Source of the DNA: a virus
Lineage: Duplodnaviria > Caudoviricetes
Strand: one strand, 5' to 3'
DNA length: 64,000 nt
IMG/VR virus record: IMGVR_UViG_3300031555_004349
Location: 32,001 to 96,000 of that record
Positions 1 to 64,000 of this stretch are shown here, in pieces. Both the position numbers and the translations under genes were made by a program. Position 1 is the first letter of the stretch, and each line of letters starts with the position of its first letter. The notes under the pieces were generated by a model that was not told the DNA's origin, made no database searches, and saw only the letters and a list, made by a program, of their open reading frames with translations.

Positions 1-3000
1 TACGGACAAACAGAAGAAAGCACAGGAACGAATGAAGAAAAATTTGATTGGACAAAAGATTATATATGTTTTCAAATTCCAAATCAATTAATACAAAATG
101 CTGAAGGAGATAAAACTTCTTTATATAATATTATTGATATAAATGAAATTGAAGCTATGAATGATAATCCTTCAAATAGTTTAAATACTGAATTTAGAAC
201 ATATATTAAAGGAACAGATTTTTCAATTAATTATGGTTACTCTTCGGCGACTTGTGACACAGAAAATAGAGGAATTTATATTTGTTTTTATAGACCTGAA
301 TCTGCAACAACTGAAGAAACTTTAATGTCTGCAAATACACAAATTTACGTTAGAGTAAAACCTCGTGGAAATAATCAGTTTATTTGGTCTGGTTTTATTA
401 AACCTAGTTTTTATACTGAGAATGATGAACAAAAACGTAAATGGTTCTGTCCTCTAGAACAAAGAATTACAATTACAGACACAGATATTATTTTATCTTC
501 CATTAAAGTTAAACTTAATACTGCAAAAATCAACTTTGAAAACAATAATCCAATAATTGATAAAACTCAATATGAATTAGTTTATGGAAAAGATTATTAC
601 ACAAGTAAAGAAATTGTTGATGGTAAAACAGTTTCACGAATTACTTTTTATCAAACTACAAATGTTCCTTTAATGATTTTTGATGGAGAAAACAATAATT
701 ATACTATTGAATATAATCAAGATATTACGGCAAAATATTATTATAATGACGCTCTTGAAGTAATGAAAGAATCTTCAGTACCTCAAACAACTTATAATAT
801 TAGCGTATTAGATATTTCAGAAGCTGAAAACTTTTTAACTAATTTAAGATGGTACAAACCTCAAGTTGGCACAAGAGTACCAATTTATGACGAAGAATTA
901 AGATTTAAAGGGTTAGTTGGATTTATTAATTCTATTACTTTTGATTTATTAAATCCACAAAATACACAATTATCAATTACAAACTTTAAAGATAAATTTG
1001 TTGATTTATTCCAAAAAATTACAGCTAGTACGATTGCCCTTCAATCAAAAGAATATGCTTACGATAGGTCAACTCAAATAGTTACAGTTGAAGGTGGAAT
1101 TAATGAGACAATTTTAAAGGATACTTTTGAAAAACCTGAAAGTTCTTTCAAAGTTAGCGCGAACAGTAACGTTACTTGGGATTATACAGGTATAACAGCT
1201 GTAAGTAATACTTTAAATGAAAATGGCGTTTATGCAAAAATGAAAGTAACTTCAGAAGGTATTTTTACAGCTACAGAAAAAGATGCTTATGGAAATTATG
1301 TTTGGACAACTGCGATTACTCCACAAGGTATTAATGCAAGTCAATTAACTCTTGGTAAATTAGATACTAGACAAATTCAAATTTTTAATAGTTCTGAACC
1401 AAGATTTTTATGGAACGAAAATGGTTTATATGCTTATGGACAAAATGAAGGAAAAACAGATTATGAGACTTATGTATTATATAATGAAAATGGAATTAAA
1501 TTTAGACAATTAATGCATAATACAAATAGTGTCCTTTTAACTAACCTTATAAAAACTCCTAATTTTAATCCAGTTTCAGATTGGGAATTAAATTCTACTG
1601 ATGGTGACATTTTCACAGCAACTAGTATTGAAGAAGTGGAAGTAGAAGGAGGAGCCACTGTTCCAGCTTGTCAATTAACACTTACCGATGGACAAGTAAG
1701 TAGCGATGTTACTTTTAATTCATCTTCAACAAGAAAAGATTTATTAAGTAACCATAAATATTATTATAGAGTATATATTAAAGTAAATGGAATTCCCGAA
1801 CTTTCTAGTATTGATATTAATGGAGGTTTTACAGGATTTTATAAAAATATACAATATTCACAAAATAATCAGTATATAAAAATAGATGGTTTTGTAACAG
1901 GAGTTACCGATACAAATAAATTTGGAATACAAGTAGTTTTACCAGAAAAAATTAATAATTGGTCTGTTATAGTTAAAAAACCAATGATAATAGATGTAAC
2001 AGATAGCTTCGGAGAAACTATACCTTCTTTAAAATGGTTTAGTGATTTACCTGATATTACAGATACTTACACATGGACAACAGAAATGGATGTTTATGGA
2101 GATAGTCTAAGGTTAGATTGGGGTGGATTAACTATTGGCGCACAAAACAATAGTTTACAATTAACATCTGAGGATGGTTTAGTTATTTATCATCCTGTTA
2201 CTACAGAAACAAACAATGAAAAACGTGTAAGATTACAATTAGGACAATGGACAGGAAAAGCTGTTAAAAATGGTACTGAAGTGGTTTATGAAGAACTATA
2301 TGGTCTTCGCGCGAATAATTTAGATGGAGATATGATTTTCCAAATTACTCAACATGGTGTAGAATTTGATTTCACCAGTGACTTGGAAAATACAATTAGC
2401 AATTATTCAAAAGAAGCAGCTTTAGGTGCAATCGCTTCTACGAGTACCGCCAACTTATTGAAAAACTCTTGCGGCTATGTTTATACAGAACTTAAAGATG
2501 CAAATGGAAATCCTAATGGTTTCTATAAATTTGCAGAATGGACCGTTACCAACTATCAATTTGTTTTCCCAATTAATTACACCTTCGAAGAAATTAACAA
2601 AGATGGAGAACGAAAACCAATTGTGGATAATACTTTTTCAAGACACGCCTTTAAATTAACAGGTGATACAACAGGTCTTGAGCCTACAATTGAACAAAAG
2701 GTAACAGTAGCAAACATTATTGATACAACAAGTAACGAAGTTGATAAGCCTTTTACTTTTAAATTTTTAATGAAGGGAAGTAATGTGCATACAGATGCAA
2801 TATCTTGCGGTATTCGTTTAGAAATGACTGATGCAAGTAATCAAGTTAATGAAGTTAGAGATATACCTTATACTGCAACAGATGGTGGTTGGCAAATAGT
2901 ACAAGAAACAATTCGTACAAGAATGTCTGATTTTACTATTAAAATTACTAATAAATCAAAAATTACTTATGATGACAATGGTGATATTGCAACAGGTATA

Positions 3001-3360
3001 ATTTATTTGTCAGACTTAATGGTTACTTCCGGAGAAGATACACCTTCTTGGACAGTTTCACCTGGTGAAATTTATAATAACTATGTAACAATCGGTAGTG
3101 AGGGTGTTGTAGTTACTTCCGGTAGCGAAACTGGTTTAACGGTCAGAACAGTTATGGATTCTCACTCATTTAGAGTTGAAACTATAAATCAAAATGACCA
3201 AGTTAGTACTAATATTCTAGTTGATGAAGATAGTACGATTTTAGGTCCTACAGAAGTTAGAGGACAATTAGATATTGGTATTTTGAGTCGTTTAAGATTT
3301 ACTGAATATAATGATACAGACGGAAAAGACTCAGGAGTCGATATTACATTAATTATATAA
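1..3360 (+). CDS. Large minor tail/baseplate structural protein (5' end lies outside the window)
   Basis: Frame is open from base 1, so the track start at 157 is internal. Thr/Asn/Ser-rich beta-type sequence; the 'AITPQGINASQLTLGKLDT' segment resembles siphovirus tail proteins; first gene of the tail-lysis run. Confidence 0.7.
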   Translation, partial: YGQTEESTGTNEEKFDWTKDYICFQIPNQLIQNAEGDKTSLYNIIDINEIEAMNDNPSNSLNTEFRTYIKGTDFSINYGYSSATCDTENRGIYICFYRPESATTEETLMSANTQIYVRVKPRGNNQFIWSGFIKPSFYTENDEQKRKWFCPLEQRITITDTDIILSSIKVKLNTAKINFENNNPIIDKTQYELVYGKDYYTSKEIVDGKTVSRITFYQTTNVPLMIFDGENNNYTIEYNQDITAKYYYNDALEVMKESSVPQTTYNISVLDISEAENFLTNLRWYKPQVGTRVPIYDEELRFKGLVGFINSITFDLLNPQNTQLSITNFKDKFVDLFQKITASTIALQSKEYAYDRSTQIVTVEGGINETILKDTFEKPESSFKVSANSNVTWDYTGITAVSNTLNENGVYAKMKVTSEGIFTATEKDAYGNYVWTTAITPQGINASQLTLGKLDTRQIQIFNSSEPRFLWNENGLYAYGQNEGKTDYETYVLYNENGIKFRQLMHNTNSVLLTNLIKTPNFNPVSDWELNSTDGDIFTATSIEEVEVEGGATVPACQLTLTDGQVSSDVTFNSSSTRKDLLSNHKYYYRVYIKVNGIPELSSIDINGGFTGFYKNIQYSQNNQYIKIDGFVTGVTDTNKFGIQVVLPEKINNWSVIVKKPMIIDVTDSFGETIPSLKWFSDLPDITDTYTWTTEMDVYGDSLRLDWGGLTIGAQNNSLQLTSEDGLVIYHPVTTETNNEKRVRLQLGQWTGKAVKNGTEVVYEELYGLRANNLDGDMIFQITQHGVEFDFTSDLENTISNYSKEAALGAIASTSTANLLKNSCGYVYTELKDANGNPNGFYKFAEWTVTNYQFVFPINYTFEEINKDGERKPIVDNTFSRHAFKLTGDTTGLEPTIEQKVTVANIIDTTSNEVDKPFTFKFLMKGSNVHTDAISCGIRLEMTDASNQVNEVRDIPYTATDGGWQIVQETIRTRMSDFTIKITNKSKITYDDNGDIATGIIYLSDLMVTSGEDTPSWTVSPGEIYNNYVTIGSEGVVVTSGSETGLTVRTVMDSHSFRVETINQNDQVSTNILVDEDSTILGPTEVRGQLDIGILSRLRFTEYNDTDGKDSGVDITLII

Positions 3361-3369
3361 AAGGATAAA

Positions 3370-3399
3370 ACAAAAGAGAGAATAAAATCTCTCTTTTGT
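3370..3399 (+). terminator. Hairpin / probable intrinsic terminator
   Basis: ACAAAAGAGAGA-ataaaa-TCTCTCTTTTGT inverted repeat followed by T-rich sequence. Confidence 0.55.
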
Positions 3400-3421
3400 A
3401 TTTTATAAAAGGAGGAATAAA

Positions 3422-6400
3422 ATGGGCACAGGAAATTCGGGAAGATATACCTTTAGTACTGGTAGTACGGCTTTAAAAGGTTATGTAGATTGGACAGAAA
3501 CATATGATGATTCAACATATCTTACAACTAATCAAACTACAGTTACGCAAAAGGCATATATATACAGAACCAATACTTATAGTGGAAATTATAATATAGC
3601 TGCAAAATATACAAGAACATTTTATTTTGGTTCAGAAACAGTAGGAACAACTGCTAAAGCAACCCTTACAGTAGGACCAAATCCGCCAGGAGACCCTACA
3701 CTTGTATATGAAGCTAGTATGGTAATTACTCACGATGCAGACGGTGCAAAATCAATCACTTTAGGATTTGAAGCAGATACTCCAACTGTTGATGTTGGTG
3801 GTTACGATGTTTCTAAAGTAACTAGTACGGTAACTTTAATGACAGTTCCTAGAGCATCTTCTATAAGCAACACTCCAAGTTGGACTGCACCAGGAAGTGT
3901 GACCTGTAATATTAGTAGAAAAACTGATGCTTTTACTCACACAGTTTGGTTAGATGTAACAGATTCGAATGGAACTTGGCAAAATATAGGAAGTCTAACT
4001 GGACAAGGAGCAAGTGCAACTTTTAATACAGAAGCAGTAATGAAAAATGCTTATACTTATTTAGCTCAAAGAGCATCAACTTCAGCTCGTTTTCGTATTC
4101 AAACTTATAATGGTTCTACTGCAATTGGTAGTCAAGTTACAAGTGGTACTGGTACATGTTATGCAGCAAATGCTAATACAGCAACTGCGCCAACTTTCAC
4201 AGCTACGAATAGTGCAACTACGACAATTACAAAAGGCAATAGTTCTTTTACAAGTTATGCAGAAGTTTGGATAAATAGTCAATGTATTGGTAGTTATTCG
4301 GGAGGTGCTACTTCATGGAGTTTTAATACTGATGTTACACTTAGAACAAGATGTTTTACTGGATTAGCGCAAAATGCAAGTTTATCATATTTAGTTAGAA
4401 CTTGGACATACTATTCAGGAGTACAGGTTCAAGGTTATACAGATGCTTGGGGTACTTGTAATGCACCTGCAGTAAATACAATTACTGCACCAACTTGGAC
4501 AGGAGGATATCAATTTAGTTCGACAGTTTCTACAGCAGATAGTGCTTTATCGCGCGCTGTAACATTACAAATTGCTGATTCAAGTGGAAATTGGGTAACT
4601 GTTCAATCATCTGGAGTAACTAGTTCCACAACTATTACTTGGGATGGTTCAAGTACAACTAGAGATATAATTTTTCCAACTTTAAATGGAAGGACTTCAA
4701 CTAGTTCTAGATTTTTACTGACAACTTACTATAATGGTGTTCAAGTTAGAGGTGCAAACGCTGTAACTTCAGGAACTTGTACAGCACCTACTGCAATTAG
4801 TTGTAATGCTCCAACTTGGTATGCTAATCAAACTTATAGTATGAGTTTTAGCTATGCTTTTCCAAGTTGGCTTGAGTGTAGTTCTTATGTAGATGTTAAA
4901 GATAGTAGTGGAAGTTGGTATCGTATATTTAGTGGTGGTTTTTCAAATTATTTAACTGCAGCAATTGCATTTAATGCCTATACGGAAAAAAGAAAAGAAT
5001 GTTTTCAAGTGTTGGCACAAGCGGCTTCAAGGGAGACAAGAGCCTTAATTACAACTTATTATGTTTCAAGTTCAGGAACCTATGTTCAAGTTAGAAGTAC
5101 AGTAACAGTTTCTGGTACTTTAAATGCTCCAGCAGCGAGTACTTTAAGTACAACTCCTTCATGGATAGCAGGAGATTCAATGACTTGCAATATTTCTAGA
5201 GTAGATGATAATTTTACACATACTTTAGTAATTTCAGTTGGAGGGAAAACAAAAACAATAACTGGTATTGGAACTTCTACTACTTTTGGTACATCTGAGG
5301 CGGATAGAATTTTATTTTATGAAGCTTTAAACAGTGCAGCTTCAGCTTCTGTTTCAACACAATTAACAACATATTATTCTGGTGTGCAAGTTAGAACTGC
5401 AACGAGTGCGTCAGGTACATTATCCGCGCCATCGGTCTCAACTATTACCATTCCAACGTGGACTGCAGGTAATAGTTTTACTGCAACAATTACGCCATCG
5501 AAAGATTATTTAGTTAACTCAATTCAATTGAAAGTTAATAATACAGTAGTAGAAAAATATGATTATCAAACTGTTACCTCTATTGGTTTTATGAGTACTA
5601 CTGAACTAAGTATGTTAGCTTATCAAGCCCTTGCTCAACAAGCAAGTGCAACTGCAAGTTTTATAGTAACTATGTATTATAAAACAAGTAGTAATACTTA
5701 TATACAGGTAAATGCTTCTAAAACAACAAATGGAACTTGTACAGCTCTAGAGGCTAGTACAATTACTGCGCCTAACTGGACTGCAGGTTCAACTTTTACT
5801 GCAACTATTAGTAAAAAATCATTAAACTTATATGAAGTTGTAAGATTAAAAGTAAATGGACAATTGGTGCAAGAATATCCAATACAAGGTAGCACAAGTT
5901 TAACTTATGCTTTAACTTTTGCTAACACAAAAGATATTAATACAAAAATATATAGCGCTTTGGCGCAAGCAGCTTCAAAAACTGCGACATTAGAGATTGT
6001 TACTTATTTTGGTACTAGTACAACTAATGTACAACAAGTTAGAAGTACAGTTGTTGCAACTGGTGTTTGTAACGCTTCAGAAGCAGTAGTTGGAAACTTG
6101 ACTTTGAGTCAGACTCCTGCTATAATTGATAATACAGAGATAACTTGTAATTTAACTAAAGCATTATCAGATTATACAGTTGTTATTGATGTAAGTTGTA
6201 ACGGAGTTGTGATAACAAGTTTAACTCCTGCTGATACAGAAACAAGTGCAATATTTAATAGCGCAGATTATGTAAATGAATTATATCAATCTATTCCAAC
6301 ACAAAAAAGTGGTTCTTTACAATTCAAAGTAATTACTTATTACAATGGAGTACAAGTGCAACAGCCAAAAACAGTTGCAGTTGATATAAATGCTAACGAA

Positions 6401-7429
6401 GAAACTGTTAAAATAAAAATAAATGAAGAAATTGCACTTACAACAAAAGCTAATGTATTTACAGAAATTGAAAAAGTTTTTATAGACGACACTAGTATGA
6501 TAGCTTCTAAATTGAGTAATTTAGCAATTTCAATTGCTGAAGGTTATTTTTATTTGGAAAACAAATATGGTGGTTATATTACACAAATTAAAGCGCAAAT
6601 TTCTAACTCTTCAGGAATGATGCAAACTTTTAGTTTTACAAGTAACGATGTAATATTAAATAATGAAAAAACTCGAATTGTTTCTACTGCTTTCTTAGAT
6701 ACTGATGCAATTGTAATGGGTCCTTATGATTTTATGGATGTTACAACTGCGGGAACAGTTTATAATTTAAATATTGTTGCTACAGACTCAAGAGGGTATA
6801 GTACTACAAAAGTAATTCCTTTAAAAATATTCCCTTATTCTGCACCAACAATAAAACTGGATAAGAAAGCAACAGTTAGAGGAACGGGTGATAATAATAA
6901 ATATTGTATTATTAATTTAAATGGTACTATTTCTTCTTTATTTACAGAATCAACTGGAGAAAAAGTACAAACTAACTTAATTGATACTCTTTCATTAGAA
7001 TATAAGACTTATGGGTCAACAGGAGCATATAGTATTTATAATATAACTGCTTATACTTATAACGATACTTATACAGCTTATAATTTAACTAGTTTCTCAA
7101 CTGCAGGAACAGGAATTTCTGATTTTGATATAAGTTCAACTTATGAATTAAAAGTAACAGTTAAAGATGCTTTTGGAAAGACAAATTCTGATAGTATTAT
7201 TATATTACCAGACAGACCAGCATTAAGCTTCAGAGACCAAAGAATCGGTATTAATATTATTCCAAGAAAATTAGGAAGTTTTATAGAACGTGAGTCAACT
7301 GATGATGAAAATCCTTCATTAGATGTAAATGGCTATATTTATTCAAACGGTAGAGAAGTACCTACTTTTGTATATCAAATGAAAGAAAATGATGAAGGAG
7401 AATTAGTAATAGATGAATGGACAATTTAG
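3422..7429 (+). CDS. DUF859-like siphovirus tail/baseplate protein with about 8 internal ~100-aa repeats
   Basis: N-terminus (ITHDADGAKSITL...TVPRASSIS...SRKTDAFTHTV) and C-terminus (PYSAPTI...YELKVTVKDAFG) resemble the DUF859 family; repeats of the form P(S/T)W..G.S...TYY.GVQVR; GGAGG RBS. Confidence 0.65.
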   Translation: MGTGNSGRYTFSTGSTALKGYVDWTETYDDSTYLTTNQTTVTQKAYIYRTNTYSGNYNIAAKYTRTFYFGSETVGTTAKATLTVGPNPPGDPTLVYEASMVITHDADGAKSITLGFEADTPTVDVGGYDVSKVTSTVTLMTVPRASSISNTPSWTAPGSVTCNISRKTDAFTHTVWLDVTDSNGTWQNIGSLTGQGASATFNTEAVMKNAYTYLAQRASTSARFRIQTYNGSTAIGSQVTSGTGTCYAANANTATAPTFTATNSATTTITKGNSSFTSYAEVWINSQCIGSYSGGATSWSFNTDVTLRTRCFTGLAQNASLSYLVRTWTYYSGVQVQGYTDAWGTCNAPAVNTITAPTWTGGYQFSSTVSTADSALSRAVTLQIADSSGNWVTVQSSGVTSSTTITWDGSSTTRDIIFPTLNGRTSTSSRFLLTTYYNGVQVRGANAVTSGTCTAPTAISCNAPTWYANQTYSMSFSYAFPSWLECSSYVDVKDSSGSWYRIFSGGFSNYLTAAIAFNAYTEKRKECFQVLAQAASRETRALITTYYVSSSGTYVQVRSTVTVSGTLNAPAASTLSTTPSWIAGDSMTCNISRVDDNFTHTLVISVGGKTKTITGIGTSTTFGTSEADRILFYEALNSAASASVSTQLTTYYSGVQVRTATSASGTLSAPSVSTITIPTWTAGNSFTATITPSKDYLVNSIQLKVNNTVVEKYDYQTVTSIGFMSTTELSMLAYQALAQQASATASFIVTMYYKTSSNTYIQVNASKTTNGTCTALEASTITAPNWTAGSTFTATISKKSLNLYEVVRLKVNGQLVQEYPIQGSTSLTYALTFANTKDINTKIYSALAQAASKTATLEIVTYFGTSTTNVQQVRSTVVATGVCNASEAVVGNLTLSQTPAIIDNTEITCNLTKALSDYTVVIDVSCNGVVITSLTPADTETSAIFNSADYVNELYQSIPTQKSGSLQFKVITYYNGVQVQQPKTVAVDINANEETVKIKINEEIALTTKANVFTEIEKVFIDDTSMIASKLSNLAISIAEGYFYLENKYGGYITQIKAQISNSSGMMQTFSFTSNDVILNNEKTRIVSTAFLDTDAIVMGPYDFMDVTTAGTVYNLNIVATDSRGYSTTKVIPLKIFPYSAPTIKLDKKATVRGTGDNNKYCIINLNGTISSLFTESTGEKVQTNLIDTLSLEYKTYGSTGAYSIYNITAYTYNDTYTAYNLTSFSTAGTGISDFDISSTYELKVTVKDAFGKTNSDSIIILPDRPALSFRDQRIGINIIPRKLGSFIERESTDDENPSLDVNGYIYSNGREVPTFVYQMKENDEGELVIDEWTI

Positions 7430-7449
7430 CGTTAACGCGCTAAATTGTC
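7420..7449 (+). other. 12-bp hairpin overlapping the stop codon
   Basis: GACAATTTAGCG-ttaacg-CGCTAAATTGTC. Confidence 0.5.
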
Positions 7450-7473
7450 TTGTGATAAAAGGAGGCTTGTTTT

Positions 7474-8529
7474 ATGGCTACAGGTCGTAGAATTAATTTA
7501 AAGGACAAAAAAGGAAATATAATTTATCCAAATATACACAATTTAATAACCATAGATTCAGCAACTGGTTCTTTTGATGCGCCAAAATTAACACAAAATG
7601 GTGTAGAAGTAATGACAAAAGAAGATAAAAGTGAAATTGACGCTCAAATTGCAAAAATTTATCCAGTTGGTGCCGTTTATATAAACGTAAGTGGTACAAA
7701 TCCATCAACTTTATTGGGTGGAACTTGGGAACAATTTGGACAAGGTAGAACATTAGTAGGTGTCAATACAGATGATACAGATTTTAAAACTCCATTATTA
7801 ACGGGTGGAGCAAAAACAGTAACTTTAGCAACTACACAAATACCTTCACACAATCACGGTTTTACAGGTTCTGCACATACACACAGTTTTAGTGCAACTT
7901 CTGGTAATAATAGCGTAGGACATACTCATAGTGTTCCAGCTCATGCACATGGTTTGAATAATCACACCCACTGGTTTGGAGTTACCTCTGGCGGACAAAG
8001 TCAAGGACATACTCACTGGGTGGCTCAAACAACTGGAACCGTAAGCGCAGACCATACTCACTCTGGTACAACAAGTGAAAATGGTGCACATACGCACAGT
8101 ATTCGTTGGAAAGCTTACTCAGGCTTGAGTGCAAGTAGCGGTGGTTATGTATTATTAAGAAGAAACTCTACCGATGATGCTTATGATGGTACAGATGGAA
8201 ACTCTGCTATTTCAAATGGTGCACATACTCATACAATGACAACTGGAGGTATAAGTGCAAATCACACTCACTGGTTCGGAGTTACTTCTGGTGGCAATAG
8301 TGTAGACCATACTCACTGGTCTGAAGGTTGGACAGGAGGAAATACTGGAAGTACAGCCAATTCAGCTGCTCTTACTTCAGGTGGAATTAGTGCTAATCAC
8401 ACTCACTCTGTATCTGGGACAACTGGTGAAACCACTCAAGGTGGTTCAATTGGTAATACAGGCGGTGGTGGAGCACATAGTAATGTTCAGCCATATATAA
8501 CAGTATATTTTTGGAGAAGAACTGCATAA
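7474..8529 (+). CDS. Baseplate/short tail fibre protein (T4 gp10/gp12 C-terminal-like) with 12 HxH metal-binding motifs
   Basis: IYPVGAVYI...NPSTLLGGTWEQFGQGRTLVGV...GGAKTVTL...HNH and terminal HSNVQPYITVYFWRRTA are hallmarks of this family. Confidence 0.8.
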   Translation: MATGRRINLKDKKGNIIYPNIHNLITIDSATGSFDAPKLTQNGVEVMTKEDKSEIDAQIAKIYPVGAVYINVSGTNPSTLLGGTWEQFGQGRTLVGVNTDDTDFKTPLLTGGAKTVTLATTQIPSHNHGFTGSAHTHSFSATSGNNSVGHTHSVPAHAHGLNNHTHWFGVTSGGQSQGHTHWVAQTTGTVSADHTHSGTTSENGAHTHSIRWKAYSGLSASSGGYVLLRRNSTDDAYDGTDGNSAISNGAHTHTMTTGGISANHTHWFGVTSGGNSVDHTHWSEGWTGGNTGSTANSAALTSGGISANHTHSVSGTTGETTQGGSIGNTGGGGAHSNVQPYITVYFWRRTA

Positions 8530-8609
8530 TAAATTTAGATATTTACTTTATAAAAAGTACATTATAAATTAGAAGAGAAATCTTCAAACTCTATAAAAGG
8601 AGGAAAACA

Positions 8610-8756
8610 ATGAAAGAAGAAAAGCAATTAGAAATTGGACAATTAGTAGATGAAATGACAGAAGAAGAAAGAAAAGCTTTTAGAATGTCAATCAATCCTG
8701 ACGAAATGGGATTTGATGGTATGGAGGGAATGGAAGAAGATGAAGACAATCAATAG
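8610..8756 (+). CDS. Small acidic protein (48 aa), absent from the ORF track
   Basis: AAAGGAGG RBS before ATG 8610; MKEEKQLEIGQLVDEMTEEERKAFRMSINPDEMGFDGMEGMEEDEDNQ*; overlaps the endolysin start. Confidence 0.65.
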   Translation: MKEEKQLEIGQLVDEMTEEERKAFRMSINPDEMGFDGMEGMEEDEDNQ

Positions 8757-9882
8757 AAAAATATCTTTAATCAACTTCACAGACTCTAATCGTGCCGCAA
8801 GCAAAATAGAATTTATAGTTTGGCATTATGTTGGTGGTACTTCAACTGCTAAAAATAATGCAGATTACTTCTATAATAGATATTGTGGCGCAAGTGCTCA
8901 CTACTTTGTAGATTCAAAAGAAATCTGGCAAGTTGTTGAAGATAACGATGCTGCTTGGCATTGTGGAACAAAAAATGGATATAAACATCCAAAATGCAGA
9001 AACTCAAATTCAATTGGAATTGAGATTTGCTGTAAAAAAGATATCAATGGAAATTGGTATTTCGAAGAAGAAACTTTAAAAAATGCAATTGAACTTGGAC
9101 AATATTTAATGGAAAAATATCCACAATTAAAAGATGAAAGTAGACATATTAGACATTATGATGTTACTGGTAAAATATGTCCAGCACCTTTTGTAAAACA
9201 TCCTGAGTTATGGGAAGACTTCAAAAATGATTTATTTAAAAAAGAAGAAGTAAAAACAGAACCTACTGTTTATGCAGAAACTAAAACAGAATATTTGGTA
9301 GAAGTTACAGCTTCTTGTTTAAATGTAAGAAAAGAACCTTCTTTAAACGCAGATATTAAAGAACAAATAACTTCAAAAGGTCCTTTTACAATCGTTGGAG
9401 AAGTTAAAAATAGTGAAGATGGTATTACTTGGGGTAGATTAAGGTCTGGCGCAGGTTGGATAAGTTTAGCTTATACTAGAAAACTTGCAGAAGAAGATAA
9501 AACTACAGCAGTAAATAAAACAATGGAAGTTACTGCAAAAGTAGGGCTTAACGTAAGAAAAACTCCAGGTGGAACAAAAGTTGGAGCATTAGCTTATGGT
9601 TCAATTGTAACTGTCACAGAAGAAAAAAATGGTTGGTCAAAAATCGGAGAAAATAAATGGGTTTCTAGTCAATATTTAAAGGCAACAACAAAGACCATAT
9701 CAACAAAATTAGAAAAAGGGGATATAGTTAAAATAAAATCTAGCGCGAAGAAATATGCAACTGGACAAAAAATTCCATCAAAATATAAAAATCAATCTTA
9801 CACAATCGCGCAAAAAGATACTAAAAAGTCTTTATTAAAAGAAATCGTAAGTTGGGTTAACGACGTAGACTTAACTAAATAG
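8740..9882 (+). CDS. Endolysin: N-acetylmuramoyl-L-alanine amidase (Amidase_2) with SH3b-type cell-wall-binding domains
   Basis: IVWHYVG...ASAHYFVD...AWHCG...SIGIEIC...RHYDVTGKICP; LNVRK...WGRL..GAGWISL SH3b repeats; likely start at ATG 8740. Confidence 0.9.
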   Translation: MKTINRKISLINFTDSNRAASKIEFIVWHYVGGTSTAKNNADYFYNRYCGASAHYFVDSKEIWQVVEDNDAAWHCGTKNGYKHPKCRNSNSIGIEICCKKDINGNWYFEEETLKNAIELGQYLMEKYPQLKDESRHIRHYDVTGKICPAPFVKHPELWEDFKNDLFKKEEVKTEPTVYAETKTEYLVEVTASCLNVRKEPSLNADIKEQITSKGPFTIVGEVKNSEDGITWGRLRSGAGWISLAYTRKLAEEDKTTAVNKTMEVTAKVGLNVRKTPGGTKVGALAYGSIVTVTEEKNGWSKIGENKWVSSQYLKATTKTISTKLEKGDIVKIKSSAKKYATGQKIPSKYKNQSYTIAQKDTKKSLLKEIVSWVNDVDLTK

Positions 9883-9893
9883 GAGGAAATTAA

Positions 9894-10286
9894 ATGGATA
9901 TTATTGATTTAATATTTACTTATGTTCCATTAGATTATGTATTAATAATCGGTGGATTAATAGTAGTAGGAGAAATGTTAAAAAAATTCACTACATTACC
10001 TAACTACTTTTTAACAACAGCTTTACCTATATTAGGTGCTATCTTAACAGGCGCTATTTATTTATCAGGTAATGAGATTGTTCTTGCAGCTGATTTAATT
10101 AAACAAATTTGTATCGGTTTACTTATGGGATGGGCTGCTACAGGTGGATACGAATGGTTTAGAAATACATTTTTAACAACAAAGGAGGAGAAAAAAGTAA
10201 TTGCTATCGAATCTATTACAAAAAGTAAAGAAAGCAATGAAGTACCTAACGAAGCAACAGAAGAAAATTCTGAAATTGAAGAATAA
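9894..10286 (+). CDS. Holin
   Basis: Three hydrophobic segments, GWAATGGYE motif, charged C-terminal tail, directly after the endolysin. Confidence 0.75.
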   Translation: MDIIDLIFTYVPLDYVLIIGGLIVVGEMLKKFTTLPNYFLTTALPILGAILTGAIYLSGNEIVLAADLIKQICIGLLMGWAATGGYEWFRNTFLTTKEEKKVIAIESITKSKESNEVPNEATEENSEIEE

Positions 10287-10325
10287 AACGAAAAAACAGT
10301 TAAAGAAAATAATTGATAAAATTTA

Positions 10326-10351
10326 AAGGGAAGTCTTAATTGACTTCCCTT
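10326..10351. terminator. Bidirectional terminator between convergent modules
   Basis: AAGGGAAGTC-ttaatt-GACTTCCCTT flanked by A/T tracts at the +/- strand switch. Confidence 0.75.
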
Positions 10352-10356
10352 ATTTT

Positions 10357-10749
10357 TTATTCTTGTGAATCATCTAAAATAATTGGTAATAATGCTTCAA
10401 TTGTTTGAATAGAAACATTAACTTGATTTAAAGCACTTAATGGAATTTCTTTTATTGGTAATTCTATATCTGTATCAAATAATTTTTTAATTTCTTCATT
10501 GAAATAAACTATTTTGCTATCTTCAATTTTAATCATTCCATTTTCTTGTGTATCTATACTTCCATCTTCCTTTTTAGCTGCACATTGCATTATTAAATTT
10601 TGTCTTGCTTCATCTATTGAAGTAGCTTCTTCTTTAATAATTTTTGTGTTTTTTGCAATGTGGAAAGCTGTAGGCATAGGAATTGCTTCTTTTGATAAAG
10701 CATTAATAGCTTCAAACATTCCATATATTTCTTGAGCTTTTAATTTCAT
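10357..10749 (-). CDS. Phage hypothetical protein (DUF1617-like)
   Basis: GAGG RBS; general resemblance to DUF1617-type proteins. Confidence 0.5.
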   Translation of the reverse strand: MKLKAQEIYGMFEAINALSKEAIPMPTAFHIAKNTKIIKEEATSIDEARQNLIMQCAAKKEDGSIDTQENGMIKIEDSKIVYFNEEIKKLFDTDIELPIKEIPLSALNQVNVSIQTIEALLPIILDDSQE

Positions 10750-10760
10750 CTAAATTCCTC

Positions 10761-11504
10761 CTAAACAAAATTTATCATTTCATTATTTTTTATATGCTTT
10801 TCAACCATATATGTTCCGATACAAATTGCATCTGCCTCGTCTTGAGTAACATTCTTTTCATATTTTGTTTGAACATATAATTGAGCGGCTCTTTTTTGGT
10901 CTGCTCTCGATTTCGCAGTTATTTTACAATGAGCGCGCCAAGTGGCTGTATGAATTATTGAATGAGTTATATTTTTTTCAAAACAAGTTACTGCTAAAAC
11001 TCCCTGTAATTGCGCAAGAACCTTATAAGTTGTCACCGCGCCTTCCGTTGCACCATTTTTACCAGTAAATTTCTGTAATTGAATATCTTCCAATGCAATT
11101 CTATCTGGTTTCCAAGTTTCAATTATATTTAATAACCATCCTCTAATTTTACTCATTCTTTCAAAAGCATCACTTTGTGTGAAAGTAATTTTTCCATAAG
11201 CGACCAATTCTTTATTATCAAAAATACACCAACCAGTTGTATTTGTGGCTTGGTCTAATGCTAAAATTCTACTAACTCCTTTTGACTTAGGTTTAATTTC
11301 AGTAGAACCATAAACTTTCTCAGCTTCTGCGCAAGAAGGACAGGAAAAATTTTCTCTTAACTTTTTCCACGAAGTATAAACAATATGACCTTCTGGACAA
11401 GCAAATTCCATTTCGGTATTTAAGTTTTTATATTCTTTTGATAAAAGAGTCCAGCCATGAAAAGCTACTGAATCTTTTACGTCTTGATATTTTATTGTTC
11501 CCAT
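10761..11504 (-). CDS. ruvC: RuvC-like Holliday junction resolvase with N-terminal Zn-ribbon
   Basis: ILALDQATNTTGW...IALEDI...DEADAICIG acidic triad; N-terminal CPEGH...CPSC. Confidence 0.8.
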   Translation of the reverse strand: MGTIKYQDVKDSVAFHGWTLLSKEYKNLNTEMEFACPEGHIVYTSWKKLRENFSCPSCAEAEKVYGSTEIKPKSKGVSRILALDQATNTTGWCIFDNKELVAYGKITFTQSDAFERMSKIRGWLLNIIETWKPDRIALEDIQLQKFTGKNGATEGAVTTYKVLAQLQGVLAVTCFEKNITHSIIHTATWRAHCKITAKSRADQKRAAQLYVQTKYEKNVTQDEADAICIGTYMVEKHIKNNEMINFV

Positions 11505-11505
11505 T

Positions 11506-12171
11506 TTACATCACCGTTAATTTGGCATATTTATCAATTGGAAAATCTGTATCATATTGAACATCTTTAAAAATTTCAGGCATTTCTTCTTTAAATTTTA
11601 ATAATAAAGGTATTAACACTTGTCTAATTGCTGGATGTGCCATCTTCGCGCATCTTAATTCCAATATATGTTTCCATTCTCTTATATTGGCTGTCATTGT
11701 AACTTCCGCAGCGGTTGAATGGGGTAATATCATTCTCATTTGGTCAGGTGTTGCGCCATTATTAGACATATGTATATAGTTCATTTCAACTCTATTCATT
11801 GTGTGTTCCCAAAATGCATATAGGTCTGAATCTTCATCTATATTACAAGGTTTAATAAATTTTATTTCATTTTCAAATTTATCTTTTCCATAATTACAAT
11901 ATCTTGTGCTTTCAATTGAAAAACTTCCAAATCTATGTCTCGTTAAATCTTTATATACTCCTACATCAACACACATGCGGATTGTTATCTTTTCATGTTC
12001 TAATACACTTTCATGCCCTCTATTAATACAATTTTTTAATAAAGTTTTATAGCTATCTTCTGTAATTAATCCCTCTGAGCGATAACAGGTTCTACACGCG
12101 CGTTCAATATTTTTCATTATTTTCTTACCGTCAAAATTTTCTACCTCTATCCAAGGTTCAATAATTTTCAT
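11506..12171 (-). CDS. thyX: Flavin-dependent thymidylate synthase ThyX
   Basis: GHESVLEH and the RHRFGSFSIESTRY (RHRx7SxR) motif; TANIREWKHILELR. Confidence 0.93.
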   Translation of the reverse strand: MKIIEPWIEVENFDGKKIMKNIERACRTCYRSEGLITEDSYKTLLKNCINRGHESVLEHEKITIRMCVDVGVYKDLTRHRFGSFSIESTRYCNYGKDKFENEIKFIKPCNIDEDSDLYAFWEHTMNRVEMNYIHMSNNGATPDQMRMILPHSTAAEVTMTANIREWKHILELRCAKMAHPAIRQVLIPLLLKFKEEMPEIFKDVQYDTDFPIDKYAKLTVM

Positions 12172-12197
12172 TTATTATCCTCCAGTATATATTAAAA

Positions 12198-12956
12198 TTA
12201 CTTTCCTGTACTTCCGTAACCGCCATTACGATTTGTACCAGCAATTTTAGTTATATCTTCAACCTGATTGAAAATTCCTTTTGGTACAACTGCTAAAACT
12301 CCTTGTGCAATTCTGTCACCTTTTTTAAATTCTAAATCTGTATCTCCAATATTGTCACAAATAATTCCAATTTCGTTACAATAACCACAATCAATTGTTC
12401 CAGGAGCATTTGCTATCCTTAAAGTTGTTTTAACTGAATTACCACTTCTTGGTCTAATTTGTAATTCATAACCTTCAGGGATAACCATTTTTATTCCTGT
12501 TGGCGCGATTTTTCCGTATTCATGCGCTTTGATTATAAAGTCTTCTGGTAAATAAAAATCAAAACCTGCGTCGTGATTATGAGCATAAGTTGGTAATTGT
12601 GCATCTGGTTTGCATAGTTCTACTGCAATAGTAACTATATCTCTCATTCCAGTTTCAAGAATTTTATCATAAATTCCCATTGTTATTTCAACAACTTTAT
12701 TTAATAATTGTATTTTAGTTTCACTAAATTCTTCATTTTTTTTCATTGCTTCAACAACACTATATAAAGATTCTTTATCGTTTTGTATATCAATTGTAGT
12801 CATTCCTGTTGCTTTCATAGTGTGTCTTGTTTCATTGATTAATTCTTGATTGTTAAGCATCCCTTCAAAAAGATTATCAAAAGAATCCTTTAATTCTTCT
12901 ATTTTTGTATCGTCCATGCTTGCAATTCTATTAATTAACTCATAAAAAGCTTCCAT
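12198..12956 (-). CDS. dut: Trimeric dUTPase with ~105-aa N-terminal extension
   Basis: AGFDF, RPRSG, GTIDCGY, GDRIAQ and RNGGYGSTG correspond to motifs I-V. Confidence 0.9.
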   Translation of the reverse strand: MEAFYELINRIASMDDTKIEELKDSFDNLFEGMLNNQELINETRHTMKATGMTTIDIQNDKESLYSVVEAMKKNEEFSETKIQLLNKVVEITMGIYDKILETGMRDIVTIAVELCKPDAQLPTYAHNHDAGFDFYLPEDFIIKAHEYGKIAPTGIKMVIPEGYELQIRPRSGNSVKTTLRIANAPGTIDCGYCNEIGIICDNIGDTDLEFKKGDRIAQGVLAVVPKGIFNQVEDITKIAGTNRNGGYGSTGK

Positions 12957-13189
12957 TATTCTTTATCCTCCTTTGTCTCATCATCGAAATCTGCTCTAGC
13001 TTCGTTATAGGCTTTTGCATTTTCTAAGATTTTTTGTAAGAATAAATTTCTACTATCTATTTTATCTTGAGCCATTTTATCAGAAATTTGTCTTGCTCTT
13101 TCCAATGCAAGTTCATTTTTTTCTTTTGGTGTTAATTTTCTTCTTTTGTTTTTAAAAAAAGAAAAAATAGATTTAATATCTTTACTCAT
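12956..13189 (-). CDS. Hypothetical protein
   Basis: GGAGG RBS; in operon context. Confidence 0.6.
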   Translation of the reverse strand: MSKDIKSIFSFFKNKRRKLTPKEKNELALERARQISDKMAQDKIDSRNLFLQKILENAKAYNEARADFDDETKEDKE

Positions 13190-13198
13190 GAAAACCTC

Positions 13199-13516
13199 CT
13201 ATTTGTCTTGTATATCAGCATTATTTAGTAATCTTTTAAATTCATTTCTTTTTAACAATTTTTTAGCTATTGCCATTGCCAATCCTTTTTCTTTATCGAA
13301 ATCTTCTTCTGAACATTTTACAACAGTTCTTGTTTTATCATCCCATATAACTATTGTATGTTCTTTTTGAAAAATAACTTTTTCAACATTTGGTATTATA
13401 TTAATAGTTTGGACAGGTTGATTTCCTGTTAAAGAACAAATTGACATTTCATCTGGTTGATGAATGAAAGTTAATCCACTTATTGCAGAAGATGATGTTG
13501 TTGTTAATACTCCCAT
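13199..13516 (-). CDS. Phage hypothetical protein
   Basis: TIVIWDDKTRTVVKC..EDFDKEKGLAMAIAKK resembles a recurrent phage family; AAGGAGG RBS. Confidence 0.65.
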   Translation of the reverse strand: MGVLTTTSSSAISGLTFIHQPDEMSICSLTGNQPVQTINIIPNVEKVIFQKEHTIVIWDDKTRTVVKCSEEDFDKEKGLAMAIAKKLLKRNEFKRLLNNADIQDK

Positions 13517-13552
13517 TGATATTCCTCCTTTTAACTCTTATTTTATAATATA

Positions 13553-13581
13553 ATTATAACATAATTTCCAATTAAAATCAA
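13553..13581 (-). promoter_or_regulatory. Sigma-A-type promoter
   Basis: TTGATT-N17-TATAAT with extended TG. Confidence 0.7.
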
Positions 13582-13584
13582 TTA

Positions 13585-14088
13585 TTATATATCTTTTAAA
13601 ATCATTGTTTGAAAATATTGTGAAGCTCTTATATCTATTATTCTTTGATTTGATGAACCTCTAAAAGCTAAGCTTAAATCTTTTTGTTCTTCTATAAAAG
13701 GCCCATCTACTAAAACATCTACTAAATTTATAATGTTCGCGCGAAGTGGGTCATTTACTAAAAACTCTGCTTTGTAGCCTGTCCATAGCCAAATTGTTTT
13801 ATCATAGTCAAATTTTTTTCTAAAAGCTGTAATTAAATCATAAATTCCATTTAGATTACAATTTTCAAGTGGGTCGCCACCTAATAAACTTAAACCTTCA
13901 CATTTATCATCTATACTATTTAAAATTTCTTCAATTGTTTCTTTTGTAAATTCTTGACCAAAGTTTGGGTCCCAGGCTTCTGAATTAAAACATCCTGGAC
14001 ATTGTCTGCTGCAGCCGCTAACAAATAACGATACTCTAACTCCTGGTCCATTTGCAAAGTCTCTTTTAATGATTTTGCTGTAATGCAT
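13585..14088 (-). CDS. nrdG: Anaerobic RNR activating protein
   Basis: NGPGVRVSLFVSGCSRQCPGCFN (CxxxCxxC); LAFRGSSNQR. Confidence 0.93.
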   Translation of the reverse strand: MHYSKIIKRDFANGPGVRVSLFVSGCSRQCPGCFNSEAWDPNFGQEFTKETIEEILNSIDDKCEGLSLLGGDPLENCNLNGIYDLITAFRKKFDYDKTIWLWTGYKAEFLVNDPLRANIINLVDVLVDGPFIEEQKDLSLAFRGSSNQRIIDIRASQYFQTMILKDI

Positions 14089-14299
14089 TTTTTATTACCT
14101 CCGTAGTAAAAACTCTTATTTCAGGCTCTCTTTTTGTCAATTGATTTATTAAAAAATCAGGTGTAATAATCCATTTTTTGTCAGGGAGAATAAATGTTTC
14201 ACTTATCTCCCTGAATCTACAGCTTGTATGTTTTTTATATCTTTCTTTTAATAATTTTATAATTTCTTCTTTTTCTTCATTTGTTTTATAACTAATCAT
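14066..14299 (-). CDS. Hypothetical protein between nrdD and nrdG
   Basis: Fills the gap in the operon; likely start MISYK. Confidence 0.5.
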   Translation of the reverse strand: MISYKTNEEKEEIIKLLKERYKKHTSCRFREISETFILPDKKWIITPDFLINQLTKREPEIRVFTTEVIKNALQQNH

Positions 14300-14319
14300 A
14301 TTAATTTGCAATTTATCAC

Positions 14320-16533
14320 CTAACACTCGCTATGTTTCACTCTCATTTCTACTTCTTGTTGCTTTCCTTTATTGAAAGCTGTTTTATAATCTCCGGTCAA
14401 ATAACCAGTTACTCTTCTTAATCTTTGAATGTCAGTACTTCCGCACATTGGGCATTCATCGTTTAATTCTTCTGTATATCCACATTCCATGCAACAATCA
14501 TTTGGTACATTTAACGCAAAATAAGGAATATCTTTATCCATTGCATAATTTACTAAAGTTTCTAATCCTTCTAAGTTATGTTTAACTCCTGAGTCAAGTT
14601 CAACATAAGTTATGCAACCTGCGCTAGAATATCCTGTTAATTGAGACTCAATATCTATTTTTTCAAAAGGATTTACTTTTTCCCAAACTGGAACATGCAT
14701 ACTGTTTGTAAAATACTCTTTATCTGAAACTCTTTCTATTACACCATATTTATTTTTGAATTTTTGTAAAGCAGTATAACATAAGTTTTCAGCTGGAGTA
14801 TAATATACACCAAAATTTAATTTGTATTCCTGTTTAAATTCAGCACATTTATCTTTAAATAATTGTTCAATTCTTTTAGCTAATTCCATACCTTTTGGAT
14901 GAGTATGATTTTCTCCGATAAGAATTTCAAGTGTTTCGGCTAAACCTAATTGTCCTAAAGCTAATGTTCCATGTTTTAATGCGCTTCTAATTCCTTCTTC
15001 TGGAATATAACCTTCCATAGTACCATTTTCATACATAAATTTTGCAGAACCGGCATCTTGTGAACAAATATACTCAAATCTTTCAATTAACATATCTTTT
15101 GCTTCATGAATTTTGATATCTAAAATTTGCATAAACTTTTCAACTGGGTCAATGTAAATATCCGCGCCAGGAATAAAAGTTTCACTAATTTCTTTTGCTT
15201 GCATTGCAAGTGTAGGCATTATAATTGTAACTGGGCAAATATTGCCTCTACCATCTTTAGTTTGTCCAAAACCATTGATATCAAAACCATTAGCTGTTCT
15301 ACATCCCATTGTACTAAAATAAGTTTTTGGGTCTTTAGGGTCATATCCAGCATTTCCGCTCCAATCAATATTTGCATAATTAGGATATAATCTTAAAGAA
15401 GTAGATTTTAATGCTAATTGAAATAAGTCATAATTAGGGTCTCCTGGTTCACGATTAATTCCTTTTCCTAATTGAAAAATTCCACAAGGGAAAATGCTTG
15501 TTCTATGTAATCTTCCCAAACCGTCAATAGAAACATCTAATATTGCTCTTGTTACCATTCTACCTTCTGGTAAAGTACATGTTCCATAATTAATACTACT
15601 AAAAGGTAATTGATTTCCACTTCTTGATTGTAAAGTATTTAAGTTATGGTACATACCTTCCACCGCTTGATAAGTTTCTTTAGCTGTTTTTTCAACTGCA
15701 TACTTATAAGCTTTTGGATACATTGTATAACTATCATCATTAATAGAAACATCTTCTGCGCTCATTTGTGCAGGAATTTCTTTTTCTTCTATATATCTCA
15801 TTCCTTCATTGAAATGTTTTCTAAAAGATTTTCTAACATAAGGCACCATTGTCCAATCTAAGTGAGTAGCACTTACACCGCCGAATTGTTGTAAAGATTG
15901 AATTTGGAATATTACAGCTACTAATTGAAAAGCTGTATTAATTGATTGCGCAGGTCTAACATCTATTTGTCTTGTATTAAAACCTGTTTTTAATAGTTTA
16001 TCGAATGGTACACTTAAACAATTATGATTTCCAACGGCGTATGCACTTAAGTCGTGAATATAAATTTCATTATTTAAATGATTATTTTTTGATTTTTCGC
16101 TCATACAAAATTCTAATGCATATTCTTTCATTACTAAATCAGATGCAGAGCCAATTCTTCCACCAAATGAATGTTCATCCATATTAGCATTTTGATTTTC
16201 AACATTACTACAACTAATTTTATCAGTAATCGCGCTCATTAAAGTTTTATATTTATCTCTTGCTAAGCCATGTAAATAACGATATCTAATATAAGCTTGA
16301 GCCACATCTTTTCTGCTGCTTTTCATTAATTTATCTTCTACTATGTCTTGAATTTCTTCAACATTAATTTTTTTCTTTTTTAATTGTTTTATATATTCGC
16401 TAATTTTCTTAGCAATATTTTGTGCATCAACTGTAATCTCTTTATCTACATCATTGAAAGCTGCTAAAATCGCGCGTATAACTTTACTATCGTCATACTC
16501 AGCTATTTCTCCATTTCTTTTTATAACTTCCAT
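14320..16533 (-). CDS. nrdD: Class III (anaerobic) ribonucleoside-triphosphate reductase with ATP cone
   Basis: ATP cone (VIKRNG); TMGCRT; CxxC...CPxCG; glycyl-radical loop RRVTGYL. Confidence 0.95.
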   Translation of the reverse strand: MEVIKRNGEIAEYDDSKVIRAILAAFNDVDKEITVDAQNIAKKISEYIKQLKKKKINVEEIQDIVEDKLMKSSRKDVAQAYIRYRYLHGLARDKYKTLMSAITDKISCSNVENQNANMDEHSFGGRIGSASDLVMKEYALEFCMSEKSKNNHLNNEIYIHDLSAYAVGNHNCLSVPFDKLLKTGFNTRQIDVRPAQSINTAFQLVAVIFQIQSLQQFGGVSATHLDWTMVPYVRKSFRKHFNEGMRYIEEKEIPAQMSAEDVSINDDSYTMYPKAYKYAVEKTAKETYQAVEGMYHNLNTLQSRSGNQLPFSSINYGTCTLPEGRMVTRAILDVSIDGLGRLHRTSIFPCGIFQLGKGINREPGDPNYDLFQLALKSTSLRLYPNYANIDWSGNAGYDPKDPKTYFSTMGCRTANGFDINGFGQTKDGRGNICPVTIIMPTLAMQAKEISETFIPGADIYIDPVEKFMQILDIKIHEAKDMLIERFEYICSQDAGSAKFMYENGTMEGYIPEEGIRSALKHGTLALGQLGLAETLEILIGENHTHPKGMELAKRIEQLFKDKCAEFKQEYKLNFGVYYTPAENLCYTALQKFKNKYGVIERVSDKEYFTNSMHVPVWEKVNPFEKIDIESQLTGYSSAGCITYVELDSGVKHNLEGLETLVNYAMDKDIPYFALNVPNDCCMECGYTEELNDECPMCGSTDIQRLRRVTGYLTGDYKTAFNKGKQQEVEMRVKHSEC

Positions 16534-16545
16534 TTAAATCCTCCC

Positions 16546-16779
16546 CTATCTGATTGTTTCTATTTGTTTGCCACAATAAGCACATTTACCATTTGGATTA
16601 ATAGTTAAATGCTTACATTGATTTTGGAAAGTAACAATCTTTTTATTTAATTCATCAATTTTTGGATTGTGAATAAATTCACCAACACATTTCATTACTT
16701 CTTCTTTTTTCTCTTCTGTTAATGTCTTAATTGCTGCTTGACAAAAATCACATAATTCTTTATCTGTCATATTTTCCAT
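16546..16779 (-). CDS. Small Zn-finger protein
   Basis: CKH...CAYCG; GGAGG RBS. Confidence 0.6.
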   Translation of the reverse strand: MENMTDKELCDFCQAAIKTLTEEKKEEVMKCVGEFIHNPKIDELNKKIVTFQNQCKHLTINPNGKCAYCGKQIETIR

Positions 16780-16788
16780 AATAACCTC

Positions 16789-17001
16789 CTAAAATTCTTT
16801 TCCGCAAATCGCGCATTTTCTTCTTCCATTTTTTACAATATAAGTGGCATCTGTATCATTTTCCCACATATGTCTACACTTGCCTTGTGCAAGTTTTCGA
16901 CTTTGATAAGGGTTTATAAAATCTGTTTCTTCTCCGAATGAATGTTTTGTAGGCAATGATTGTAAGGAATGCTCCACTATGTTCCAATCTTTTTCAAACA
17001 T
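16789..17001 (-). CDS. Small Zn-finger protein
   Basis: CRH...CAICG; GGAGG RBS. Confidence 0.6.
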   Translation of the reverse strand: MFEKDWNIVEHSLQSLPTKHSFGEETDFINPYQSRKLAQGKCRHMWENDTDATYIVKNGRRKCAICGKEF

Positions 17002-17003
17002 TT

Positions 17004-18041
17004 TTAGTCCTCCTTATTAATAATTCTACGAAACCACTTTTTGTATTCAGGTTTCTTTTCTAAAAAATTACGATAATATTTTATAACTTCAGGATGATAT
17101 TTATTGTCTACTAAAAATATCCCTTCGTAAGTAAAATCATTATATTTACCTTCCCTAAACCATCTTTCAAAAGAATAATAAACTGCTTTTGTTAAAGGTT
17201 TTTTTGAATAAAGCAATATATCTGCACCTGTAAAAGTAATATTTATTTTACTTAATAGCAATGCTTTTTGTACGGTTGGTATTAATTCTTTTAAATAAAA
17301 GTCTTCTGTATATAAATTATCTTTATTATAACCAATACTAAAATAAAGACGTTTTTCCATTTTCTTTAAAATTTCAGTATTGTTTGTAATTAATTGCTCA
17401 AACTCCTCATATGTGCTAGTTAAAATAACCCCATATAAGTTTACAAAATTAAATTGTAACAAATAATTAAAATCTTCTAAATTCTGTTGATTTCTAATTA
17501 TTACTGGACGCGCAAAGCAAATACTTCTTTCATATATTGAAATTTTTTTGAAATACTCGCGCCAGTTTTCTTTATCAAAAAAATCATTATCTACAATTAC
17601 TTTTCTATCTGGTATTAAAACTTTATAAATATCTATTGGTTTTTCATTTGGATAAAGTCTTAACCATTTAGCTCTTTTGATTTTTTCAATATCTTTTTCT
17701 GTATAAATATTACTATAAAAATAATATTTTAATAAATTATCATAAATCCTATAATTAGTTTCTTGTTCGTCTATTTCATTTCCAAAAGGAACAAATTTTC
17801 TATTGTTGTAGTAAGTTCCATAAAAATCAATATTAGGATGTTTTAGGAAACTCTCAATTGGTAAGTGTGAGTTACAAAATATACAAAGTTTATCATAATC
17901 ATAAATATAGCTTTTAGGATGTAGAACTTCAACTTGGTGTCCAAGTTCTTCATAATAAACACCAAGTTTCATTAATTCTACATTTAATATTTTAGAATTT
18001 GGTTGTATTAATAAATCTATATCTACTAAACCTATTTTCAT
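17004..18041 (-). CDS. Hypothetical protein; N-terminus resembles phage radical-SAM-associated proteins
   Basis: MKIGLVDID...NVELMKLGVYY...GHQVE; no CxxxCxxC motif; overlaps the dnaE stop codon. Confidence 0.5.
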   Translation of the reverse strand: MKIGLVDIDLLIQPNSKILNVELMKLGVYYEELGHQVEVLHPKSYIYDYDKLCIFCNSHLPIESFLKHPNIDFYGTYYNNRKFVPFGNEIDEQETNYRIYDNLLKYYFYSNIYTEKDIEKIKRAKWLRLYPNEKPIDIYKVLIPDRKVIVDNDFFDKENWREYFKKISIYERSICFARPVIIRNQQNLEDFNYLLQFNFVNLYGVILTSTYEEFEQLITNNTEILKKMEKRLYFSIGYNKDNLYTEDFYLKELIPTVQKALLLSKINITFTGADILLYSKKPLTKAVYYSFERWFREGKYNDFTYEGIFLVDNKYHPEVIKYYRNFLEKKPEYKKWFRRIINKED

Positions 18042-20227
18042 TCTGCTCTTTCTCCCGCAACCTCTATTATTCCATTTTCATCAATTGAAGTTATTAATTC
18101 AATTGGAAATTCAAATAAACCATTTTTATAAACTTTTGGTACAAAATTGTCTCCTCTTCGAATTCCACTCAACATTAATTTATTTCCTCTTTTAAACCAA
18201 GAACGTTCTATTATAGTTTTCTTTCCAGTTAATTCATTTTTAACTGAAATTTGTTTATCATACTTACTGAATTGCGCTCTATATATTTTTACTCCAACTA
18301 CTCCATCATCTGTTAATAAAGTTACTAAATTTTTAGTTTTATTTTTATCTATAACTGTACCACAAATTCTAGTCAATTTAAATATAGGAATTTCTTTTCC
18401 ATCTTTTGTAGTCCATACTTTATCTATTATAGGTTCTTCAGCCAAATTATTATAATTACTTATACCATATCTTTCTTTATCAATATGTGCAAGTTCATGA
18501 GCATTATGATAGAAACATACACTATCCATTTCCCATTTACTAATATTTCCGCTCGCATATTTATTCCATATTTCTTCAAAAAGTTTATTATTTAAATCCT
18601 CTAAAATTGCTGGATTTTCTTTTATTTCAACTTTAACAGGTTCCATTTCTTTTTTATAAATTTTATCCCAAGTTGTTTGACCAATTACAAATTCACCTTT
18701 TTCATTTTGCTTAATTAAATCCATATCATATTTCTTTTCATAAAAAGTTAAAGCGCGTTCATCTAAAACATAATTAACTGAGTCTTTAAAATTTTTTAAA
18801 TACTTATTAAAGTTATAAACATGAACTTCGTTTTTATATTCTTCTGGAATACAATTATTTTTTATTAACATAGCCATATTTTGTAAAGTTAATCTTTGTT
18901 TTTTATCGCTAATTTTATCTATATAATTTCTCATTATTTCTTCGCGCGATTTCTTTTCAACCTTATCAAAACATCCAGCTTTTATTAAATTAATCATAGA
19001 TACTTTATTAGTTTTTACTTTACTCATAAAATCATCTATTCCAGTATAAGGTCTATTATCTATAATACTTTTTGCTAAATCATTATTAATTCTATTTATA
19101 CCTTTAATACCAAAAATGATTGTATTACTTTCAATATCGGGAGTGAAAGTAAATTCAGATTTATTTATATCTGGTAATTCAACACTAATTCCAAGCGCCA
19201 TCATTTTACCAATTGCTGAAGCTATTTTACCATAGTTAACAGTTTTATTTTGTTTCTTGACTTCTTCTTTTTCTTCTTTTGTCATATCTTCATCTAAGTC
19301 ATCATCTTCATTTATGTCTTCTTCGTCATTATTTTCAGTTACTGGGTCAAAATCTTCTATTAAATTTACAAACTCATCGTTCTCATCTATGCCAGCACTA
19401 TCTACTATTAAGTTTGCACAGTTCCAAAATATCGAAGGGTAATGATAAGCTAAATTCATTTCTTGTAAAGCTATTAGTGAATAACCGAAAGCATGCAACA
19501 TAGAGAAAGAATATCCTAACTGTCTTTTTACTTGTATATTCCAAACATAATTTAATAAGTTATCTGAAGTACCTTGTTCGCGTCCTCTTTTCATAAACAT
19601 GTCGTGCATACTATCAATTTCTGCAAGTTTTTTCTTTGCAATTGTTTTTCTCAATTTATTAGCTTCTTTTACACTAAATCCGCTAATTTTTTCATCCATT
19701 GAAATTAACATTATTCCTTCCTGACTTTCGCACACACCAGAGTTTGCTAACAAGTGTTTTTCCATAATTTTTATTTCTTCTTCTGTCAAACCATATCTTT
19801 TCATTTCATTATACCAAAGTTGTATATTATTTTTATACCTTGTAAAAGTCTCAGAAGGCATAACGCCACTTTCGTCTGCCATCAGCCTCATTAATGAGTT
19901 AGCAATAGCTAATTGCATTGTGTTAGTTGGTTTTATTTGTTTAGCCGTTGCTAAACCTACTGGAGTATCATATTGGAATAAGTTACTTATTTTATTTTCA
20001 CCAATTTCATTCCACATATCTTTTGTATCATAATCTAAATTACTTAAACCAACATATTTTTCATAAGTTTCTTTTAAACCATCTTCCCACTCTATATATC
20101 CATATTTTAATAATAAATCTAAACAAGTTCTAATTCTATCAAGTGCATCAGTTGTTAAAGCATCAAATTTAACCCCGCCCCATATATTCGCTATCGTGTA
20201 ATTCAAATTGACTACACAAAGTTCCAT
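18038..20227 (-). CDS. dnaE: DNA polymerase III alpha, C-terminal part (reached by a +1 frameshift near 20178)
   Basis: GVKFDAL (third catalytic Asp), LFQYDT, GYSFSMLHAFGYS, HhH (FGIKGI), OB fold. The first ~16 aa of the track ORF are off-frame and lack an RBS. Confidence 0.9.
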   Translation of the reverse strand: MELCVVNLNYTIANIWGGVKFDALTTDALDRIRTCLDLLLKYGYIEWEDGLKETYEKYVGLSNLDYDTKDMWNEIGENKISNLFQYDTPVGLATAKQIKPTNTMQLAIANSLMRLMADESGVMPSETFTRYKNNIQLWYNEMKRYGLTEEEIKIMEKHLLANSGVCESQEGIMLISMDEKISGFSVKEANKLRKTIAKKKLAEIDSMHDMFMKRGREQGTSDNLLNYVWNIQVKRQLGYSFSMLHAFGYSLIALQEMNLAYHYPSIFWNCANLIVDSAGIDENDEFVNLIEDFDPVTENNDEEDINEDDDLDEDMTKEEKEEVKKQNKTVNYGKIASAIGKMMALGISVELPDINKSEFTFTPDIESNTIIFGIKGINRINNDLAKSIIDNRPYTGIDDFMSKVKTNKVSMINLIKAGCFDKVEKKSREEIMRNYIDKISDKKQRLTLQNMAMLIKNNCIPEEYKNEVHVYNFNKYLKNFKDSVNYVLDERALTFYEKKYDMDLIKQNEKGEFVIGQTTWDKIYKKEMEPVKVEIKENPAILEDLNNKLFEEIWNKYASGNISKWEMDSVCFYHNAHELAHIDKERYGISNYNNLAEEPIIDKVWTTKDGKEIPIFKLTRICGTVIDKNKTKNLVTLLTDDGVVGVKIYRAQFSKYDKQISVKNELTGKKTIIERSWFKRGNKLMLSGIRRGDNFVPKVYKNGLFEFPIELITSIDENGIIEVAGERAE

Positions 20228-22079
20228 TTGGCGCTTTCATAACTGCATTATGGTTACAAAAATCTTCATTAACAATTAACATTCCACATGCGTGTAAACC
20301 TCTACGACATATTGTTCCTTCTACTTTTTGAGCAACTTCCCAAATGTCAGGATATTGGTTCATTGCGCTAATAAATTGTGGAATGGGATTAAATTCCTTT
20401 TCTTCATCTCCATAATAACATTGATTTAAAGTTCTAACTTTACCTCTATCAATTGGTACTAAAGATGAGATATATAAACCTAAATCACTGTCGTAACCTA
20501 ATCCTCTTGCCGCAGTTTGTAATGCCGCTTTTGAAGTTTCTGTTCCAAAAGTTGCTATATTATAAACCTCTCCTCCAATACTTTCAAAATATTGTTTAAG
20601 TGCAGCTGTAACTCTTGGTCTTTTAGAAGCTTGGAAGTCTGTATCAACATCAGGAAGTTCAGGTCTATCTCTATGAATAAAACGCCAATACATATTTTCA
20701 ATTCCATATTTAATTGGGTCCATTTGAGTAATTCCTAATAAATAATTACTTACAAATCCTCCCGCAGAACCTCTTGAAACACCAACTAAACTGTCACCTT
20801 CGTTCCACATAATATCTACAACTTTTGCCATTGTGTTAAAATATGCCGAAAGGTCATTTCCAATTTTTTGAGTGATTTCCCAAATTTCAGCTACTTCTTT
20901 TTCAATTTGGTCTATATATTGTTCCCACTTATCTTTGCTTATTTTTTGTTCCAATCCTGCAAAAATACCGTTAATATAATACTTATCTTGCTCACTCTCC
21001 GAACTTAAAAATTTATTAATATATTCTTTTGTTTTTGCATAATTATATATTTCTGAACTATAACTAAATTCTTTTTCTAATTTAATTTTTGGAACTATTT
21101 CTTTATGATATAAACTATATTCTTCAATTAAAGAAGCTACATGATTTGTATTATCCAACATCCACTGTATATCTTCTTCTTTTATATTTGTCATATAACC
21201 TTTTATGTCATCTTCACTTTGTAAATAAGTTCCTGAATAAAACGCATCTGTTTCTCTATCTCCTTCACCAGCATTTAAATATGCTTTATGTAAAGGTCTA
21301 TCTTCTCTTCTTAAATAATGTGCGTCAGTTGTAATAATTGCTCTAATACCTCTCGCTTTTGCATAAGCAAGTGCGCAAGCATTATAAATATTTTGGTCAT
21401 CACTTTCAGATGATTGCAACTCAATAAAGAAATTTTCTTTCCCAAATTGTTTTTGACACCATTGAACAAAATTATCTATTCTGTCTCTAATTTCTTTTGA
21501 TTGTTTTTTATCTAAATATTCTCTAATCAAATTGGCAAATTCTGAACCTAAACAAGCTGTGCTACCAATAACATGTCCTGGATTACTACCAATTATTTCT
21601 TCTATATCTTTATAGTAAGTTGGAACTCTTTCTATAAATTGTCTAAATGAGTGAGACCACGCGCGAGAACTTAACTCTCTCAATTGTTTATGTCCTTCTT
21701 CATCTTTTGCTAACAAAATAAAGTGATAATATTTATCTTGTCCTTTTACATAATTGGCTTTAGTTAAATTATTTCTAGTTAAATAAATTTCATTTCCTAA
21801 AACTAATTTAAAATTATTCCAATAGTTCAATTCATTTTCAAGAAGTTTCCTCTTATCTTCATTTTCTTCTTTCTCATATTTATCCTTATATTTTTGGCGT
21901 AAACCATTAATATGCTGAATAGCCTTAATATGACCACTTAAACTTTCGTGGTCAGTTATGGCTACTCCTGTCATATTTAATTCTCTACATCTTTCAAATA
22001 ATAAAGGAAGTTGGTTAATTGAGTCTAACATACGAATATTACTATAATCAGTGTGTGTATGTAAGTTAATATAACTCAT
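20169..22079 (-). CDS. dnaE: DNA polymerase III alpha, N-terminal part (PHP + palm)
   Basis: LHTHTDYS, AITDHE, GNEIY, DAHY PHP motifs; SRGSAGG; PDVDTD; HACG; ends at ...SEYMGRG*. Confidence 0.92.
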   Translation of the reverse strand: MSYINLHTHTDYSNIRMLDSINQLPLLFERCRELNMTGVAITDHESLSGHIKAIQHINGLRQKYKDKYEKEENEDKRKLLENELNYWNNFKLVLGNEIYLTRNNLTKANYVKGQDKYYHFILLAKDEEGHKQLRELSSRAWSHSFRQFIERVPTYYKDIEEIIGSNPGHVIGSTACLGSEFANLIREYLDKKQSKEIRDRIDNFVQWCQKQFGKENFFIELQSSESDDQNIYNACALAYAKARGIRAIITTDAHYLRREDRPLHKAYLNAGEGDRETDAFYSGTYLQSEDDIKGYMTNIKEEDIQWMLDNTNHVASLIEEYSLYHKEIVPKIKLEKEFSYSSEIYNYAKTKEYINKFLSSESEQDKYYINGIFAGLEQKISKDKWEQYIDQIEKEVAEIWEITQKIGNDLSAYFNTMAKVVDIMWNEGDSLVGVSRGSAGGFVSNYLLGITQMDPIKYGIENMYWRFIHRDRPELPDVDTDFQASKRPRVTAALKQYFESIGGEVYNIATFGTETSKAALQTAARGLGYDSDLGLYISSLVPIDRGKVRTLNQCYYGDEEKEFNPIPQFISAMNQYPDIWEVAQKVEGTICRRGLHACGMLIVNEDFCNHNAVMKAPNGTLCSQFELHDSEYMGRG

Positions 22080-22114
22080 TCAAGTTCCTCCTTTTTTCTT
22101 TAATTTATAATATA

Positions 22115-22143
22115 ATTATAACATAAATTGAATTTTATTTCAA
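22115..22143 (-). promoter_or_regulatory. Sigma-A-type promoter upstream of dnaE
   Basis: TTGAAA-N17-TATAAT with extended TG. Confidence 0.7.
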
Positions 22144-22148
22144 GCTTT

Positions 22149-22745
22149 TTATTTTACAACCCTTATTTGAAGCTGTTTTCTACCAAACTTTAATGCTTCA
22201 CTATGGCTATCAAAATATATGTCAAGTTTATTCCCAGTAATCGCGCCTCCACGGTCTTCAACTGTATAAACTCCCATTCCAGCTATTTCTATTTTTGTTC
22301 CAAATTTATATGTACTTGGTGCCGCAATTGTGTGATTTGCTTTAGCTTTCGCGCCAGAAGCTGTTATACCATTTGTTTTACCACAACATTTTACGCACGC
22401 ACAATAAGCGCTAACATTAGCCCAAACCCAACCAGGAGTCGAACTAGCAGTAACGCTTGTTTTAGTAGAACTACTACTACTTTTAGAAGTAGTAGTAGCT
22501 TTTAATTTTTTATTTTCTGTTTCTAATTTTTCAATTTGATTTTTTAATTCTTTTTGTGTTTTTTCCAATTCAATAATTTTATTTTCTTTTTCTTGTATTT
22601 CTGTTTGATAAGTAACTTCTGCATTTACCAATTGTGTATAAGAACCATCAAAGAATATAAGACAAGCTGTTTCTGCTAATATAACCAAAGGTAAAATTAT
22701 AATGAATATATTTTTCCATTTAATTTTTCTTTTATATTTTTTCAT
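22149..22745 (-). CDS. Membrane-anchored 3D-domain (lytic transglycosylase-like) protein
   Basis: N-terminal TM, coiled coil, then SAYC..CCGK..GITASG...VEDRGGAI.GNKLDIY. Confidence 0.85.
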   Translation of the reverse strand: MKKYKRKIKWKNIFIIILPLVILAETACLIFFDGSYTQLVNAEVTYQTEIQEKENKIIELEKTQKELKNQIEKLETENKKLKATTTSKSSSSSTKTSVTASSTPGWVWANVSAYCACVKCCGKTNGITASGAKAKANHTIAAPSTYKFGTKIEIAGMGVYTVEDRGGAITGNKLDIYFDSHSEALKFGRKQLQIRVVK

Positions 22746-22754
22746 ATGTCCCTC

Positions 22755-24470
22755 CTAAAACTCATAAGTCGTATCATGAATTTCATAATTTTCAATAAAA
22801 ATTTGAGGTGTTACATTTCCCATAAATTCATTTAAGTTTGCTCTTCCTAAAATAGTAACATTCATAGTTTGATTTTTAGTTAATTTTTCTAAAAGACTTT
22901 CATCTTTAAATTTAATGTAAGTAATTCCATTAACTGTAAATTTTACTGTATCTTTGTTAGCACCAATTGCTTGAACACTACTTTTTGCTAAATGAAGATT
23001 TTCAATTGCAATTAGTGGTTCTTCCATACCTTGTCCCCATATTTCGTTTAACTCTCCTAAAGTTACAATTATGTCTTGTAAATATGGATTTTCTCCGTCT
23101 ACAATTAAATCTACTTCATACACATTTTCATTAAAGTCTACATCTTTTAATTCTTCATCAGCATAATTTAAGAAGGTTTCTAACTTATTTTTTGGAATTG
23201 ATACACCGTGTGCATTAGCGTGCCCAGTAGCATATTCAAAATATCCACTATCCATAAAAAATTGTCTTAAGTCAGGAATTGGTCCGTGATTAACTCCACG
23301 CGCACTTCCTCTTAAATATCCATCTGAATTTTCTCTTACTACACAAACTGGTTTTTTATATTTTGTAACCAATTGCATAGCTACTAATCCAGTTAAAGTA
23401 TTATCGAATTCGTCATCATCTTCTACTTCAACTATAATTATTTTATGTTGGTCTAATTCTAATTTTTGTATTTTAAAGTCTAAATTTTCATAAACTTTTA
23501 ATTTCATTCTATCTTGTCTATTTTTCGCATTAGTACAAATACGAACTGCTTGACCACAAACTGTTTCTGTATCTCCTGGTTTGTGTCCTCTTTTAGTGCT
23601 TGGTACTATTTCATTAGGTTCTATAAAAGCTCTAAATAAAGTTTCTTTTTCTTCTTGTGTTCCAACTCTGATTAAAGCATTTATTAATGGAACTATATAA
23701 AATGCTATTCCCGTTGGAGTAACTTTATTACCCATAGAATATGCTTGCTTTTCTACCATAGCCATTAAACCTAAATTTGTTATATTATTTATACCAGTAT
23801 TAACAATATATCTTGTTTCTAAATCACAAAGCTCCATCATATCTCCAACCATTCCAATGGCTGTTAAATCTATTAAAGAATTTGCATATTTAGTACCCAA
23901 AATATTATCTAAGCAACAACAAAATTTATATGTTACTCCAGCACCACAAAGCGATTTATTTGGATAGTTTAATGATAATTGATTATTTACTACAATCGCA
24001 TCTTGACTATAACCTAAATCAGATTCGTGGTGGTCTAAAACAACTACATCTATTCCTTTTTCGTGTAAAATTTTATGCTGCTCATAATCGTTGGAACTTG
24101 AGTCCGGTGCTATTACTAGTTGTACATCATCTGGTATTGTATCTACTATTAAACCGTGTTGTTTACCTTCGTGTACGCGCCAAACAATCTCTATGTTTGG
24201 GTTAATTTTTTTAATATATAAATAAATTATTGCTGCAGATGTATATCCATCTGTATCACTATCAATTTGTATAAAGATTTTACTATTATTTTTTATATGT
24301 TTTAATAGACAATTTGCGGCCGTTACTATATTGTCCAATAACATAAAATCATAAAGCTCTTTTTCAGAAGGAGCTAAAAACAAATTTAAATCTTTAATAT
24401 GTCTTTCTTTTAAAAAGTTTTGTAAAAAATTATTGTCTGCTACTAATTCTGTTTTTTGTTTATAAATCAT
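22755..24470 (-). CDS. recJ: RecJ-like ssDNA exonuclease (DHH family)
   Basis: DSDTDG, DHH, GAGV and RGSARG (DHHA1) motifs. Confidence 0.9.
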   Translation of the reverse strand: MIYKQKTELVADNNFLQNFLKERHIKDLNLFLAPSEKELYDFMLLDNIVTAANCLLKHIKNNSKIFIQIDSDTDGYTSAAIIYLYIKKINPNIEIVWRVHEGKQHGLIVDTIPDDVQLVIAPDSSSNDYEQHKILHEKGIDVVVLDHHESDLGYSQDAIVVNNQLSLNYPNKSLCGAGVTYKFCCCLDNILGTKYANSLIDLTAIGMVGDMMELCDLETRYIVNTGINNITNLGLMAMVEKQAYSMGNKVTPTGIAFYIVPLINALIRVGTQEEKETLFRAFIEPNEIVPSTKRGHKPGDTETVCGQAVRICTNAKNRQDRMKLKVYENLDFKIQKLELDQHKIIIVEVEDDDEFDNTLTGLVAMQLVTKYKKPVCVVRENSDGYLRGSARGVNHGPIPDLRQFFMDSGYFEYATGHANAHGVSIPKNKLETFLNYADEELKDVDFNENVYEVDLIVDGENPYLQDIIVTLGELNEIWGQGMEEPLIAIENLHLAKSSVQAIGANKDTVKFTVNGITYIKFKDESLLEKLTKNQTMNVTILGRANLNEFMGNVTPQIFIENYEIHDTTYEF

Positions 24471-25542
24471 TTTCTGCTTTCACCTGTACCTTACTCATCA
24501 TTATTTTTTCAAAAATCTCCTTTCCTCTATCTATTGGCGCATCCTTTATGCTCAATAAACCTTTAAAATCAAATAAGAAATAAAAATTACAATAATTTAT
24601 ATATTTCCTACAAATTTTTTCTAATTTGTAATAATAATCTCTAGCTTCCTGTGAAGCGAAATTATCAAATTCTTTATCGTAAGCTATAATAATATCTTTT
24701 ACTCCTAATTCTTTTACTAACAATTCAACTTGTCTATAATTTAAAGAGCTTCCACAACTTGCAACAGATATATTATAATCATACATTTCTTCAAATTTTA
24801 AAACACTTTTTTCGCCTTCAAAAATTATCGCTGTTTGATATTTTTTAATATCTTCTTTATTTTGATAAAGTCCATATAAATTAAAGGATAATGGATGTCT
24901 ATATAAAATGTTTTCAACTCTCAAAGGCATGTATTTTCCATAAAGCTGTTCTTCTTCAGGCTCAAGAGCTCTTCCCCTTATTCCTATCAATCTTCCATCA
25001 ATATCATAATGAGGTATAACAATTTTGTTTCTATAAATATAATGACTAATTTCAAACTTACTCATTGATTTTTCAGTTATGCCTTCTCGCGCCCACTCTA
25101 CCGTTAAATATGGACAAAATAATTCTAAAACTGTTTTATCATATTCTTGTAAAATAATTTCTTCATTTTCTTTTTTAGAGTCTATATTACTAATGTATTT
25201 TTCCTCAGTGGTGTCGCTAAAAATGTTGTACGCCGCGAGGTCAGCAATTGAATATACGACTTCATAAAAATTATAAGGCTGATGATTAACTTCTTTTACT
25301 CTTTTTATTAAATCAAAGATATCAAAGTTTTCGCTACATTCTGTATAACAATGAAACATATGACTATCTTTATAATAATATAGTTTCATAGAAGCATCTT
25401 GGTCTAATGGATTATGACAGATTGTAGGAAATATAATTGTATTTCCTTTATCTTCATAATTATCTGCGCCCAAATGAGTCATTATACTTATAATATGTTG
25501 TTCTGTTAAACTTTCTCTTAATTCCTGTAAATTAATTTTCAT
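24460..25542 (-). CDS. DNA primase (Zn finger + TOPRIM)
   Basis: TICHN...HCYTEC; IRGRAL; FEGEKS; IAYDKE. Confidence 0.8.
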   Translation of the reverse strand: MKINLQELRESLTEQHIISIMTHLGADNYEDKGNTIIFPTICHNPLDQDASMKLYYYKDSHMFHCYTECSENFDIFDLIKRVKEVNHQPYNFYEVVYSIADLAAYNIFSDTTEEKYISNIDSKKENEEIILQEYDKTVLELFCPYLTVEWAREGITEKSMSKFEISHYIYRNKIVIPHYDIDGRLIGIRGRALEPEEEQLYGKYMPLRVENILYRHPLSFNLYGLYQNKEDIKKYQTAIIFEGEKSVLKFEEMYDYNISVASCGSSLNYRQVELLVKELGVKDIIIAYDKEFDNFASQEARDYYYKLEKICRKYINYCNFYFLFDFKGLLSIKDAPIDRGKEIFEKIMMSKVQVKAENDL

Positions 25543-25543
25543 A

Positions 25544-27178
25544 TTATATTAAATCCGCCAAAGAAACTTTTTTCTCAACTGTTCTTTCTTTTAATTCTTT
25601 AATTTCTTTGCTTTCTTCCTTTCTTTCAGATTGCAATTGTGATTGATTAATTATGCTTCCCATTTCATCACTAAATAAATATTCATTTGTAACTATACTA
25701 ATTTCATTTCCATTTTGGTCAGTTAAAAATAAATCTTCAGTTCTACAAGTTCCTAAATCTACTTTACTCCAAATTCTTACTCTATTATATTTTCCTCTAC
25801 GAACTTTATACAAATCTTGAACCTGTGTTGGTAAATCTTTTCCTAATTTTCTTGCAATTGCATCTACCTGTTCGTGGTCTTCTTGTGTTAAGGGTAAACT
25901 AATTCCACCAACATCTATTTTATCTGCAATAGCTTTTGAACCACGAATTAAATTATAATCTCTTATACCTTTATATTCTTTCCATTTTTCATTCAATTGA
26001 GTACCACTCATCATGAAAATATTAAGTTCATTTGCTAAATCTTTTAATGCTATACTTGTCATCATGAGAATAACATCTTCTCTTAAATTTAAATCTTTAT
26101 ATTCTGCAAGTAAACCTGGACTACTAAAAATATAATCATAAAAAACATATTGAATTCCATATTTTAATACTTCTCTTCTAATTAATGTTTTTATTTGTCC
26201 AATTGATGGGTCTCCAACCCTAACAAAAATAAAATTGTCTTGATAATGTTCAATTATTTTAATTGCATCATAAACGCGCTGTTTTTCCGCAGGTGACTCA
26301 TAATAATTATTTAAAATCTTATCTTCATTTACTCCTGAAATATGAGCTAAAATCATTGTTTGTATTTCTTCTTTTTCCATCTCAGTTGCAAAAAATAATA
26401 TTTTATGTCCTTCTCCTGTTACAACCCATTTATTTTTCTTTGTATCATATCGTTCTGGAAAAGCAATTGTACATGCGTGTCCAACCATCTGTCTAGTTTT
26501 ACCAGTTCCTGAAGCACCACTAATTAAATAATATTTTTTTAATCTAGCGCCTCTAACTAAAGTATTATAAATTTCACCTTGTAAAGGTATACCAATTTCG
26601 GGATTTTGCTGTAAATTTTCAAATAATTTATCTGTTCCAGTTGCAATTAATCCTTCTTCACTATCGTCTTTACAAATATAATCGTATTGTAAATCGTTAA
26701 TACCTTTTAGAAAAGTGTCAAAAATGTCTTGTAAAGTCATTTTGTCTAAATTTTCTTGTTGCTTTTTATCTTTAACAACATCTAATTCATTTTCATTATA
26801 AATTTTTGTTATATCAAAACCATCTTTTTTAAGTGCGCGAAGAGCACTTAATTTTTTTAAACGATTATAATAATAATTAAAACCGTCTAAGTTACTAACT
26901 GCTAAACAATCTTGTAAATATTGAGGTCCTCCCGCACGCTTATAAGTTTCATAACTTCCATCGAATTGTTGAAAGAAGTTATCAATATCTACAACTGAAA
27001 TATTCTCCATTAAATGATTTTCAAATAAATTTGAAATTGCCATATAAATATTTTTAGCCAATGGTAAATCAAAATCATTTTTCGTAATGATATATTTTGT
27101 GTCGGCTAATAAAATAGGAGATTTTAACAAGCAGCCTATTACTTGCATCATTGCATTCTTATCGCTAAGACTTGCCAA
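25544..27178 (-). CDS. Replicative DnaB-like helicase
   Basis: Walker A GASGTGKT; YVFYDYI; TQLN; RGSKAIADKID. Confidence 0.85.
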   Translation of the reverse strand: MASLSDKNAMMQVIGCLLKSPILLADTKYIITKNDFDLPLAKNIYMAISNLFENHLMENISVVDIDNFFQQFDGSYETYKRAGGPQYLQDCLAVSNLDGFNYYYNRLKKLSALRALKKDGFDITKIYNENELDVVKDKKQQENLDKMTLQDIFDTFLKGINDLQYDYICKDDSEEGLIATGTDKLFENLQQNPEIGIPLQGEIYNTLVRGARLKKYYLISGASGTGKTRQMVGHACTIAFPERYDTKKNKWVVTGEGHKILFFATEMEKEEIQTMILAHISGVNEDKILNNYYESPAEKQRVYDAIKIIEHYQDNFIFVRVGDPSIGQIKTLIRREVLKYGIQYVFYDYIFSSPGLLAEYKDLNLREDVILMMTSIALKDLANELNIFMMSGTQLNEKWKEYKGIRDYNLIRGSKAIADKIDVGGISLPLTQEDHEQVDAIARKLGKDLPTQVQDLYKVRRGKYNRVRIWSKVDLGTCRTEDLFLTDQNGNEISIVTNEYLFSDEMGSIINQSQLQSERKEESKEIKELKERTVEKKVSLADLI

Positions 27179-27190
27179 AATATCACACTC

Positions 27191-27691
27191 CTACCATTCA
27201 AATTCTTCTTTGCTATAAGTTTTTACATTAACTTTTGGGCCAGTTACTTCTGGCATTTTAACTTTTCTTGTTTCTTGTTTAACCTCTTGATGATTTTTAT
27301 TGTATTCAATAGCCTCTTTTAATTCTTTTTCCATCTTCTCTTTTCTCTCATAATATTTATTTGCTTCTTCGTAAACCCAAGGAATAATACCTACTCCATT
27401 GTCTGATTTAGTAATACTATTCTTTTTTACTTCATAAAAATATACTAAAGCTTTAGACATACCTTTATAAGTCATTCCCTGTCCAAGAAATTTACTTATA
27501 TAAGCATTGTTTCTAGGCCCTGGTGCTTTTAATTTAAAAATACGGCAGATAATTCCATGTAATTGTTTTCTATCTGCATATAAAACTGCGCACTCTGGAT
27601 GAAAATTTTTTTCATCTATTCTTATTGCTATATCTTTGTCTACTTTATTGCTTTGACTTTTGCAATATTGACATATAACTTCTCTTGCCAT
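27191..27691 (-). CDS. Zn-finger protein upstream of the helicase (possible loader)
   Basis: Start MAREV with GGAGG RBS; CQYC...HPEC; GIIPWVYEEA. Confidence 0.55.
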   Translation of the reverse strand: MAREVICQYCKSQSNKVDKDIAIRIDEKNFHPECAVLYADRKQLHGIICRIFKLKAPGPRNNAYISKFLGQGMTYKGMSKALVYFYEVKKNSITKSDNGVGIIPWVYEEANKYYERKEKMEKELKEAIEYNKNHQEVKQETRKVKMPEVTGPKVNVKTYSKEEFEW

Positions 27692-27722
27692 ATTTCCTCC
27701 ATTTTTTCTTTTATATAATATA

Positions 27723-27751
27723 ATTATAACACACTGCGAATAAAAAGTCAA
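27723..27751 (-). promoter_or_regulatory. Sigma-A-type promoter
   Basis: TTGACT-N17-TATAAT. Confidence 0.7.
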
Positions 27752-27758
27752 ATAAAAT

Positions 27759-27783
27759 AGAGTAAACCTATTCGGTTTACTCT
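27759..27783 (-). terminator. Intrinsic terminator
   Basis: AGAGTAAACC-tattc-GGTTTACTCT with a T-tract on the - strand. Confidence 0.65.
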
Positions 27784-27793
27784 TATACTCCTT

Positions 27794-28792
27794 TTAATTT
27801 AATAAAGCTTTCCACTCATCTAAAACTACTTCAACTAATTCTTGTTGTTCAGGTGTTGTTTCAGATAATTTAGTTGGTTTTCCAAAAGTTTTTAAAAGAA
27901 TTTCGTTTGTTAAAACCGCATTTTTTTCTTTATTTTCGTCCATTAATTTGGTAAATACTTTTTTCGCTTCATTAATTACTTCTGCAAAATCTCTTCCTTG
28001 TTTAGTAAAGAAAGAATTTCCTTTTTCTGTTTCACTAATTTCTGTGCTATCTTCCTTAGCTTGAGCTTCTATTGCACAATAAAGTTCTTCTACTAAATTG
28101 TCATAACTCATTTCTATTTTTGGGTTAAGGAAAGAGAAACGTGAACCAGCTTCAAATCTGTCATTTCCTCTAGTGTAAATATATCTATTTCCGTCCTCAC
28201 TTGATAATCTCAAGTAAGCTATAATATCAACTAATCTATTAACTATTAGTTTAGGTCTATCTGCCAATGTAGGCATAATTTTTTGGAATTCTTGTCCTGA
28301 CTCAGTTTTTATAGTTCTTGTTGTTTCATGAGAAATTATTACTAAACCATAACCTAGCATAGCTATTTGTCTAAGCGCGCCATCAAATTCTTTTTTACAT
28401 AAATCATACCCCTTACCCCAAGGAATATCTCCTAAGGCTTTTGGTACTTCTCCTGTACTTTCATTTATATTTGATGAGCATATATATTTCTCACAATAGT
28501 CCCAAGCTATATCAGCTGTATCAATTGTTATTGTGTTAAACTTCTCTTTTACTTCTGGTTTTTCTAATTGTTTAAGAACTTGCTTAAATTCACTCCATTT
28601 TAAAATAGGTTGAATCATTTTATTATTTAATGCATTGTAACCTGGTTCAAATGCTAATAATAAGTTCTTAGGAAACTGCGCGGCTAGAGTTGTTTTTCCT
28701 ATTTTTGGACTTCCATAAATTAATATATATTTTCCTTTTAAATCTTTATTAATTTTTACTGGTTCTAAATTCATTAAATCAATCATTCTCAA
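27794..28792 (-). CDS. AAA_24 / Sak4-like ATPase (ssDNA annealing)
   Basis: YGSPKIGKTT; TITIDTAD; LVIISH; adjacent to SSB. Confidence 0.75.
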   Translation of the reverse strand: MRMIDLMNLEPVKINKDLKGKYILIYGSPKIGKTTLAAQFPKNLLLAFEPGYNALNNKMIQPILKWSEFKQVLKQLEKPEVKEKFNTITIDTADIAWDYCEKYICSSNINESTGEVPKALGDIPWGKGYDLCKKEFDGALRQIAMLGYGLVIISHETTRTIKTESGQEFQKIMPTLADRPKLIVNRLVDIIAYLRLSSEDGNRYIYTRGNDRFEAGSRFSFLNPKIEMSYDNLVEELYCAIEAQAKEDSTEISETEKGNSFFTKQGRDFAEVINEAKKVFTKLMDENKEKNAVLTNEILLKTFGKPTKLSETTPEQQELVEVVLDEWKALLN

Positions 28793-28826
28793 CTATCCTC
28801 CTCTTACCGTACTCAAAGACTTTGGA

Positions 28827-29705
28827 CTAAAATCCAAAGTCATTTGAAGTTGCAGCTACTTGTGTTTGTGGTTTTGGTTGTTGAGCTTCTTGTTTAACTT
28901 TTTCCATTCTGTCTTTTCTTACTGCTAATGCAGCTTTTATATCTTCATCACTATAAGAGTTTTCTTCGTCTAATCCTTCAGCTGAACCTCTTTCGATTAA
29001 TAATTCTTTAACTCTTCTTGTGTATGTTCTTACTTCATTTTCACCGAAACCTGCTTCAATTTCTTGTTCAACTGTTTCAGCTGTATATCTTAAACGTCCA
29101 CCCATTTGAACAGTATCTCCTTCTTTCCAGTTAGCTTTAATGAAAGTAATTGCAGTTGGTTCTTCAACTATAAATTTAATTACTTCTGTTTTGTCAGCGT
29201 AACCAACTAAAGCAGCTCTAATAATTAATCTTCCAGTATCAACCATTTCACCATCTTGATTTTTTTGTTCATCAATTATTTGTAATAATTTTCCAATTAC
29301 TCTGAATTTAGTTTCTGGTTTGAAATTTGTAGCATTTACTTTTGTAAAGAAATTACTATTGATTTTTGTTGTAGAAATAACTTCTGTACCATTTTGAGGC
29401 ATAAATAAATTTTCATTCATTTTTGCTCCTCTAATTTGTACTCTTGTAGCATTTTCTTCTCCTGCGCTTGCAATACTGTTAAATTCTTTTAATTGTTGTA
29501 ATCTTGCGTAGTTTTGGTTAGGTGTTCCATCTTTCTTTTTATCTGCTGATATAAATCCTACTGGAATTTCACTAACTTCTCCTTTTTCTTCTACTCTTAC
29601 AACTATTTCTCCAGCAACATATTTTTTGTCGCCTTTGTCTATATCTCTAATATTTACTTCTGATACAATACCTGTAATGTCAACTTGATTTAAACTTTCT
29701 TTCAT
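28827..29705 (-). CDS. Single-stranded DNA-binding protein (tandem OB-like)
   Basis: NQVDITG start; acidic-aromatic C-terminal tail (SNDFGF); located in the replication operon. Confidence 0.65.
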   Translation of the reverse strand: MKESLNQVDITGIVSEVNIRDIDKGDKKYVAGEIVVRVEEKGEVSEIPVGFISADKKKDGTPNQNYARLQQLKEFNSIASAGEENATRVQIRGAKMNENLFMPQNGTEVISTTKINSNFFTKVNATNFKPETKFRVIGKLLQIIDEQKNQDGEMVDTGRLIIRAALVGYADKTEVIKFIVEEPTAITFIKANWKEGDTVQMGGRLRYTAETVEQEIEAGFGENEVRTYTRRVKELLIERGSAEGLDEENSYSDEDIKAALAVRKDRMEKVKQEAQQPKPQTQVAATSNDFGF

Positions 29706-29779
29706 TATTTTTCAATCCTCCAAAATACTTTAATAATTTAATTTTAACCTTTAACTATTATTAGAAATAAAGTGCCAAA

Positions 29780-29813
29780 AAGGAACTTGATTAATTTACT
29801 AATCAAATTCCTT
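29780..29813 (-). terminator. Hairpin / possible terminator
   Basis: AAGGAAcTTGATTA...TAATCAAaTTCCTT. Confidence 0.5.
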
Positions 29814-29837
29814 ATTTGGAATTATTTATATTATAAA

Positions 29838-30128
29838 TTATTCTGCTTCTACAACAGCGTCTGGGTCGAAACTATATCCAGCTTCTGTTAAGCTGATTAA
29901 TTTGATTTCTTTTTCAATATCGTTTCCATTTTTGTCTTTTGCTGGAACTACAGCTACTTCTCTCATAGCTAATCCTTTTTTACACATTCCTGTTACAGAA
30001 CCTGTAACTGCTGGAGATGTAACTCCTGCTGCTTCAGCTAATTCAGCTGTTTGCCATTTTTTTCCTTCTGCATAGTGTGCTTTTAATGTTTCTAATACTT
30101 TTCTTGAACCTTCTGTCATTTTTGCCAT
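29838..30128 (-). CDS. Winged-HTH DNA-binding protein
   Basis: TAELAEAAGVTSPAVTGSVTGMCKKGL...ISLTEAG; has its own promoter. Confidence 0.7.
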   Translation of the reverse strand: MAKMTEGSRKVLETLKAHYAEGKKWQTAELAEAAGVTSPAVTGSVTGMCKKGLAMREVAVVPAKDKNGNDIEKEIKLISLTEAGYSFDPDAVVEAE

Positions 30129-30209
30129 TTTAAAAATCCTCCATAAATTTAAATATATTTTTTTTATTTTAACTCCGAGAGTTTTTCTCTCTTCATTTTC
30201 TATAATATA

Positions 30210-30238
30210 ATTATAACATTTTTTTAGAAAAAAATCAA
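30210..30238 (-). promoter_or_regulatory. Sigma-A-type promoter
   Basis: TTGATT-N17-TATAAT. Confidence 0.7.
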
Positions 30239-30258
30239 ATATTTTCTTTCAAAATTTT

Positions 30259-32652
30259 CTAATTTTCAAGCAAAATCGCATTTTTAACTAAGTTAGTATT
30301 GGTTACTTTTATCATTTGAACACCAATAGTCATACGACTTTGTGATGGAATAGTGTCTACTTTTAATTTTAATGAAGATAGTTTAGAATTTACTATAATT
30401 GTATCACTCTTTTTATTAGTTAATACAACACTTGCAACATAGTCATCTTCTTCTTTGAATTTACAAATTGAACTTCCTTTTGTTGCACGATTTGCTATAG
30501 AAAATTCTTTTATTGAAGTTCTTTTTCCATAACCTTTTGCCGTAATTGAAACCACTTCTTCAATACTATTATTAACAATTTCCATTGCAATAACTTCATT
30601 ACCTTCTGAAAGTCCTATTCCTTTAACTCCCATTGTATTTCTTCCAGTTGTAGGAAAATCTGCTTGGTCTAATAATAAACAATTTCCTAACTTTGTTGCT
30701 AAAAATATTTTATCATCTTCGCGCTCAATTAATTGTGTACTCACTAATTCATCATCTTCACGTACTTTTAAAGCAATTAATCCAGTTTTTCTACTTCCAT
30801 TTAAATATTCTCTCATTTCCGTTTTCTTAACTGTACCATTTTTGGTTGCAAAAATTACATATTTATAATGTTTTGCATTATCATAAGATAAAATATTTGT
30901 AACATATTCATTATTTTTCAAAGCTAAAAGTTGATTGATATAAGTTTCTTCATTAAGTGGAATATCAGCTAGCGAAATATTGTAGCTTTTTCCAAAGTTT
31001 GTAAACACCAAAACTTGTTCAGTTGTTTTTCCTACAATTGTTTTCCAGATATAATCTGTTTTACTTGCAAATTTAATTTTAGCACCTATCGTACCTCTTT
31101 TTTGAGTAGATAACTCACTAATTTCTTTTGCAACAATTGCGCCTCTATTAGAAATATAAGCAATAATAGCTTTTTCTTCTACAATTGGAGCTTCTTCGCT
31201 AACATTATCGATTATAGTTCTTCTGTCGTCTCCATATTTTTTACTTACTTCTAATAAATTATTTTCCATTACTTGTAAAAATTCTTTTTCGTTTGTTAAC
31301 AACAAATTATAATGCTCAATTTCTTCTTCAAGTTTTTCTTTCTCTTGTTGTATTTTTGCTATTTCCATATTAACTAAACGATTTAATTTTAAATCTAAAA
31401 TAGCTTTTGCTTGTCTTTCTGAAAAACCATAATTATTCATAAGAGCAATACAAGCTGCGGCTGAATTTGGTTGACTCTTAATTAAAGCAACTATTTCATC
31501 GATAATTGATAACGCTTTTAAGTAACCTTCTACAATTTCTAATCTAGCTTTTGCTTTATTTAAATCAAATATAATTTTATTTCTTAAAACTTTTTTACTA
31601 TGTGCTAGATATTCTAATAGAGCTTCTTTTAAACCAAAAATTTGTGGTATTTTACCATCTTTTAGCATAACCATATTTATACTAAAATAAGATTGTAAAG
31701 CAGTATTTTTGTATAAAAAGTCTTTTACTTTACCAAAGTTGGCATTGTTATCAACTGTAATTTTAATTAATGGTTGAGTTCCTGTTAAGTCTAAAAACTT
31801 TACTATACCACATTCGGGATTTGCTTCCATAGCTTCAGTTAATTGTTTACAAATCGTATTTGTGTATACACCATAAGGCAATTCTGTAACAACTAATTGA
31901 TTGTTTTGGAAATCACTTTCTATTTTTGCTCTAATTTTAATAGAAGTTCCAGTACCGTTTTTAATTGACTCTTTAATTTCTTCTCCATTAATTATTGTTG
32001 CGCCCGTAGCGAAGTCAGGTGCACAATAAATTTCTTCAAAAGGAGTGTTTGGATTCCATAACAATTTAACTAACGAATTGTTAATTTCTCTTAAATTAAA
32101 TTGTGGAATAGAACTTGCTAATGCAACTCCTATACCCATAGAACCTTGAACTAAATTGTAAAATCCAATTGAAGGTAAAACCGCTGGATACTCTTCAGTA
32201 CCATCATAGTTTTCGCGCCAATCTTCTTTCTCAATTGTGTTCTTTTCAATTGAGTCAAATAAATGAGTACCTAATTCAGACAATTTCATTTCTACATATC
32301 TTGATGCAGCTTCGTTATCGTTTTCCATTTGATTACCATAAGAACCTTGAACTTCTTCAAGAGGATAACGCATAGCAAAAGGTTTGCCCATTCTTATTAA
32401 AGTTGAATAAGCACTTGCATCACCGTGTACATAGAAATGAGACATACCAGAAGCTACTGATTTAGTAGCTTTCTTAAAAGGTTTGTCGTAAGTCAACTTA
32501 TCTATATACTGAGCATAAGCTAATTGTCTAGCTGCAGGTTTTAAACCATCACGAACATCAACAATAGCTCTGTCTTGTATAACCATTCCTGCATAACGAG
32601 CAAAATTACTCTCTAAAGTATCTGTTAAATTAACTTGTTTATAATCGCTCAT
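30259..32652 (-). CDS. gyrA: Type IIA topoisomerase subunit A (GyrA/ParC) with C-terminal pinwheel
   Basis: DGLKPAAR, HGDAS, catalytic ASRY; blade repeats; GyrA-box-like QKRGTIG. Confidence 0.9.
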   Translation of the reverse strand: MSDYKQVNLTDTLESNFARYAGMVIQDRAIVDVRDGLKPAARQLAYAQYIDKLTYDKPFKKATKSVASGMSHFYVHGDASAYSTLIRMGKPFAMRYPLEEVQGSYGNQMENDNEAASRYVEMKLSELGTHLFDSIEKNTIEKEDWRENYDGTEEYPAVLPSIGFYNLVQGSMGIGVALASSIPQFNLREINNSLVKLLWNPNTPFEEIYCAPDFATGATIINGEEIKESIKNGTGTSIKIRAKIESDFQNNQLVVTELPYGVYTNTICKQLTEAMEANPECGIVKFLDLTGTQPLIKITVDNNANFGKVKDFLYKNTALQSYFSINMVMLKDGKIPQIFGLKEALLEYLAHSKKVLRNKIIFDLNKAKARLEIVEGYLKALSIIDEIVALIKSQPNSAAACIALMNNYGFSERQAKAILDLKLNRLVNMEIAKIQQEKEKLEEEIEHYNLLLTNEKEFLQVMENNLLEVSKKYGDDRRTIIDNVSEEAPIVEEKAIIAYISNRGAIVAKEISELSTQKRGTIGAKIKFASKTDYIWKTIVGKTTEQVLVFTNFGKSYNISLADIPLNEETYINQLLALKNNEYVTNILSYDNAKHYKYVIFATKNGTVKKTEMREYLNGSRKTGLIALKVREDDELVSTQLIEREDDKIFLATKLGNCLLLDQADFPTTGRNTMGVKGIGLSEGNEVIAMEIVNNSIEEVVSITAKGYGKRTSIKEFSIANRATKGSSICKFKEEDDYVASVVLTNKKSDTIIVNSKLSSLKLKVDTIPSQSRMTIGVQMIKVTNTNLVKNAILLEN

Positions 32653-32683
32653 TTACTTTCTCCTTTATTTTTATTATATATTT

Positions 32684-32712
32684 ATTATAATTCAATTTCA
32701 ACTAAAAATCAA
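32684..32712 (-). promoter_or_regulatory. Sigma-A-type promoter
   Basis: TTGATT-N17-TATAAT. Confidence 0.65.
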
Positions 32713-32719
32713 ACTTTAA

Positions 32720-34573
32720 TTAGTCTACTATCTTGCTAAAATCAATTGCGCCAGAAAATACAAAATCTTTTCTAGGCTTTACATCTGAACCCATAAGTTC
32801 TTCTAATCTGTAAAAACTTCTTTCGTCAGGAATAAGTACTTCCACTCTTTGATTATCTTTATTAAACATACTTTCTTTTGTATCTTGAGCGCTTAATTCT
32901 CCAAGTCCTTTAAAACGAGTTTGTTCACCTTTAATTCCACTTGTGTTTAGCTCTTCTTCATCATAGAAGTAATAATTATTTTTCCCTTTTTGAACTCTAA
33001 ACAAAGGTGCTTTTAACCAGCATAATCTACCTTCTTCAATGAATTGTGGCATTAGTGCTTTAAATAAGCTCATAATTAAACAAGCAATATGACATCCGTC
33101 ATCGTCAGCGTCAACTGCAATTCCAACTTTTCCATATCTTAATTTTTTATTGTCATACTTATCTAAAATTCCACAACCAAGTGCAGTTAAAATAGATTGA
33201 ACTTCTTCATTTTCAAGTCCTTCATCAAGAGGACAAGATAATAAATTACGAATTTTACCTCTAATAGCTAAAATTCCATATTTCTCTGTATCTCTACCAC
33301 TTGCTAAACCTGCCATAGCAGAGTTTCCTTCTGCAATTAACAACATTGCATCTTCTCCTAAGAATTCTGCATCTTTTAATTTTTCAGGCATAACTGTTTT
33401 TTTACTTCTTGAATTAACAATTTTAGCTTGTGCATTAATAACTGCATTCCTTGCGCGGTCTGCTGCCTCTTCAGCTTTTTCTTCTTTTGATAAGAATTCT
33501 TTAATTTCATCTGCGTCTTGCGCATATTGTTTAACATATATTTTAAAATATTCACTAAAAGCTCTATCAGCTAATTGCCTTAATTCAGGATTATTTATCT
33601 TTGTTTTTGTTTGATTTGCAAAAGAAGGATTTGGAGTTTTACAAGCAATTGCTGCTACCAAGCCTGTTCTCGCCATTTCTCCAGTAAAATTTCTTTTAAA
33701 TTCTTTATTTAAATTACGAGTTATAGCTGTTTTTAATCCAGTTAAACTTGTACCACCTTCTATATTTTCCAAACCATTTGTGAAAACATATATTTTTTCT
33801 TTTTCTTTTGTCCATTGTAAAGCTATTTCTATTTCATTTTGTCCATCTTTTAATTGATAATAAAATGGATGTTCGTGAACAACATTTTTAGCTTTGTCTG
33901 CAATAAGGTCTAATAGACCATTTTTTGCACAATAAGTAACAGATTTAGAAGTTTTAGTTTCTTTCAATTTGAAAGTTAAACCTTTTGTTAAATAAGATAA
34001 ATTTTTACAAGTATTACACAATACTTCAAAATCTATAACAATTGGTTCAAGATTATAAACTTCTTCATCTGGTGTAAATGTAACTGTTGTTCCACTTGTT
34101 TTATCTGTTATTTTTTCTTCTTTATATGAAATTAAATTTCCCTTTTCAAAAATAGCTGTTGCACTTTTTCCATCTCTACAAGAAATAACTTCAAATTTCT
34201 TTGAACTTAAACAAGTTGCTTTTGCGCCAATACCGTTAAGTCCAGCTACAGAATTGTAAACTTTATCGTTAAATTTACCACCTGTGTGAGGTTTTGAATA
34301 AATATCTACTAAAACATTAGTGCCATCATCTTTTTTTCCAAAAGGAACACCTCTTGCAAAGTCTTTTATTGTTACTGTATTACCGTTTAAAGTAATATGA
34401 ATTTCTTTTCCAAAGCCCATATAAAACTCATCAATTGAGTTTGAAATAATTTCTTGGATAGAATTATAAACGCCTTGCATATCCGCGCTACCTAAATACA
34501 TAGCTATTCTTTTACGAACGCCATCGCGAAATGATAATGTTTCAATATCATTAATACCATAATTTGTAGCCAT
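32720..34573 (-). CDS. gyrB: Type IIA topoisomerase subunit B (GyrB/ParE)
   Basis: EIISNSIDE, HTGGKF, GLNGIG, AEGNSA, IRGKIRN, DADDDG, RFKGLGE. Confidence 0.92.
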   Translation of the reverse strand: MATNYGINDIETLSFRDGVRKRIAMYLGSADMQGVYNSIQEIISNSIDEFYMGFGKEIHITLNGNTVTIKDFARGVPFGKKDDGTNVLVDIYSKPHTGGKFNDKVYNSVAGLNGIGAKATCLSSKKFEVISCRDGKSATAIFEKGNLISYKEEKITDKTSGTTVTFTPDEEVYNLEPIVIDFEVLCNTCKNLSYLTKGLTFKLKETKTSKSVTYCAKNGLLDLIADKAKNVVHEHPFYYQLKDGQNEIEIALQWTKEKEKIYVFTNGLENIEGGTSLTGLKTAITRNLNKEFKRNFTGEMARTGLVAAIACKTPNPSFANQTKTKINNPELRQLADRAFSEYFKIYVKQYAQDADEIKEFLSKEEKAEEAADRARNAVINAQAKIVNSRSKKTVMPEKLKDAEFLGEDAMLLIAEGNSAMAGLASGRDTEKYGILAIRGKIRNLLSCPLDEGLENEEVQSILTALGCGILDKYDNKKLRYGKVGIAVDADDDGCHIACLIMSLFKALMPQFIEEGRLCWLKAPLFRVQKGKNNYYFYDEEELNTSGIKGEQTRFKGLGELSAQDTKESMFNKDNQRVEVLIPDERSFYRLEELMGSDVKPRKDFVFSGAIDFSKIVD

Positions 34574-34604
34574 TTTATTCCTCCATTCCATTTAAACTAT
34601 ATTA

Positions 34605-34633
34605 ATTATATCAAAAATTCATTTTAAAATCAA
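34605..34633 (-). promoter_or_regulatory. Sigma-A-type promoter
   Basis: TTGATT-N17-TATAAT with extended TG. Confidence 0.7.
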
Positions 34634-34645
34634 GTTTTAAATGAA

Positions 34646-34670
34646 AAGAACTGGCTCGCGCCAGTTTCTT
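34646..34670 (-). terminator. Intrinsic terminator
   Basis: AAGAACTGGC-tcgc-GCCAGTTTCTT, followed by Ts on the - strand. Confidence 0.65.
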
Positions 34671-34854
34671 ATATTAAGTTTATTTCTACAACTTTATTTT
34701 TTAATCCAAATTGACTATTGATAAAGTCTAAAACCTCTTTTTTAGTTAATGGTTTTCCCTTTTTAACCATTTTCTTTTCTTTTGCACTCCAAACTAATGG
34801 AAATCTTATTGTGTCATACATTGCTTTTGACATTGTGTAAGTTACTGTTCCCAT
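34669..34854 (-). CDS. Hypothetical protein
   Basis: RBS; coupled to the ligase stop codon. Confidence 0.55.
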   Translation of the reverse strand: MGTVTYTMSKAMYDTIRFPLVWSAKEKKMVKKGKPLTKKEVLDFINSQFGLKNKVVEINLI

Positions 34855-34856
34855 AA

Positions 34857-35969
34857 TTATTCTCCTTTCTTTTCAAAAATTTTTTCAAAAGTACAATCTT
34901 CAATTGTTATATCATCTCTAAACCCAACAAACTTTGGGTGTCTTAATTTGAAATCTGCTGTCGTTTCCATAGCATTTACTAAACAAACTCTATCTTTATA
35001 TTTATTAGGATTTGTTAAAAAATCTTCTTTAATTTCATCACTAAAACCAGACACATATCCAATTACAACTCTTTCGTGATTTTTGTTTATAACGCCCATT
35101 TCTAAAGAACCAAACCAACCTTTGTAATAAGGTTTTGTAATTGGTGTAATTGTTGCGCCGTTTAAATAATCTTGATAAAGTTTTCCAAATAATTTTTCAG
35201 CAGTTTTTTCATTTTCCCAATATTCCCAATTTGCTATGTCTTTTCCTGTATATTCTTTTGTTGGAAGTTTTACTTCGCCTGTTAAAAATACATCAGCTTC
35301 ACTTTGTAATTCTTTTTTAATTTTTATAGTTTTCCAAGCTGTTCTTTTACCTGGTGTTACCATTGAGCCCTTTAAAGTACAAACAATTCCTTCTTCATTA
35401 TTATCAAAAACAAAATCTAATAATTCTTTAATTGTTTCTACTCCTGAATAATATTCAGCAAATTCGATAAATTCGGGAAGTTCTCCCCAACTTGTCTTTA
35501 ATTCTTTTAAAAACTCAATTCTTTCTGTTTTTGTAGCGGTCATATAATCTTTTCCATCATAATACCACACATCGTGAATAAAGAAAAATAAAGGTTTTTC
35601 TTTTTGTCTAAAAATTGCCTTTGGAGGTAAACATCTCAATATAGAACCGACATCTTTATCGTTCCATTCTGGTCTATAAAGTTCCCCAATTAGTAAACTA
35701 TTGTTTGGAACTTTTTCTTTTAAAAAATCAATAATATGAGGTATTTTATCTTGAACTTCTCCATAAGTGCCAGTTACAACACTTTTCCCTCTTGTTTGCA
35801 TTTTTAACTCATTATTTAAAATTATAAAACGAGCGTAATTTCCGTCTTTTTTAATACTTGCAACATATTCATCACTTTCAATTCGTTGCATAATTTTTTG
35901 TTCTTTATTTTCTGTATTAACTGCTACGCCATATACTTTTTCTGGCTCTAATTCAAATAAATTTAACAT
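34857..35969 (-). CDS. ATP-dependent DNA ligase
   Basis: Motif I KKDG; LIGELY; EEGIV; KIKK; LRHPKF..FRDD. Confidence 0.85.
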   Translation of the reverse strand: MLNLFELEPEKVYGVAVNTENKEQKIMQRIESDEYVASIKKDGNYARFIILNNELKMQTRGKSVVTGTYGEVQDKIPHIIDFLKEKVPNNSLLIGELYRPEWNDKDVGSILRCLPPKAIFRQKEKPLFFFIHDVWYYDGKDYMTATKTERIEFLKELKTSWGELPEFIEFAEYYSGVETIKELLDFVFDNNEEGIVCTLKGSMVTPGKRTAWKTIKIKKELQSEADVFLTGEVKLPTKEYTGKDIANWEYWENEKTAEKLFGKLYQDYLNGATITPITKPYYKGWFGSLEMGVINKNHERVVIGYVSGFSDEIKEDFLTNPNKYKDRVCLVNAMETTADFKLRHPKFVGFRDDITIEDCTFEKIFEKKGE

Positions 35970-36003
35970 AAAATTAAACTCCTTTTTTAATATCTATAAT
36001 AAA

Positions 36004-36032
36004 ATTATAGCATAATTTAAGGAGTTTTTCAA
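36004..36032 (-). promoter_or_regulatory. Sigma-A-type promoter
   Basis: TTGAAA-N17-TATAAT with extended TG. Confidence 0.7.
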
Positions 36033-36036
36033 GTTT

Positions 36037-36576
36037 TTATTCGGTTAAAATTACTTTAATAATTTCGTTAGCTTCTTCTTTTAAATCTTCTTCTGTTCCA
36101 GCATTTATAACAATCATATCCCATTGATTATAATTATCCAAAGAAGTCTCACTAGAATGTTGCAATTGCTCTTTGGTTAATTTACTTTCATGCCCAGGTC
36201 TTATTATTCTTACTTTATAAATACTTCTATCTTTTTCGCGCCATCTATCATATTCATTTGGAAAACGACAATCAGCTACAATTGCAACATCATAATCATT
36301 TTTTACTACATCAATTGTATTAATTACCATATCTACCCAAATATTTTCTGAAACTCTGTTGCGACCTTGTTCAGTACCAATATGTTGTAATAACGCGCGA
36401 CCACCTTCGTCTTTTTCACCATTCCAAAAATAATATTGTTTTGCAATAAATTTTACATAGTCTGCATAATTGATTAAAAGAGTTCTTTTTCCTTGTAACT
36501 CTAGTTGCTCTCTTAAAATAGTAGCAAAAGTAGTTTTACCTGCTTCAGCTTTTCCAGATATACCTATTACCTTCAT
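36037..36576 (-). CDS. Deoxynucleoside monophosphate kinase
   Basis: GKAEAGKTT; R.LLQHIGTE; DCRFPNE; HSSETSLD. Confidence 0.8.
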   Translation of the reverse strand: MKVIGISGKAEAGKTTFATILREQLELQGKRTLLINYADYVKFIAKQYYFWNGEKDEGGRALLQHIGTEQGRNRVSENIWVDMVINTIDVVKNDYDVAIVADCRFPNEYDRWREKDRSIYKVRIIRPGHESKLTKEQLQHSSETSLDNYNQWDMIVINAGTEEDLKEEANEIIKVILTE

Positions 36577-37396
36577 TTGCTTCCTCCAATATTTTCTTTT
36601 TAATGTTATTAATAATAATTTCCACTGATTTCTTTTTATAGGCTTCGCGCCAAGCTGCAGTTTCTACTTCATCTGTTAATAGCATATCTGCTTTATCTTT
36701 AATTAATGCACAATAAATATTAGCAAAATTTTGAGCTGTATGTAAATCCAATTTATTTGTTTTTGTATCTATTAAAAATTTTTCCATTATTTCTGAATGA
36801 TATCTAATTGAATCTTTAAAGCTTTTACTAAAATCAAAATAATTTTGCATGAATTCATAAAGTCTCATAATGTGATGAACTTGTTTTCCATCATAACCCC
36901 ATTTATCAATTTTCCAAGCAATTGTTGGATAAGGATGGCACATAGCTTTTTTCTTCTCCATACTCATTCCGCAAATTGATTTTAGTAAAGGTGTTTTACA
37001 TTCTTTTACTAAATCTTCTAAATGGTCTCTAAACCAATCCACTTCTGCCAAATAATCAGAATTAATAAAAGTAACTTTTGCACATAAAATTTCTAAAAAC
37101 TGAATATTGGCTTTTAATAAAGTTGGAATGAACGCGCGAATATCTTTAATATCACACTTTCCAGTACTAATGTCAATTGTAGTAGATATTGGTGTAGAAT
37201 TATGGACTAAATCTTCTAAAGTGGGTAAAATAATTACTTTTGTATCGATATCAGATTTGTATTCTTCTGTATCTAATTCCAACCCATAATTATGAGAACC
37301 ATAGTTTGCAGCAAATAGTATAGTATAACCCATTTTATTAACTTCAGTCATACTTTCTTTAAGAGCGTTACTTATTCTTTCCGTCTCCTTGTTCAT
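36545..37396 (-). CDS. Pol-beta-superfamily nucleotidyltransferase (RlaP/Nuc-transf-like)
   Basis: YGSHNYGL...SDIDTK; NIQFLEIL; GYDGKQVHHIMRL. Confidence 0.7.
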   Translation of the reverse strand: MNKETERISNALKESMTEVNKMGYTILFAANYGSHNYGLELDTEEYKSDIDTKVIILPTLEDLVHNSTPISTTIDISTGKCDIKDIRAFIPTLLKANIQFLEILCAKVTFINSDYLAEVDWFRDHLEDLVKECKTPLLKSICGMSMEKKKAMCHPYPTIAWKIDKWGYDGKQVHHIMRLYEFMQNYFDFSKSFKDSIRYHSEIMEKFLIDTKTNKLDLHTAQNFANIYCALIKDKADMLLTDEVETAAWREAYKKKSVEIIINNIKKKILEEANEGNRYIWKS

Positions 37397-37652
37397 TTTT
37401 ATCTCCTTTCTTGTAAAAACTTAATTGTAAATAGTTTTCAAGCATTTTATCATTTTTTTCTATTAATTCTTCTAAAACTTTAATTAGAATAGAATCTTTA
37501 ATACTTACTTTTTTAAAAAAAGCTGAACCTTTAAATTGTACCTCTCCATTTGGCCAGGTATTGTATTTTACAGTTGTCAAAGCTCTCTTTAATTCTTTAT
37601 TTTCCTCTATTTTTCTTTCAATAACATCTTGATATGCTGAAAAATTACTCAT
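37368..37652 (-). CDS. Hypothetical protein
   Basis: Overlapping operon gene. Confidence 0.55.
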   Translation of the reverse strand: MSNFSAYQDVIERKIEENKELKRALTTVKYNTWPNGEVQFKGSAFFKKVSIKDSILIKVLEELIEKNDKMLENYLQLSFYKKGDKNEQGDGKNK

Positions 37653-37842
37653 AATAACTCTCCTTTATAGTAATTGATGAACCACATTCTGGACATTGTA
37701 CAAATTTTTCATAATGAAAATGACTTGAAAAAGGTATATTTGTATAATGTTCTTTAATATCTTTGTGGTTATAAATAAATTCACAGTTACAACTTAAACA
37801 AATTCCTTGTTGAACCGCATTTCCGTGTTTAATAATTTCCAT
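37645..37842 (-). CDS. Small Zn-ribbon protein
   Basis: CLSCNC...CPECG. Confidence 0.65.
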   Translation of the reverse strand: MEIIKHGNAVQQGICLSCNCEFIYNHKDIKEHYTNIPFSSHFHYEKFVQCPECGSSITIKESYYE

Positions 37843-38786
37843 TAATGTGCCTCCTTATCCGCTAATTTTAATAGCTGTAATTGATAATAAAGTTTTTCAC
37901 CAACTATACTTCTTAATTTTCTAGTGGCTTTTTCGCTATCTGCGCAATCGTGAGCGCGCATATGAAATGCAATTAAAATACATAATTCAATTGTTTCTTC
38001 TAAAGTAAATTTACTCATTTTTGCATAAAACATTGCTTCATAGCTACTTACATTTGCGTGATTTAAATATTGTGCACGAATTACTCCATTTACTTCTTCA
38101 GTATAACTCTTACAAAAAACTTTTCCTATATCGTGTAATTCAGCAGCTTTTAACAACACTTTGTTTGTAGTTAACATTTTCATAATTTCATAAGCTTTTT
38201 CCATATGACTTCCAATTGTTAAAGTGTGATAAGGAGTTTCGTGACTTGTTTTTATAAATCTTTCATAAGGATGCTCTACTCCATACATTTCTTTGTCTAT
38301 TCCAAAAGGATAAACAATATCAATTTGATGAACACTTTCTAAATGAGTTGGAAATTCAAAATTTTTATACATTCTCTCAATTACTTCTTCAGGCACTTGT
38401 CTATTTCTTTTTCTATTATTTTCTAAACATTTGTAATAAGGTGTTGCTATTATGACATAACGAATATAACCAAATTCATAAAAACCGCTAATTTCTTTTT
38501 CAACATAATCTGTAATAGAAGCTCTTGCTTTTCTTGTTAGATTAGTTGCGTCAATAACCACTCTTCCGCCTAATTGTAATTTTGCAACCGTTCTAGCTTT
38601 AATATAGTCAAAAACTTCTTCATTATGAGTTTGGTCATTTTCATCTCCAAATAAGCGAAGTCTTACTTGGTCAGATGAAAGTATTTCAGTATTGTAATTA
38701 AAAATTCTTGCAAAATCATATTGTTGTCTTGCCCAAGTACTTTTTCCACTACCTGGCAAGCCTATTAATAAAACTAATTCTGGCAT
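37842..38786 (-). CDS. Polynucleotide kinase (AAA_33) fused to an HD phosphohydrolase
   Basis: GLPGSGKST, SSDQVR, DATNL..R, R.R.VPEEVI; H..TIGSH...LHDIGK...H...H...D. Confidence 0.82.
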   Translation of the reverse strand: MPELVLLIGLPGSGKSTWARQQYDFARIFNYNTEILSSDQVRLRLFGDENDQTHNEEVFDYIKARTVAKLQLGGRVVIDATNLTRKARASITDYVEKEISGFYEFGYIRYVIIATPYYKCLENNRKRNRQVPEEVIERMYKNFEFPTHLESVHQIDIVYPFGIDKEMYGVEHPYERFIKTSHETPYHTLTIGSHMEKAYEIMKMLTTNKVLLKAAELHDIGKVFCKSYTEEVNGVIRAQYLNHANVSSYEAMFYAKMSKFTLEETIELCILIAFHMRAHDCADSEKATRKLRSIVGEKLYYQLQLLKLADKEAH

Positions 38787-38800
38787 TTATTTTCTCCTTT

Positions 38801-39307
38801 CTAAAATTTCATATCCATTGCTTCATTCGCAAGTTGGTCACATTTTTCATTCCATTTATTTCCTGAATGCCCTTTAACTTTTTCAAATTTAACATTGAAA
38901 GCTTCTTCAGTGGCTTCTAACATTCTATCAAGTTTCTGCCAAAGTTCTTTGTTTTTTACTGGTGTTTTAGATGCTGTTACCCAACCATTTGCGCGCCAAC
39001 CATTAATCCAATTTGTTATTCCATTTATTGTATATGCACTATCACTATAAATTATCAAATCATTTTTAACAAAAGCATAATCAAGTGGGACATTTTTATA
39101 TATTAAATCTAAACCTCTAATTATGGCATAAATTTCGGCTTTATTGTTTGTATTAGGGTCAAAATTTAATTTTTCTTTAAGAAAAATTGGTGCTTTTCCT
39201 TCAACAATTAAAACACAACCAATTCCACTTATTGGATTAGTAGAAGTTCCATTACCTCTACACGCGCCATCTGTATATAATTCAATTTTCATTACATTTT
39301 CCTCCAA
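38801..39307 (-). CDS. rnhA: Ribonuclease HI
   Basis: YTDGAC, TNNKAE, YSDSAY, VKNKELW, KVKGHSG...NEKCDQLA. Confidence 0.92.
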   Translation of the reverse strand: MEENVMKIELYTDGACRGNGTSTNPISGIGCVLIVEGKAPIFLKEKLNFDPNTNNKAEIYAIIRGLDLIYKNVPLDYAFVKNDLIIYSDSAYTINGITNWINGWRANGWVTASKTPVKNKELWQKLDRMLEATEEAFNVKFEKVKGHSGNKWNEKCDQLANEAMDMKF

Positions 39308-39319
39308 TTCTTTTCTTTA

Positions 39320-39348
39320 AATATAACAGAATTTGAGAAAAAAGTCAA
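39320..39348 (-). promoter_or_regulatory. Sigma-A-type promoter
   Basis: TTGACT-N17-TATATT with extended TG. Confidence 0.6.
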
Positions 39349-39356
39349 ATAAAAAA

Positions 39357-39376
39357 AGAGGGTCTTTCGACCCTCT
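39357..39376 (-). terminator. Intrinsic terminator ending the second structural cassette
   Basis: AGAGGGTC-tttc-GACCCTCT (GAAA loop on the - strand) followed by T7. Confidence 0.8.
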
Positions 39377-39377
39377 A

Positions 39378-39593
39378 TTATTTTATATCTTCTTCGATAT
39401 ATAATTCATTCATTTGCTCTTCAGTGAATGTATTTGGTACATAAACTGTTGAAGCATAATGTGGAAAATGTTCAGGAATTATATTTCCTCTTTCATCTTC
39501 AGTTGCTGCAATATATATATCTTCTTTACTTCTAATTTGTTTGCCCTCTGTAGCAATTATTTTTGTAACTAACTCTGTTTTTACTAATTGCAT
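39378..39593 (-). CDS. Small hypothetical protein (possible fibre-associated/chaperone)
   Basis: GGAGG RBS; follows the LRR/fibre gene. Confidence 0.55.
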   Translation of the reverse strand: MQLVKTELVTKIIATEGKQIRSKEDIYIAATEDERGNIIPEHFPHYASTVYVPNTFTEEQMNELYIEEDIK

Positions 39594-39602
39594 AATAACC
39601 TC

Positions 39603-41309
39603 CTAAGAAACTGTCCAACCTTTATTAGTTGCTATTGCGATTTCTTCTTCTGTTAATTTTGCTAAATTTGTTGCAGTAAGCACTAATTGTTGAGTGTATA
39701 ATGTACCTCCATTAGCCACATCATAAGTTAAATTTAAATCATAAAGATTATTAATAATATTCATTAAACTATCATGTGATAATGATGTGTCATACGTAAA
39801 ATCTAATTTATATTTAGCGTAATTAGCAGTAGTTTGAGTATACGCTTTTCCAATATTTTTTATACCACCAAAATTAGTTAATTGATTACAACTTCTAAAA
39901 GCATTTTCTATATTTATCATAGAAGAACCATCTATTTCAGGTAAAGTTGTTATACCAGTACTATAAAAAGCACTAGAAAAATCAGTAACTTTGCTTAAAT
40001 TAAGTTGGTCAGCTATTATTTCTTTTACTGTGCTATAATAACACATATTTCTTGCATTGGTTACTTTACTTAAATCGCAATTACTTAAATTAATTGTTTT
40101 TAACCCAAAAGTACAATTAAATGTTTGATATAAATTAGTAACATTATTTAAACTACAAGTGCTTAAATCTATTTCTGTTAGACCTGTACCAGCGAAAGCG
40201 CAAGATAAATTTTTAACCGAACTGAAATTACAATTAGTTAAATTTATAGAAGCCAACGCTCCACAACTTTCTAAAAATCCATTAATGTCTGTTGCTTTTG
40301 AAAAATCCAAATTACTTAAATCTAAAATAGTTAATGACCCCATTTTAGAAAATGCAAGTCCACCTTCTATAACATTATGAAAATCGCAACCTTGTAAATT
40401 TAATTCTGCAATATTTGAACAATTATAACACATTTTAATTATTTTTGTACAATTGCTGAAATCAATTCTACTTAAATCCAAACTAGTTAATATAGTATTT
40501 CCTTCATACATTGAAGTTGCATCCGTAATGCTGTCTAAATATTCAACAATTTCTGTTTCATTATCGGTACGAGCATTATTTGAGAATAAATAAGCACCAC
40601 TTGTTAATTTTAATGTTGTAGGAGCAACTGTTTCGGCAGTTCCTTCTATTCCTAAAATTGTATTTCCTTTAACAAGTTTTTCTGGTGTTAACTCAAGAAG
40701 TTCTGCTAATTCATCGTTATATATGTTATATTTTATACTCGTGTTTGGTCCAACATAAAAATATCCTTGAGCAAAAGGTTTACCTTTTACTTGAATACCA
40801 GTATTACTAGAGTTATTGGTTAATTCATCATAATAACTTTCTATTCCACCGTATTGGAAATTACGCAACGTACCTATTATTTTTTCTCCATTAACATAAG
40901 CTGTTTTTCCTTCTAATAAATATTGTGCTTCACCATCCGCATCAGCTGTAAAAGTTCCTTCCATTTCTAAAACTGTTTCACCAGCCTTTAATTTGTCAGC
41001 GGTTAAACCAATTGTATCTGCCATATCTGTAAAAGGCATATGAATTTGATATTTCATTCCATCATCAATAGCCATAGGACCCGGTTTTAAATCAACCCAC
41101 ACACTTGACCATCCATTTGGAATATAAGGTTTCTTTTGATAACCCATTGCATGAGAACCTCTTTTATCAGGAATAGTTCCTTCAATTTTCCCATTTGGTC
41201 CATAGGCTGTAACACCCTCTACTAAGTCCGTAGGAGTAACAGTAGCATCAGTTGTATCAGTTCCATTATTAACTGATTTTAATAATTTATAAAGTTTATA
41301 ATTCTCCAT
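39603..41309 (-). CDS. Fibre-like N-terminal repeats fused to a BspA/DUF285-like LRR domain
   Basis: DAT...DLVEGVTAY..G.KI.GT repeats; LDLS..DFS.VT...(M)F LRR repeats; ends IATNKGWTVS. Confidence 0.65.
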   Translation of the reverse strand: MENYKLYKLLKSVNNGTDTTDATVTPTDLVEGVTAYGPNGKIEGTIPDKRGSHAMGYQKKPYIPNGWSSVWVDLKPGPMAIDDGMKYQIHMPFTDMADTIGLTADKLKAGETVLEMEGTFTADADGEAQYLLEGKTAYVNGEKIIGTLRNFQYGGIESYYDELTNNSSNTGIQVKGKPFAQGYFYVGPNTSIKYNIYNDELAELLELTPEKLVKGNTILGIEGTAETVAPTTLKLTSGAYLFSNNARTDNETEIVEYLDSITDATSMYEGNTILTSLDLSRIDFSNCTKIIKMCYNCSNIAELNLQGCDFHNVIEGGLAFSKMGSLTILDLSNLDFSKATDINGFLESCGALASINLTNCNFSSVKNLSCAFAGTGLTEIDLSTCSLNNVTNLYQTFNCTFGLKTINLSNCDLSKVTNARNMCYYSTVKEIIADQLNLSKVTDFSSAFYSTGITTLPEIDGSSMINIENAFRSCNQLTNFGGIKNIGKAYTQTTANYAKYKLDFTYDTSLSHDSLMNIINNLYDLNLTYDVANGGTLYTQQLVLTATNLAKLTEEEIAIATNKGWTVS

Positions 41310-41310
41310 A

Positions 41311-41625
41311 TTAGTTATCCTCCAATGTGAAAACTATAACTCCTGTTGCAGGAACTTCTGACCTTACAGAACGAACCTTAATTATATTATTTGTACTATA
41401 TAAAGTATTTTCAATTAAATCATTCCAAGTTGTATAGTTTATTTTAATTCTTGTATCTTTAGAAAATACATCAACATTTGCATAAAAACCATTTTGAGTT
41501 AATTTATCATATTCCTCTTCGCTATCCGCACTTAATATATCATAAAGTACAGCTTTAACTTCAGGAAGTTCTAAAATTTCTTGGTCATTTTCTGTTGTTG
41601 TAAATTTTATATTTCTTGCAAACAT
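41311..41625 (-). CDS. Hypothetical protein
   Basis: AAGGAGG RBS. Confidence 0.6.
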   Translation of the reverse strand: MFARNIKFTTTENDQEILELPEVKAVLYDILSADSEEEYDKLTQNGFYANVDVFSKDTRIKINYTTWNDLIENTLYSTNNIIKVRSVRSEVPATGVIVFTLEDN

Positions 41626-41657
41626 TTAAATTCCTCCTTCTTTATTTTTATAAATAA

Positions 41658-41685
41658 AAAGAGAAAGTTATTAAACTTTCTCTTT
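41658..41685 (-). terminator. Intrinsic terminator
   Basis: AAAGAGAAAGTT-atta-AACTTTCTCTTT. Confidence 0.6.
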
Positions 41686-41689
41686 ATAA

Positions 41690-42250
41690 TTAAGCTAATT
41701 TAATTTGATGAACTGTACCATTTACATCTTTCATCATTATATATTTTATATTATGAACTACTCCACTTGTATCTTTAACTCTTACATAAGGGCATCTTCT
41801 TGCCACTCCGCTAGTATCTTTTACCATTACATATCCTTGCGTTAATTGAATTTGCGCAGGTGCAACAGTTACAGTAGCACTACCAGATTTTAATGAATAT
41901 GTACCTGTTGCTGTAGTTGTGAATGAACCTGATTTGCTTGCGGAATAATTACCATTTGAGTCATGAGTAACTGTTATACTTCTTGTACCAAAAACTTGCC
42001 AAGTATTAGTATCTCTCATATCAAATGAAGCAGCTGATAATGCAGTTCCGTCTATTGTGGTTGTTTGTTTATAACCATAAGTATAATAACTAGAACTAAT
42101 AGACCTAACTTCTAATTGCAATGTGATAGTAGAATAACCTACTCCATCAGTAATATATTGATTAGTAACTTCATAACCTAATCTACATTGATATTCAGTT
42201 CTTGTAGAACCACCTGCAGCTTTACAGTTTGTTGTTGAACCATAAGTCAT
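41690..42250 (-). CDS. DUF859 N-terminal-like structural protein
   Basis: SITVTHDSNGNYS segment parallels ITHDADGAKS in 3422-7429. Confidence 0.5.
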   Translation of the reverse strand: MTYGSTTNCKAAGGSTRTEYQCRLGYEVTNQYITDGVGYSTITLQLEVRSISSSYYTYGYKQTTTIDGTALSAASFDMRDTNTWQVFGTRSITVTHDSNGNYSASKSGSFTTTATGTYSLKSGSATVTVAPAQIQLTQGYVMVKDTSGVARRCPYVRVKDTSGVVHNIKYIMMKDVNGTVHQIKLA

Positions 42251-42260
42251 AAGCTACCTC

Positions 42261-43841
42261 CTATTCCCAACAGAACATAACTGTTCCAGCTGGATAACCA
42301 GAATAGTATGAATTCCAAGTTGAAATTGAATTCATATAAACATTTCTTACTGACTCATCGTCACTATAACAAAAATTACTCCAACTTGTCCAAGCTCCGC
42401 TACCATAATTTTTTCTAAATTCTATTATTTTATGATTGGCAGTCAAACTGGTAACAATTTGCATACCATAGCTATTTCCATCACTACCTCCACCACGATG
42501 GCGAATATTTATTATATTATACCAAGTGCTTTGAGCGGTATGATATACACTTCCCATAAAAGAATTAGTTAATAAAGTAGAATTTTCCCAGCTGTCAATA
42601 TTCCATGCACCTGATTTTACATAACCATACCAGTCTGCTAATTGCGTTGCAGTAGAAGCATTTCCACTTAAATTTCCACTAAAGGTTGGTGCGCTAACCG
42701 TTCCAGGAAAACTAGTATTTCCACTACCATCTAATAAATACGCCGTTCTTGCAACATTGGCTCCAATAGCAGCCGCACTTGCGTAAGAACCACTATATTG
42801 TCTAACTAAGATAGGCTCCATTCCATCGTCTCCAGTGGCAATTTCTAAAAAGCTGTCATTACTAGAATTTTGACTTCCACGAATTACCCAATCATCGTTA
42901 TCTCCTATATATCCTACAATTCCTCTCCAAGTACCAGCATTTGAACCAGTATTTGGAAAAGCTATTATATTACCTGCAGTAATATTTCCACCAATTGAAA
43001 AATTACCGTTTAAGGACATATTACCTGAGCCATCGGTGCTGAATGTTTGCGTTACTGAGCCAGAATAAGGTGCAAAAGCTAAACTCGTTGCTCCGTTTGC
43101 TCCTTTTATTACTAAAGTTCCAGCAATATCTTGGTCACCAATATAGACATCATCTCCAACTGGATTTAAAACACTATTCGCAAAATGGATAGGATTGTAA
43201 GCAACTACTCCATTATTTGCATAAACTGCGCCACCAACATGTAAATTACCATTTGGAATATGAACACTCATATCATCATTATAAAATCTAATAATAGAGT
43301 TGCTATTTTTTCCACTCCAAAATTGAGCATAAGTACCTGTATAATTACTAGTAGTTCCTACTGCATCTTCTATTCCTAAATCAAAACTCCATTCTTGGTC
43401 ATTTGCAGTTGCTTTCATAAAAATATTATTTGGTGCACTCCATAACCAATTTCCAGTATTTTCTAAATAAGGAACAATTAAATTTCCTGTAAGTGTTCCA
43501 CCTGTTAAAGGTAATTTAGTTGGGTCACTGGCCTCTGCTGTAATTGTTATATCTTGTGTTCCATCAAAAGCAACGCCATTAATAGTCCTTGCTGTTATTA
43601 ATTTTGTTGCGCTTGTTGCATTTCCAATAAAATTAGTTGCTGTTATATTTCCATCGATACTACCACCTGTTAAAGGTAAGTATTGAGAAAATTTCTCATT
43701 TAAAATTCTTCCTGAATTTGCACTTAATGCACTAGAAGTGCTTGTGCTTGTAAAACCGTCTACTACTTCAATTAAGTCCGCTAATAATGAAAGAGGAACA
43801 TATTGTCCAGTAGTTGGGTCTTTATATTTGATTACTGCCAT
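42261..43841 (-). CDS. Tail-fibre-like protein
   Basis: ALSANSG, YLPLTGG, ATKLITARTINGVAFDGTQDIT and FLEIATGDDG.EPI.VRQY fibre motifs. Confidence 0.75.
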   Translation of the reverse strand: MAVIKYKDPTTGQYVPLSLLADLIEVVDGFTSTSTSSALSANSGRILNEKFSQYLPLTGGSIDGNITATNFIGNATSATKLITARTINGVAFDGTQDITITAEASDPTKLPLTGGTLTGNLIVPYLENTGNWLWSAPNNIFMKATANDQEWSFDLGIEDAVGTTSNYTGTYAQFWSGKNSNSIIRFYNDDMSVHIPNGNLHVGGAVYANNGVVAYNPIHFANSVLNPVGDDVYIGDQDIAGTLVIKGANGATSLAFAPYSGSVTQTFSTDGSGNMSLNGNFSIGGNITAGNIIAFPNTGSNAGTWRGIVGYIGDNDDWVIRGSQNSSNDSFLEIATGDDGMEPILVRQYSGSYASAAAIGANVARTAYLLDGSGNTSFPGTVSAPTFSGNLSGNASTATQLADWYGYVKSGAWNIDSWENSTLLTNSFMGSVYHTAQSTWYNIINIRHRGGGSDGNSYGMQIVTSLTANHKIIEFRKNYGSGAWTSWSNFCYSDDESVRNVYMNSISTWNSYYSGYPAGTVMFCWE

Positions 43842-43855
43842 TTGTTATTCCTCCT

Positions 43856-44539
43856 TTAAAAAACTTTTTTGAAATATATATCAAATGAGCCTTCTGCTCC
43901 CCAAGCTATATTATCAGTAACTTGTAATTTGATATTTTGTTCTGCACTTGCAGAAGTTCTAGCAATTCTAAAACGAACATTGTGTCCATTTGAGGCGTGA
44001 CCAGCTTTAGACAGAGGTATTTCATCTGCTACACCACTGTTAGTAGACCCATTATGCCAAGCTACAATTCCTGCCATTTTTTCAGACCACAATCCTTGAT
44101 TTTCACAGTTTATAGTTTGTATATAAATAATATAAACACCATCTGGTAAATGAGAACCTAAAATTCCTGTGTCATACCAAGTTTCAGCCTCAGTAATTTG
44201 AAGTGTGACTCTTTTACTATAATAAACATTATCACTGGTTAGTAAATTAGTTGGTACGACTCTATGTTGTATTGTTCCGTTAACATTTACTAATAACCAA
44301 GTATCTGTCGTATTTTCTGTACTTACGTCCCAAGTAAAACCATTAGTTTTTCCAATAAAATTTGGACTTTCTAAACTTCCAGTTAATGCGCCACCCGTTA
44401 ATGGTAAATAATTATTTATTTTTTCATTTAATACTTTTCCTTGATTTGCACTTAAAGCATCTGTTTTACTCGTGCTTGTTAATTTATCTATAACAGTAGC
44501 AATTAATCCTGCTGACTGTCCAATTTTTTTAATTTTCAT
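43856..44539 (-). CDS. Short fibre-like protein
   Basis: DALSANQGKVL...YLPLTGG shared with 42261-43841. Confidence 0.65.
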   Translation of the reverse strand: MKIKKIGQSAGLIATVIDKLTSTSKTDALSANQGKVLNEKINNYLPLTGGALTGSLESPNFIGKTNGFTWDVSTENTTDTWLLVNVNGTIQHRVVPTNLLTSDNVYYSKRVTLQITEAETWYDTGILGSHLPDGVYIIYIQTINCENQGLWSEKMAGIVAWHNGSTNSGVADEIPLSKAGHASNGHNVRFRIARTSASAEQNIKLQVTDNIAWGAEGSFDIYFKKVF

Positions 44540-44553
44540 TAATTGCTACCTCC

Positions 44554-45948
44554 TTATTCTAAATTTAATTCATCATATACTAACAAATAAATTTTATATA
44601 TTCTAAATTGTGCACCTGAGCCAAATAATGGAGAAACTTGAATCCAAGCATGATAATTTACAGGAGTTAATCTAGATATGTCAATATCTTTATTTATAGA
44701 AATAGCTCTAATTCCATCTGCTATAGACCCCCATCTATCTGCAAAAGCAAAATCTTCTCCTGATAAAACAGCTCCTGGAGTTTCTGGATTTTCAAAATCG
44801 TAATCAGAAAAACGAAGATATAGATAACTGTCAGGAATATGAGTATTAGTATACTCCATACATAAATCATATTTTCTAGTGAAACCTTCTTTTAAAGGAA
44901 ATTTATCATCAATTTCTTCTATAATACTATATCTGATACCTAAATTATGGTATGAACCATTTTCTGTTCCATAATAATTTCCTTCCCATAAAATATATTC
45001 TCCAACTGGATTTTTACTTATTTGATTAAACAAATCATTAATTGTACCCGCATCATAAAAATTTTCATATTCTCCACTACTATTTAATATAGAAAGTTTT
45101 TTACTAATTTTACTATAAGGAACCCACTCAGTTGCAGTCAAACCTTTTTCAATTTGAATATTTAGAGGATAATTATTATAAGTTATCCCAGTAGTTGTTC
45201 TTATTTGAACTTGAATACTGTCAAACTTTGATAAGTCAGCAGTAAAAGTATAGCTATTTAAACCGTTCCAAAGTTCTTCATAAGCATCATAAGTATTAGT
45301 TCCATCTTTATAGCTACGAATAAAAATTATTAATTCATTTGTACTTGAAGCATTTGCAGAAACTGTATAAGTTTCTCCATTTTCTAAATCATCAAAAATT
45401 ACATAAGAATTGGTTAAACTATTAGCTGTACCATTCATATAAACATTATCATTAACTACTGATAATTGTACTCCATCTAAAGAATCTCCATTAAAATCGG
45501 CAGGATTAAATAGATTTTTTCTTCCTACATTAAACCAAATTTCTTCTTTATTTTTGGGTGTATCAGCTTGTAAAGCGACTTCTACCTGCTCCACTTCTTC
45601 CCAATTTGCAGGAGCTTCCGTTCCATCGTAATCAACAATCGCGCCAACTGGCAAAGTGTCTCCAACTGGCTGAACGTAATCTGTTCCTACATCTTCAGAA
45701 GTGTCTATCCATATATTACTTCCATTTGTAGGCTCTGTATCAGACACGGTAACTGCGTCGAGAGTAATTATCTCCCACGCAGTTCCTGCTGCATTACTTA
45801 TATATAAATCATCATTATATCTTAAAATTAAATTTTTATTTTTTGTAGTTATCGTAGGTAAACTATCAACATCTACAATACTATTAAAATTAGTAGCCTT
45901 TAGCTTTTCTAAAATATAAGCTAAATTATCTTGGCTAACGACTTTCAT
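44554..45948 (-). CDS. Structural/fibre protein with putative carbohydrate-binding region
   Basis: GDTLPVGAIVDYDG..AP.NWE collar-like motif; GRKNLF...IQIEKG..AT.W.PY. Confidence 0.55.
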   Translation of the reverse strand: MKVVSQDNLAYILEKLKATNFNSIVDVDSLPTITTKNKNLILRYNDDLYISNAAGTAWEIITLDAVTVSDTEPTNGSNIWIDTSEDVGTDYVQPVGDTLPVGAIVDYDGTEAPANWEEVEQVEVALQADTPKNKEEIWFNVGRKNLFNPADFNGDSLDGVQLSVVNDNVYMNGTANSLTNSYVIFDDLENGETYTVSANASSTNELIIFIRSYKDGTNTYDAYEELWNGLNSYTFTADLSKFDSIQVQIRTTTGITYNNYPLNIQIEKGLTATEWVPYSKISKKLSILNSSGEYENFYDAGTINDLFNQISKNPVGEYILWEGNYYGTENGSYHNLGIRYSIIEEIDDKFPLKEGFTRKYDLCMEYTNTHIPDSYLYLRFSDYDFENPETPGAVLSGEDFAFADRWGSIADGIRAISINKDIDISRLTPVNYHAWIQVSPLFGSGAQFRIYKIYLLVYDELNLE

Positions 45949-45967
45949 AATTTACCTCCTTCAGTTC

Positions 45968-47275
45968 TTATTCAGCTTGTGCAAATATATCGTCTATTTC
46001 AGCATTTGTTAAAGCTGTTAAATCACTTGTTTTAACATAACCACTTAAATCTAATTCAGTTGTTCCAAATAATTCCCAATTGTTGTTAACATATAAGTAT
46101 TCGTCATAAATATTTGGATTTGAACCTGAGTTAGCTATTAAATAAATTGTACCTTTAACACCTGTTGTAGGTAATTCTGTAACTACTTGATAATCAAATT
46201 GAGTTACTCCTGCAATAGCTGAACTAATTTGTCCTGTTACATATGTTTTTGTAGCCATATCTGTTGTAGCTGTAGATATAGCATTATTCATTTGAGTTGT
46301 AGTAACTTTATCAGCTGTAGCTGCTGTTACTTTATCTGTAACTTGAGCTTCTGTTTGGAAACTACTATCATTTGTTAAATCACTTGTTTTTGTTGGAACT
46401 GTGATATTAACTATTTTATTATTAATCGCTTGTTCAGTTCCGTTAACTTGAATTTTTTCAATTAAGTTAACTTGAGCATTTGTTTCTACTCCAGCTAATT
46501 TAGTTTTTTCTGTAGTTGTGTAATTATTATCAGTATGAACATAACTTGCGTCTGTAACAAAGTTTCCATCATTATCTAAATCAGATAAAGCTGTTGGAAC
46601 TTCAATATCAACACTTTTACTTGTTATTGTTTGCGCTGTTCCATTAACTTTGATTGTTTCTATTTTATTAACTTGAGCGTTTTCTTCAATTCCTGATAAT
46701 TTTATACCTTGTTCAGAAACTTCTTCGTTAATTGCTGTCAAAGCTGTATTAACTTCAGTTTTTGTCATATATTCTGAATCATTTGTTAATTCAGAAACTT
46801 TTGTAGGTACTTTAATATCAACTGCTTTGTCTGTTATTGTTTGAGCAGTACCATTTACTTTAATACTTTCAATAGTATTAACTTGCGCATTTTCAGCAAT
46901 TCCAGCCAATTTATTTTTTTCAGCTGTTGTATAATCATTTGTTGATAAACCTTTGCCAGAAACTTTATCAACTTTTCCACTTAAGCCAGTTGTTAATGCT
47001 TCATTTGTAGCATAATCTCCAGCTGCTTGAATTCCTAAATCGGCTAATGTATTATTTGTTCCTAATTCAACACCATTAATTTTTGGTTTATTAGTTAAAT
47101 CAGCATAAACACCTGAGAAAGTACTGTCTCCAGCGTTCATTAATTTTTCTAACAATTCATTAGTTAAGTCGTTTGTAGATAATCCTTTACCTTCAACTTT
47201 ATCTACTTTATTTCCTAACCAGCCTTTAATAGCTTTAACGACATAAAGTAAACCATTCTCGTCTAAATATCTCAT
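45968..47275 (-). CDS. Head/tail fibre protein with KVDKVEGKGLSTND and AQVN.IE.IKVNGT repeats
   Basis: Three AQVN-x-IE-x-I(K/Q)VNGT repeats; two GKGLSTND; C-terminal YDEYLYVNNNWELFG. Confidence 0.7.
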   Translation of the reverse strand: MRYLDENGLLYVVKAIKGWLGNKVDKVEGKGLSTNDLTNELLEKLMNAGDSTFSGVYADLTNKPKINGVELGTNNTLADLGIQAAGDYATNEALTTGLSGKVDKVSGKGLSTNDYTTAEKNKLAGIAENAQVNTIESIKVNGTAQTITDKAVDIKVPTKVSELTNDSEYMTKTEVNTALTAINEEVSEQGIKLSGIEENAQVNKIETIKVNGTAQTITSKSVDIEVPTALSDLDNDGNFVTDASYVHTDNNYTTTEKTKLAGVETNAQVNLIEKIQVNGTEQAINNKIVNITVPTKTSDLTNDSSFQTEAQVTDKVTAATADKVTTTQMNNAISTATTDMATKTYVTGQISSAIAGVTQFDYQVVTELPTTGVKGTIYLIANSGSNPNIYDEYLYVNNNWELFGTTELDLSGYVKTSDLTALTNAEIDDIFAQAE

Positions 47276-47287
47276 TTAATTTCCCTC

Positions 47288-47521
47288 CTATATTGCGCTT
47301 TTTAAAATCTTTTCGATTTCAAAGTTACTTAAAGTAACCGCACCAAGTTCTTCAAAAGTTTTGTTTCCTTCTAAAACTACATCTTCTATACTTGGCTTAT
47401 CTTTTAAATTGTCATAATCTGTTTCAACTTCTTGTTTTGTGTAAGTTGTACCAAATTTAACACTTTTATCTCCACTTCCTATAGTAACAGAGGCTTTATT
47501 ACTTTTTACTACAACTGCCAT
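47288..47521 (-). CDS. Small structural protein
   Basis: DYDNLKDKPSI..V.L.GNKT.EELG matches a segment of 45968-47275. Confidence 0.55.
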   Translation of the reverse strand: MAVVVKSNKASVTIGSGDKSVKFGTTYTKQEVETDYDNLKDKPSIEDVVLEGNKTFEELGAVTLSNFEIEKILKSAI

Positions 47522-47525
47522 AGCA

Positions 47526-47840
47526 TTACCCCCTTTTTACTTTGAAGATATTATTTGCAGTTAGAGTATCTAATAAATAACCCTCTCTATATTGTTTTAA
47601 ACTCCAAAGGTAAGTACCTTTAGAAAGTTTTGCACTTTCTTCTTTTGTCAAGAAGAAAATAAAAGAATCATCTTCAGAAAGTTCTATTTCTTTGTTAATT
47701 ATTTCTTGATGTCTTACTGTTTTAATAATAACTTTTAAAATATCTCCGTCTAAAATCTCTCCTTTTTCAACATTTATAGGAAGTCTTTCACCATAGTCGC
47801 CTTCAAACATTGCGATGTTAAGACCGTTTATACTAAACAT
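47526..47840 (-). CDS. BppU-N-like baseplate/adaptor domain protein
   Basis: GDY..L.I...F.LT.EES..L..GTY.W pattern. Confidence 0.45.
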   Translation of the reverse strand: MFSINGLNIAMFEGDYGERLPINVEKGEILDGDILKVIIKTVRHQEIINKEIELSEDDSFIFFLTKEESAKLSKGTYLWSLKQYREGYLLDTLTANNIFKVKRG

Positions 47841-47850
47841 AGTATCCCTC

Positions 47851-48045
47851 CTATTTGTTTTCTAGTACTTCAATTCTTTCTTCTAATTCAATAATTCTTT
47901 CTTCAACCTGTTCCCATCTAGCATTACCAGCTGCCTTTTGGTCATCATAATTAGCTATATGGACAATGTTAGTTGTTAAGTCAATTACTACTGCAACAAG
48001 TAATAACATAAGAACTATAATAGTCTTGTGTGTATTATCTTTCAT
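47851..48045 (-). CDS. Small membrane protein with coiled coil
   Basis: N-terminal TM; GGAGG RBS. Confidence 0.6.
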   Translation of the reverse strand: MKDNTHKTIIVLMLLLVAVVIDLTTNIVHIANYDDQKAAGNARWEQVEERIIELEERIEVLENK

Positions 48046-48079
48046 AACTAAATCCTCCTTACGACTAAAAGAGAAGACT

Positions 48080-48232
48080 TTAATTTTCTTCTCTATCTTT
48101 TTTAATTTCTACACTAATTTCATTTGATATTTCTTCTTTAAATAGGTTTAATAAATCTGCTTCTTTTAGTTCGATTATTTCTGGCTTTTTGTGTAAGAAA
48201 AGTTTTCTTTTCATATTTTCATAAAGCCACAT
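48080..48232 (-). CDS. Small hypothetical protein
   Basis: Start MWLYEN with AAGGAG RBS; the longer track ORF overlaps the M23 gene. Confidence 0.45.
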   Translation of the reverse strand: MWLYENMKRKLFLHKKPEIIELKEADLLNLFKEEISNEISVEIKKDREEN

Positions 48233-48245
48233 TGAAAAAATCTCC

Positions 48246-49202
48246 TTATAAATAATTTTGTGGGTTTTTAAATTTCCCGTTAACAATAAATTCAATATGC
48301 AAATGTGGTCCTGTTGAACGACCAGTTGACCCTGAGCGCGCAATTATATATCCTTGCGCAACTTTTTGTCCTTTTTTAACTAATACTTTACTGTTATGTG
48401 AATAAGTAGTAACTACTCCATTAGAGTGTTGTATTTTTACTTGATATCCATAAGTTCCATTCCAACCTGCAAATGTGACTGTGCCTGCGGCAACAGCAAA
48501 AACAGGTGAATTTGAAGCTACTCCAATATCAAGTCCACTATGTAAAGTATATTTTCCAGTTGTTGGATGTGTTCTATATCCAAACTTAGAAGTAATTCTT
48601 GTTGAAGTTGTGGGCCAAATATATTTTTTATTTGAAGTTGTTCTAGTAGTTCCACTACGAGAAGTTGTGTTTGCATATTTTTTAATAACTTCAGATTTAG
48701 TTTTTGTAATTGTTTGACTATCAAAAACTAAAGTTTTATCTTCCGTTTTAAATTCTTCGATTGTAATTTCAGTTGACTTTTTTACATCATTTTTTAATTC
48801 TTTTACTAGCTTTTCAGCTTCTTCATTTGTTTGTACATAAAATTTAACTTCTTTGTTTACTTTTATTGAATAAATTATATATTCTTTTGTAAGTTGATTT
48901 TCTATAAGAATATAGTTGTCTATACTTTTTAGAAATTTTGTTTTTACAAAAACTCTTTCAAATTTTGGTTCTTCAGCTAAATATTTATTTACTTTTAAAG
49001 TTTCTTGAGAGTCTTGATTTATAACCTCATTATATACTTCATTGTATTCTTCAATTGTTTTGTAGTAGCCTATTAAATTATCATTATAAGTTACTTTATA
49101 ATAAGGTTTAAAAAAGAGTAATGTAAAAAATAAAATAAATCCTGCAATTGTTAAAACACTGCTAGAAATAATTTTTAGCAGGATTTTTATATTTTCTTTC
49201 AT
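48246..49202 (-). CDS. Membrane-anchored M23 family peptidase
   Basis: N-terminal TM; HSGLDIG, YSHNS, GSTGRSTGPHLH. Confidence 0.9.
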   Translation of the reverse strand: MKENIKILLKIISSSVLTIAGFILFFTLLFFKPYYKVTYNDNLIGYYKTIEEYNEVYNEVINQDSQETLKVNKYLAEEPKFERVFVKTKFLKSIDNYILIENQLTKEYIIYSIKVNKEVKFYVQTNEEAEKLVKELKNDVKKSTEITIEEFKTEDKTLVFDSQTITKTKSEVIKKYANTTSRSGTTRTTSNKKYIWPTTSTRITSKFGYRTHPTTGKYTLHSGLDIGVASNSPVFAVAAGTVTFAGWNGTYGYQVKIQHSNGVVTTYSHNSKVLVKKGQKVAQGYIIARSGSTGRSTGPHLHIEFIVNGKFKNPQNYL

Positions 49203-49243
49203 ATATTCACCTCAATTGTTTTTTATTAAAGCCAACTTAAATA

Positions 49244-49945
49244 TTAATGTAAAGGTTCAACTTCTTTTCCCCTATACATTGTACCTGTTAATTCACCATT
49301 TAGATTTTTTAAAGTTTTTTCTGCGTCCATTAAAGTAAAATAACAAGCGTCCATAATACTATTTAAAACCGCATATTCTTTTTCTACAATAGTTGAAAAT
49401 ACACTACTAGATTCAATATCACTAATTGTATTTAATACATAATCGTGTCTTTTACTATTCCATAAATTGAATTTCTCAATTACAATTTCAGGTATTCCTT
49501 CTTCTTTCATTTTGATGCTAGAATCTTTAACAATTGCATTAGCTGCATTGTAATTACAAGCTAAGAAATTTTCTTCTGTAATATCTTTGCCTAATAATAA
49601 TTCTACTTCTTCTTCAGCAGTTTTATAAAAAATAGTAAGAACTTCTCTAAAAATTTCAGTTCTAACAGGTCCACCTATTCTAGTAATTGGAAGTTTAGTA
49701 TCTATAATACTATTAATCTTATTAGAAAAAGGATGCAGCGTTTTTAAACATTTGACTGAGTCATATTGTAATTCGTGTACTTCTGTGGTAACAGCTACAG
49801 TTGTAGTTTCAGATGGATTGTCTTTATTTTTTCCGCCATCTATTAGTTTAGAAAAGTATTTTACTAATAAATAAATAACTGCACCTATGATAGCAAGAGA
49901 AACTCCTGTATCTTGAATGACACTCATTATTTCCGTCCAAGTCAT
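49244..49945 (-). CDS. Membrane protein with N-terminal TM
   Basis: GVSLAIIGAVIYLLVKYF TM; GGAGG RBS. Confidence 0.6.
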   Translation of the reverse strand: MTWTEIMSVIQDTGVSLAIIGAVIYLLVKYFSKLIDGGKNKDNPSETTTVAVTTEVHELQYDSVKCLKTLHPFSNKINSIIDTKLPITRIGGPVRTEIFREVLTIFYKTAEEEVELLLGKDITEENFLACNYNAANAIVKDSSIKMKEEGIPEIVIEKFNLWNSKRHDYVLNTISDIESSSVFSTIVEKEYAVLNSIMDACYFTLMDAEKTLKNLNGELTGTMYRGKEVEPLH

Positions 49946-50015
49946 TCTAAAAACACCTCCAAAATATATTCTTCCATATATAAGTGTAACTTTATTTTGG
50001 AGAGAGTAAAAAGTT

Positions 50016-50672
50016 TTAATCAGTTAATTTCTCTAAATCTTTATTAACACCTTTAATATAATTTGTAGTAATAGAATTATAAATAGTTCCTTTAGTAACC
50101 GCGCGAGGTGGTAATTCCATTGAAAAACTTTTTAATTCTTCTCTTGTATATTTACTTGGTAAATCATTTTTTAATAAATAATCATTTAATATTTCTTGAC
50201 TTCTGTCGCTCATATTAATATTTAAAGCTTTAATTTCATCTTCATATTTGTAATAATCTAAAATTTTATTTAAAAATTCTCTACTATAATCTTTAAAAAT
50301 TTCTATATTTCCATTAATTTTCTTTTCAATTGCTTTTTCACTAAAAAGGGTATCTGTGTTTATTATTGCAAATTCATTTGTTGTTAAAATAGAATTTACA
50401 ACTTTTAAAATAAAATCAAAATCATTGGCAAAATAAAAAATATTTTCACCTATAATAGCATCATTATAATCACCAGCATACCATAAATCAGCATTTATTC
50501 TTTTTTCATTTGCTTGAAACAATTTTAAAAAAGCAATATCCTCTAAAGTATTATTATTATAAAAAATAATTTTTTTACATTTTATTTTTCTAATAATACT
50601 ATTTAATGCCTTAATTATATGATTAATTTCTTGTTCTATTGGCATATAATTTATATCATTTCGTATTAGCAT
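50016..50672 (-). CDS. Hypothetical protein
   Basis: Likely start MLIRND; weak NadE-like N-terminal pattern without catalytic motifs. Confidence 0.5.
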   Translation of the reverse strand: MLIRNDINYMPIEQEINHIIKALNSIIRKIKCKKIIFYNNNTLEDIAFLKLFQANEKRINADLWYAGDYNDAIIGENIFYFANDFDFILKVVNSILTTNEFAIINTDTLFSEKAIEKKINGNIEIFKDYSREFLNKILDYYKYEDEIKALNINMSDRSQEILNDYLLKNDLPSKYTREELKSFSMELPPRAVTKGTIYNSITTNYIKGVNKDLEKLTD

Positions 50673-50796
50673 TTCTTCCCTCTTTTCTTTCTTCAATTTT
50701 GTGTAGTATTCCTACGATAATTCCTAACCATACAGGTGATAAACATAAGACAATCATAGCTATTATCATATAATTTTCAATAAACCATTCTTTCAT
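50656..50796 (-). CDS. Small single-TM protein (46 aa), absent from the ORF track
   Basis: AAGGAG RBS and promoter upstream; MKEWFIENYMIIAMIVLCLSPVWLGIIVGILHKIEERKEGRNANTK*. Confidence 0.6.
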   Translation of the reverse strand: MKEWFIENYMIIAMIVLCLSPVWLGIIVGILHKIEERKEGRNANTK

Positions 50797-50827
50797 ATGC
50801 AAAACTCCTTATATTTAGTTTGATTTA

Positions 50828-50856
50828 AGTATAACATAATTTATTTCAATTTTCAA
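50828..50856 (-). promoter_or_regulatory. Leftward promoter of a divergent pair
   Basis: TTGAAA-N17-TATACT with extended TG. Confidence 0.6.
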
Positions 50857-50962
50857 GTTTTGCAATTTAATTATTTTTTCTTCCTTTTAAATAAACGCGC
50901 GTACGCACCTGCGCGAATATCATAAATAATAATAAAAGTCAAATTTATACTTTTGACGAGGT

Positions 50963-50991
50963 TTGACTTTTAATTCGGCGCTTGTTATAAT
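50963..50991 (+). promoter_or_regulatory. Rightward promoter of a divergent pair
   Basis: TTGACT-N17-TATAAT with extended TG. Confidence 0.72.
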
Positions 50992-51020
50992 TAAATTAAT
51001 ATTTTAAAAAGGAGTTTTAT

Positions 51021-51194
51021 ATGACAAATTGTTGTAGAAAATGTATGAAAATTTTTTGTGAAAATAGAGATAATATTGAAGACTGTCCTGACTGTGTTTC
51101 GGAAGTTTATTTAATGTTACAAAAATTAATGAAATTGGAGGGAAATAATGTCAACAAAAATAATTTTGGGAAAGCAAGCAAAAAACTTTTTTAA
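51021..51194 (+). CDS. Small Cys-rich protein (57 aa), absent from the ORF track
   Basis: AAGGAG RBS; MTNCCRKCMKIFCENRDNIEDCPDC... Confidence 0.55.
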   Translation: MTNCCRKCMKIFCENRDNIEDCPDCVSEVYLMLQKLMKLEGNNVNKNNFGKASKKLF

Positions 51195-51432
51195 AATAGC
51201 AGGAGAATTAGAAATTGATAAAATTATTATTGATGATAGAGATTTATCTGCAACTGCAATACTTTATCAAGCTTGTTTAGATATCCTAAACGATGGTAAT
51301 CTTTTAAGGCCTGTTCATAGTCATTTGTATAATAAGGACAAAAAAGAATTGCGTTTCTTTTCAAATGATGAAAATATGGAAGATTTTATAAAAAAGGAGA
51401 ATGAAAATGATACTAGAAAATCTACAAAATAA
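51148..51432 (+). CDS. Hypothetical protein
   Basis: GGAGG RBS. Confidence 0.6.
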
Positions 51433-52639
51433 TGACCCAGAAATTTGGGCACATATTCAAAACGAACTAAAGAGACAACAAGACACAATAGAATTAATTG
51501 CATCAGAAAATATAGTAAGTAAAGCAGTTATGGAAGCAATGGGTACTGTATTAACAAATAAATATGCAGAAGGCTATCCAGGAAAAAGATACTATGGTGG
51601 ATGTGAACATATTGATAAAATAGAACAATTAGCTATTGATAGGGCAAAGAAACTTTTTGGCGCAGAGCATGCAAATGTACAACCCCATTCTGGCGCACAA
51701 GCAAATATGGCTGTTTATCAAGCATTATTACAACCAGGCGACACGGTTTTAGGAATGAGTTTACAAAATGGTGGACATTTAACTCATGGCTCACCAGTTA
51801 ATCAAAGTGGTAAATTGTATAATTTTATTCCTTATGGTGTAAATCAAGAAGGAGTTATTGATTATAATGAATTAAGAGATTTAGCTTTACAACACAAACC
51901 AAAACTTATACTTGCTGGCGCGAGTGCATATTCAAGAGAAATTAATTTCGCTTTAATAAAGACAATTTGTGATGAGGTTGGAGCATTATTTATGGTAGAT
52001 ATGGCTCATATTGCTGGATTAGTTGCTGCAGGATTACATCAATCACCTGTTCCATATGCAGATGTAGTAACAACTACAACTCATAAAACTTTAAGAGGAC
52101 CTCGTGGTGGACTTATTTTATGTAAAGAACAATGGGCAAAGAAAATTGATAGTGCGGTTTTTCCTGGAACGCAAGGTGGACCTTTAGAACATATAATAGC
52201 CGCTAAGGCAGTGTGTTTTAAAGAAGCATCAAAACCGGAGTTTAAAATCTATCAAGAACAAATCATAACTAATACAGCTGTTTTAGCTGAAACATTAGCA
52301 GCAAATGGTTTCGATTTGATTTCGAATGGTACTGATAATCATTTAATTTTACTTGATTTAAGAAATAAAAATATAACAGGCTTAGAAGCTCAAGAAAGAT
52401 TAGAAAGAATTGGAATTGCTACTAATAAAAATGCGGTTCCAAATGATACTCAACCACCAATGATTACAAGTGGTTTAAGGTTAGGTACAGCCGCAATCAC
52501 TTCAAGAGGTTTTACTGAAGAAGAGGTTAAACTAATTGGTGAAATTATAGCCGCTTGTTTAACAGGAAATAAGAAATATAGTGAAAATGATTTAAGAATA
52601 ACAACTTTAAGTTTATGTAAAGACCACCCAATTTATTAG
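51407..52639 (+). CDS. glyA: Serine hydroxymethyltransferase
   Basis: [31 protein letters not shown] motif [13 protein letters not shown]; ATG 51407 fits the RBS spacing. Confidence 0.97.
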
Positions 52640-52645
52640 AAGGAA

Positions 52646-53158
52646 GTGACTAAATTGTCCAAGAAAAATTCTAAAGCTAGAAAAAAATTAGAACAAATTT
52701 ATGGCGAAGGTTGTTTTATGGAGCGTGCAGGAATAAGAGAAGTGCACGGTTATCGTAAAGATGCACATCAAATGACTTATCACCATATGAGACATAAGTC
52801 TGAAGGAGGAAAGGCAACTGTTGAGAATGGCGCGAATTTAGCGCTTGAAAACCATCAGTTCCTTCATTCACTTCCAAGAATGGAAGAAGAAAAAATAAAT
52901 AATCAAATAAGACAATGGAAAATGAATTTTGTTACAATGAAGGGAGATGGAACTGTTGAATATTCTGGTTCAATAGATTTTCCAGATTTGACAAATGACG
53001 AAAATTGTATTATAATAGATTTACAAGATACAATTCAAGAAGAAAAAAGAGAATTGCGTCTAAGTAAGAAAAAGCAAAAGTTTAATCGTGCTAAAGTAAA
53101 AAGAGAAACACAAAAATTTATAGAAGAAGAATTATATGAAGAAGATATTGAATTATAA
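52646..53158 (+). CDS. HNH endonuclease-like protein
   Basis: TYHH...SEGGKATVENGANL...H..LH. Confidence 0.7.
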   Translation: MTKLSKKNSKARKKLEQIYGEGCFMERAGIREVHGYRKDAHQMTYHHMRHKSEGGKATVENGANLALENHQFLHSLPRMEEEKINNQIRQWKMNFVTMKGDGTVEYSGSIDFPDLTNDENCIIIDLQDTIQEEKRELRLSKKKQKFNRAKVKRETQKFIEEELYEEDIEL

Positions 53159-53184
53159 ATCTTTTGCGAGTCAAAGGAGGATTT

Positions 53185-53439
53185 ATGATTAAAAGATTAC
53201 TTATTGTTTTAATTCTTTTAGGAATTTTAACTATGGTTTTTCTTCATTCACAAAGAACGGTTGAATGTTGGTGGGGAATAATGTATCCCACGCTTTCCTA
53301 TACCACTTTCGAAGATGATGAAAGAGATACGAGAGTTTCTTCAACAGAGCCACATTATATTTATTTACCTAAAAATCAAGTTGAAGAACCTGTTAAAATC
53401 AAATTCATTTTTGTTGAATGGTTAAAAGAATTATTTTAG
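53185..53439 (+). CDS. Secreted/membrane mini-protein resembling the SpoIIR C-terminus
   Basis: Signal/TM segment, then CWWGIMYPTL and VKIKFIFVEWL, similar to SpoIIR NWWCV.FPPL...V.F...E. Confidence 0.5.
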   Translation: MIKRLLIVLILLGILTMVFLHSQRTVECWWGIMYPTLSYTTFEDDERDTRVSSTEPHYIYLPKNQVEEPVKIKFIFVEWLKELF

Positions 53440-53453
53440 AAAGGAGAATTAGT

Positions 53454-54002
53454 ATGAGTAAAGTTTATTTTATTGCAGATACGCACTTTGGTCACGACAG
53501 AATAATTGGAATTTGTAATAGACCTTTCACTAATGTTGAGGAGATGAATACTCAATTAATTCAAAAATGGAATAATAAGGTATCTGATGAAGATACCGTC
53601 TACATATTAGGTGATTTTTGTTTTAAAATGAATAAGCAAGATGCAATTAAAGTTTTAAAACAATTAAAAGGTAAAAAAATTTTAATTAGAGGAAATCACG
53701 ACAAATATGCTGGTCAGCGTGATTTTGACAGTTGTTTTGAAAGAATTTGTGATTATACACAAATCACAGAAGAAGGACAACAAATTATTTTATGTCATTA
53801 TCCAATTATTGATTATGCAGGAATGTATTACGGCGCGAAAATGATTTATGGACATATTCATAATAAATATATTCCACATAAAGATATGTATTGTGTAAGC
53901 GTAGAATGTGTAAATTATGAACCAGTTAGTCTATTAGAAATTTTAGAAATTTATAAAAATAAAGAGGTTGAAACTCAAATTGATTGGGCTAAACCATTTT
54001 AG
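53454..54002 (+). CDS. Calcineurin-like metallophosphoesterase
   Basis: ADTHFGH, LGD, GNHD, HYP, GHIH. Confidence 0.88.
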   Translation: MSKVYFIADTHFGHDRIIGICNRPFTNVEEMNTQLIQKWNNKVSDEDTVYILGDFCFKMNKQDAIKVLKQLKGKKILIRGNHDKYAGQRDFDSCFERICDYTQITEEGQQIILCHYPIIDYAGMYYGAKMIYGHIHNKYIPHKDMYCVSVECVNYEPVSLLEILEIYKNKEVETQIDWAKPF

Positions 54003-54011
54003 GAGGATTTT

Positions 54012-54485
54012 ATGGAAGAAAACACAAATAATGAAGAAGTTATAGTTGATGAAACTAATGGACAAGAAGGAGTAAATGAGACAGCTGAGCCAGCAGATAG
54101 TTCTGTAGCTGAAAACACTTCTGTTATTAGCGATGAACCAACTGAAGAACAATTAGCTTTTCAAGCAAAAGTAGAAGCTTTAGGATTAGAAAAAGGCGAT
54201 GTTGTAGTTTTTAGAAATGGAGAAATTGGTAGAATAGATGCTACAAGTTTCGAATTAAAAGAAATGATTTATAGAATTTATGTAAAATTTGGTGTATCAA
54301 TTGCAACATTAGATGAAAATTTAGTAAGTATGAATGGCGATAAAAGATATGATGTTCAAAAGATTCTAAGCTCAGATTTTACAACTGTTAAAAAAGAAAT
54401 TGAATTTACAGAAGTAGTTTTAACAAAAGAAGAAGCAGAAGCTAAATTAAGTGAAGCAGAAGGACAAACAGTAATAATTGAATAA
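54012..54485 (+). CDS. Acidic hypothetical protein
   Basis: GGAGG RBS. Confidence 0.6.
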   Translation: MEENTNNEEVIVDETNGQEGVNETAEPADSSVAENTSVISDEPTEEQLAFQAKVEALGLEKGDVVVFRNGEIGRIDATSFELKEMIYRIYVKFGVSIATLDENLVSMNGDKRYDVQKILSSDFTTVKKEIEFTEVVLTKEEAEAKLSEAEGQTVIIE

Positions 54486-54500
54486 TAGAAAGGAGACAAT

Positions 54501-54809
54501 ATGTCAAATTCAAAAAAATTAAGTAAAGCAAAAGAAGCTGAAATTAGAGCATTTTTATACGGAGTAGCACTTCAAGGTTTTGCCAATACTCATATTGGAA
54601 CAGAACCTGTTGTTAAAGGTCGTCTAATTGAACTCGAATATGAAGGAAATACTTATTATGCAACTTTAAATATAACTTTACACAATCCTGAAAAATTTGA
54701 TGTTGAAGAAGTTAGACAAGAATATTTAACAAAGTTAGAAGCTGCTGCACAAAGAAGCGCTGAAAAAGCAGAAAGAGATAGAAAAAGAATAGAAAAATTA
54801 AGTAAATAA
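54501..54809 (+). CDS. Hypothetical protein
   Basis: AAGGAG RBS. Confidence 0.6.
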   Translation: MSNSKKLSKAKEAEIRAFLYGVALQGFANTHIGTEPVVKGRLIELEYEGNTYYATLNITLHNPEKFDVEEVRQEYLTKLEAAAQRSAEKAERDRKRIEKLSK

Positions 54810-54902
54810 GTTTGCAACGCGCGAGGATTATAAGAGGTATAATATTTATATATATGCTACACCAAACCAAGCGGTTAGATTCGCGCGACAAACTTTATAT
54901 AT

Positions 54903-55242
54903 GGGGGTATATTTGGTTTCGACCCTTATTGGAGATAAAAATAAGCAAGTAGTGGTCAGACAGGACACTTTAAAAGTCTGAAAAAAAAATAAAAGCAAAC
55001 GGTTTAATAGCTGCCTAGGCAGTAATTTAAATATATCACCTCCTTTCTCGAAGTATTAAAAGGGCAAAAGTATTTTTAATGGCTATAATAAAATACTTTC
55101 ACGGAAGAACATAGCTAATTAAATTTAAAAGATTTTGTTTATTTTTCTTTAATTTAATTTGTTACATAAAATAAACTAAACTTGTAGAAAATTTTTGTTA
55201 AAGGTAAGTGGCACAGCAGTTCGATTCTGCTTACCTCCACCA
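54903..55242 (+). ncRNA. ssrA: tmRNA; tag (A)ANGLIAA*
   Basis: 5' GGGGGTATATTTGGTTTCGAC; acceptor GGGGGTA/TACCTCC with G3-U; T arm GCAG-TTCGATT-CTGC; ACCA end; tag ORF 54995-55018. Confidence 0.92.
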
Positions 55243-55247
55243 AAGAA

Positions 55248-55312
55248 AAGGCGCACACAGCATTAAATCCGCCGAATAGGCACTAAATTTGGGATTTAGC
55301 AATTTGCGCCTT
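55248..55312 (+). ncRNA. ACAGCA-motif RNA, unit 0 (candidate Y-like RNA)
   Basis: AAGGCGCA-CACAGCA...TGCGCCTT terminal helix. Confidence 0.65.
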
Positions 55313-55324
55313 GTTTTTATAAAA

Positions 55325-55353
55325 TTGACTTTTATTTTAAAGCGTGTTATAAT
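55325..55353 (+). promoter_or_regulatory. Sigma-A-type promoter
   Basis: TTGACT-N17-TATAAT with extended TG. Confidence 0.72.
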
Positions 55354-55392
55354 AATTATAAGAAAATAAATAAAGAAAGAAGTTGATTAATT

Positions 55393-55617
55393 ATGAAACA
55401 AAGTACAACAGAAACAAGATTGTATTGCCCAAGATGTGGAATGGTTCACACGATTTTTAGAAAAACTGCAAAACAAAAGAAAGCAGGACACTATAAAAAT
55501 TTTTATTGCTATAAATGCGCACATACTCATAATCATATTGAGTTAAAAGAAAACTCTTATTCAAAAGAAGAATTAGCTCAAATGGTTGAAATAATGAAAA
55601 AAGAAAATAAATTTTAA
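55393..55617 (+). CDS. Zn-ribbon protein with ribosomal-L33-like spacing
   Basis: LYCPRCG...RK...K.FYCYKC..THNHIELK. Confidence 0.55.
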   Translation: MKQSTTETRLYCPRCGMVHTIFRKTAKQKKAGHYKNFYCYKCAHTHNHIELKENSYSKEELAQMVEIMKKENKF

Positions 55618-55619
55618 AT

Positions 55620-55710
55620 GTCAAGGTACTCAAGCTGGTGAAGAGGACGCACTGCTAACGCGTTAGGTCAGTAAAATGGCGCGTGGGTTCGAACCCCACC
55701 CTTGACGCCA
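55620..55710 (+). tRNA. tRNA-Ser(GCT)
   Basis: Acceptor GTCAAGG/CCTTGAC, G73, CCA; anticodon loop CT-GCT-AA; long variable arm. Confidence 0.92.
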
Positions 55711-55731
55711 ATTAGAAAGGTAGTGAGTAAA

Positions 55732-55926
55732 ATGGATATTGATGATGCTAAAAGAAAATTCAAGGATTGTAAAAAGTGTAAACATTTTTATGATTTAGAC
55801 TTTGATGGTTTTCATACTCTTTGTGCAGAATTACATTGTCATCTTTGTGCGGGAAACAGTGGTTGGTGCATTGATTATGAAGAAGGAGAAGCTCCAAAAG
55901 GAAAAGAAAAAGGAAGTTATAAATAG
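55732..55926 (+). CDS. Small Cys-rich protein
   Basis: Start MDIDD; the track start lies inside the tRNA. Confidence 0.55.
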   Translation: MDIDDAKRKFKDCKKCKHFYDLDFDGFHTLCAELHCHLCAGNSGWCIDYEEGEAPKGKEKGSYK

Positions 55927-55940
55927 AAAGGTGGTTAATT

Positions 55941-56150
55941 ATGCCTAAAAATATAATGAAATTTGAATTAGTAGATAATACAAGAAAAAATATATATAAT
56001 GAAAGTTGCAAAATGGAGAAAGCTTGGTATGGAGAAGAGTCAGATGGACAAATAATGAGTATAGACTCATATTATACAATGTGTAAAGAATTTGCAGCTG
56101 CAATGGGATTTTGTGAAAGCACAATAGAAGAGTGGTTTGGTGATTATTAA
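55941..56150 (+). CDS. Hypothetical protein
   Basis: RBS; coupled to the helicase start. Confidence 0.6.
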   Translation: MPKNIMKFELVDNTRKNIYNESCKMEKAWYGEESDGQIMSIDSYYTMCKEFAAAMGFCESTIEEWFGDY

Positions 56151-57274
56151 TGGATTACAATTTAACTGAAAAACAACAACAAGGATTAGACATTTGTATA
56201 AAAAGATATTTTAATGATGAACTTTATACAATAATAGCTGGTTATGCAGGTACGGGAAAATCTTATTTGGTTAACGCAATAGTTGATAAATTTGGTTTTA
56301 AAGAATATGAAATAGCATATGCTTGTTATACGGGTAAAGCCGCGCTAGTGTTACAAAAGCAAGGTAAAAATGCTATAACTTTACATAAGCTATTATATAA
56401 TTCCTATCCAAATGGTTTTGGAGGGTTTATTCATCGTCCAAAATTAAAGTTAGATTACGATTATAAATTAATCATTGTAGATGAAATTTCAATGTGTCCA
56501 AAAGAATTATGGAATTTATTAATGAAACACGGAGTATATGTAATTGGTTTGGGAGACCCATTTCAATTACCTCCAATCGGCGATGGGCTTAATTTATTAG
56601 ATAATCCTCATATATTTTTAACAGAAGTTATGCGTCAAGCGCTTGATAATGATATAATAAAATATTCTATGGAATTGCGCGAAGGTAAAGAATTAAAGCC
56701 AGGAATCAGAGGTAAAAACATACAAACTTATAGTAAAGATGAATTGACAACTGGTATGATGTTATGGGCAGACCAAATTCTTTGTGGGAAAAATACAACG
56801 AGGCGAGATTTGAATAAACAAATGAGAGAGCTACTAGGCAAAAAAGATATAATAGACGACAATGAAAAATTAATTTGTTTAAAAAATTATTGGGAATTTC
56901 CTTCTTATAAAGAAACTTTTTTAGTTAATGGTTTAATTGGTGAAGCAACTAATATAACTCTTTATAAAGGTTTAAAACGAATTAATACAGATTTTAAAAT
57001 AGAAAATAATGACTTTTTCAGAGGTTTGGTTTTAGATTATAAATTATTGGAAACAGGAAATCCTACAATTGTTAAAAATGAAAAAGGTAAAATAATACCT
57101 AGTGGAAAAATTGAAATGGATTATGGTTATGCTATTACTGTTCACAAAGCACAAGGTTCTCAATTTGATAAGGTATTAGTATACGATGAACATTTATATA
57201 ATGAAGAAAACCATAATAGATGGTTATATACAGCCATTACTCGCGCTGTAGATAAGGTGGTAGTAGTAATATGA
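56150..57274 (+). CDS. RecD/Dda-like SF1B helicase
   Basis: GYAGTGKS, VDEISM, GDPFQLPP, YAITVHKAQGSQF, LYTAITRA. Confidence 0.9.
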   Translation: MDYNLTEKQQQGLDICIKRYFNDELYTIIAGYAGTGKSYLVNAIVDKFGFKEYEIAYACYTGKAALVLQKQGKNAITLHKLLYNSYPNGFGGFIHRPKLKLDYDYKLIIVDEISMCPKELWNLLMKHGVYVIGLGDPFQLPPIGDGLNLLDNPHIFLTEVMRQALDNDIIKYSMELREGKELKPGIRGKNIQTYSKDELTTGMMLWADQILCGKNTTRRDLNKQMRELLGKKDIIDDNEKLICLKNYWEFPSYKETFLVNGLIGEATNITLYKGLKRINTDFKIENNDFFRGLVLDYKLLETGNPTIVKNEKGKIIPSGKIEMDYGYAITVHKAQGSQFDKVLVYDEHLYNEENHNRWLYTAITRAVDKVVVVI

Positions 57275-57717
57275 AAATAAATAAATATTTAAAAAAATTA
57301 GGATTAAAACAATATGATATGCCAGGATATTATGATGAAAAATTAGAAAATCATCCTCATTTGTGTGATACTCCTGGCGCGGACATAAGAAATAAAGAAG
57401 ATAAAGAAGGTTTTTGTGGGTATGAATTTTTTAATTTGGGAGATACTTTAGATTTGTATATTTATTCTAAATTATGTTGGTTTAGAGAACATTGCGCAGA
57501 TATAGTGACTCCAGGCTGTTTTTGTTCTTATCATACACAATCCGAAAAACAAAGACAAATGTCTCACAAAGCTTGGTTAAAAACATTAGATGAAATAATT
57601 GAAGGTTTTCGTATTTCAATTGTTGGTTTTACAGAAGGACAGGAAGGAATTGAAAAATTAAAAATTCAAAAAGCTCGTCACTTACTAGCAGAATTTTGGG
57701 ATTGTCTTTGGTATTAA
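57271..57717 (+). CDS. Phage hypothetical protein
   Basis: W...LDEIIEGF...LLAEFWDCLWY ending resembles a recurrent phage family. Confidence 0.6.
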   Translation: MKINKYLKKLGLKQYDMPGYYDEKLENHPHLCDTPGADIRNKEDKEGFCGYEFFNLGDTLDLYIYSKLCWFREHCADIVTPGCFCSYHTQSEKQRQMSHKAWLKTLDEIIEGFRISIVGFTEGQEGIEKLKIQKARHLLAEFWDCLWY

Positions 57718-57719
57718 AT

Positions 57720-57795
57720 GCATCCGTCGCCAAGTTGGCTAAGGCCCTGAGCTGCAACCTCAGTATCGTAGGTTCAAGTCCTACCGGGTGCTCCA
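57720..57795 (+). tRNA. tRNA-Cys(GCA)
   Basis: GCATCCG/CGGGTGC, U73, CCA; CTGAG-CT-GCA-AC-CTCAG. Confidence 0.93.
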
Positions 57796-57797
57796 AT

Positions 57798-57826
57798 TTG
57801 ACTTTTACTTTAATTTGAGTTATAAT
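57798..57826 (+). promoter_or_regulatory. Sigma-A-type promoter
   Basis: TTGACT-N17-TATAAT. Confidence 0.7.
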
Positions 57827-57847
57827 AAATTAAAGGAAGTGAGAAGA

Positions 57848-58150
57848 ATGAATGTTTTATATGTAGATGATTTAAGAATGCCTAAAGGACCTTATAGTTT
57901 TGACCATATTGCAATTGTTAGAAATTACAACGATGCTTTAAAAAAGATGGTTACAGAAAGATTTGACGCAATTGATTTAGACCACGACCTTGGTGAAGAT
58001 AAAACTGGTTATGATATAGTTAAATTTATAGTAGAAAAAGGTTTTAATTTTCAAACTATATATATTCATACTGCAAATCCAGTTGGTAGGCAAAATATGA
58101 TAGATTTATTACAAAAACATACAAGGTCAAGAATTGTAGTTTATTTTTAA
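57848..58150 (+). CDS. Cyclic-phosphate-processing receiver (cREC) domain protein
   Basis: LYVDDLR.P...DLDHDLG...TGYD...IHTANPVG..NM; real start MNVLY. Confidence 0.75.
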   Translation: MNVLYVDDLRMPKGPYSFDHIAIVRNYNDALKKMVTERFDAIDLDHDLGEDKTGYDIVKFIVEKGFNFQTIYIHTANPVGRQNMIDLLQKHTRSRIVVYF

Positions 58151-58154
58151 AAAG

Positions 58155-58183
58155 TTGATTTTAAATTAAATTTATAGTATAAT
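58155..58183 (+). promoter_or_regulatory. Sigma-A-type promoter upstream of the RNA array and vWA gene
   Basis: TTGATT-N17-TATAAT, about 18 nt before unit 1. Confidence 0.72.
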
Positions 58184-58201
58184 TAAATTAATAAATAAAT
58201 A

Positions 58202-58342
58202 GGGCTCACACAGCAAAGTATTTTATCTTATTAGGTAAAAGAAGAATTTTGTAAGTTACATTTACAAAATATCCAAAAATGTGCTACTTTTGTAGCTCCA
58301 AATGGATTTAATGTGTTGTTTGCTTCAAGGTGCGGCGAGCCC
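58202..58342 (+). ncRNA. ACAGCA-motif RNA, unit 1
   Basis: GGGCTC-ACACAGCAA...GAGCCC; several internal hairpins. Confidence 0.65.
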
Positions 58343-58376
58343 AGTAAAATGCCAAAATCCTTGAAAACAATACATA

Positions 58377-58529
58377 AGGGACACACAGCAAATTAACTTC
58401 GGTTAAAACAATTAATAGTCTTTAAGACTATAGGAAGCAGTAAAATGAGGCATAGAACAGTAAATTTGCATTGCGCAGGTTTACTATGTATCTGAGCCGA
58501 GACTGTTGCGAGTACTGGTTAATGTCCCT
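58377..58529 (+). ncRNA. ACAGCA-motif RNA, unit 2
   Basis: AGGGACA-CACAGCAA...TGTCCCT; internal cUUCGg tetraloop and a long hairpin. Confidence 0.68.
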
Positions 58530-58581
58530 AGTCGTTATATTGACAAGTACTCTATACACAGTTTTAATTAAGTTTATAATT

Positions 58582-58651
58582 TGTGGACATACAGCAATTT
58601 TATAATATTTTGGTTCTGATTTACAATCTGAAAAATAAATATTAGTCCGCA
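58582..58651 (+). ncRNA. ACAGCA-motif RNA, unit 3
   Basis: TGTGGAC-ATACAGCAA...GTCCGCA. Confidence 0.65.
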
Positions 58652-58659
58652 GTTTTAGA

Positions 58660-58756
58660 AAGGCACATACAGCAATTATACTTTCAAAAAGTTGGTTATC
58701 CTTGGTTCAATTCCAAGTCTTCGAGCCATTTCTTTCGAGGAATATTTGAGTGCCTT
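58660..58756 (+). ncRNA. ACAGCA-motif RNA, unit 4 (contains a tRNA T-arm)
   Basis: AAGGCAC-ATACAGCAA...GTGCCTT; CTTGG-TTCAATT-CCAAG at 58701-58717. Confidence 0.7.
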
Positions 58757-58790
58757 GTTTTATTTTAAAATAAGAAAATGGAGGTTTAGA

Positions 58791-60320
58791 ATGGAAGATA
58801 TATTTTTAGCAAGTTTAAAAAGAGAGACAAATGAAGCAATTACAGAAAATGGAGCATTAGCTTTTAATTCAACAAATTCAAGTTTATTAGATTTATTTGG
58901 TACAATTGGCGCACTTAGAAATAGACCTTCATCAGACGTAATAGATAAATTCACAAAAGCATTTTCAGAAGATAAATTATTAGCTATGAAAATGTTATTT
59001 TATGCAAGAAATATTAGAGGTGGATTAGGAGAAAGAAAAGTTTTTCGTACTATAATTCATTATATGGCAAATGTTCACCCTGATGTTATGAAGAAAAATA
59101 TTAACTTAGTTCCTTTTTTTGGAAGATGGGACGATTTATATGAGTTTGTGGGAACGTCATTAGAAGATGATGCGTTTGATTTTATTACTGTTCAATTAGC
59201 TATAGATGAGACTTTTATGGCTCATAATAAACCTATTAGCTTAATGGCAAAATGGTTAAAATCAACTTCTGGAGTTTCTGTTGAGTCTGCTAAATTAGGT
59301 AAGTTAACTGCTAAAAAATTAGGTTTAACTTATAAAGAATATAGACAAAAATTATCTAAATTAAGAAGTTATTTAAATATAGTAGAAACTAATATGAGTA
59401 ATGATAAATGGAATGAAATCATTTATCGTGAAGTTCCCGCGCTAGCTATGAAAAAATATAGAAACGCATTTAAAGAACATAATTTAGTAGAATTCAAAGA
59501 GTACATTGAAAAAGTTAAAAAAGGTGAAGAAACTATTAAAGCCGCAACTTTATATCCATATAATATTATGGAAAGTGCTGGTTTAAGAGATGACTATAAT
59601 GGTAAATTAAAATTAAGAACTTGGGACGAAATATTGGAAGAACAATGGAAAGCTTTACCTAATTATGTTGAAGGAGAAAACAATATAATGGTTATGGCTG
59701 ATACTTCTGGTTCAATGTCTGGTAGACCTTTAGCTACTTCTGTTGGTTTAGCAATTTATTTCGCTGAAAGAAACCAAGGTCCTTATAAAGATAAATTTAT
59801 TACCTTTGCAGGAGAACCAAAATACATTGAACTAAAAGGTACAAACTTAATGGAAAAAGTAGCTTGTATTCCTGAAATTAATACAAGAAATACTAATATA
59901 GAAGCAGCTTTTAATTTAATTTTAGATACTGCTATTCATAATAATTTACCACAAGAAAGTCTACCAAAAGCAATTGTTATAATTTCAGATATGGAATTTG
60001 ATAGTGCGGCTGACACAGATGCTTACAACTATTGGAGACGCTCAAGCTCAAATGAAGTAACTGAAAAACATAATAAATTAATGGAAGACTTAAATAATAA
60101 GTTTAGTGTAAATGGCTATAAAATGCCAAAAATTATATATTGGAATGTTGATTCTAGAAATGATATTTATCACGCAACTTGTGAACAACACAATGTTGCT
60201 ATGGTAAGTGGTCAATCTACATCTACATTTAAAACTGTATTAAAGTCAATAGATGAAGATGCGTTTGAAATGATGATAAACACTTTAAGCGACCCAATGT
60301 ATGATTTAGTTGAAGTATAA
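58791..60320 (+). CDS. Ro60/TROVE-like helical + vWA protein (DUF2828-type)
   Basis: TENGALA..ST.S.LLDLF, RNIRGGLGER, FGRWDDL, AKWL; MIDAS DTSGSM; TNIEAAF; ISDMEFD; YWNV. GGAGG RBS before ATG 58791; the track extension runs through the RNA array. Confidence 0.8.
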   Translation: MEDIFLASLKRETNEAITENGALAFNSTNSSLLDLFGTIGALRNRPSSDVIDKFTKAFSEDKLLAMKMLFYARNIRGGLGERKVFRTIIHYMANVHPDVMKKNINLVPFFGRWDDLYEFVGTSLEDDAFDFITVQLAIDETFMAHNKPISLMAKWLKSTSGVSVESAKLGKLTAKKLGLTYKEYRQKLSKLRSYLNIVETNMSNDKWNEIIYREVPALAMKKYRNAFKEHNLVEFKEYIEKVKKGEETIKAATLYPYNIMESAGLRDDYNGKLKLRTWDEILEEQWKALPNYVEGENNIMVMADTSGSMSGRPLATSVGLAIYFAERNQGPYKDKFITFAGEPKYIELKGTNLMEKVACIPEINTRNTNIEAAFNLILDTAIHNNLPQESLPKAIVIISDMEFDSAADTDAYNYWRRSSSNEVTEKHNKLMEDLNNKFSVNGYKMPKIIYWNVDSRNDIYHATCEQHNVAMVSGQSTSTFKTVLKSIDEDAFEMMINTLSDPMYDLVEV

Positions 60321-60323
60321 AAT

Positions 60324-60348
60324 TAAAAGAGAGTTTTTCTCTCTTTTA
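60324..60348 (+). terminator. Intrinsic terminator
   Basis: TAAAAGAGAG-ttttt-CTCTCTTTTA right after the vWA gene. Confidence 0.6.
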
Positions 60349-60378
60349 GTTAATATATATTTAAAAGGAGTTTTTTGT

Positions 60379-60591
60379 ATGGACAATTTTTATGATGACC
60401 ATCGTTGGCATTGGTGGCATTGGTTAATTCTTGTTCTTGCTATATTAGCTGGGTTAGGTTTAGCTTATACTTGGATAAATAATTATGATATAGTAAAGAA
60501 AGATAATCAATCATATGTCAATGGAATTGAAACAACAATAGAACATCCAATAAATACAACAGAAAATGCAGTAAATGATATAGTAAAATAA
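60379..60591 (+). CDS. Small single-TM protein
   Basis: Start MDNFY with AAGGAG RBS; WHWWHW followed by a TM segment. Confidence 0.6.
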   Translation: MDNFYDDHRWHWWHWLILVLAILAGLGLAYTWINNYDIVKKDNQSYVNGIETTIEHPINTTENAVNDIVK

Positions 60592-60639
60592 CAAACTGGC
60601 GCGATTACAACTTAGTTTTCGCGCCTTATTTATTAAAGT

Positions 60640-60668
60640 TTGATTTTTAATGGAAATTTTTGTATAAT
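60640..60668 (+). promoter_or_regulatory. Sigma-A-type promoter
   Basis: TTGATT-N17-TATAAT. Confidence 0.7.
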
Positions 60669-60691
60669 TATATTATAAATAAAAAATATAT

Positions 60692-60768
<77 letters not shown>

Positions 60769-60788
60769 TTTTTATAAAGGAGAAATAT

Positions 60789-61667
60789 ATGGATAAATAT
60801 AGTAAAACAGCATATTTTCATTTACCATTTAATTTTGAATATTTAAAATTATATGAAAAAGTATTAGAATTGTATGAAACAAAACCAGAATTATTTAAAG
60901 ATAACGTTAAAATAGGTTCTTTTTATGGCTCTCCTAATGGCGCTATTTGGAATGGTGGAAGAATGTTTGCAGGTTCTATATTAAAAAAACAATTAGAAGA
61001 AGTTAGAGATTGGTTATATTCTTATAATATTCCATTTCGTTTTACTTTTACCAATTGTTTAATTGAAGAGAATCATTTGAATGACACTTATTGTAATAAT
61101 ATTTTAGATATTTTTAACAATGGTAAAAATGAAGTATTATGTAATGTAGAATTATTAGAAAATTATATAAGAAATAAATATGGTGATAATTACAAATATA
61201 TTTCTTCAACAACAAAAAGATTAGTTGATAAGAAGCAACAGCAAAAAGAAATAACAAAAAATTATAGTTTAGTTGTATTAGATTATGATTTTAATAAAGA
61301 TTTTGATTTTTTAAAAACGATTAAGGAAAGAAATAAATGTGAAATTTTATGTAATGCAGTTTGTGTAGCAAATTGTCCAAATAGAGTTCAACATTATAAA
61401 AATATTTCTCGTTGTCAGTTATTAAATGATACAGATGATTTATTAGAATGTAGTGAAACAGGAAAAAGATTTTGGCAAATCCACGAAAATAAAAATTTTA
61501 TTTCAAATAAAAATATTGACCGTTATCTTCAAATGGGATTTGAAAATTTCAAACTAGAAGGAAGAACAGCACATCCACTTGATTTAGTAGAAATTTTTGT
61601 TTATTATTTATTTAAGGACAGCAAAGCTGGAATAGTAAGAGAAATTTTACAGGAGGTAGTATGGTAA
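60789..61667 (+). CDS. Peptidase-U32-like Fe-S protein
   Basis: EILCNAVCVANC..R..HY...C and FKLEGR (U32 KIEGR motif); real start MDKYS. Confidence 0.55.
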   Translation: MDKYSKTAYFHLPFNFEYLKLYEKVLELYETKPELFKDNVKIGSFYGSPNGAIWNGGRMFAGSILKKQLEEVRDWLYSYNIPFRFTFTNCLIEENHLNDTYCNNILDIFNNGKNEVLCNVELLENYIRNKYGDNYKYISSTTKRLVDKKQQQKEITKNYSLVVLDYDFNKDFDFLKTIKERNKCEILCNAVCVANCPNRVQHYKNISRCQLLNDTDDLLECSETGKRFWQIHENKNFISNKNIDRYLQMGFENFKLEGRTAHPLDLVEIFVYYLFKDSKAGIVREILQEVVW

Positions 61668-61852
61668 TGAAAGAAATTTTAGGATTTAAATACAACAAAC
61701 AAGAGTTAAATGATGATAGTAAATGCCCAAATTGTGGATATGATTTAAATTTACCAGTTGGTATGGTTACAACAAACTGGTTTTGTACAAAACATTGGGA
61801 TTTATATACTTGTGGTAAATGTAATTTACAATGGCGAGTAAGTAAAAAATAA
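61667..61852 (+). CDS. Small Zn-ribbon protein
   Basis: CPNCG...CGKC. Confidence 0.6.
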   Translation: MKEILGFKYNKQELNDDSKCPNCGYDLNLPVGMVTTNWFCTKHWDLYTCGKCNLQWRVSKK

Positions 61853-61868
61853 ATAGAAAGGAGATTTT

Positions 61869-62138
61869 ATGTTTAGAAGAAAAAAATTTAAGTTTACTTT
61901 TCATAAAAGATGGCTTGAAGGAAGAGATAATGAGCATTACAAATTGATTACAGATAGTGAAATTTGTTCTCAAACTATTGAGTATGCGCAGGCTTATAAT
62001 TTAGACATAAAAACTATATCTTTAAGTAATTTACATAAATGTGTAATAGTATTAAAAGGCGATAGAAATGATTATTTGTATTTTGTAAGAAAATTTGTAG
62101 AAGGAAATAGTAATTATATAGAACAAATTTATTTTTAA
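61869..62138 (+). CDS. Hypothetical protein
   Basis: AAGGAG RBS. Confidence 0.6.
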   Translation: MFRRKKFKFTFHKRWLEGRDNEHYKLITDSEICSQTIEYAQAYNLDIKTISLSNLHKCVIVLKGDRNDYLYFVRKFVEGNSNYIEQIYF

Positions 62139-62155
62139 GGAAGTGAAAAGTTCAA

Positions 62156-62491
62156 ATGAAGTGTGATAGTTTAGAAATGTTAATTAGACAAATATATTAT
62201 GGAATAATGCAAGATAGTTATGATAGACAAATTGAAATGAGTTTTGATAATCAAGAAATTATAATGACAGTTTTTGAAAATGAAATTCCTATAAAAATTC
62301 ATTTTGAAGATGTATATTATGAAGATGGTACAAAACATAATAAATTAACGGCTGAAGTTTATACTGAATTATGTAGAGTAAATATAGGCGCAGGCTGGTT
62401 AAAAGAATTAGATGATATATGTCGTTTAATTGAAGAAAATGAACATATATTTAGAGTATTATTTGAGAAAGGAAGTAAGAAAAATGGTTAA
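62156..62491 (+). CDS. Hypothetical protein
   Basis: Operon context. Confidence 0.55.
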   Translation: MKCDSLEMLIRQIYYGIMQDSYDRQIEMSFDNQEIIMTVFENEIPIKIHFEDVYYEDGTKHNKLTAEVYTELCRVNIGAGWLKELDDICRLIEENEHIFRVLFEKGSKKNG

Positions 62492-62888
62492 AGTTCAATT
62501 TAAAAACACTTATGAAAATATATATAATGGTAGAGAATATTACTACAAAGACTTCGATGGTGTTGAAATTGGAGATATAGTTGTAGTTAATACTCGTAGT
62601 GGTTACGCAATCGCGCGAGTTAGTGATATTAATTGCACTAATTTTGTGGGCGATACTGATAGATTAGCTACTATTGAAAAAATAGTAATTACTAAAAAAG
62701 AATTAGATGAAAAAGAACAGTTAGAAAAAGAAAAACAAATAAGAATAAATAATTTTGTTAATGAAGCAAAAAGAAAAGCTTTATTAGGACATTTAAGTGA
62801 TTTTACAACTGACGAGAATTTCTTAAAAGAATTAGCATCTTTGTCTTTGGTTGAGTTAGAAACAATTTCAAATTTATTATCTTTATAA
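62484..62888 (+). CDS. Hypothetical protein
   Basis: Start MVKVQF; VEIGDIVVVNT..GY..ARV. Confidence 0.55.
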   Translation: MVKVQFKNTYENIYNGREYYYKDFDGVEIGDIVVVNTRSGYAIARVSDINCTNFVGDTDRLATIEKIVITKKELDEKEQLEKEKQIRINNFVNEAKRKALLGHLSDFTTDENFLKELASLSLVELETISNLLSL

Positions 62889-62900
62889 AAGGAGGTTCAT

Positions 62901-63191
62901 ATGAGTAAAACTAATGCTGATAAAAAAGTAAACAGATATGTTAAAAATTTAAATAGATGTATAGCTAAAGATGTTTTTGGTGATAGATTTTTTCTAAGAC
63001 AGTACCAAAAAACTAGATATGATGGATTAGAATATTACTTATATGAAATGATAGATAGAGTTGACCCTACAAGAAATAAAGTAATTCATCATTGGTTTTC
63101 TAAATTTGAAATTTTAACTTTTCATAATTTAGATATGGAAATAAATGATTTTATTGTTTATTCTAATTTTTGGAAAGAATTTAAAAAGTAA
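62901..63191 (+). CDS. Hypothetical protein
   Basis: AAGGAGG RBS. Confidence 0.6.
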   Translation: MSKTNADKKVNRYVKNLNRCIAKDVFGDRFFLRQYQKTRYDGLEYYLYEMIDRVDPTRNKVIHHWFSKFEILTFHNLDMEINDFIVYSNFWKEFKK

Positions 63192-63195
63192 AAAT

Positions 63196-63224
63196 TTGAT
63201 TTTCATTTAAAAATATAGTATAAT
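63196..63224 (+). promoter_or_regulatory. Sigma-A-type promoter for the RNA cluster
   Basis: TTGATT-N17-TATAAT. Confidence 0.7.
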
Positions 63225-63243
63225 TATATTATAGAAAAAAGAA

Positions 63244-63397
63244 AAGAGGTACTTAATATATACGCATTAAGTTAAATGTGAATAGCGATAAGTTCTAGCC
63301 TCTCTGCCATAGTGGGTACAATCGGCGAGGTAACTCTTAAAGATATCCAATAGATGTCGTCGTTTCAATTATGAGTAATATAAAGGATTGGCTATGG
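63244..63397 (+). ncRNA. Unassigned structured RNA
   Basis: Non-coding, downstream of a promoter; AGAGGT/GCCTCT and CCATAGT..CAATC/GATTG-GCTATGG helices. Confidence 0.4.
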
Positions 63398-63407
63398 AAG
63401 TTTATAT

Positions 63408-63482
63408 GGCCCGTTGGGCAAGTGGTTAAGCCACCACCCCTTCACGGTGGAGTCAGCAGTTCGAATCTGCTACGGGCTACCA
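63408..63482 (+). tRNA. tRNA-Glu(TTC) with C33
   Basis: GGCCCGT/ACGGGCT, A73, CCA; CCACC-CC-TTC-AC-GGTGG. Confidence 0.88.
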
Positions 63483-63541
63483 ACATATGTTAGCGTTTGA
63501 GTCATATGCTATAAGGGATATATACCAATGGCTCACCATAT

Positions 63542-63626
63542 GCCGTCTGTCCGGGTGGTGAGGGCGCTGCCTTGAAAGCAGTTGGTCTGAAAGGGCTTGC
63601 AGGTTCGAATCCTGTGGACGGCGCCA
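63542..63626 (+). tRNA. tRNA-Ser(TGA)
   Basis: GCCGTCT/GGACGGC, G73, CCA; GCTGC-CT-TGA-AA-GCAGT; long variable arm; atypical D region. Confidence 0.85.
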
Positions 63627-63634
63627 ATTAAAAG

Positions 63635-63663
63635 TTGATTTATATTACAATTTGCATTATAAT
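63635..63663 (+). promoter_or_regulatory. Sigma-A-type promoter
   Basis: TTGATT-N17-TATAAT. Confidence 0.7.
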
Positions 63664-63672
63664 ATAAATATA

Positions 63673-63919
63673 AATTAGTTGAGAAAGCTCGTAAGCTAAT
63701 TGGGTAGCTAACCTTGCTATATGTAAACTGCAACTCGAGCAATGCAGGTCTCTAATGAGCCGAGAAAATGAAGTAGTGGAAGTCATGAGCCATGAATAAG
63801 TATCTCGCTATAATTGCAGTAAACTTTCTCGTAAAATCATAGGGAGGATTTCTAATTTCAGTCATCTTATGCGACATTTAGGGGACATAAGAGTAGTAGG
63901 TGGTCTACTTCAAAACCAC
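63673..63919 (+). ncRNA. Unassigned ~250-nt structured RNA
   Basis: Own promoter; helices ACTGCAA/TTGCAGT and TCTTATG/CATAAGA; 3' pseudoknot AGTAG/CTACT + GTGGT/ACCAC. Confidence 0.5.
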
Positions 63920-63927
63920 ATTTAAAT

Positions 63928-64000
63928 GGCCTACTCGTTCAACGGTTAGGATAGCACACTGTCACTGTGCAGACAAGAGTTCAACTCTCTTGTAGGTCGC
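63928..64000 (+). tRNA. tRNA-Asp(GTC), 3' CCA cut off by the window edge
   Basis: GGCCTAC/GTAGGTC, G73; GCACA-CT-GTC-AC-TGTGC. Confidence 0.92.

What the first reader, a model, noticed from the sequence alone, without database searches (positions are those of the whole stretch)
20161..20230. dnaE is split by a +1 frameshift at ATG GGG CGG GGT TAA, possibly programmed
Seen in sequence (- strand): ...GAA TAT ATG GGG CGG GGT TAA in frame 0, while the +1 frame reads GGC GGG GTT AAA TTT GAT. Skipping one G yields ...HDSEYMGGVKFDAL..., the uninterrupted DnaE motif, and a protein of about 1,346 aa. The downstream ORF has no RBS. Even after correction the site reads GGC GGG, two Gly codons that look rare in this GGA/GGT-using genome, so a simple one-base error does not fully explain it. 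It fits P-site Gly slippage (GGG to GGC) at a slow CGG codon just before a stop. The unshifted 636-aa product keeps the PHP metal ligands and PDVD but lacks the third catalytic Asp (KFD). Inference: two products, a PHP nuclease-only form and a full polymerase, analogous to dnaX tau/gamma. A sequencing or assembly indel remains possible.
Basis: partly seen in the sequence, partly recalled or inferred. Interest (0 to 1): 0.7.

Follow-up and report, generated by a model that had tools for sequence, protein, structure and literature searches.

The report
Phage polymerase gene needs CGG frameshift
The only DNA polymerase gene of this gut phage carries one extra base that makes the rare codon CGG in front of a glycine codon; the same oddity recurs in related phages and in a likely host family that has a matching special glycine tRNA, so the ribosome most probably steps over it and makes the whole enzyme.

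Summary
The +1 break is real. On the minus strand, ATG GGG CGG GGT TAA ends a 636-aa ORF, and the +1 frame carries on the conserved DnaE sequence.

It is unlikely to be an assembly error. The identical 636-aa product is on record for 8 contigs, and a variant strain has the same break.

The break is not conserved at this site: more than 60 relatives at 79-90% identity have an unbroken gene.

It does follow a strict rule. All 14 frame breaks found in four related phage records are one extra C directly before a glycine codon at a glycine position (conserved in orthologues at 13 of 14), on the coding strand. This clade has almost no sense CGG; a sister phage uses it freely and has no breaks.

A low-GC Clostridium MAG that holds a related phage has:
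- the same CGG breaks in host genes;
- no tRNA-Arg(CCG) among the 42 tRNAs found;
- a glycine tRNA paralogue with anticodon loop CUUCCGA, present in 46 of 61 genomes of its family.

Best reading: corrective +1 decoding, CGGN read as Gly, using the host's machinery. P-site slippage and a dnaX-like two-product design are not supported.

This scan has reported the same rule before on other DNA. I found no printed report for phages or bacteria.

The parts
18038..22079 (-). Whole dnaE (YorL-like DNA polymerase III alpha) gene, 1346 aa if the four bases CGGG are read as one Gly
   Evidence: P0246 is 86% identical over 1349 columns to P0004. Pfam finds PHP, DNA_pol3_alpha, finger and HHH_6 domains in the normal order. 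It is the only polymerase gene in the 118-kb genome.
20169..22079 (-). Zero-frame ORF (636 aa, P0001) ending in Gly-Arg-Gly-stop: PHP domain and most of the palm, lacking the KFD aspartate
   Evidence: The exact product is on record for 8 contigs.
20174..20177 (-). Recoding site: in-frame CGG plus G. The C at 20177 is the base to be skipped; GGG at 20176-20174 is the Gly codon of the conserved MGGVKFD motif
   Evidence: It is the only genuine in-frame CGG of the genome.
18038..20176 (-). The +1-frame continuation of dnaE (712 codons, open, 80-88% identical to relatives): third catalytic Asp, finger, HhH and C-terminal domains

Best explanation
The phage DNA really carries one extra base in dnaE. 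It creates an in-frame CGG directly in front of the second Gly codon of the MGGVKFD motif. During translation the ribosome, arriving at CGG in the A site, does not insert arginine. Instead it takes a glycine tRNA on the overlapping GGG, so four bases (C+GGG) give one Gly and the full 1346-aa polymerase is made.

This is corrective recoding, not a regulatory device. It relies on a property of the host's translation system: CGG is not used as a sense codon, and a glycine tRNA paralogue whose anticodon UCC is followed by G37 can pair with all four bases of CGGA/CGGG. The phage does not encode such a tRNA.

Shown:
- the break, its recurrence, and the C+GGN rule in relatives;
- the absence of sense CGG in this phage clade;
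- the tRNA paralogue and CGG breaks in a candidate host family.

Inferred:
- that this phage's own host belongs to that family;
- that the tRNA is the decoder;
- that decoding is efficient.
For: (1) The break is real in DNA. The identical 636-aa product is on 8 contigs from JGI and ENA, the longest 118,156 nt against 118,133 here. A 3.9-kb contig of a variant strain (1 + 3 amino-acid differences) has the same two ORFs. The rest of the genome shows no other frame break against about 220 kb of relatives.

(2) A rule holds across relatives. All 14 frame breaks found by orthologue comparison are +1, with an extra C directly 5' of GGN at a Gly position (conserved in orthologues at 13 of 14). They lie in G000 (1), G001 (1), G003 (11) and G004:C1 (1), which are four different data sets. 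No homopolymer indels were seen. If insertions fell on GG or CC dinucleotides regardless of strand and phase, P(14 of 14) is about 3.5e-6.

(3) Codon usage. G000 has no genuine sense CGG. The two other apparent cases are an intergenic hairpin and a likely ribosome-binding site. G003 has 0. The sister phage G002 has 55 sense-like CGG and no breaks.

(4) The genes stay intact after the breaks. Up to three sites occur in one gene, and 902 and 712 codons remain open downstream.

(5) Candidate host. MAG G005 (29% GC) holds a phage contig 76% identical in DnaE. Its host contigs carry 8 CGG +1 sites in 318 kb, and a single Pfam domain spans one of them when CGGN is read as Gly. No tRNA-Arg(CCG) was found among its 42 tRNAs. 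A tRNA-Gly paralogue with loop CUUCCGA lies on a chromosomal contig next to ftsY. Its anticodon arm is found in 46 of 61 genomes of the same family, with 0 hits for the reversed control.

(6) Precedent. CGG_C in the A site promotes +1 shifting in E. coli reporters (PMC2790909). Sponge mitochondria carry T or C inserts 5' of GGA (PMC5009743). Perkinsus reads AGGY as Gly at unused codons (PMC9550989).
Against: - There is only one site in this genome, and it is not shared with any relative, so no conservation argues for function here.
- Host assignment rests on a binned MAG. The other MAG that holds a close relative (G004) reads CGG as arginine: 29 sense CGG, tRNA-Arg(CCG) present, no special tRNA.
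- No reads, transcripts or peptides were available.
- Neither the phage nor its relatives encode a UCCG tRNA.
- At this one site the inserted base is ambiguous: a G added to GGC, or a C added between two GGG codons.
- The near-identical contigs could come from one study, so their independence is not proven.
Confidence: 0.72

Rival explanations
1. A real but inactivating insertion. This lineage carries a dead polymerase allele and is defective, replicating only with a helper or a co-infecting relative, or it was sampled shortly before extinction.
For: The site is unique to this strain, and all close relatives have an intact gene. There is no second polymerase. No decoder tRNA is encoded in the phage.
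Against: - The record is complete, with terminal repeats, and has no other broken gene.
- The allele was sampled in 8 contigs plus a diverged variant.
- The insertion has exactly the form (in-frame CGG before a Gly codon) of all 13 other breaks in relatives, several of which lie in one essential gene with intact downstream frames. Random decay would give mixed indels and stops.
Confidence: 0.12
2. Sequencing or assembly artefact: the true genome has one base fewer.
For: The record is a metagenome assembly. The site is a G4-C-G4 stretch in a 29% GC genome. No reads could be inspected.
Against: - The same break is in several contigs from two archives and in a variant strain.
- There are no indels in the many A/T runs of this genome or its relatives.
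- All 14 breaks are specific to the coding strand and to codon phase 0, which a sequencing error cannot know.
- The same rule holds in host genes of a SPAdes-assembled MAG family that also carries a matching tRNA.
Confidence: 0.05
3. One reading: programmed P-site slippage of Gly-tRNA (GGG to GGC) at a slow CGG next to a stop. It would be tuned to give two useful products, a 636-aa PHP-only protein and the full polymerase, as with dnaX tau/gamma.
For: GGG to GGC re-pairing is possible at this particular site. CGG is the rarest codon. A stop follows two codons later. Some zero-frame product is likely to be made.
Against: - The site is not conserved in any relative.
- I saw no upstream Shine-Dalgarno-like stimulator, and there is no shared flanking motif.
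- Thirteen sister sites have P-site codons that cannot slip.
- Pieces of 605-640 aa in more distant relatives end at this spot. In the one locus read this is because of a group I intron.
Confidence: 0.06

Closest known systems
Corrective +1 frameshifting in glass-sponge (Hexactinellida) mitochondria at rare UGG_A / CGG_A (review PMC5009743, read)
   Same: A single inserted base (T or, rarely, C) lies immediately 5' of a GGA glycine codon. The zero-frame codon is extremely rare. Several genes are affected. One sponge has a tRNA-Gly whose enlarged anticodon loop matches the four bases.
   Different: That case is organellar. Here it is a tailed phage of gut bacteria, and apparently its bacterial hosts. 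All four GGN codons are used. The candidate tRNA has a normal 7-base loop with G at position 37. There is only one site in this genome.
Perkinsus mitochondrial frameshifts (AGGY and TMGGY read as Gly, CCCCT as Pro) at unused codons (PMC9550989)
   Same: An unused arginine-box codon in frame, a Gly codon in the +1 frame, no slippery heptamer and no downstream structure. The rule applies to every in-frame occurrence of the codon.
   Different: The Perkinsus sites are conserved in position between species. The phage sites are lineage-specific and not shared between relatives. No special tRNA was found in Perkinsus.
CGG_C as a +1-prone A-site word in E. coli (FSscan, yehP; PMC2790909)
   Same: A zero-frame CGG with scarce cognate tRNA and an abundant Gly tRNA for the overlapping GGC. 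The shift was verified by a junction peptide.
   Different: That is a low-efficiency event in an organism that reads CGG as arginine, and it leads to a short out-of-frame tail, not to an essential protein.
Laboratory +1 frameshift-suppressor and engineered quadruplet-decoding tRNAs (for example sufD tRNA-Gly; from my own knowledge and the reviews listed)
   Same: A glycine tRNA altered in the anticodon loop reads four bases as one Gly.
   Different: Those have 8-base loops and were selected in the laboratory. Here the tRNA is a natural, family-wide paralogue with a 7-base loop, and the extra pairing base would be G37.
prfB (RF2) and dnaX programmed frameshifts
   Same: A frameshift is required within an essential translation or replication gene.
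   Different: prfB uses CUU_UGA with P-site slippage and a Shine-Dalgarno stimulator. dnaX is a -1 shift on A_AAA_AAG with a hairpin and gives two functional products. Both are conserved. None of these features is present here.

Membership tests
DNA polymerase III alpha (DnaE/YorL type) | PHP, DNA_pol3_alpha (palm), finger and HhH domains in order, with PDxD and the third catalytic Asp | tested here: met
   41% identical to SPbeta YorL. All four Pfam domains are present once the shift is read through. PDVD lies in the 5' part and KFD in the 3' part.
Corrective +1 recoding at an unused codon before a Gly codon (sponge / Perkinsus type) | A one-base insert directly 5' of a Gly codon whose Gly is conserved in orthologues | tested here: met
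   MG|GVKFD here. 13 further sites in relatives follow the same rule.
Corrective +1 recoding at an unused codon before a Gly codon (sponge / Perkinsus type) | The zero-frame codon at the site is otherwise unused in the genome | tested here: met
   no genuine sense CGG in about 32,000 codons. The sister phage G002, which has no breaks, has 55 sense-like CGG.
Corrective +1 recoding at an unused codon before a Gly codon (sponge / Perkinsus type) | The same rule at several sites in the same genome | tested here: not met
   There is only one site in this 118-kb genome. Multiplicity is seen only in relative G003 (11 sites in 32 kb).
Corrective +1 recoding at an unused codon before a Gly codon (sponge / Perkinsus type) | The full-length protein is actually made, with no RNA editing | not testable with these tools
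   No transcript or peptide data were available.
Natural four-base codon read by a dedicated tRNA | A tRNA whose anticodon region matches the four bases, present in the decoding cell | tested here: inconclusive
   A tRNA-Gly with loop CUUCCGA is present in MAG G005 and in 46 of 61 genomes of its family. It is absent from the phage and its relatives. The host of this phage is not established.
prfB-type programmed +1 frameshift | A P-site codon that re-pairs in the +1 frame, an upstream Shine-Dalgarno stimulator, and conservation of the site | tested here: not met
   Re-pairing is possible here but impossible at the 13 sister sites. I saw no SD-like stimulator and there is no shared flank. The site is absent from relatives.
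dnaX tau/gamma-type dual-product frameshift | A conserved shift site that yields two functional products | tested here: not met
   The direction is +1, not -1. The site is unique to this strain. No evidence exists for a function of the 636-aa product.

The most novel reading that the evidence does not exclude
CGGN is a true four-base glycine codon of a family of small-genome, low-GC gut Clostridia, read by their tRNA-Gly(UCC-G37) paralogue. This SPbeta-like phage clade has adopted its hosts' code: it has purged sense CGG and tolerates C insertions before Gly codons even in the catalytic motifs of its replication enzymes. Such sites would tie the phage to hosts that own the tRNA. In dnaE the insert sits exactly on a group I intron homing site, so it may also protect the allele from the homing endonuclease.
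Probability: 0.3. Interest if true: 0.9.

Novelty: new variant of a known kind. Interest (0 to 1): 0.7.

Why it matters
If the reading is right, a phage's only replicative polymerase depends on a non-triplet decoding event that is known in print only from a few mitochondria and from laboratory suppressor tRNAs.

It would follow that:
- gene callers split healthy genes in these phages and their hosts;
- "pseudogenes" with an in-frame CGG before a glycine codon should be re-read;
- the genetic code of the host can act as a host-range barrier for its phages.

The case also gives a clean, testable pair: a four-base word in an essential enzyme, and a candidate tRNA for reporter and mass-spectrometry experiments on how ribosomes keep or leave the reading frame.

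Tried and rejected
- Megablast of the gene against cultured phages found no match.
- Exact-pattern scans for the junction in viral and metagenome contigs found nothing, because records near the window's own are withheld.
- Rfam found no intron or other RNA family in the relatives' insertions.
- Eighty more distant viral dnaE loci showed no +1 break. The 79 distant metagenome loci were not scanned; only L095 was.
- A quadruplet tRNA in the phage was rejected. The phage tRNA-Gly has the normal loop CUUCCAA, and the extra Infernal hit at G000 100117-100184 is a tRNA-like RNA without an anticodon loop.
- G004 as host was rejected. Its chromosome uses CGG as arginine, and the contig holding the phage carries a second set of phage genes rather than host genes.
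- Two CTTCCGA hairpins in G004:C1 are not tRNAs.
- I looked for a shared flanking motif or stimulator at the 14 sites and found none.
- A scar of intron loss was considered but left open: the position fits, while the sequence gives no support.
Full report
**What is there.** The window is bases 32001-96000 of a 118,133-bp viral record with direct terminal repeats. The phage has 29% GC and is SPbeta-like (YorL 41% identical). On the minus strand a 636-aa ORF (20169..22079) ends ATG GGG CGG GGT TAA. The +1 frame continues with GGVKFD and 712 further codons to 18038. YorL and two viral relatives align straight across the junction, and only the window changes frame. Skipping one base gives a 1346-aa DnaE that is 86% identical end to end to a 1350-aa relative. 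It is the only DNA polymerase gene in the genome.

**Is it an error?** The identical 636-aa protein is on record for 8 contigs from JGI and ENA; the longest is 118,156 nt, so it is not this record. A 3.9-kb JGI contig of a slightly different strain (1 and 3 amino-acid changes in the two parts) has the same two ORFs. Against about 220 kb of relatives, the genome has no other broken gene.

**Is the site conserved?** No. More than 60 full-length proteins of 1331-1356 aa at 79-90% identity exist, many on contigs of 113-119 kb. Three relatives were read as DNA at this site. L002 and L003 have ATG GGC GGA GTT AAA and ATG GGT GGA GTT AAA, and L095 has an unbroken frame.

**The wider pattern.** Relative G003 (70% identical) has two other +1 breaks in dnaE, both an extra C before a Gly codon. 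Orthologue comparisons were run among five records:
- G000 (this genome);
- G001 (72 kb);
- G003 (32 kb);
- the phage on G004:C1;
- the sister phage G002.

They found 14 frame breaks in all: 1, 1, 11, 1 and 0 respectively. Every break is +1. Every one has a C directly 5' of GGN, with Gly conserved in orthologues at 13 of 14 positions. All are on the coding strand.

The four-base words are CGGA (7), CGGT (3), CGGC (3) and CGGG (1). The preceding codons are GGG (this site), ATG, TTA, TTG, GCA, GTT, AAA, CCT, TGG and TGT. There is no shared flank. No break lies in an A/T run.

If insertions struck GG or CC dinucleotides without regard to strand or codon phase, 14 of 14 in phase 0 on the coding strand has P of about 3.5e-6. 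A sequencer cannot know the reading frame; translation does. Several sites lie in one gene (three in a RecJ-like gene, three in a P-loop protein, two in dnaE), with long intact frames after them. Random decay does not look like this.

**Codon usage.** In G000, CGG is 3 of 32,449 ORF codons. One is this site. The other two are an intergenic hairpin before a ribosome-binding site, and a likely Shine-Dalgarno region. G003 has no sense-like CGG; G001 and the G004:C1 phage have one to three doubtful ones. G002, which has no breaks, has 55. So this phage clade avoids CGG as arginine.

**Who decodes it?** The phage has 21 tRNAs, none for Arg. Its tRNA-Gly(UCC) has the ordinary loop CUUCCAA. An extra Infernal hit is a tRNA-like RNA without an anticodon loop. 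Its relatives have no odd tRNA-Gly either.

After I had found the C+GGN rule, the scan's notebook showed that the same rule had been reported on other DNA. Those reports covered gut Clostridia, with a "dedicated glycine tRNA paralogue", and their phages. I tested that lead here.

Two MAGs hold close relatives of this phage.

*G005*, an "uncultured Clostridium sp." of 29% GC, showed the following:
- A tRNA-Gly paralogue with loop CUUCCGA (UCC followed by G37) on a chromosomal contig with ftsY.
- No tRNA-Arg(CCG) among the 42 tRNAs found.
- Eight CGG +1 sites in 318 kb of host DNA, seven of them CGGA.
- A PLP-decarboxylase Pfam domain that runs through one site as a single match when CGGN is read as Gly.
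- The anticodon arm of the paralogue in 46 of 61 genomes of the same family, with what looks like a compensatory stem variant and no hit for the reversed control.

*G004* uses CGG as arginine, has tRNA-Arg(CCG), and lacks the paralogue. Its phage-bearing contig carries a second set of phage genes rather than host genes, so it says little about the host.

**Mechanism.** Most likely the ribosome meets an in-frame CGG that no efficient arginine tRNA reads. A glycine tRNA binds the overlapping GGN. With the UCC-G37 paralogue, all four bases could pair.
- Shown: the sequence rule, the codon avoidance, and the tRNA in a candidate host family.
- Inferred: that this phage infects such a host, that the paralogue is the decoder, and that the yield suffices.

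Some zero-frame 636-aa product may also arise, but nothing suggests it has a function.

**Coincidence with an intron site.** Dozens of DnaE pieces of 605-640 aa in relatives at 42-53% identity end within a few codons of the same Gly. In L007 a 1.2-kb insertion with a GIY-YIG endonuclease gene lies between that Gly codon and the next. Exon 1 ends in T and the insert ends in G, as in group I introns. The extra base of the window therefore sits on an intron homing site. Whether that is chance (Gly-Gly codons in a conserved motif) or selection for resistance to homing is open.

**Compared with what is known.** The closest cases are glass-sponge mitochondria, with T or C inserts 5' of GGA at rare UGG/CGG (PMC5009743), and Perkinsus mitochondria, where AGGY is read as Gly at unused codons (PMC9550989). 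In E. coli, CGG_C is a +1-prone A-site word (PMC2790909). CGG is a known target of reassignment in low-GC Firmicutes (PMC8629427). My literature searches found no report of this recoding in phages or bacteria.

**Limits.**
- There is one site only in this genome.
- No reads or peptides were available.
- Host assignment is indirect.
- The independence of the 8 contigs is not established.

Noticed in passing
L007:10631-11842 (minus strand); also the protein tails listed: Relatives carry a 1.2-kb insertion with a GIY-YIG homing endonuclease gene, with group I intron-like ends, at exactly the codon boundary where the window has its extra base. Dozens of DnaE N-terminal pieces of 605-640 aa in public data end there.
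   Followed up: partly
L002:6399-7224: A second insertion site in dnaE of the 80% relative, just before the PDVD aspartates (after RDRPELP), holds an HNH/NUMOD4 endonuclease ORF. Several database fragments end at the same spot.
   Followed up: partly
G000:C1:100117-100184 (outside the window, after tRNA-Pro): A tRNA-like gene (Infernal 44.7 bits) has acceptor, D and T arms, but only a 4-bp stem with a 2-base loop where the anticodon arm should be.
   Followed up: partly
L286:13228-13245 (G005:C35, a phage contig homologous to G000 99-109 kb): A 16-of-18 copy of the anticodon arm of the host tRNA-Gly(UCC-G37) lies outside any tRNA gene and is followed by a T run. It is possibly a decoy or a remnant. 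No such copy is present in G000.
   Followed up: partly
G004:C1 (L221-L230), 9285-9931 and 126364-127009: A 648-nt direct repeat (97.7% identical) brackets a 117-kb phage genome on a 181-kb contig. The remainder of the contig carries a second set of tail and lysis genes, so the contig joins two phage genomes or a concatemer. It was binned into a MAG with a different CGG usage.
   Followed up: partly
G005:C9 and G005:C1 near 16.7 kb and 40.8-41.5 kb (L256-L258, L265): Within the CGGN-type MAG, clusters of ordinary sense-like CGG codons occur on one contig and near an integrase gene that itself has a CGGA break. This suggests foreign DNA with the standard reading sitting next to native genes.
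   Followed up: no
G003 (L013-L014): 9152, 17690, 18123, 18262, 21014, 21384, 21556, 22736, 23892, 30252, 31398: Eleven C+GGN breaks lie in 32 kb of the 70% relative. About half are at textbook motifs: P-loop GK(S/T), GyrB-like KGLGE, NrdD MGCR, NrdG CxGC and the RecJ DHHA1 motif. G001's single break is at the equivalent M|GCR position of a 737-aa paralogue or orthologue.
   Followed up: partly

What the first reader, a model, noticed from the sequence alone, without database searches (positions are those of the whole stretch)
55248..58756. ACAGCA units carry tRNA-fragment mimics (anticodon loops, D-like and T arms)
Seen in sequence: unit 0 has a D-arm-like hairpin GCC-GAATA-GGC, one A, then CTAAA-TT-TGG-GA-TTTAG (55283-55299). 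This is a 5-bp/7-nt anticodon arm with the tRNA-Pro(UGG) loop including G37; an alternative pairing with TTAAATCC is also possible. Unit 3 has TTCTGA-TT-TAC-AA-TCTGAA (58614-58632, one mismatch), resembling a tRNA-Val(UAC) arm. Unit 4 has a weaker ACT-TT-CAA-AA-AGT (Leu-like) followed by a perfect T arm, CTTGG-TTCAATT-CCAAG. None has an acceptor end with CCA. Established: YrlA-type Y RNAs contain tRNA-like domains, and hosts deploy anticodon nucleases against phage. Inference: the units may display anticodon loops as decoys or sensors for anticodon nucleases or tRNA-modifying enzymes, forming an expandable decoy library. Units 1-2 show no convincing anticodon arm.
Basis: partly seen in the sequence, partly recalled or inferred. 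Interest (0 to 1): 0.8.

Follow-up and report, generated by a model that had tools for sequence, protein, structure and literature searches.

The report
Phage Y-like RNAs displaying tRNA parts
Five small RNA genes beside a phage gene for a Ro60-shaped protein share one conserved "handle", and at least two of them carry a faithful copy of a tRNA anticodon arm or T arm; the same pattern recurs in this RNA family in many phages and may let the phage bait host enzymes that cut or handle tRNA.

Summary
Partly confirmed, and more interesting at family level than in the window alone. All five units are closing-stem + ACAGCA(A) RNAs next to a DUF2828-vWA gene whose model has the Ro60/TROVE fold. Unit 0's arm (55283-55299) is real. 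Its stem covaries in relatives, and its loop UUUGGGA is identical to the anticodon loop of the phage's own tRNA-Pro. Unit 4's T arm (58701-58717) is real and covaries. Unit 0's "D-like" hairpin is a real hairpin but has no D-loop features. Unit 3's arm is a conserved hairpin whose anticodon reading is not significant on its own. Unit 4's "Leu-like" arm is not supported.

In 152 distinct unit interiors from about 77 phage loci, perfect 5-bp/7-nt hairpins with a loop identical to a real anticodon loop number 34, against 0.23 in shuffles. T loops number 32 against 0.15. Other members are whole tRNA bodies in which the handle replaces the anticodon arm. No Rfam family or paper found describes this.

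The decoy idea is plausible but untested; recruitment of repair or modification enzymes is a live rival. This scan has already reported the same handle/DUF2828 system on other DNA (notes from at least 48 genomes), with similar conclusions.

The parts
54903..55242 (+). tmRNA gene; unit 0 starts 6 nt after its CCA end (context)
   Evidence: Rfam RF00023, 96.5 bits
55248..55313 (+). Unit 0. Handle 5' strand 55248-55255, box ACAGCA 55257-55262, hairpin 1 55271-55281, Pro-type anticodon-arm mimic 55283-55299, handle 3' strand 55305-55312, then G.
   Evidence: Sequence; fold z -3.9; six orthologues with a covarying arm; loop identical to the phage tRNA-Pro loop
57848..58150 (+). cREC_REC (cyclic-phosphate-processing receiver) gene directly upstream of the array
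   Evidence: Pfam PF20274, E 2e-23; same synteny in relatives
58155..58183 (+). sigma-70-like promoter match ahead of units 1-4
   Evidence: 10 of 12 consensus positions; a consensus match only
58202..58344 (+). Unit 1. Handle GGGCUC/GAGCCC, box 58210-58216; several interior hairpins with no tRNA-like arm.
   Evidence: orthologues keep the handle; hairpin loops vary in size
58377..58531 (+). Unit 2. Handle AGGGACA/UGUCCCU, box 58385-58391; large interior with no conserved tRNA-like arm. The 5-bp/7-nt hairpin at 58415-58431 is not kept in the closest relative.
58583..58652 (+). Unit 3. Handle GUGGAC/GUCCGC, box 58591-58597; hairpin 58614-58632 with loop frame UU-NNN-AA (UAC here).
   Evidence: handle: 3 of 6 pairs compensatory; arm invariant
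58660..58757 (+). Unit 4. Handle AAGGCAC/GUGCCUU + G, box 58669-58675, small AU hairpin 58680-58692, conserved UGGUUAU 58693-58699, T arm 58701-58717, 8-bp hairpin 58718-58741.
58791..60320 (+). DUF2828 + DUF7788/vWA protein (509 aa), Ro60/TROVE-like fold, MIDAS residues conserved; presumed protein partner of the units.
   Evidence: Pfam; AF2 model pLDDT 80; Foldseek top hits are TROVE/Ro60 structures, E 3e-7 to 6e-5; invariant D304, S306, S308, T368, D400

Best explanation
The five units are small non-coding RNAs of a Y-RNA-like family that partners the phage's Ro60-shaped DUF2828-vWA protein.

Each RNA has two parts:
- A constant 'handle': a 6-8 bp closing helix whose 5' strand is followed by single-stranded A-Y-ACAGCA(A), and whose 3' strand is followed by G.
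- A variable 'cargo' held inside the helix.

Inferred: the protein binds the handle, as Ro60 binds the Y RNA stem, and the cargo is displayed.

Shown: across the family the cargo is very often a piece of tRNA. It may be an anticodon stem-loop whose 7-nt loop is identical to a real one, a T arm, both together as a mini-tRNA, or a whole acceptor/D/T body in which the handle replaces the anticodon arm. In this window, unit 0 carries a Pro(UGG)-type anticodon arm, unit 4 a T arm, and unit 3 possibly a Val/Thr-type arm. Units 1-2 carry other hairpins.

Inferred function: the particle presents tRNA parts to proteins that recognise tRNA. Most likely it acts as bait that competes for, or traps, host anticodon-loop nucleases (or other tRNA-directed defence enzymes) during infection. 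It would work alongside the phage's own tRNAs and its RNA-repair genes (cREC, metallophosphoesterase, RNA ligase).
For: Handle and gene linkage:
- In 84 loci, ACAGCAA occurs 130 times on the gene strand in the 250 nt upstream of the DUF2828 start. Distant bins hold about 0-7 each, and the opposite strand has almost none upstream.
- 75 of 77 non-redundant loci hold 1-12 boxes.
- The box lies beside DUF2828 genes in Bacillus, Listeria, Enterococcus and Campylobacter phages, and downstream of the gene in Staphylococcus and Mycobacterium phages.
- Handle stems differ between units yet always pair.

Protein: Ro60/TROVE fold plus vWA.

Cargo:
- In 152 distinct interiors, 34 perfect 5-bp/7-nt hairpins have a loop identical to a real anticodon loop, in 23 distinct stem-loop sequences. 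Shuffles give 0.23 +/- 0.45, with a maximum of 2 in 300.
- T loops number 32 against 0.15.
- Density of such arms upstream on the gene strand is 59 in 117 kb, against 4 on the other strand.
- There are 179 non-tRNA T arms upstream on the gene strand against 5 on the other strand.
- 58 of 64 hairpin-capped handles are followed by a T arm; the ones read are tRNA bodies lacking an anticodon arm.

Window:
- Unit 0's arm covaries, and its loop equals the phage tRNA-Pro loop.
- Unit 4's T arm covaries.

Context: cREC, a metallophosphoesterase and an RNA ligase in this genome; RtcB beside the gene in other phages. Host nucleases that cut tRNA anticodon arms, countered by phage tRNAs, are established (PMC11464382).
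Against: - No binding, expression or cleavage data exist: no RNA-seq holder was listed, and RNA ends are unknown.
- Protein-handle binding is inferred from co-location only.
- A stoichiometric decoy must compete with abundant cellular tRNA.
- Many members display the elbow/acceptor with no anticodon arm. Units 1-2 here show no tRNA feature. A single 'anticodon bait' role therefore cannot explain all cargo.
- The mimic stems differ from those of the phage tRNAs, so enzymes that read the stem would not be fooled.
- Felix-O1-like phage EC6 has the gene but no box in the 700 nt upstream.
- Many of the sampled loci are related gut phages, so the counts are not independent events.
Confidence: 0.45

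Rival explanations
1. Same particle, different purpose. The tRNA-like cargo recruits tRNA repair, maturation or modification enzymes (RNA ligase/RtcB, cREC, CCA-adding enzyme, RNase P/Z, TrmD, Tgt, t6A or i6A enzymes) to the Ro-like ring. The ring then handles damaged tRNA or RNA. The RNA is an adaptor rather than a decoy, as Y RNA tethers Ro60 to PNPase.
For: - Y RNAs act as tethers in the known Ro60 systems, and the phage phiLo Ro60 with its Yrl RNAs binds host PNPase (PMC12135203).
- YrlA is modified and processed by tRNA enzymes (PMC4201824).
- The gene sits beside cREC, RtcB abuts it in L003, and RtcB lies 1.3 kb away in Listeria phage LMTA-94.
- Elbow-only and acceptor-bearing members suit enzymes that read the elbow or acceptor.
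- The commonest mimicked loops (Asn, Ser-GCU, Lys, Thr; Tyr, Phe, Cys; Pro) all belong to tRNAs with a modified position 37 or 34 (established knowledge), so they could be substrates.
Against: - An isolated anticodon arm is not needed to recruit a ligase or an elbow reader.
- The anticodon triplet changes between close relatives while the loop frame stays (unit 3; GUU versus GCU among related gut phages). This looks more like target-chasing than housekeeping.
- No direct data either way.
Confidence: 0.3
2. The tRNA resemblances in this window are chance or mere stabilising hairpins. The units are Y-like RNAs, but their interiors have no tRNA-related role.
For: - Units 1-2 have no tRNA feature.
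- Unit 3's arm is no better than 43% of shuffles.
- The first hairpin of unit 4 and the 'D-like' hairpin of unit 0 fail on comparison.
- The interiors are AU-rich, and U33/A37-like loops arise easily.
Against: - Within-window p is 0.011 for the real-loop arm and 0.008 for the T arm.
- Both arms covary and keep their loops in relatives.
- Family-wide enrichment is more than 100-fold over shuffles.
- Strand and position are specific.
Confidence: 0.08
3. The units are cis-acting leader or processing elements, for example sites for autoregulation of DUF2828 translation or RNase cleavage signals in a tRNA-rich transcript, or decaying relics of tRNA genes.
For: - Units 1-4 lie between a promoter-like site and the gene start on the same strand.
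- Units 0 and 4 are followed by U-runs.
- tRNA-like shapes can direct RNase P/Z cuts.
Against: - Unit 0 lies 3.5 kb away, behind the tmRNA.
- The units lie downstream of the gene in Mycobacterium and Staphylococcus phages.
- Handles are embedded in otherwise intact tRNA bodies.
- Covariation and conserved loops argue against relics.
- An anticodon arm alone is not an RNase P/Z signal.
Confidence: 0.1

Closest known systems
Bacterial and phage Ro60 (Rsr/TROVE) with YrlA-type Y RNAs (Rfam RF02553; Chen et al. 2014, PMC4201824)
   Same: - Small RNAs are encoded beside, and on the strand of, a ring-plus-vWA protein of the Ro60 fold.
- Each is a closing stem plus a displayed module.
- That module mimics tRNA (T arm, D arm, acceptor-like stem).
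- There are several RNAs per locus.
- The neighbourhood is RNA repair.
- Some family members (Enterococcus phage EFDG1) hit the YrlA model at 34-45 bits.
   Different: - The protein is Pfam DUF2828/DUF7788, not TROVE; no TROVE match exists in this genome.
- The conserved element is single-stranded ACAGCAA after the 5' strand, not the GNCGAA(N)G site.
- The window units give no YrlA hit at E<=10.
- Cargo includes isolated anticodon arms and permuted forms with open acceptor ends, which the YrlA description does not include.
Thermus phage phiLo Ro60 with Yrl1/Yrl2 (PMC12135203; PDB 9KOP, 9L5Y)
   Same: A phage-encoded Ro60-fold protein with Y-like RNAs directly upstream. These are the best structural matches to the model.
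   Different: The phiLo RNAs were picked by the CGAA motif and are reported to bind PNPase. No tRNA-part cargo or ACAGCAA box is described.
Anticodon-arm mimicry in the E. coli thrS mRNA operator (established knowledge, not checked here)
   Same: An isolated hairpin copies a tRNA anticodon loop so that a tRNA-binding protein recognises it.
   Different: It is a cis-regulatory element of one synthetase gene. It is not a trans RNA family on a protein scaffold and has no swappable repertoire.
Phage answers to tRNA-cutting defences: T5 tRNA-Lys against PARIS (PMC11464382); T4 Pnk/Rnl1 against PrrC (established)
   Same: The conflict is the same (host nucleases that read the anticodon arm), and the genomic setting is the same (phage tRNA islands, RNA repair genes).
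   Different: Those are functional replacement tRNAs or repair enzymes. Here the RNAs cannot decode: they have no acceptor end or no anticodon arm.

Membership tests
YrlA Y RNA (Rfam RF02553) | Score at or above the family gathering cut-off (69 bits) | tested here: not met
   No YrlA match on the window units even at E<=10. Related units in phage EFDG1 reach only 34-45 bits.
YrlA Y RNA (Rfam RF02553) | Encoded within about 4 kb of, and on the strand of, a Ro60 orthologue | tested here: met
   Units 1-4 end 34 nt before the gene and unit 0 lies 3.5 kb upstream, all on the same strand. The protein has the Ro60 fold, but it belongs to Pfam DUF2828, not TROVE.
YrlA Y RNA (Rfam RF02553) | Rsr-binding stem carrying the GNCGAA(N)G motif (PMC4201824) | tested here: not met
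   The conserved element is A-Y-ACAGCA(A), invariant CAGC in 219 distinct contexts selected by a CAGC-containing search pattern. No GNCGAA is present in the handles.
YrlA Y RNA (Rfam RF02553) | tRNA-like domain in the order T arm, capped acceptor-like stem, D arm | tested here: not met
   None of the five window units has it; unit 4 has only a T arm. It is present in other family members: L098, L099, L129.
tRNA | Cloverleaf detected by ARAGORN or Rfam RF00005 | tested here: not met
   No tRNA call overlaps any unit.
Anticodon stem-loop mimic | 5-bp stem, 7-nt loop with U33 and purine 37, loop identical to a real anticodon loop, stem supported by covariation | tested here: met
   Unit 0: UUUGGGA equals the phage tRNA-Pro loop, and 4 of 5 pairs are compensatory. 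Unit 3: 6 of 7 loop identity to tRNA-Val, one mismatch in the stem, no covariation, p 0.43, so it is inconclusive. Unit 4, first hairpin: not met.
T arm | 5-bp stem closed by G-C, 7-nt loop UUCRANN | tested here: met
   Unit 4, 58701-58717. The loop stays UUCRANY, and 2 of 5 pairs are compensatory in 8 relatives.
D arm | 3-4 bp stem with a loop carrying A14, R15, G18-G19, A21 | tested here: not met
   The loop of the unit 0 hairpin is GAAUA, AAUA, AGAAA, GAAC or ACCUUA in relatives, with no GG. Unit 4 has a conserved UGGUUAU strand just 5' of the T stem, without a stem. A D-loop-like role for it is untested.
ACAGCAA-handle RNAs of DUF2828 proteins (the family as defined here and in earlier notes of this scan) | 6-8 bp closing helix, 5' strand followed within 1-3 nt by ACAGCA(A), on the strand of and near a DUF2828 gene | tested here: met
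   All five units meet it, with handle covariation in orthologues. A covariance model built from other phages was too weak to serve as a test.

The most novel reading that the evidence does not exclude
A phage Ro60-like ring uses a swappable library of handle-tagged RNAs as a modular anti-defence device. The RNAs carry isolated anticodon arms, T arms or anticodon-less tRNA bodies. Each cargo baits a particular host tRNA-directed nuclease, or another tRNA-reading immune protein, onto the particle. There it is trapped or neutralised, possibly through the vWA/MIDAS domain. The anticodon triplet of a unit changes quickly between related phages to follow the host's nuclease repertoire.
Probability: 0.25. 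Interest if true: 0.9.

Novelty: new variant of a known kind. Interest (0 to 1): 0.8.

Why it matters
Ro60/Y-RNA particles are known from animals, bacteria and a few phages, but what the tRNA-like part of bacterial Y RNAs is for remains open.

This is a second, very widespread phage branch. The protein occurs in 709 phage records, and more than 6,000 relatives were found in metagenomes. It has its own RNA handle, and its cargo is openly modular: exact copies of anticodon loops, T arms, or whole tRNA bodies minus the anticodon arm.

This gives a testable statement of what the particle is aimed at, namely proteins that read particular parts of tRNA. Culturable models are available: Listeria, Enterococcus, Staphylococcus, Bacillus and Mycobacterium phages.

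If the bait reading is right, it would be a new RNA-based counter-defence against the growing list of tRNA-cutting immune systems. It could also serve as a natural catalogue of which tRNAs those systems target in different hosts. It would further explain many 'odd tRNAs' and unannotated gaps in phage tRNA islands.

Tried and rejected
- Rfam (gathering and E<=10) on the units: no family matched.
- The search for related loci with the single protein: no close relatives in IMG/VR. An alignment was needed.
- A simple closing-stem caller is not discriminating on its own: 47% of random positions find a 6-bp partner within 280 nt. The handle evidence therefore rests on orthologue and paralogue covariation and on position. 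A5 was selected for pairing, so its 100% paired figure is by construction.
- Covariance model R1, built from 33 short units of other phages, was too weak. Window units 4 and 3 scored 16.2 and 13.7 bits (E 0.3 and 1.2), units 0-2 were not found, and a chance site at 5790 scored higher.
- 16-mer pattern scans of IMG/VR for orthologues of units 0 and 4 gave mostly chance hits. They yielded eight further handle units but no orthologues.
- Sequencing runs: no RNA holder was listed, so expression and RNA ends could not be examined.
- The profile search of PDB sequences did not reach Ro60. The fold search did.
- Rejected: the single-sequence MFE pairing for unit 0 (UAAAUCC/GGAUUUA), because it is not conserved in relatives.
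- Rejected: a 5-bp/7-nt hairpin in unit 2 (58415-58431), because it is not kept in the closest relative.
- Literature searches for DUF2828, YrlA, Ro-like phage proteins and anticodon mimics or decoys found no description of this RNA family.
- Complex prediction was not used, since it does not take RNA.

Full report
**What is there**

The window comes from a complete 118-kb phage record with terminal repeats, 30% G+C, 21 tRNA genes and a tmRNA. The finding spans five small non-coding units on the + strand.
- Unit 0 (55248-55313) starts 6 nt after the tmRNA (54903-55242).
- Units 1-4 (58202-58757) fill the gap between a sigma-70-like promoter match (58155-58183) and a 509-aa gene (58791-60320).

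Every unit has a 6-8 bp closing helix. Its 5' strand is followed within 1-2 nt by ACAGCA(A), and its 3' strand is followed by G. All five fold better than their shuffles (z -2.0 to -3.9). No Rfam family matches any unit, even at E<=10.

**The neighbouring protein**

The gene product matches Pfam DUF2828 and DUF7788, plus a weak vWA hit. An AlphaFold model (pLDDT 80) finds TROVE/Ro60 structures as its best PDB matches. These are phage phiLo Ro60, Xenopus Ro and Deinococcus Rsr, at E 3e-7 to 6e-5 and TM about 0.5. vWA domains follow in the ranking. The MIDAS residues are invariant in 25 homologues. The genome has no canonical TROVE gene and no RtcB.

Genes of the RNA-repair type are present:
- a cREC gene directly upstream of the array;
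- a metallophosphoesterase at 53418-54002;
- an RNA-ligase-family ORF about 10 kb downstream.

The protein family is very common in phages. It occurs in 709 GenBank phage records from many hosts and has more than 6,000 relatives in metagenomes.

**The handle is a family trait**

In 84 loci that encode relatives of the protein, ACAGCAA occurs 130 times on the gene strand within 250 nt upstream of the start and 46 times in the next 250 nt. Elsewhere there are only a few per bin, and the other strand has almost none upstream. Of 77 non-redundant loci, 75 hold 1-12 boxes.

The box with its helix also lies beside the gene in other phages:
- Bacillus phage Thrax2, Listeria LMTA-94, Enterococcus EFDG1 and Campylobacter F375 (upstream);
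- Staphylococcus CF1 and Mycobacterium Loadrie (downstream).

The downstream cases argue against a pure 5'-leader role. Felix-O1-like EC6 shows no box in the 700 nt upstream.

In 219 distinct contexts found with a CAGC-containing pattern, the core CAGC is therefore fixed by the search, and the flanking A residues are 86-92% conserved. Handle stems differ from unit to unit yet pair. In orthologues, 3 of 6 pairs (unit 3) and 1 of 7 pairs (unit 4) show compensatory changes.

Twelve syntenic relatives (64-94% protein identity) were fetched.

Unit 0:
- In the arm at 55283-55299, 4 of 5 pairs change on both sides.
- The loop is UUUGGG(A/U) in five of six relatives. The sixth has a loop that still keeps U33 and A37.
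- The loop is identical to the anticodon loop of the phage's own tRNA-Pro(UGG); the stems differ.
- The alternative pairing favoured by single-sequence folding is not conserved.
- The 'D-like' hairpin also covaries, but its loop varies from 4 to 6 nt and has no GG, so it is not D-like.

Unit 3:
- The hairpin, its 1x1 mismatch and the frame UU-NNN-AA are kept in eight of nine relatives.
- The triplet reads UAC, CGC, UGU (4 times), UUU or UGG.
- The stem is invariant, so there is no covariation.
- The arm could equally be a longer helix with a 3-nt loop.

Unit 4:
- The T arm covaries (2 of 5 pairs) and keeps a UUCRANY loop.
- A UGGUUAU strand just 5' of it is conserved.
- The following 8-bp hairpin covaries (5 of 8 pairs).
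- The 'Leu-like' arm is not kept.

Shuffling the five interiors of the window gives these figures:

| Feature | Observed | Expected | p |
|---|---|---|---|
| Real-loop anticodon arm | 1 | 0.012 | 0.011 |
| T arm | 1 | 0.008 | 0.008 |
| Unit-3-type arm | 1 | 0.57 | 0.43 |

In 152 distinct closed-unit interiors (9.7 kb), 5-bp/7-nt hairpins number 114, against 40 +/- 6.5 in dinucleotide shuffles.
- Hairpins whose loop is identical to one of 61 real anticodon loops taken from 439 tRNAs of the same loci number 34, against 0.23 +/- 0.45 (maximum 2 in 300 shuffles).
- T loops number 32, against 0.15.

The mimicked loops are those of Asn-GUU (18 units, 6 different stems), Ser-GCU (6), Tyr (4), Lys (4), Phe (2), Thr (2), Cys (1) and Pro (1). 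Together they make 23 distinct stem-loop sequences.

Outside annotated tRNAs, such arms occur 59 times in 117 kb upstream on the gene strand. They occur 4 times on the other strand and about 0.04 per kb elsewhere. Of the 59, 47 lie within 130 nt downstream of a box. Many loci are related gut phages, so these are not independent events. Even so, the variety of stems and hosts makes chance untenable.

**Other cargo types**

Upstream of the gene there are 179 T arms outside called tRNAs on the gene strand, against 5 on the other strand.

In 58 of 64 cases where the handle helix is capped by a short loop, a T arm follows. Reading these cases shows complete tRNA bodies: acceptor stem, D arm and T arm. 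Their anticodon arm is replaced by 'helix-loop-helix-ACAGCAA'. This is a circular permutation of the closed units.

Other closed units hold T arm, capped acceptor-like stem and D arm in YrlA order. Examples are EFDG1, Loadrie and L129, and the EFDG1 ones hit Rfam YrlA at 34-45 bits, below the 69-bit cut-off. Some units are mini-tRNAs combining a GG strand, an anticodon arm and a T arm.

The family therefore displays tRNA parts in general. The anticodon arm is one frequent cargo, not the only one.

**What it most likely is and does**

Shown:
- a conserved handle tied to a Ro60-fold protein gene;
- cargo that is strongly enriched for exact tRNA parts;
- in this window, a Pro-type anticodon arm and a T arm under selection.

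Inferred by analogy with Ro60/Y RNA (PMC4201824, PMC12135203): the protein binds the handle and the cargo is presented to proteins that read tRNA.

I favour bait for host anticodon-arm nucleases, for three reasons. Such defences and phage counter-measures are established (PMC11464382). The gene keeps company with RNA-repair genes. The triplet changes between close relatives while the loop frame stays.

The main rival is an adaptor that recruits repair, maturation or modification enzymes. It explains the elbow and acceptor cargo better. Nothing here measures binding, expression or cleavage.

**Comparison with what is known, and novelty**

The closest known system is Ro60/Rsr with YrlA Y RNAs. 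Membership fails on the Rfam score, on the Rsr-site motif and, for the window units, on the T/acceptor/D domain. The general logic is the same. I found no paper or Rfam family describing the ACAGCAA handle, its link to DUF2828 or the isolated anticodon-arm cargo. One published screen reports that the cluster-L mycobacteriophage member of this protein family is moderately toxic when over-expressed (PMC13148394).

Earlier notes of this scan describe the same handle/DUF2828 system in at least 48 other genomes. One of them also reports anticodon-arm cargo, mostly Lys, Asn and Ser. My counts were made before I read those notes, and they agree.

**Verdict**

Unit 0's arm and unit 4's T arm are solid. 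Unit 3 is plausible. The D-like and Leu-like calls are rejected. I rate this a new variant of a known kind, of high interest.

Noticed in passing
genome 96466-96580 (L005 about 1466-1580), about 470 nt beyond the window end: A YrlA-order tRNA mimic: closing stem, T arm with a UUCGAAU loop, acceptor-like stem capped by GAAA, and a D arm with GG. Its 5' strand is followed by AUACCC rather than ACAGCAA. It gives no Rfam YrlA hit at E<=1. It may be a sixth partner RNA with a divergent handle.
   Followed up: partly
window 58505-58522 (3' part of unit 2); L087 about 330-400, L090 and L092 after the tmRNA: A GCGAGUACUGG(U/A)UAA stretch in unit 2 recurs in a separate small element that follows the tmRNA in relatives. 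Its meaning is unknown.
   Followed up: no
genome 95630-95930, 96200-96360, 97230-97930 (L005): G+C-rich non-coding stretches between tRNA genes in a 30% G+C phage, with no Rfam match at E<=1. They are candidate structured RNAs.
   Followed up: no
window 58693-58699: UGGUUAU directly 5' of the unit 4 T stem is conserved in 7 of 8 relatives. UGGUUAA strands also occur in mini-tRNA-like units of other phages (L067, L083). It may be a D-loop-like GG partner for the T loop.
   Followed up: partly
L003 610-1905 and 1898-3382; L097 5340-6500: An RtcB ligase gene overlaps the start of the DUF2828 gene in one gut phage contig. In Listeria phage LMTA-94, RtcB lies 1.3 kb downstream of the DUF2828 gene.
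   Followed up: partly
window 51401-52639: The phage encodes a full-length serine hydroxymethyltransferase (Pfam SHMT, E 1e-170).
   Followed up: no
Mycobacterium phage Wilder record, region matching L099 3960-4290: Part of the handle-RNA region downstream of the Ro-like gene is annotated as tRNA-Asn in one record and as a hypothetical protein in others. These RNAs are therefore being mis-annotated in public phage genomes.
   Followed up: no
L086 6287-6436: A 49-aa ORF with a weak ArfA (alternative ribosome rescue factor) hit in the closest relative. This phage group also carries a tmRNA.
   Followed up: no
window 58415-58431: Unit 2 holds a perfect 5-bp/7-nt hairpin with loop CUUUAAG (triplet UUA). 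It is not kept in the closest relative and more likely forms a 7-bp helix with a 3-nt loop.
   Followed up: yes
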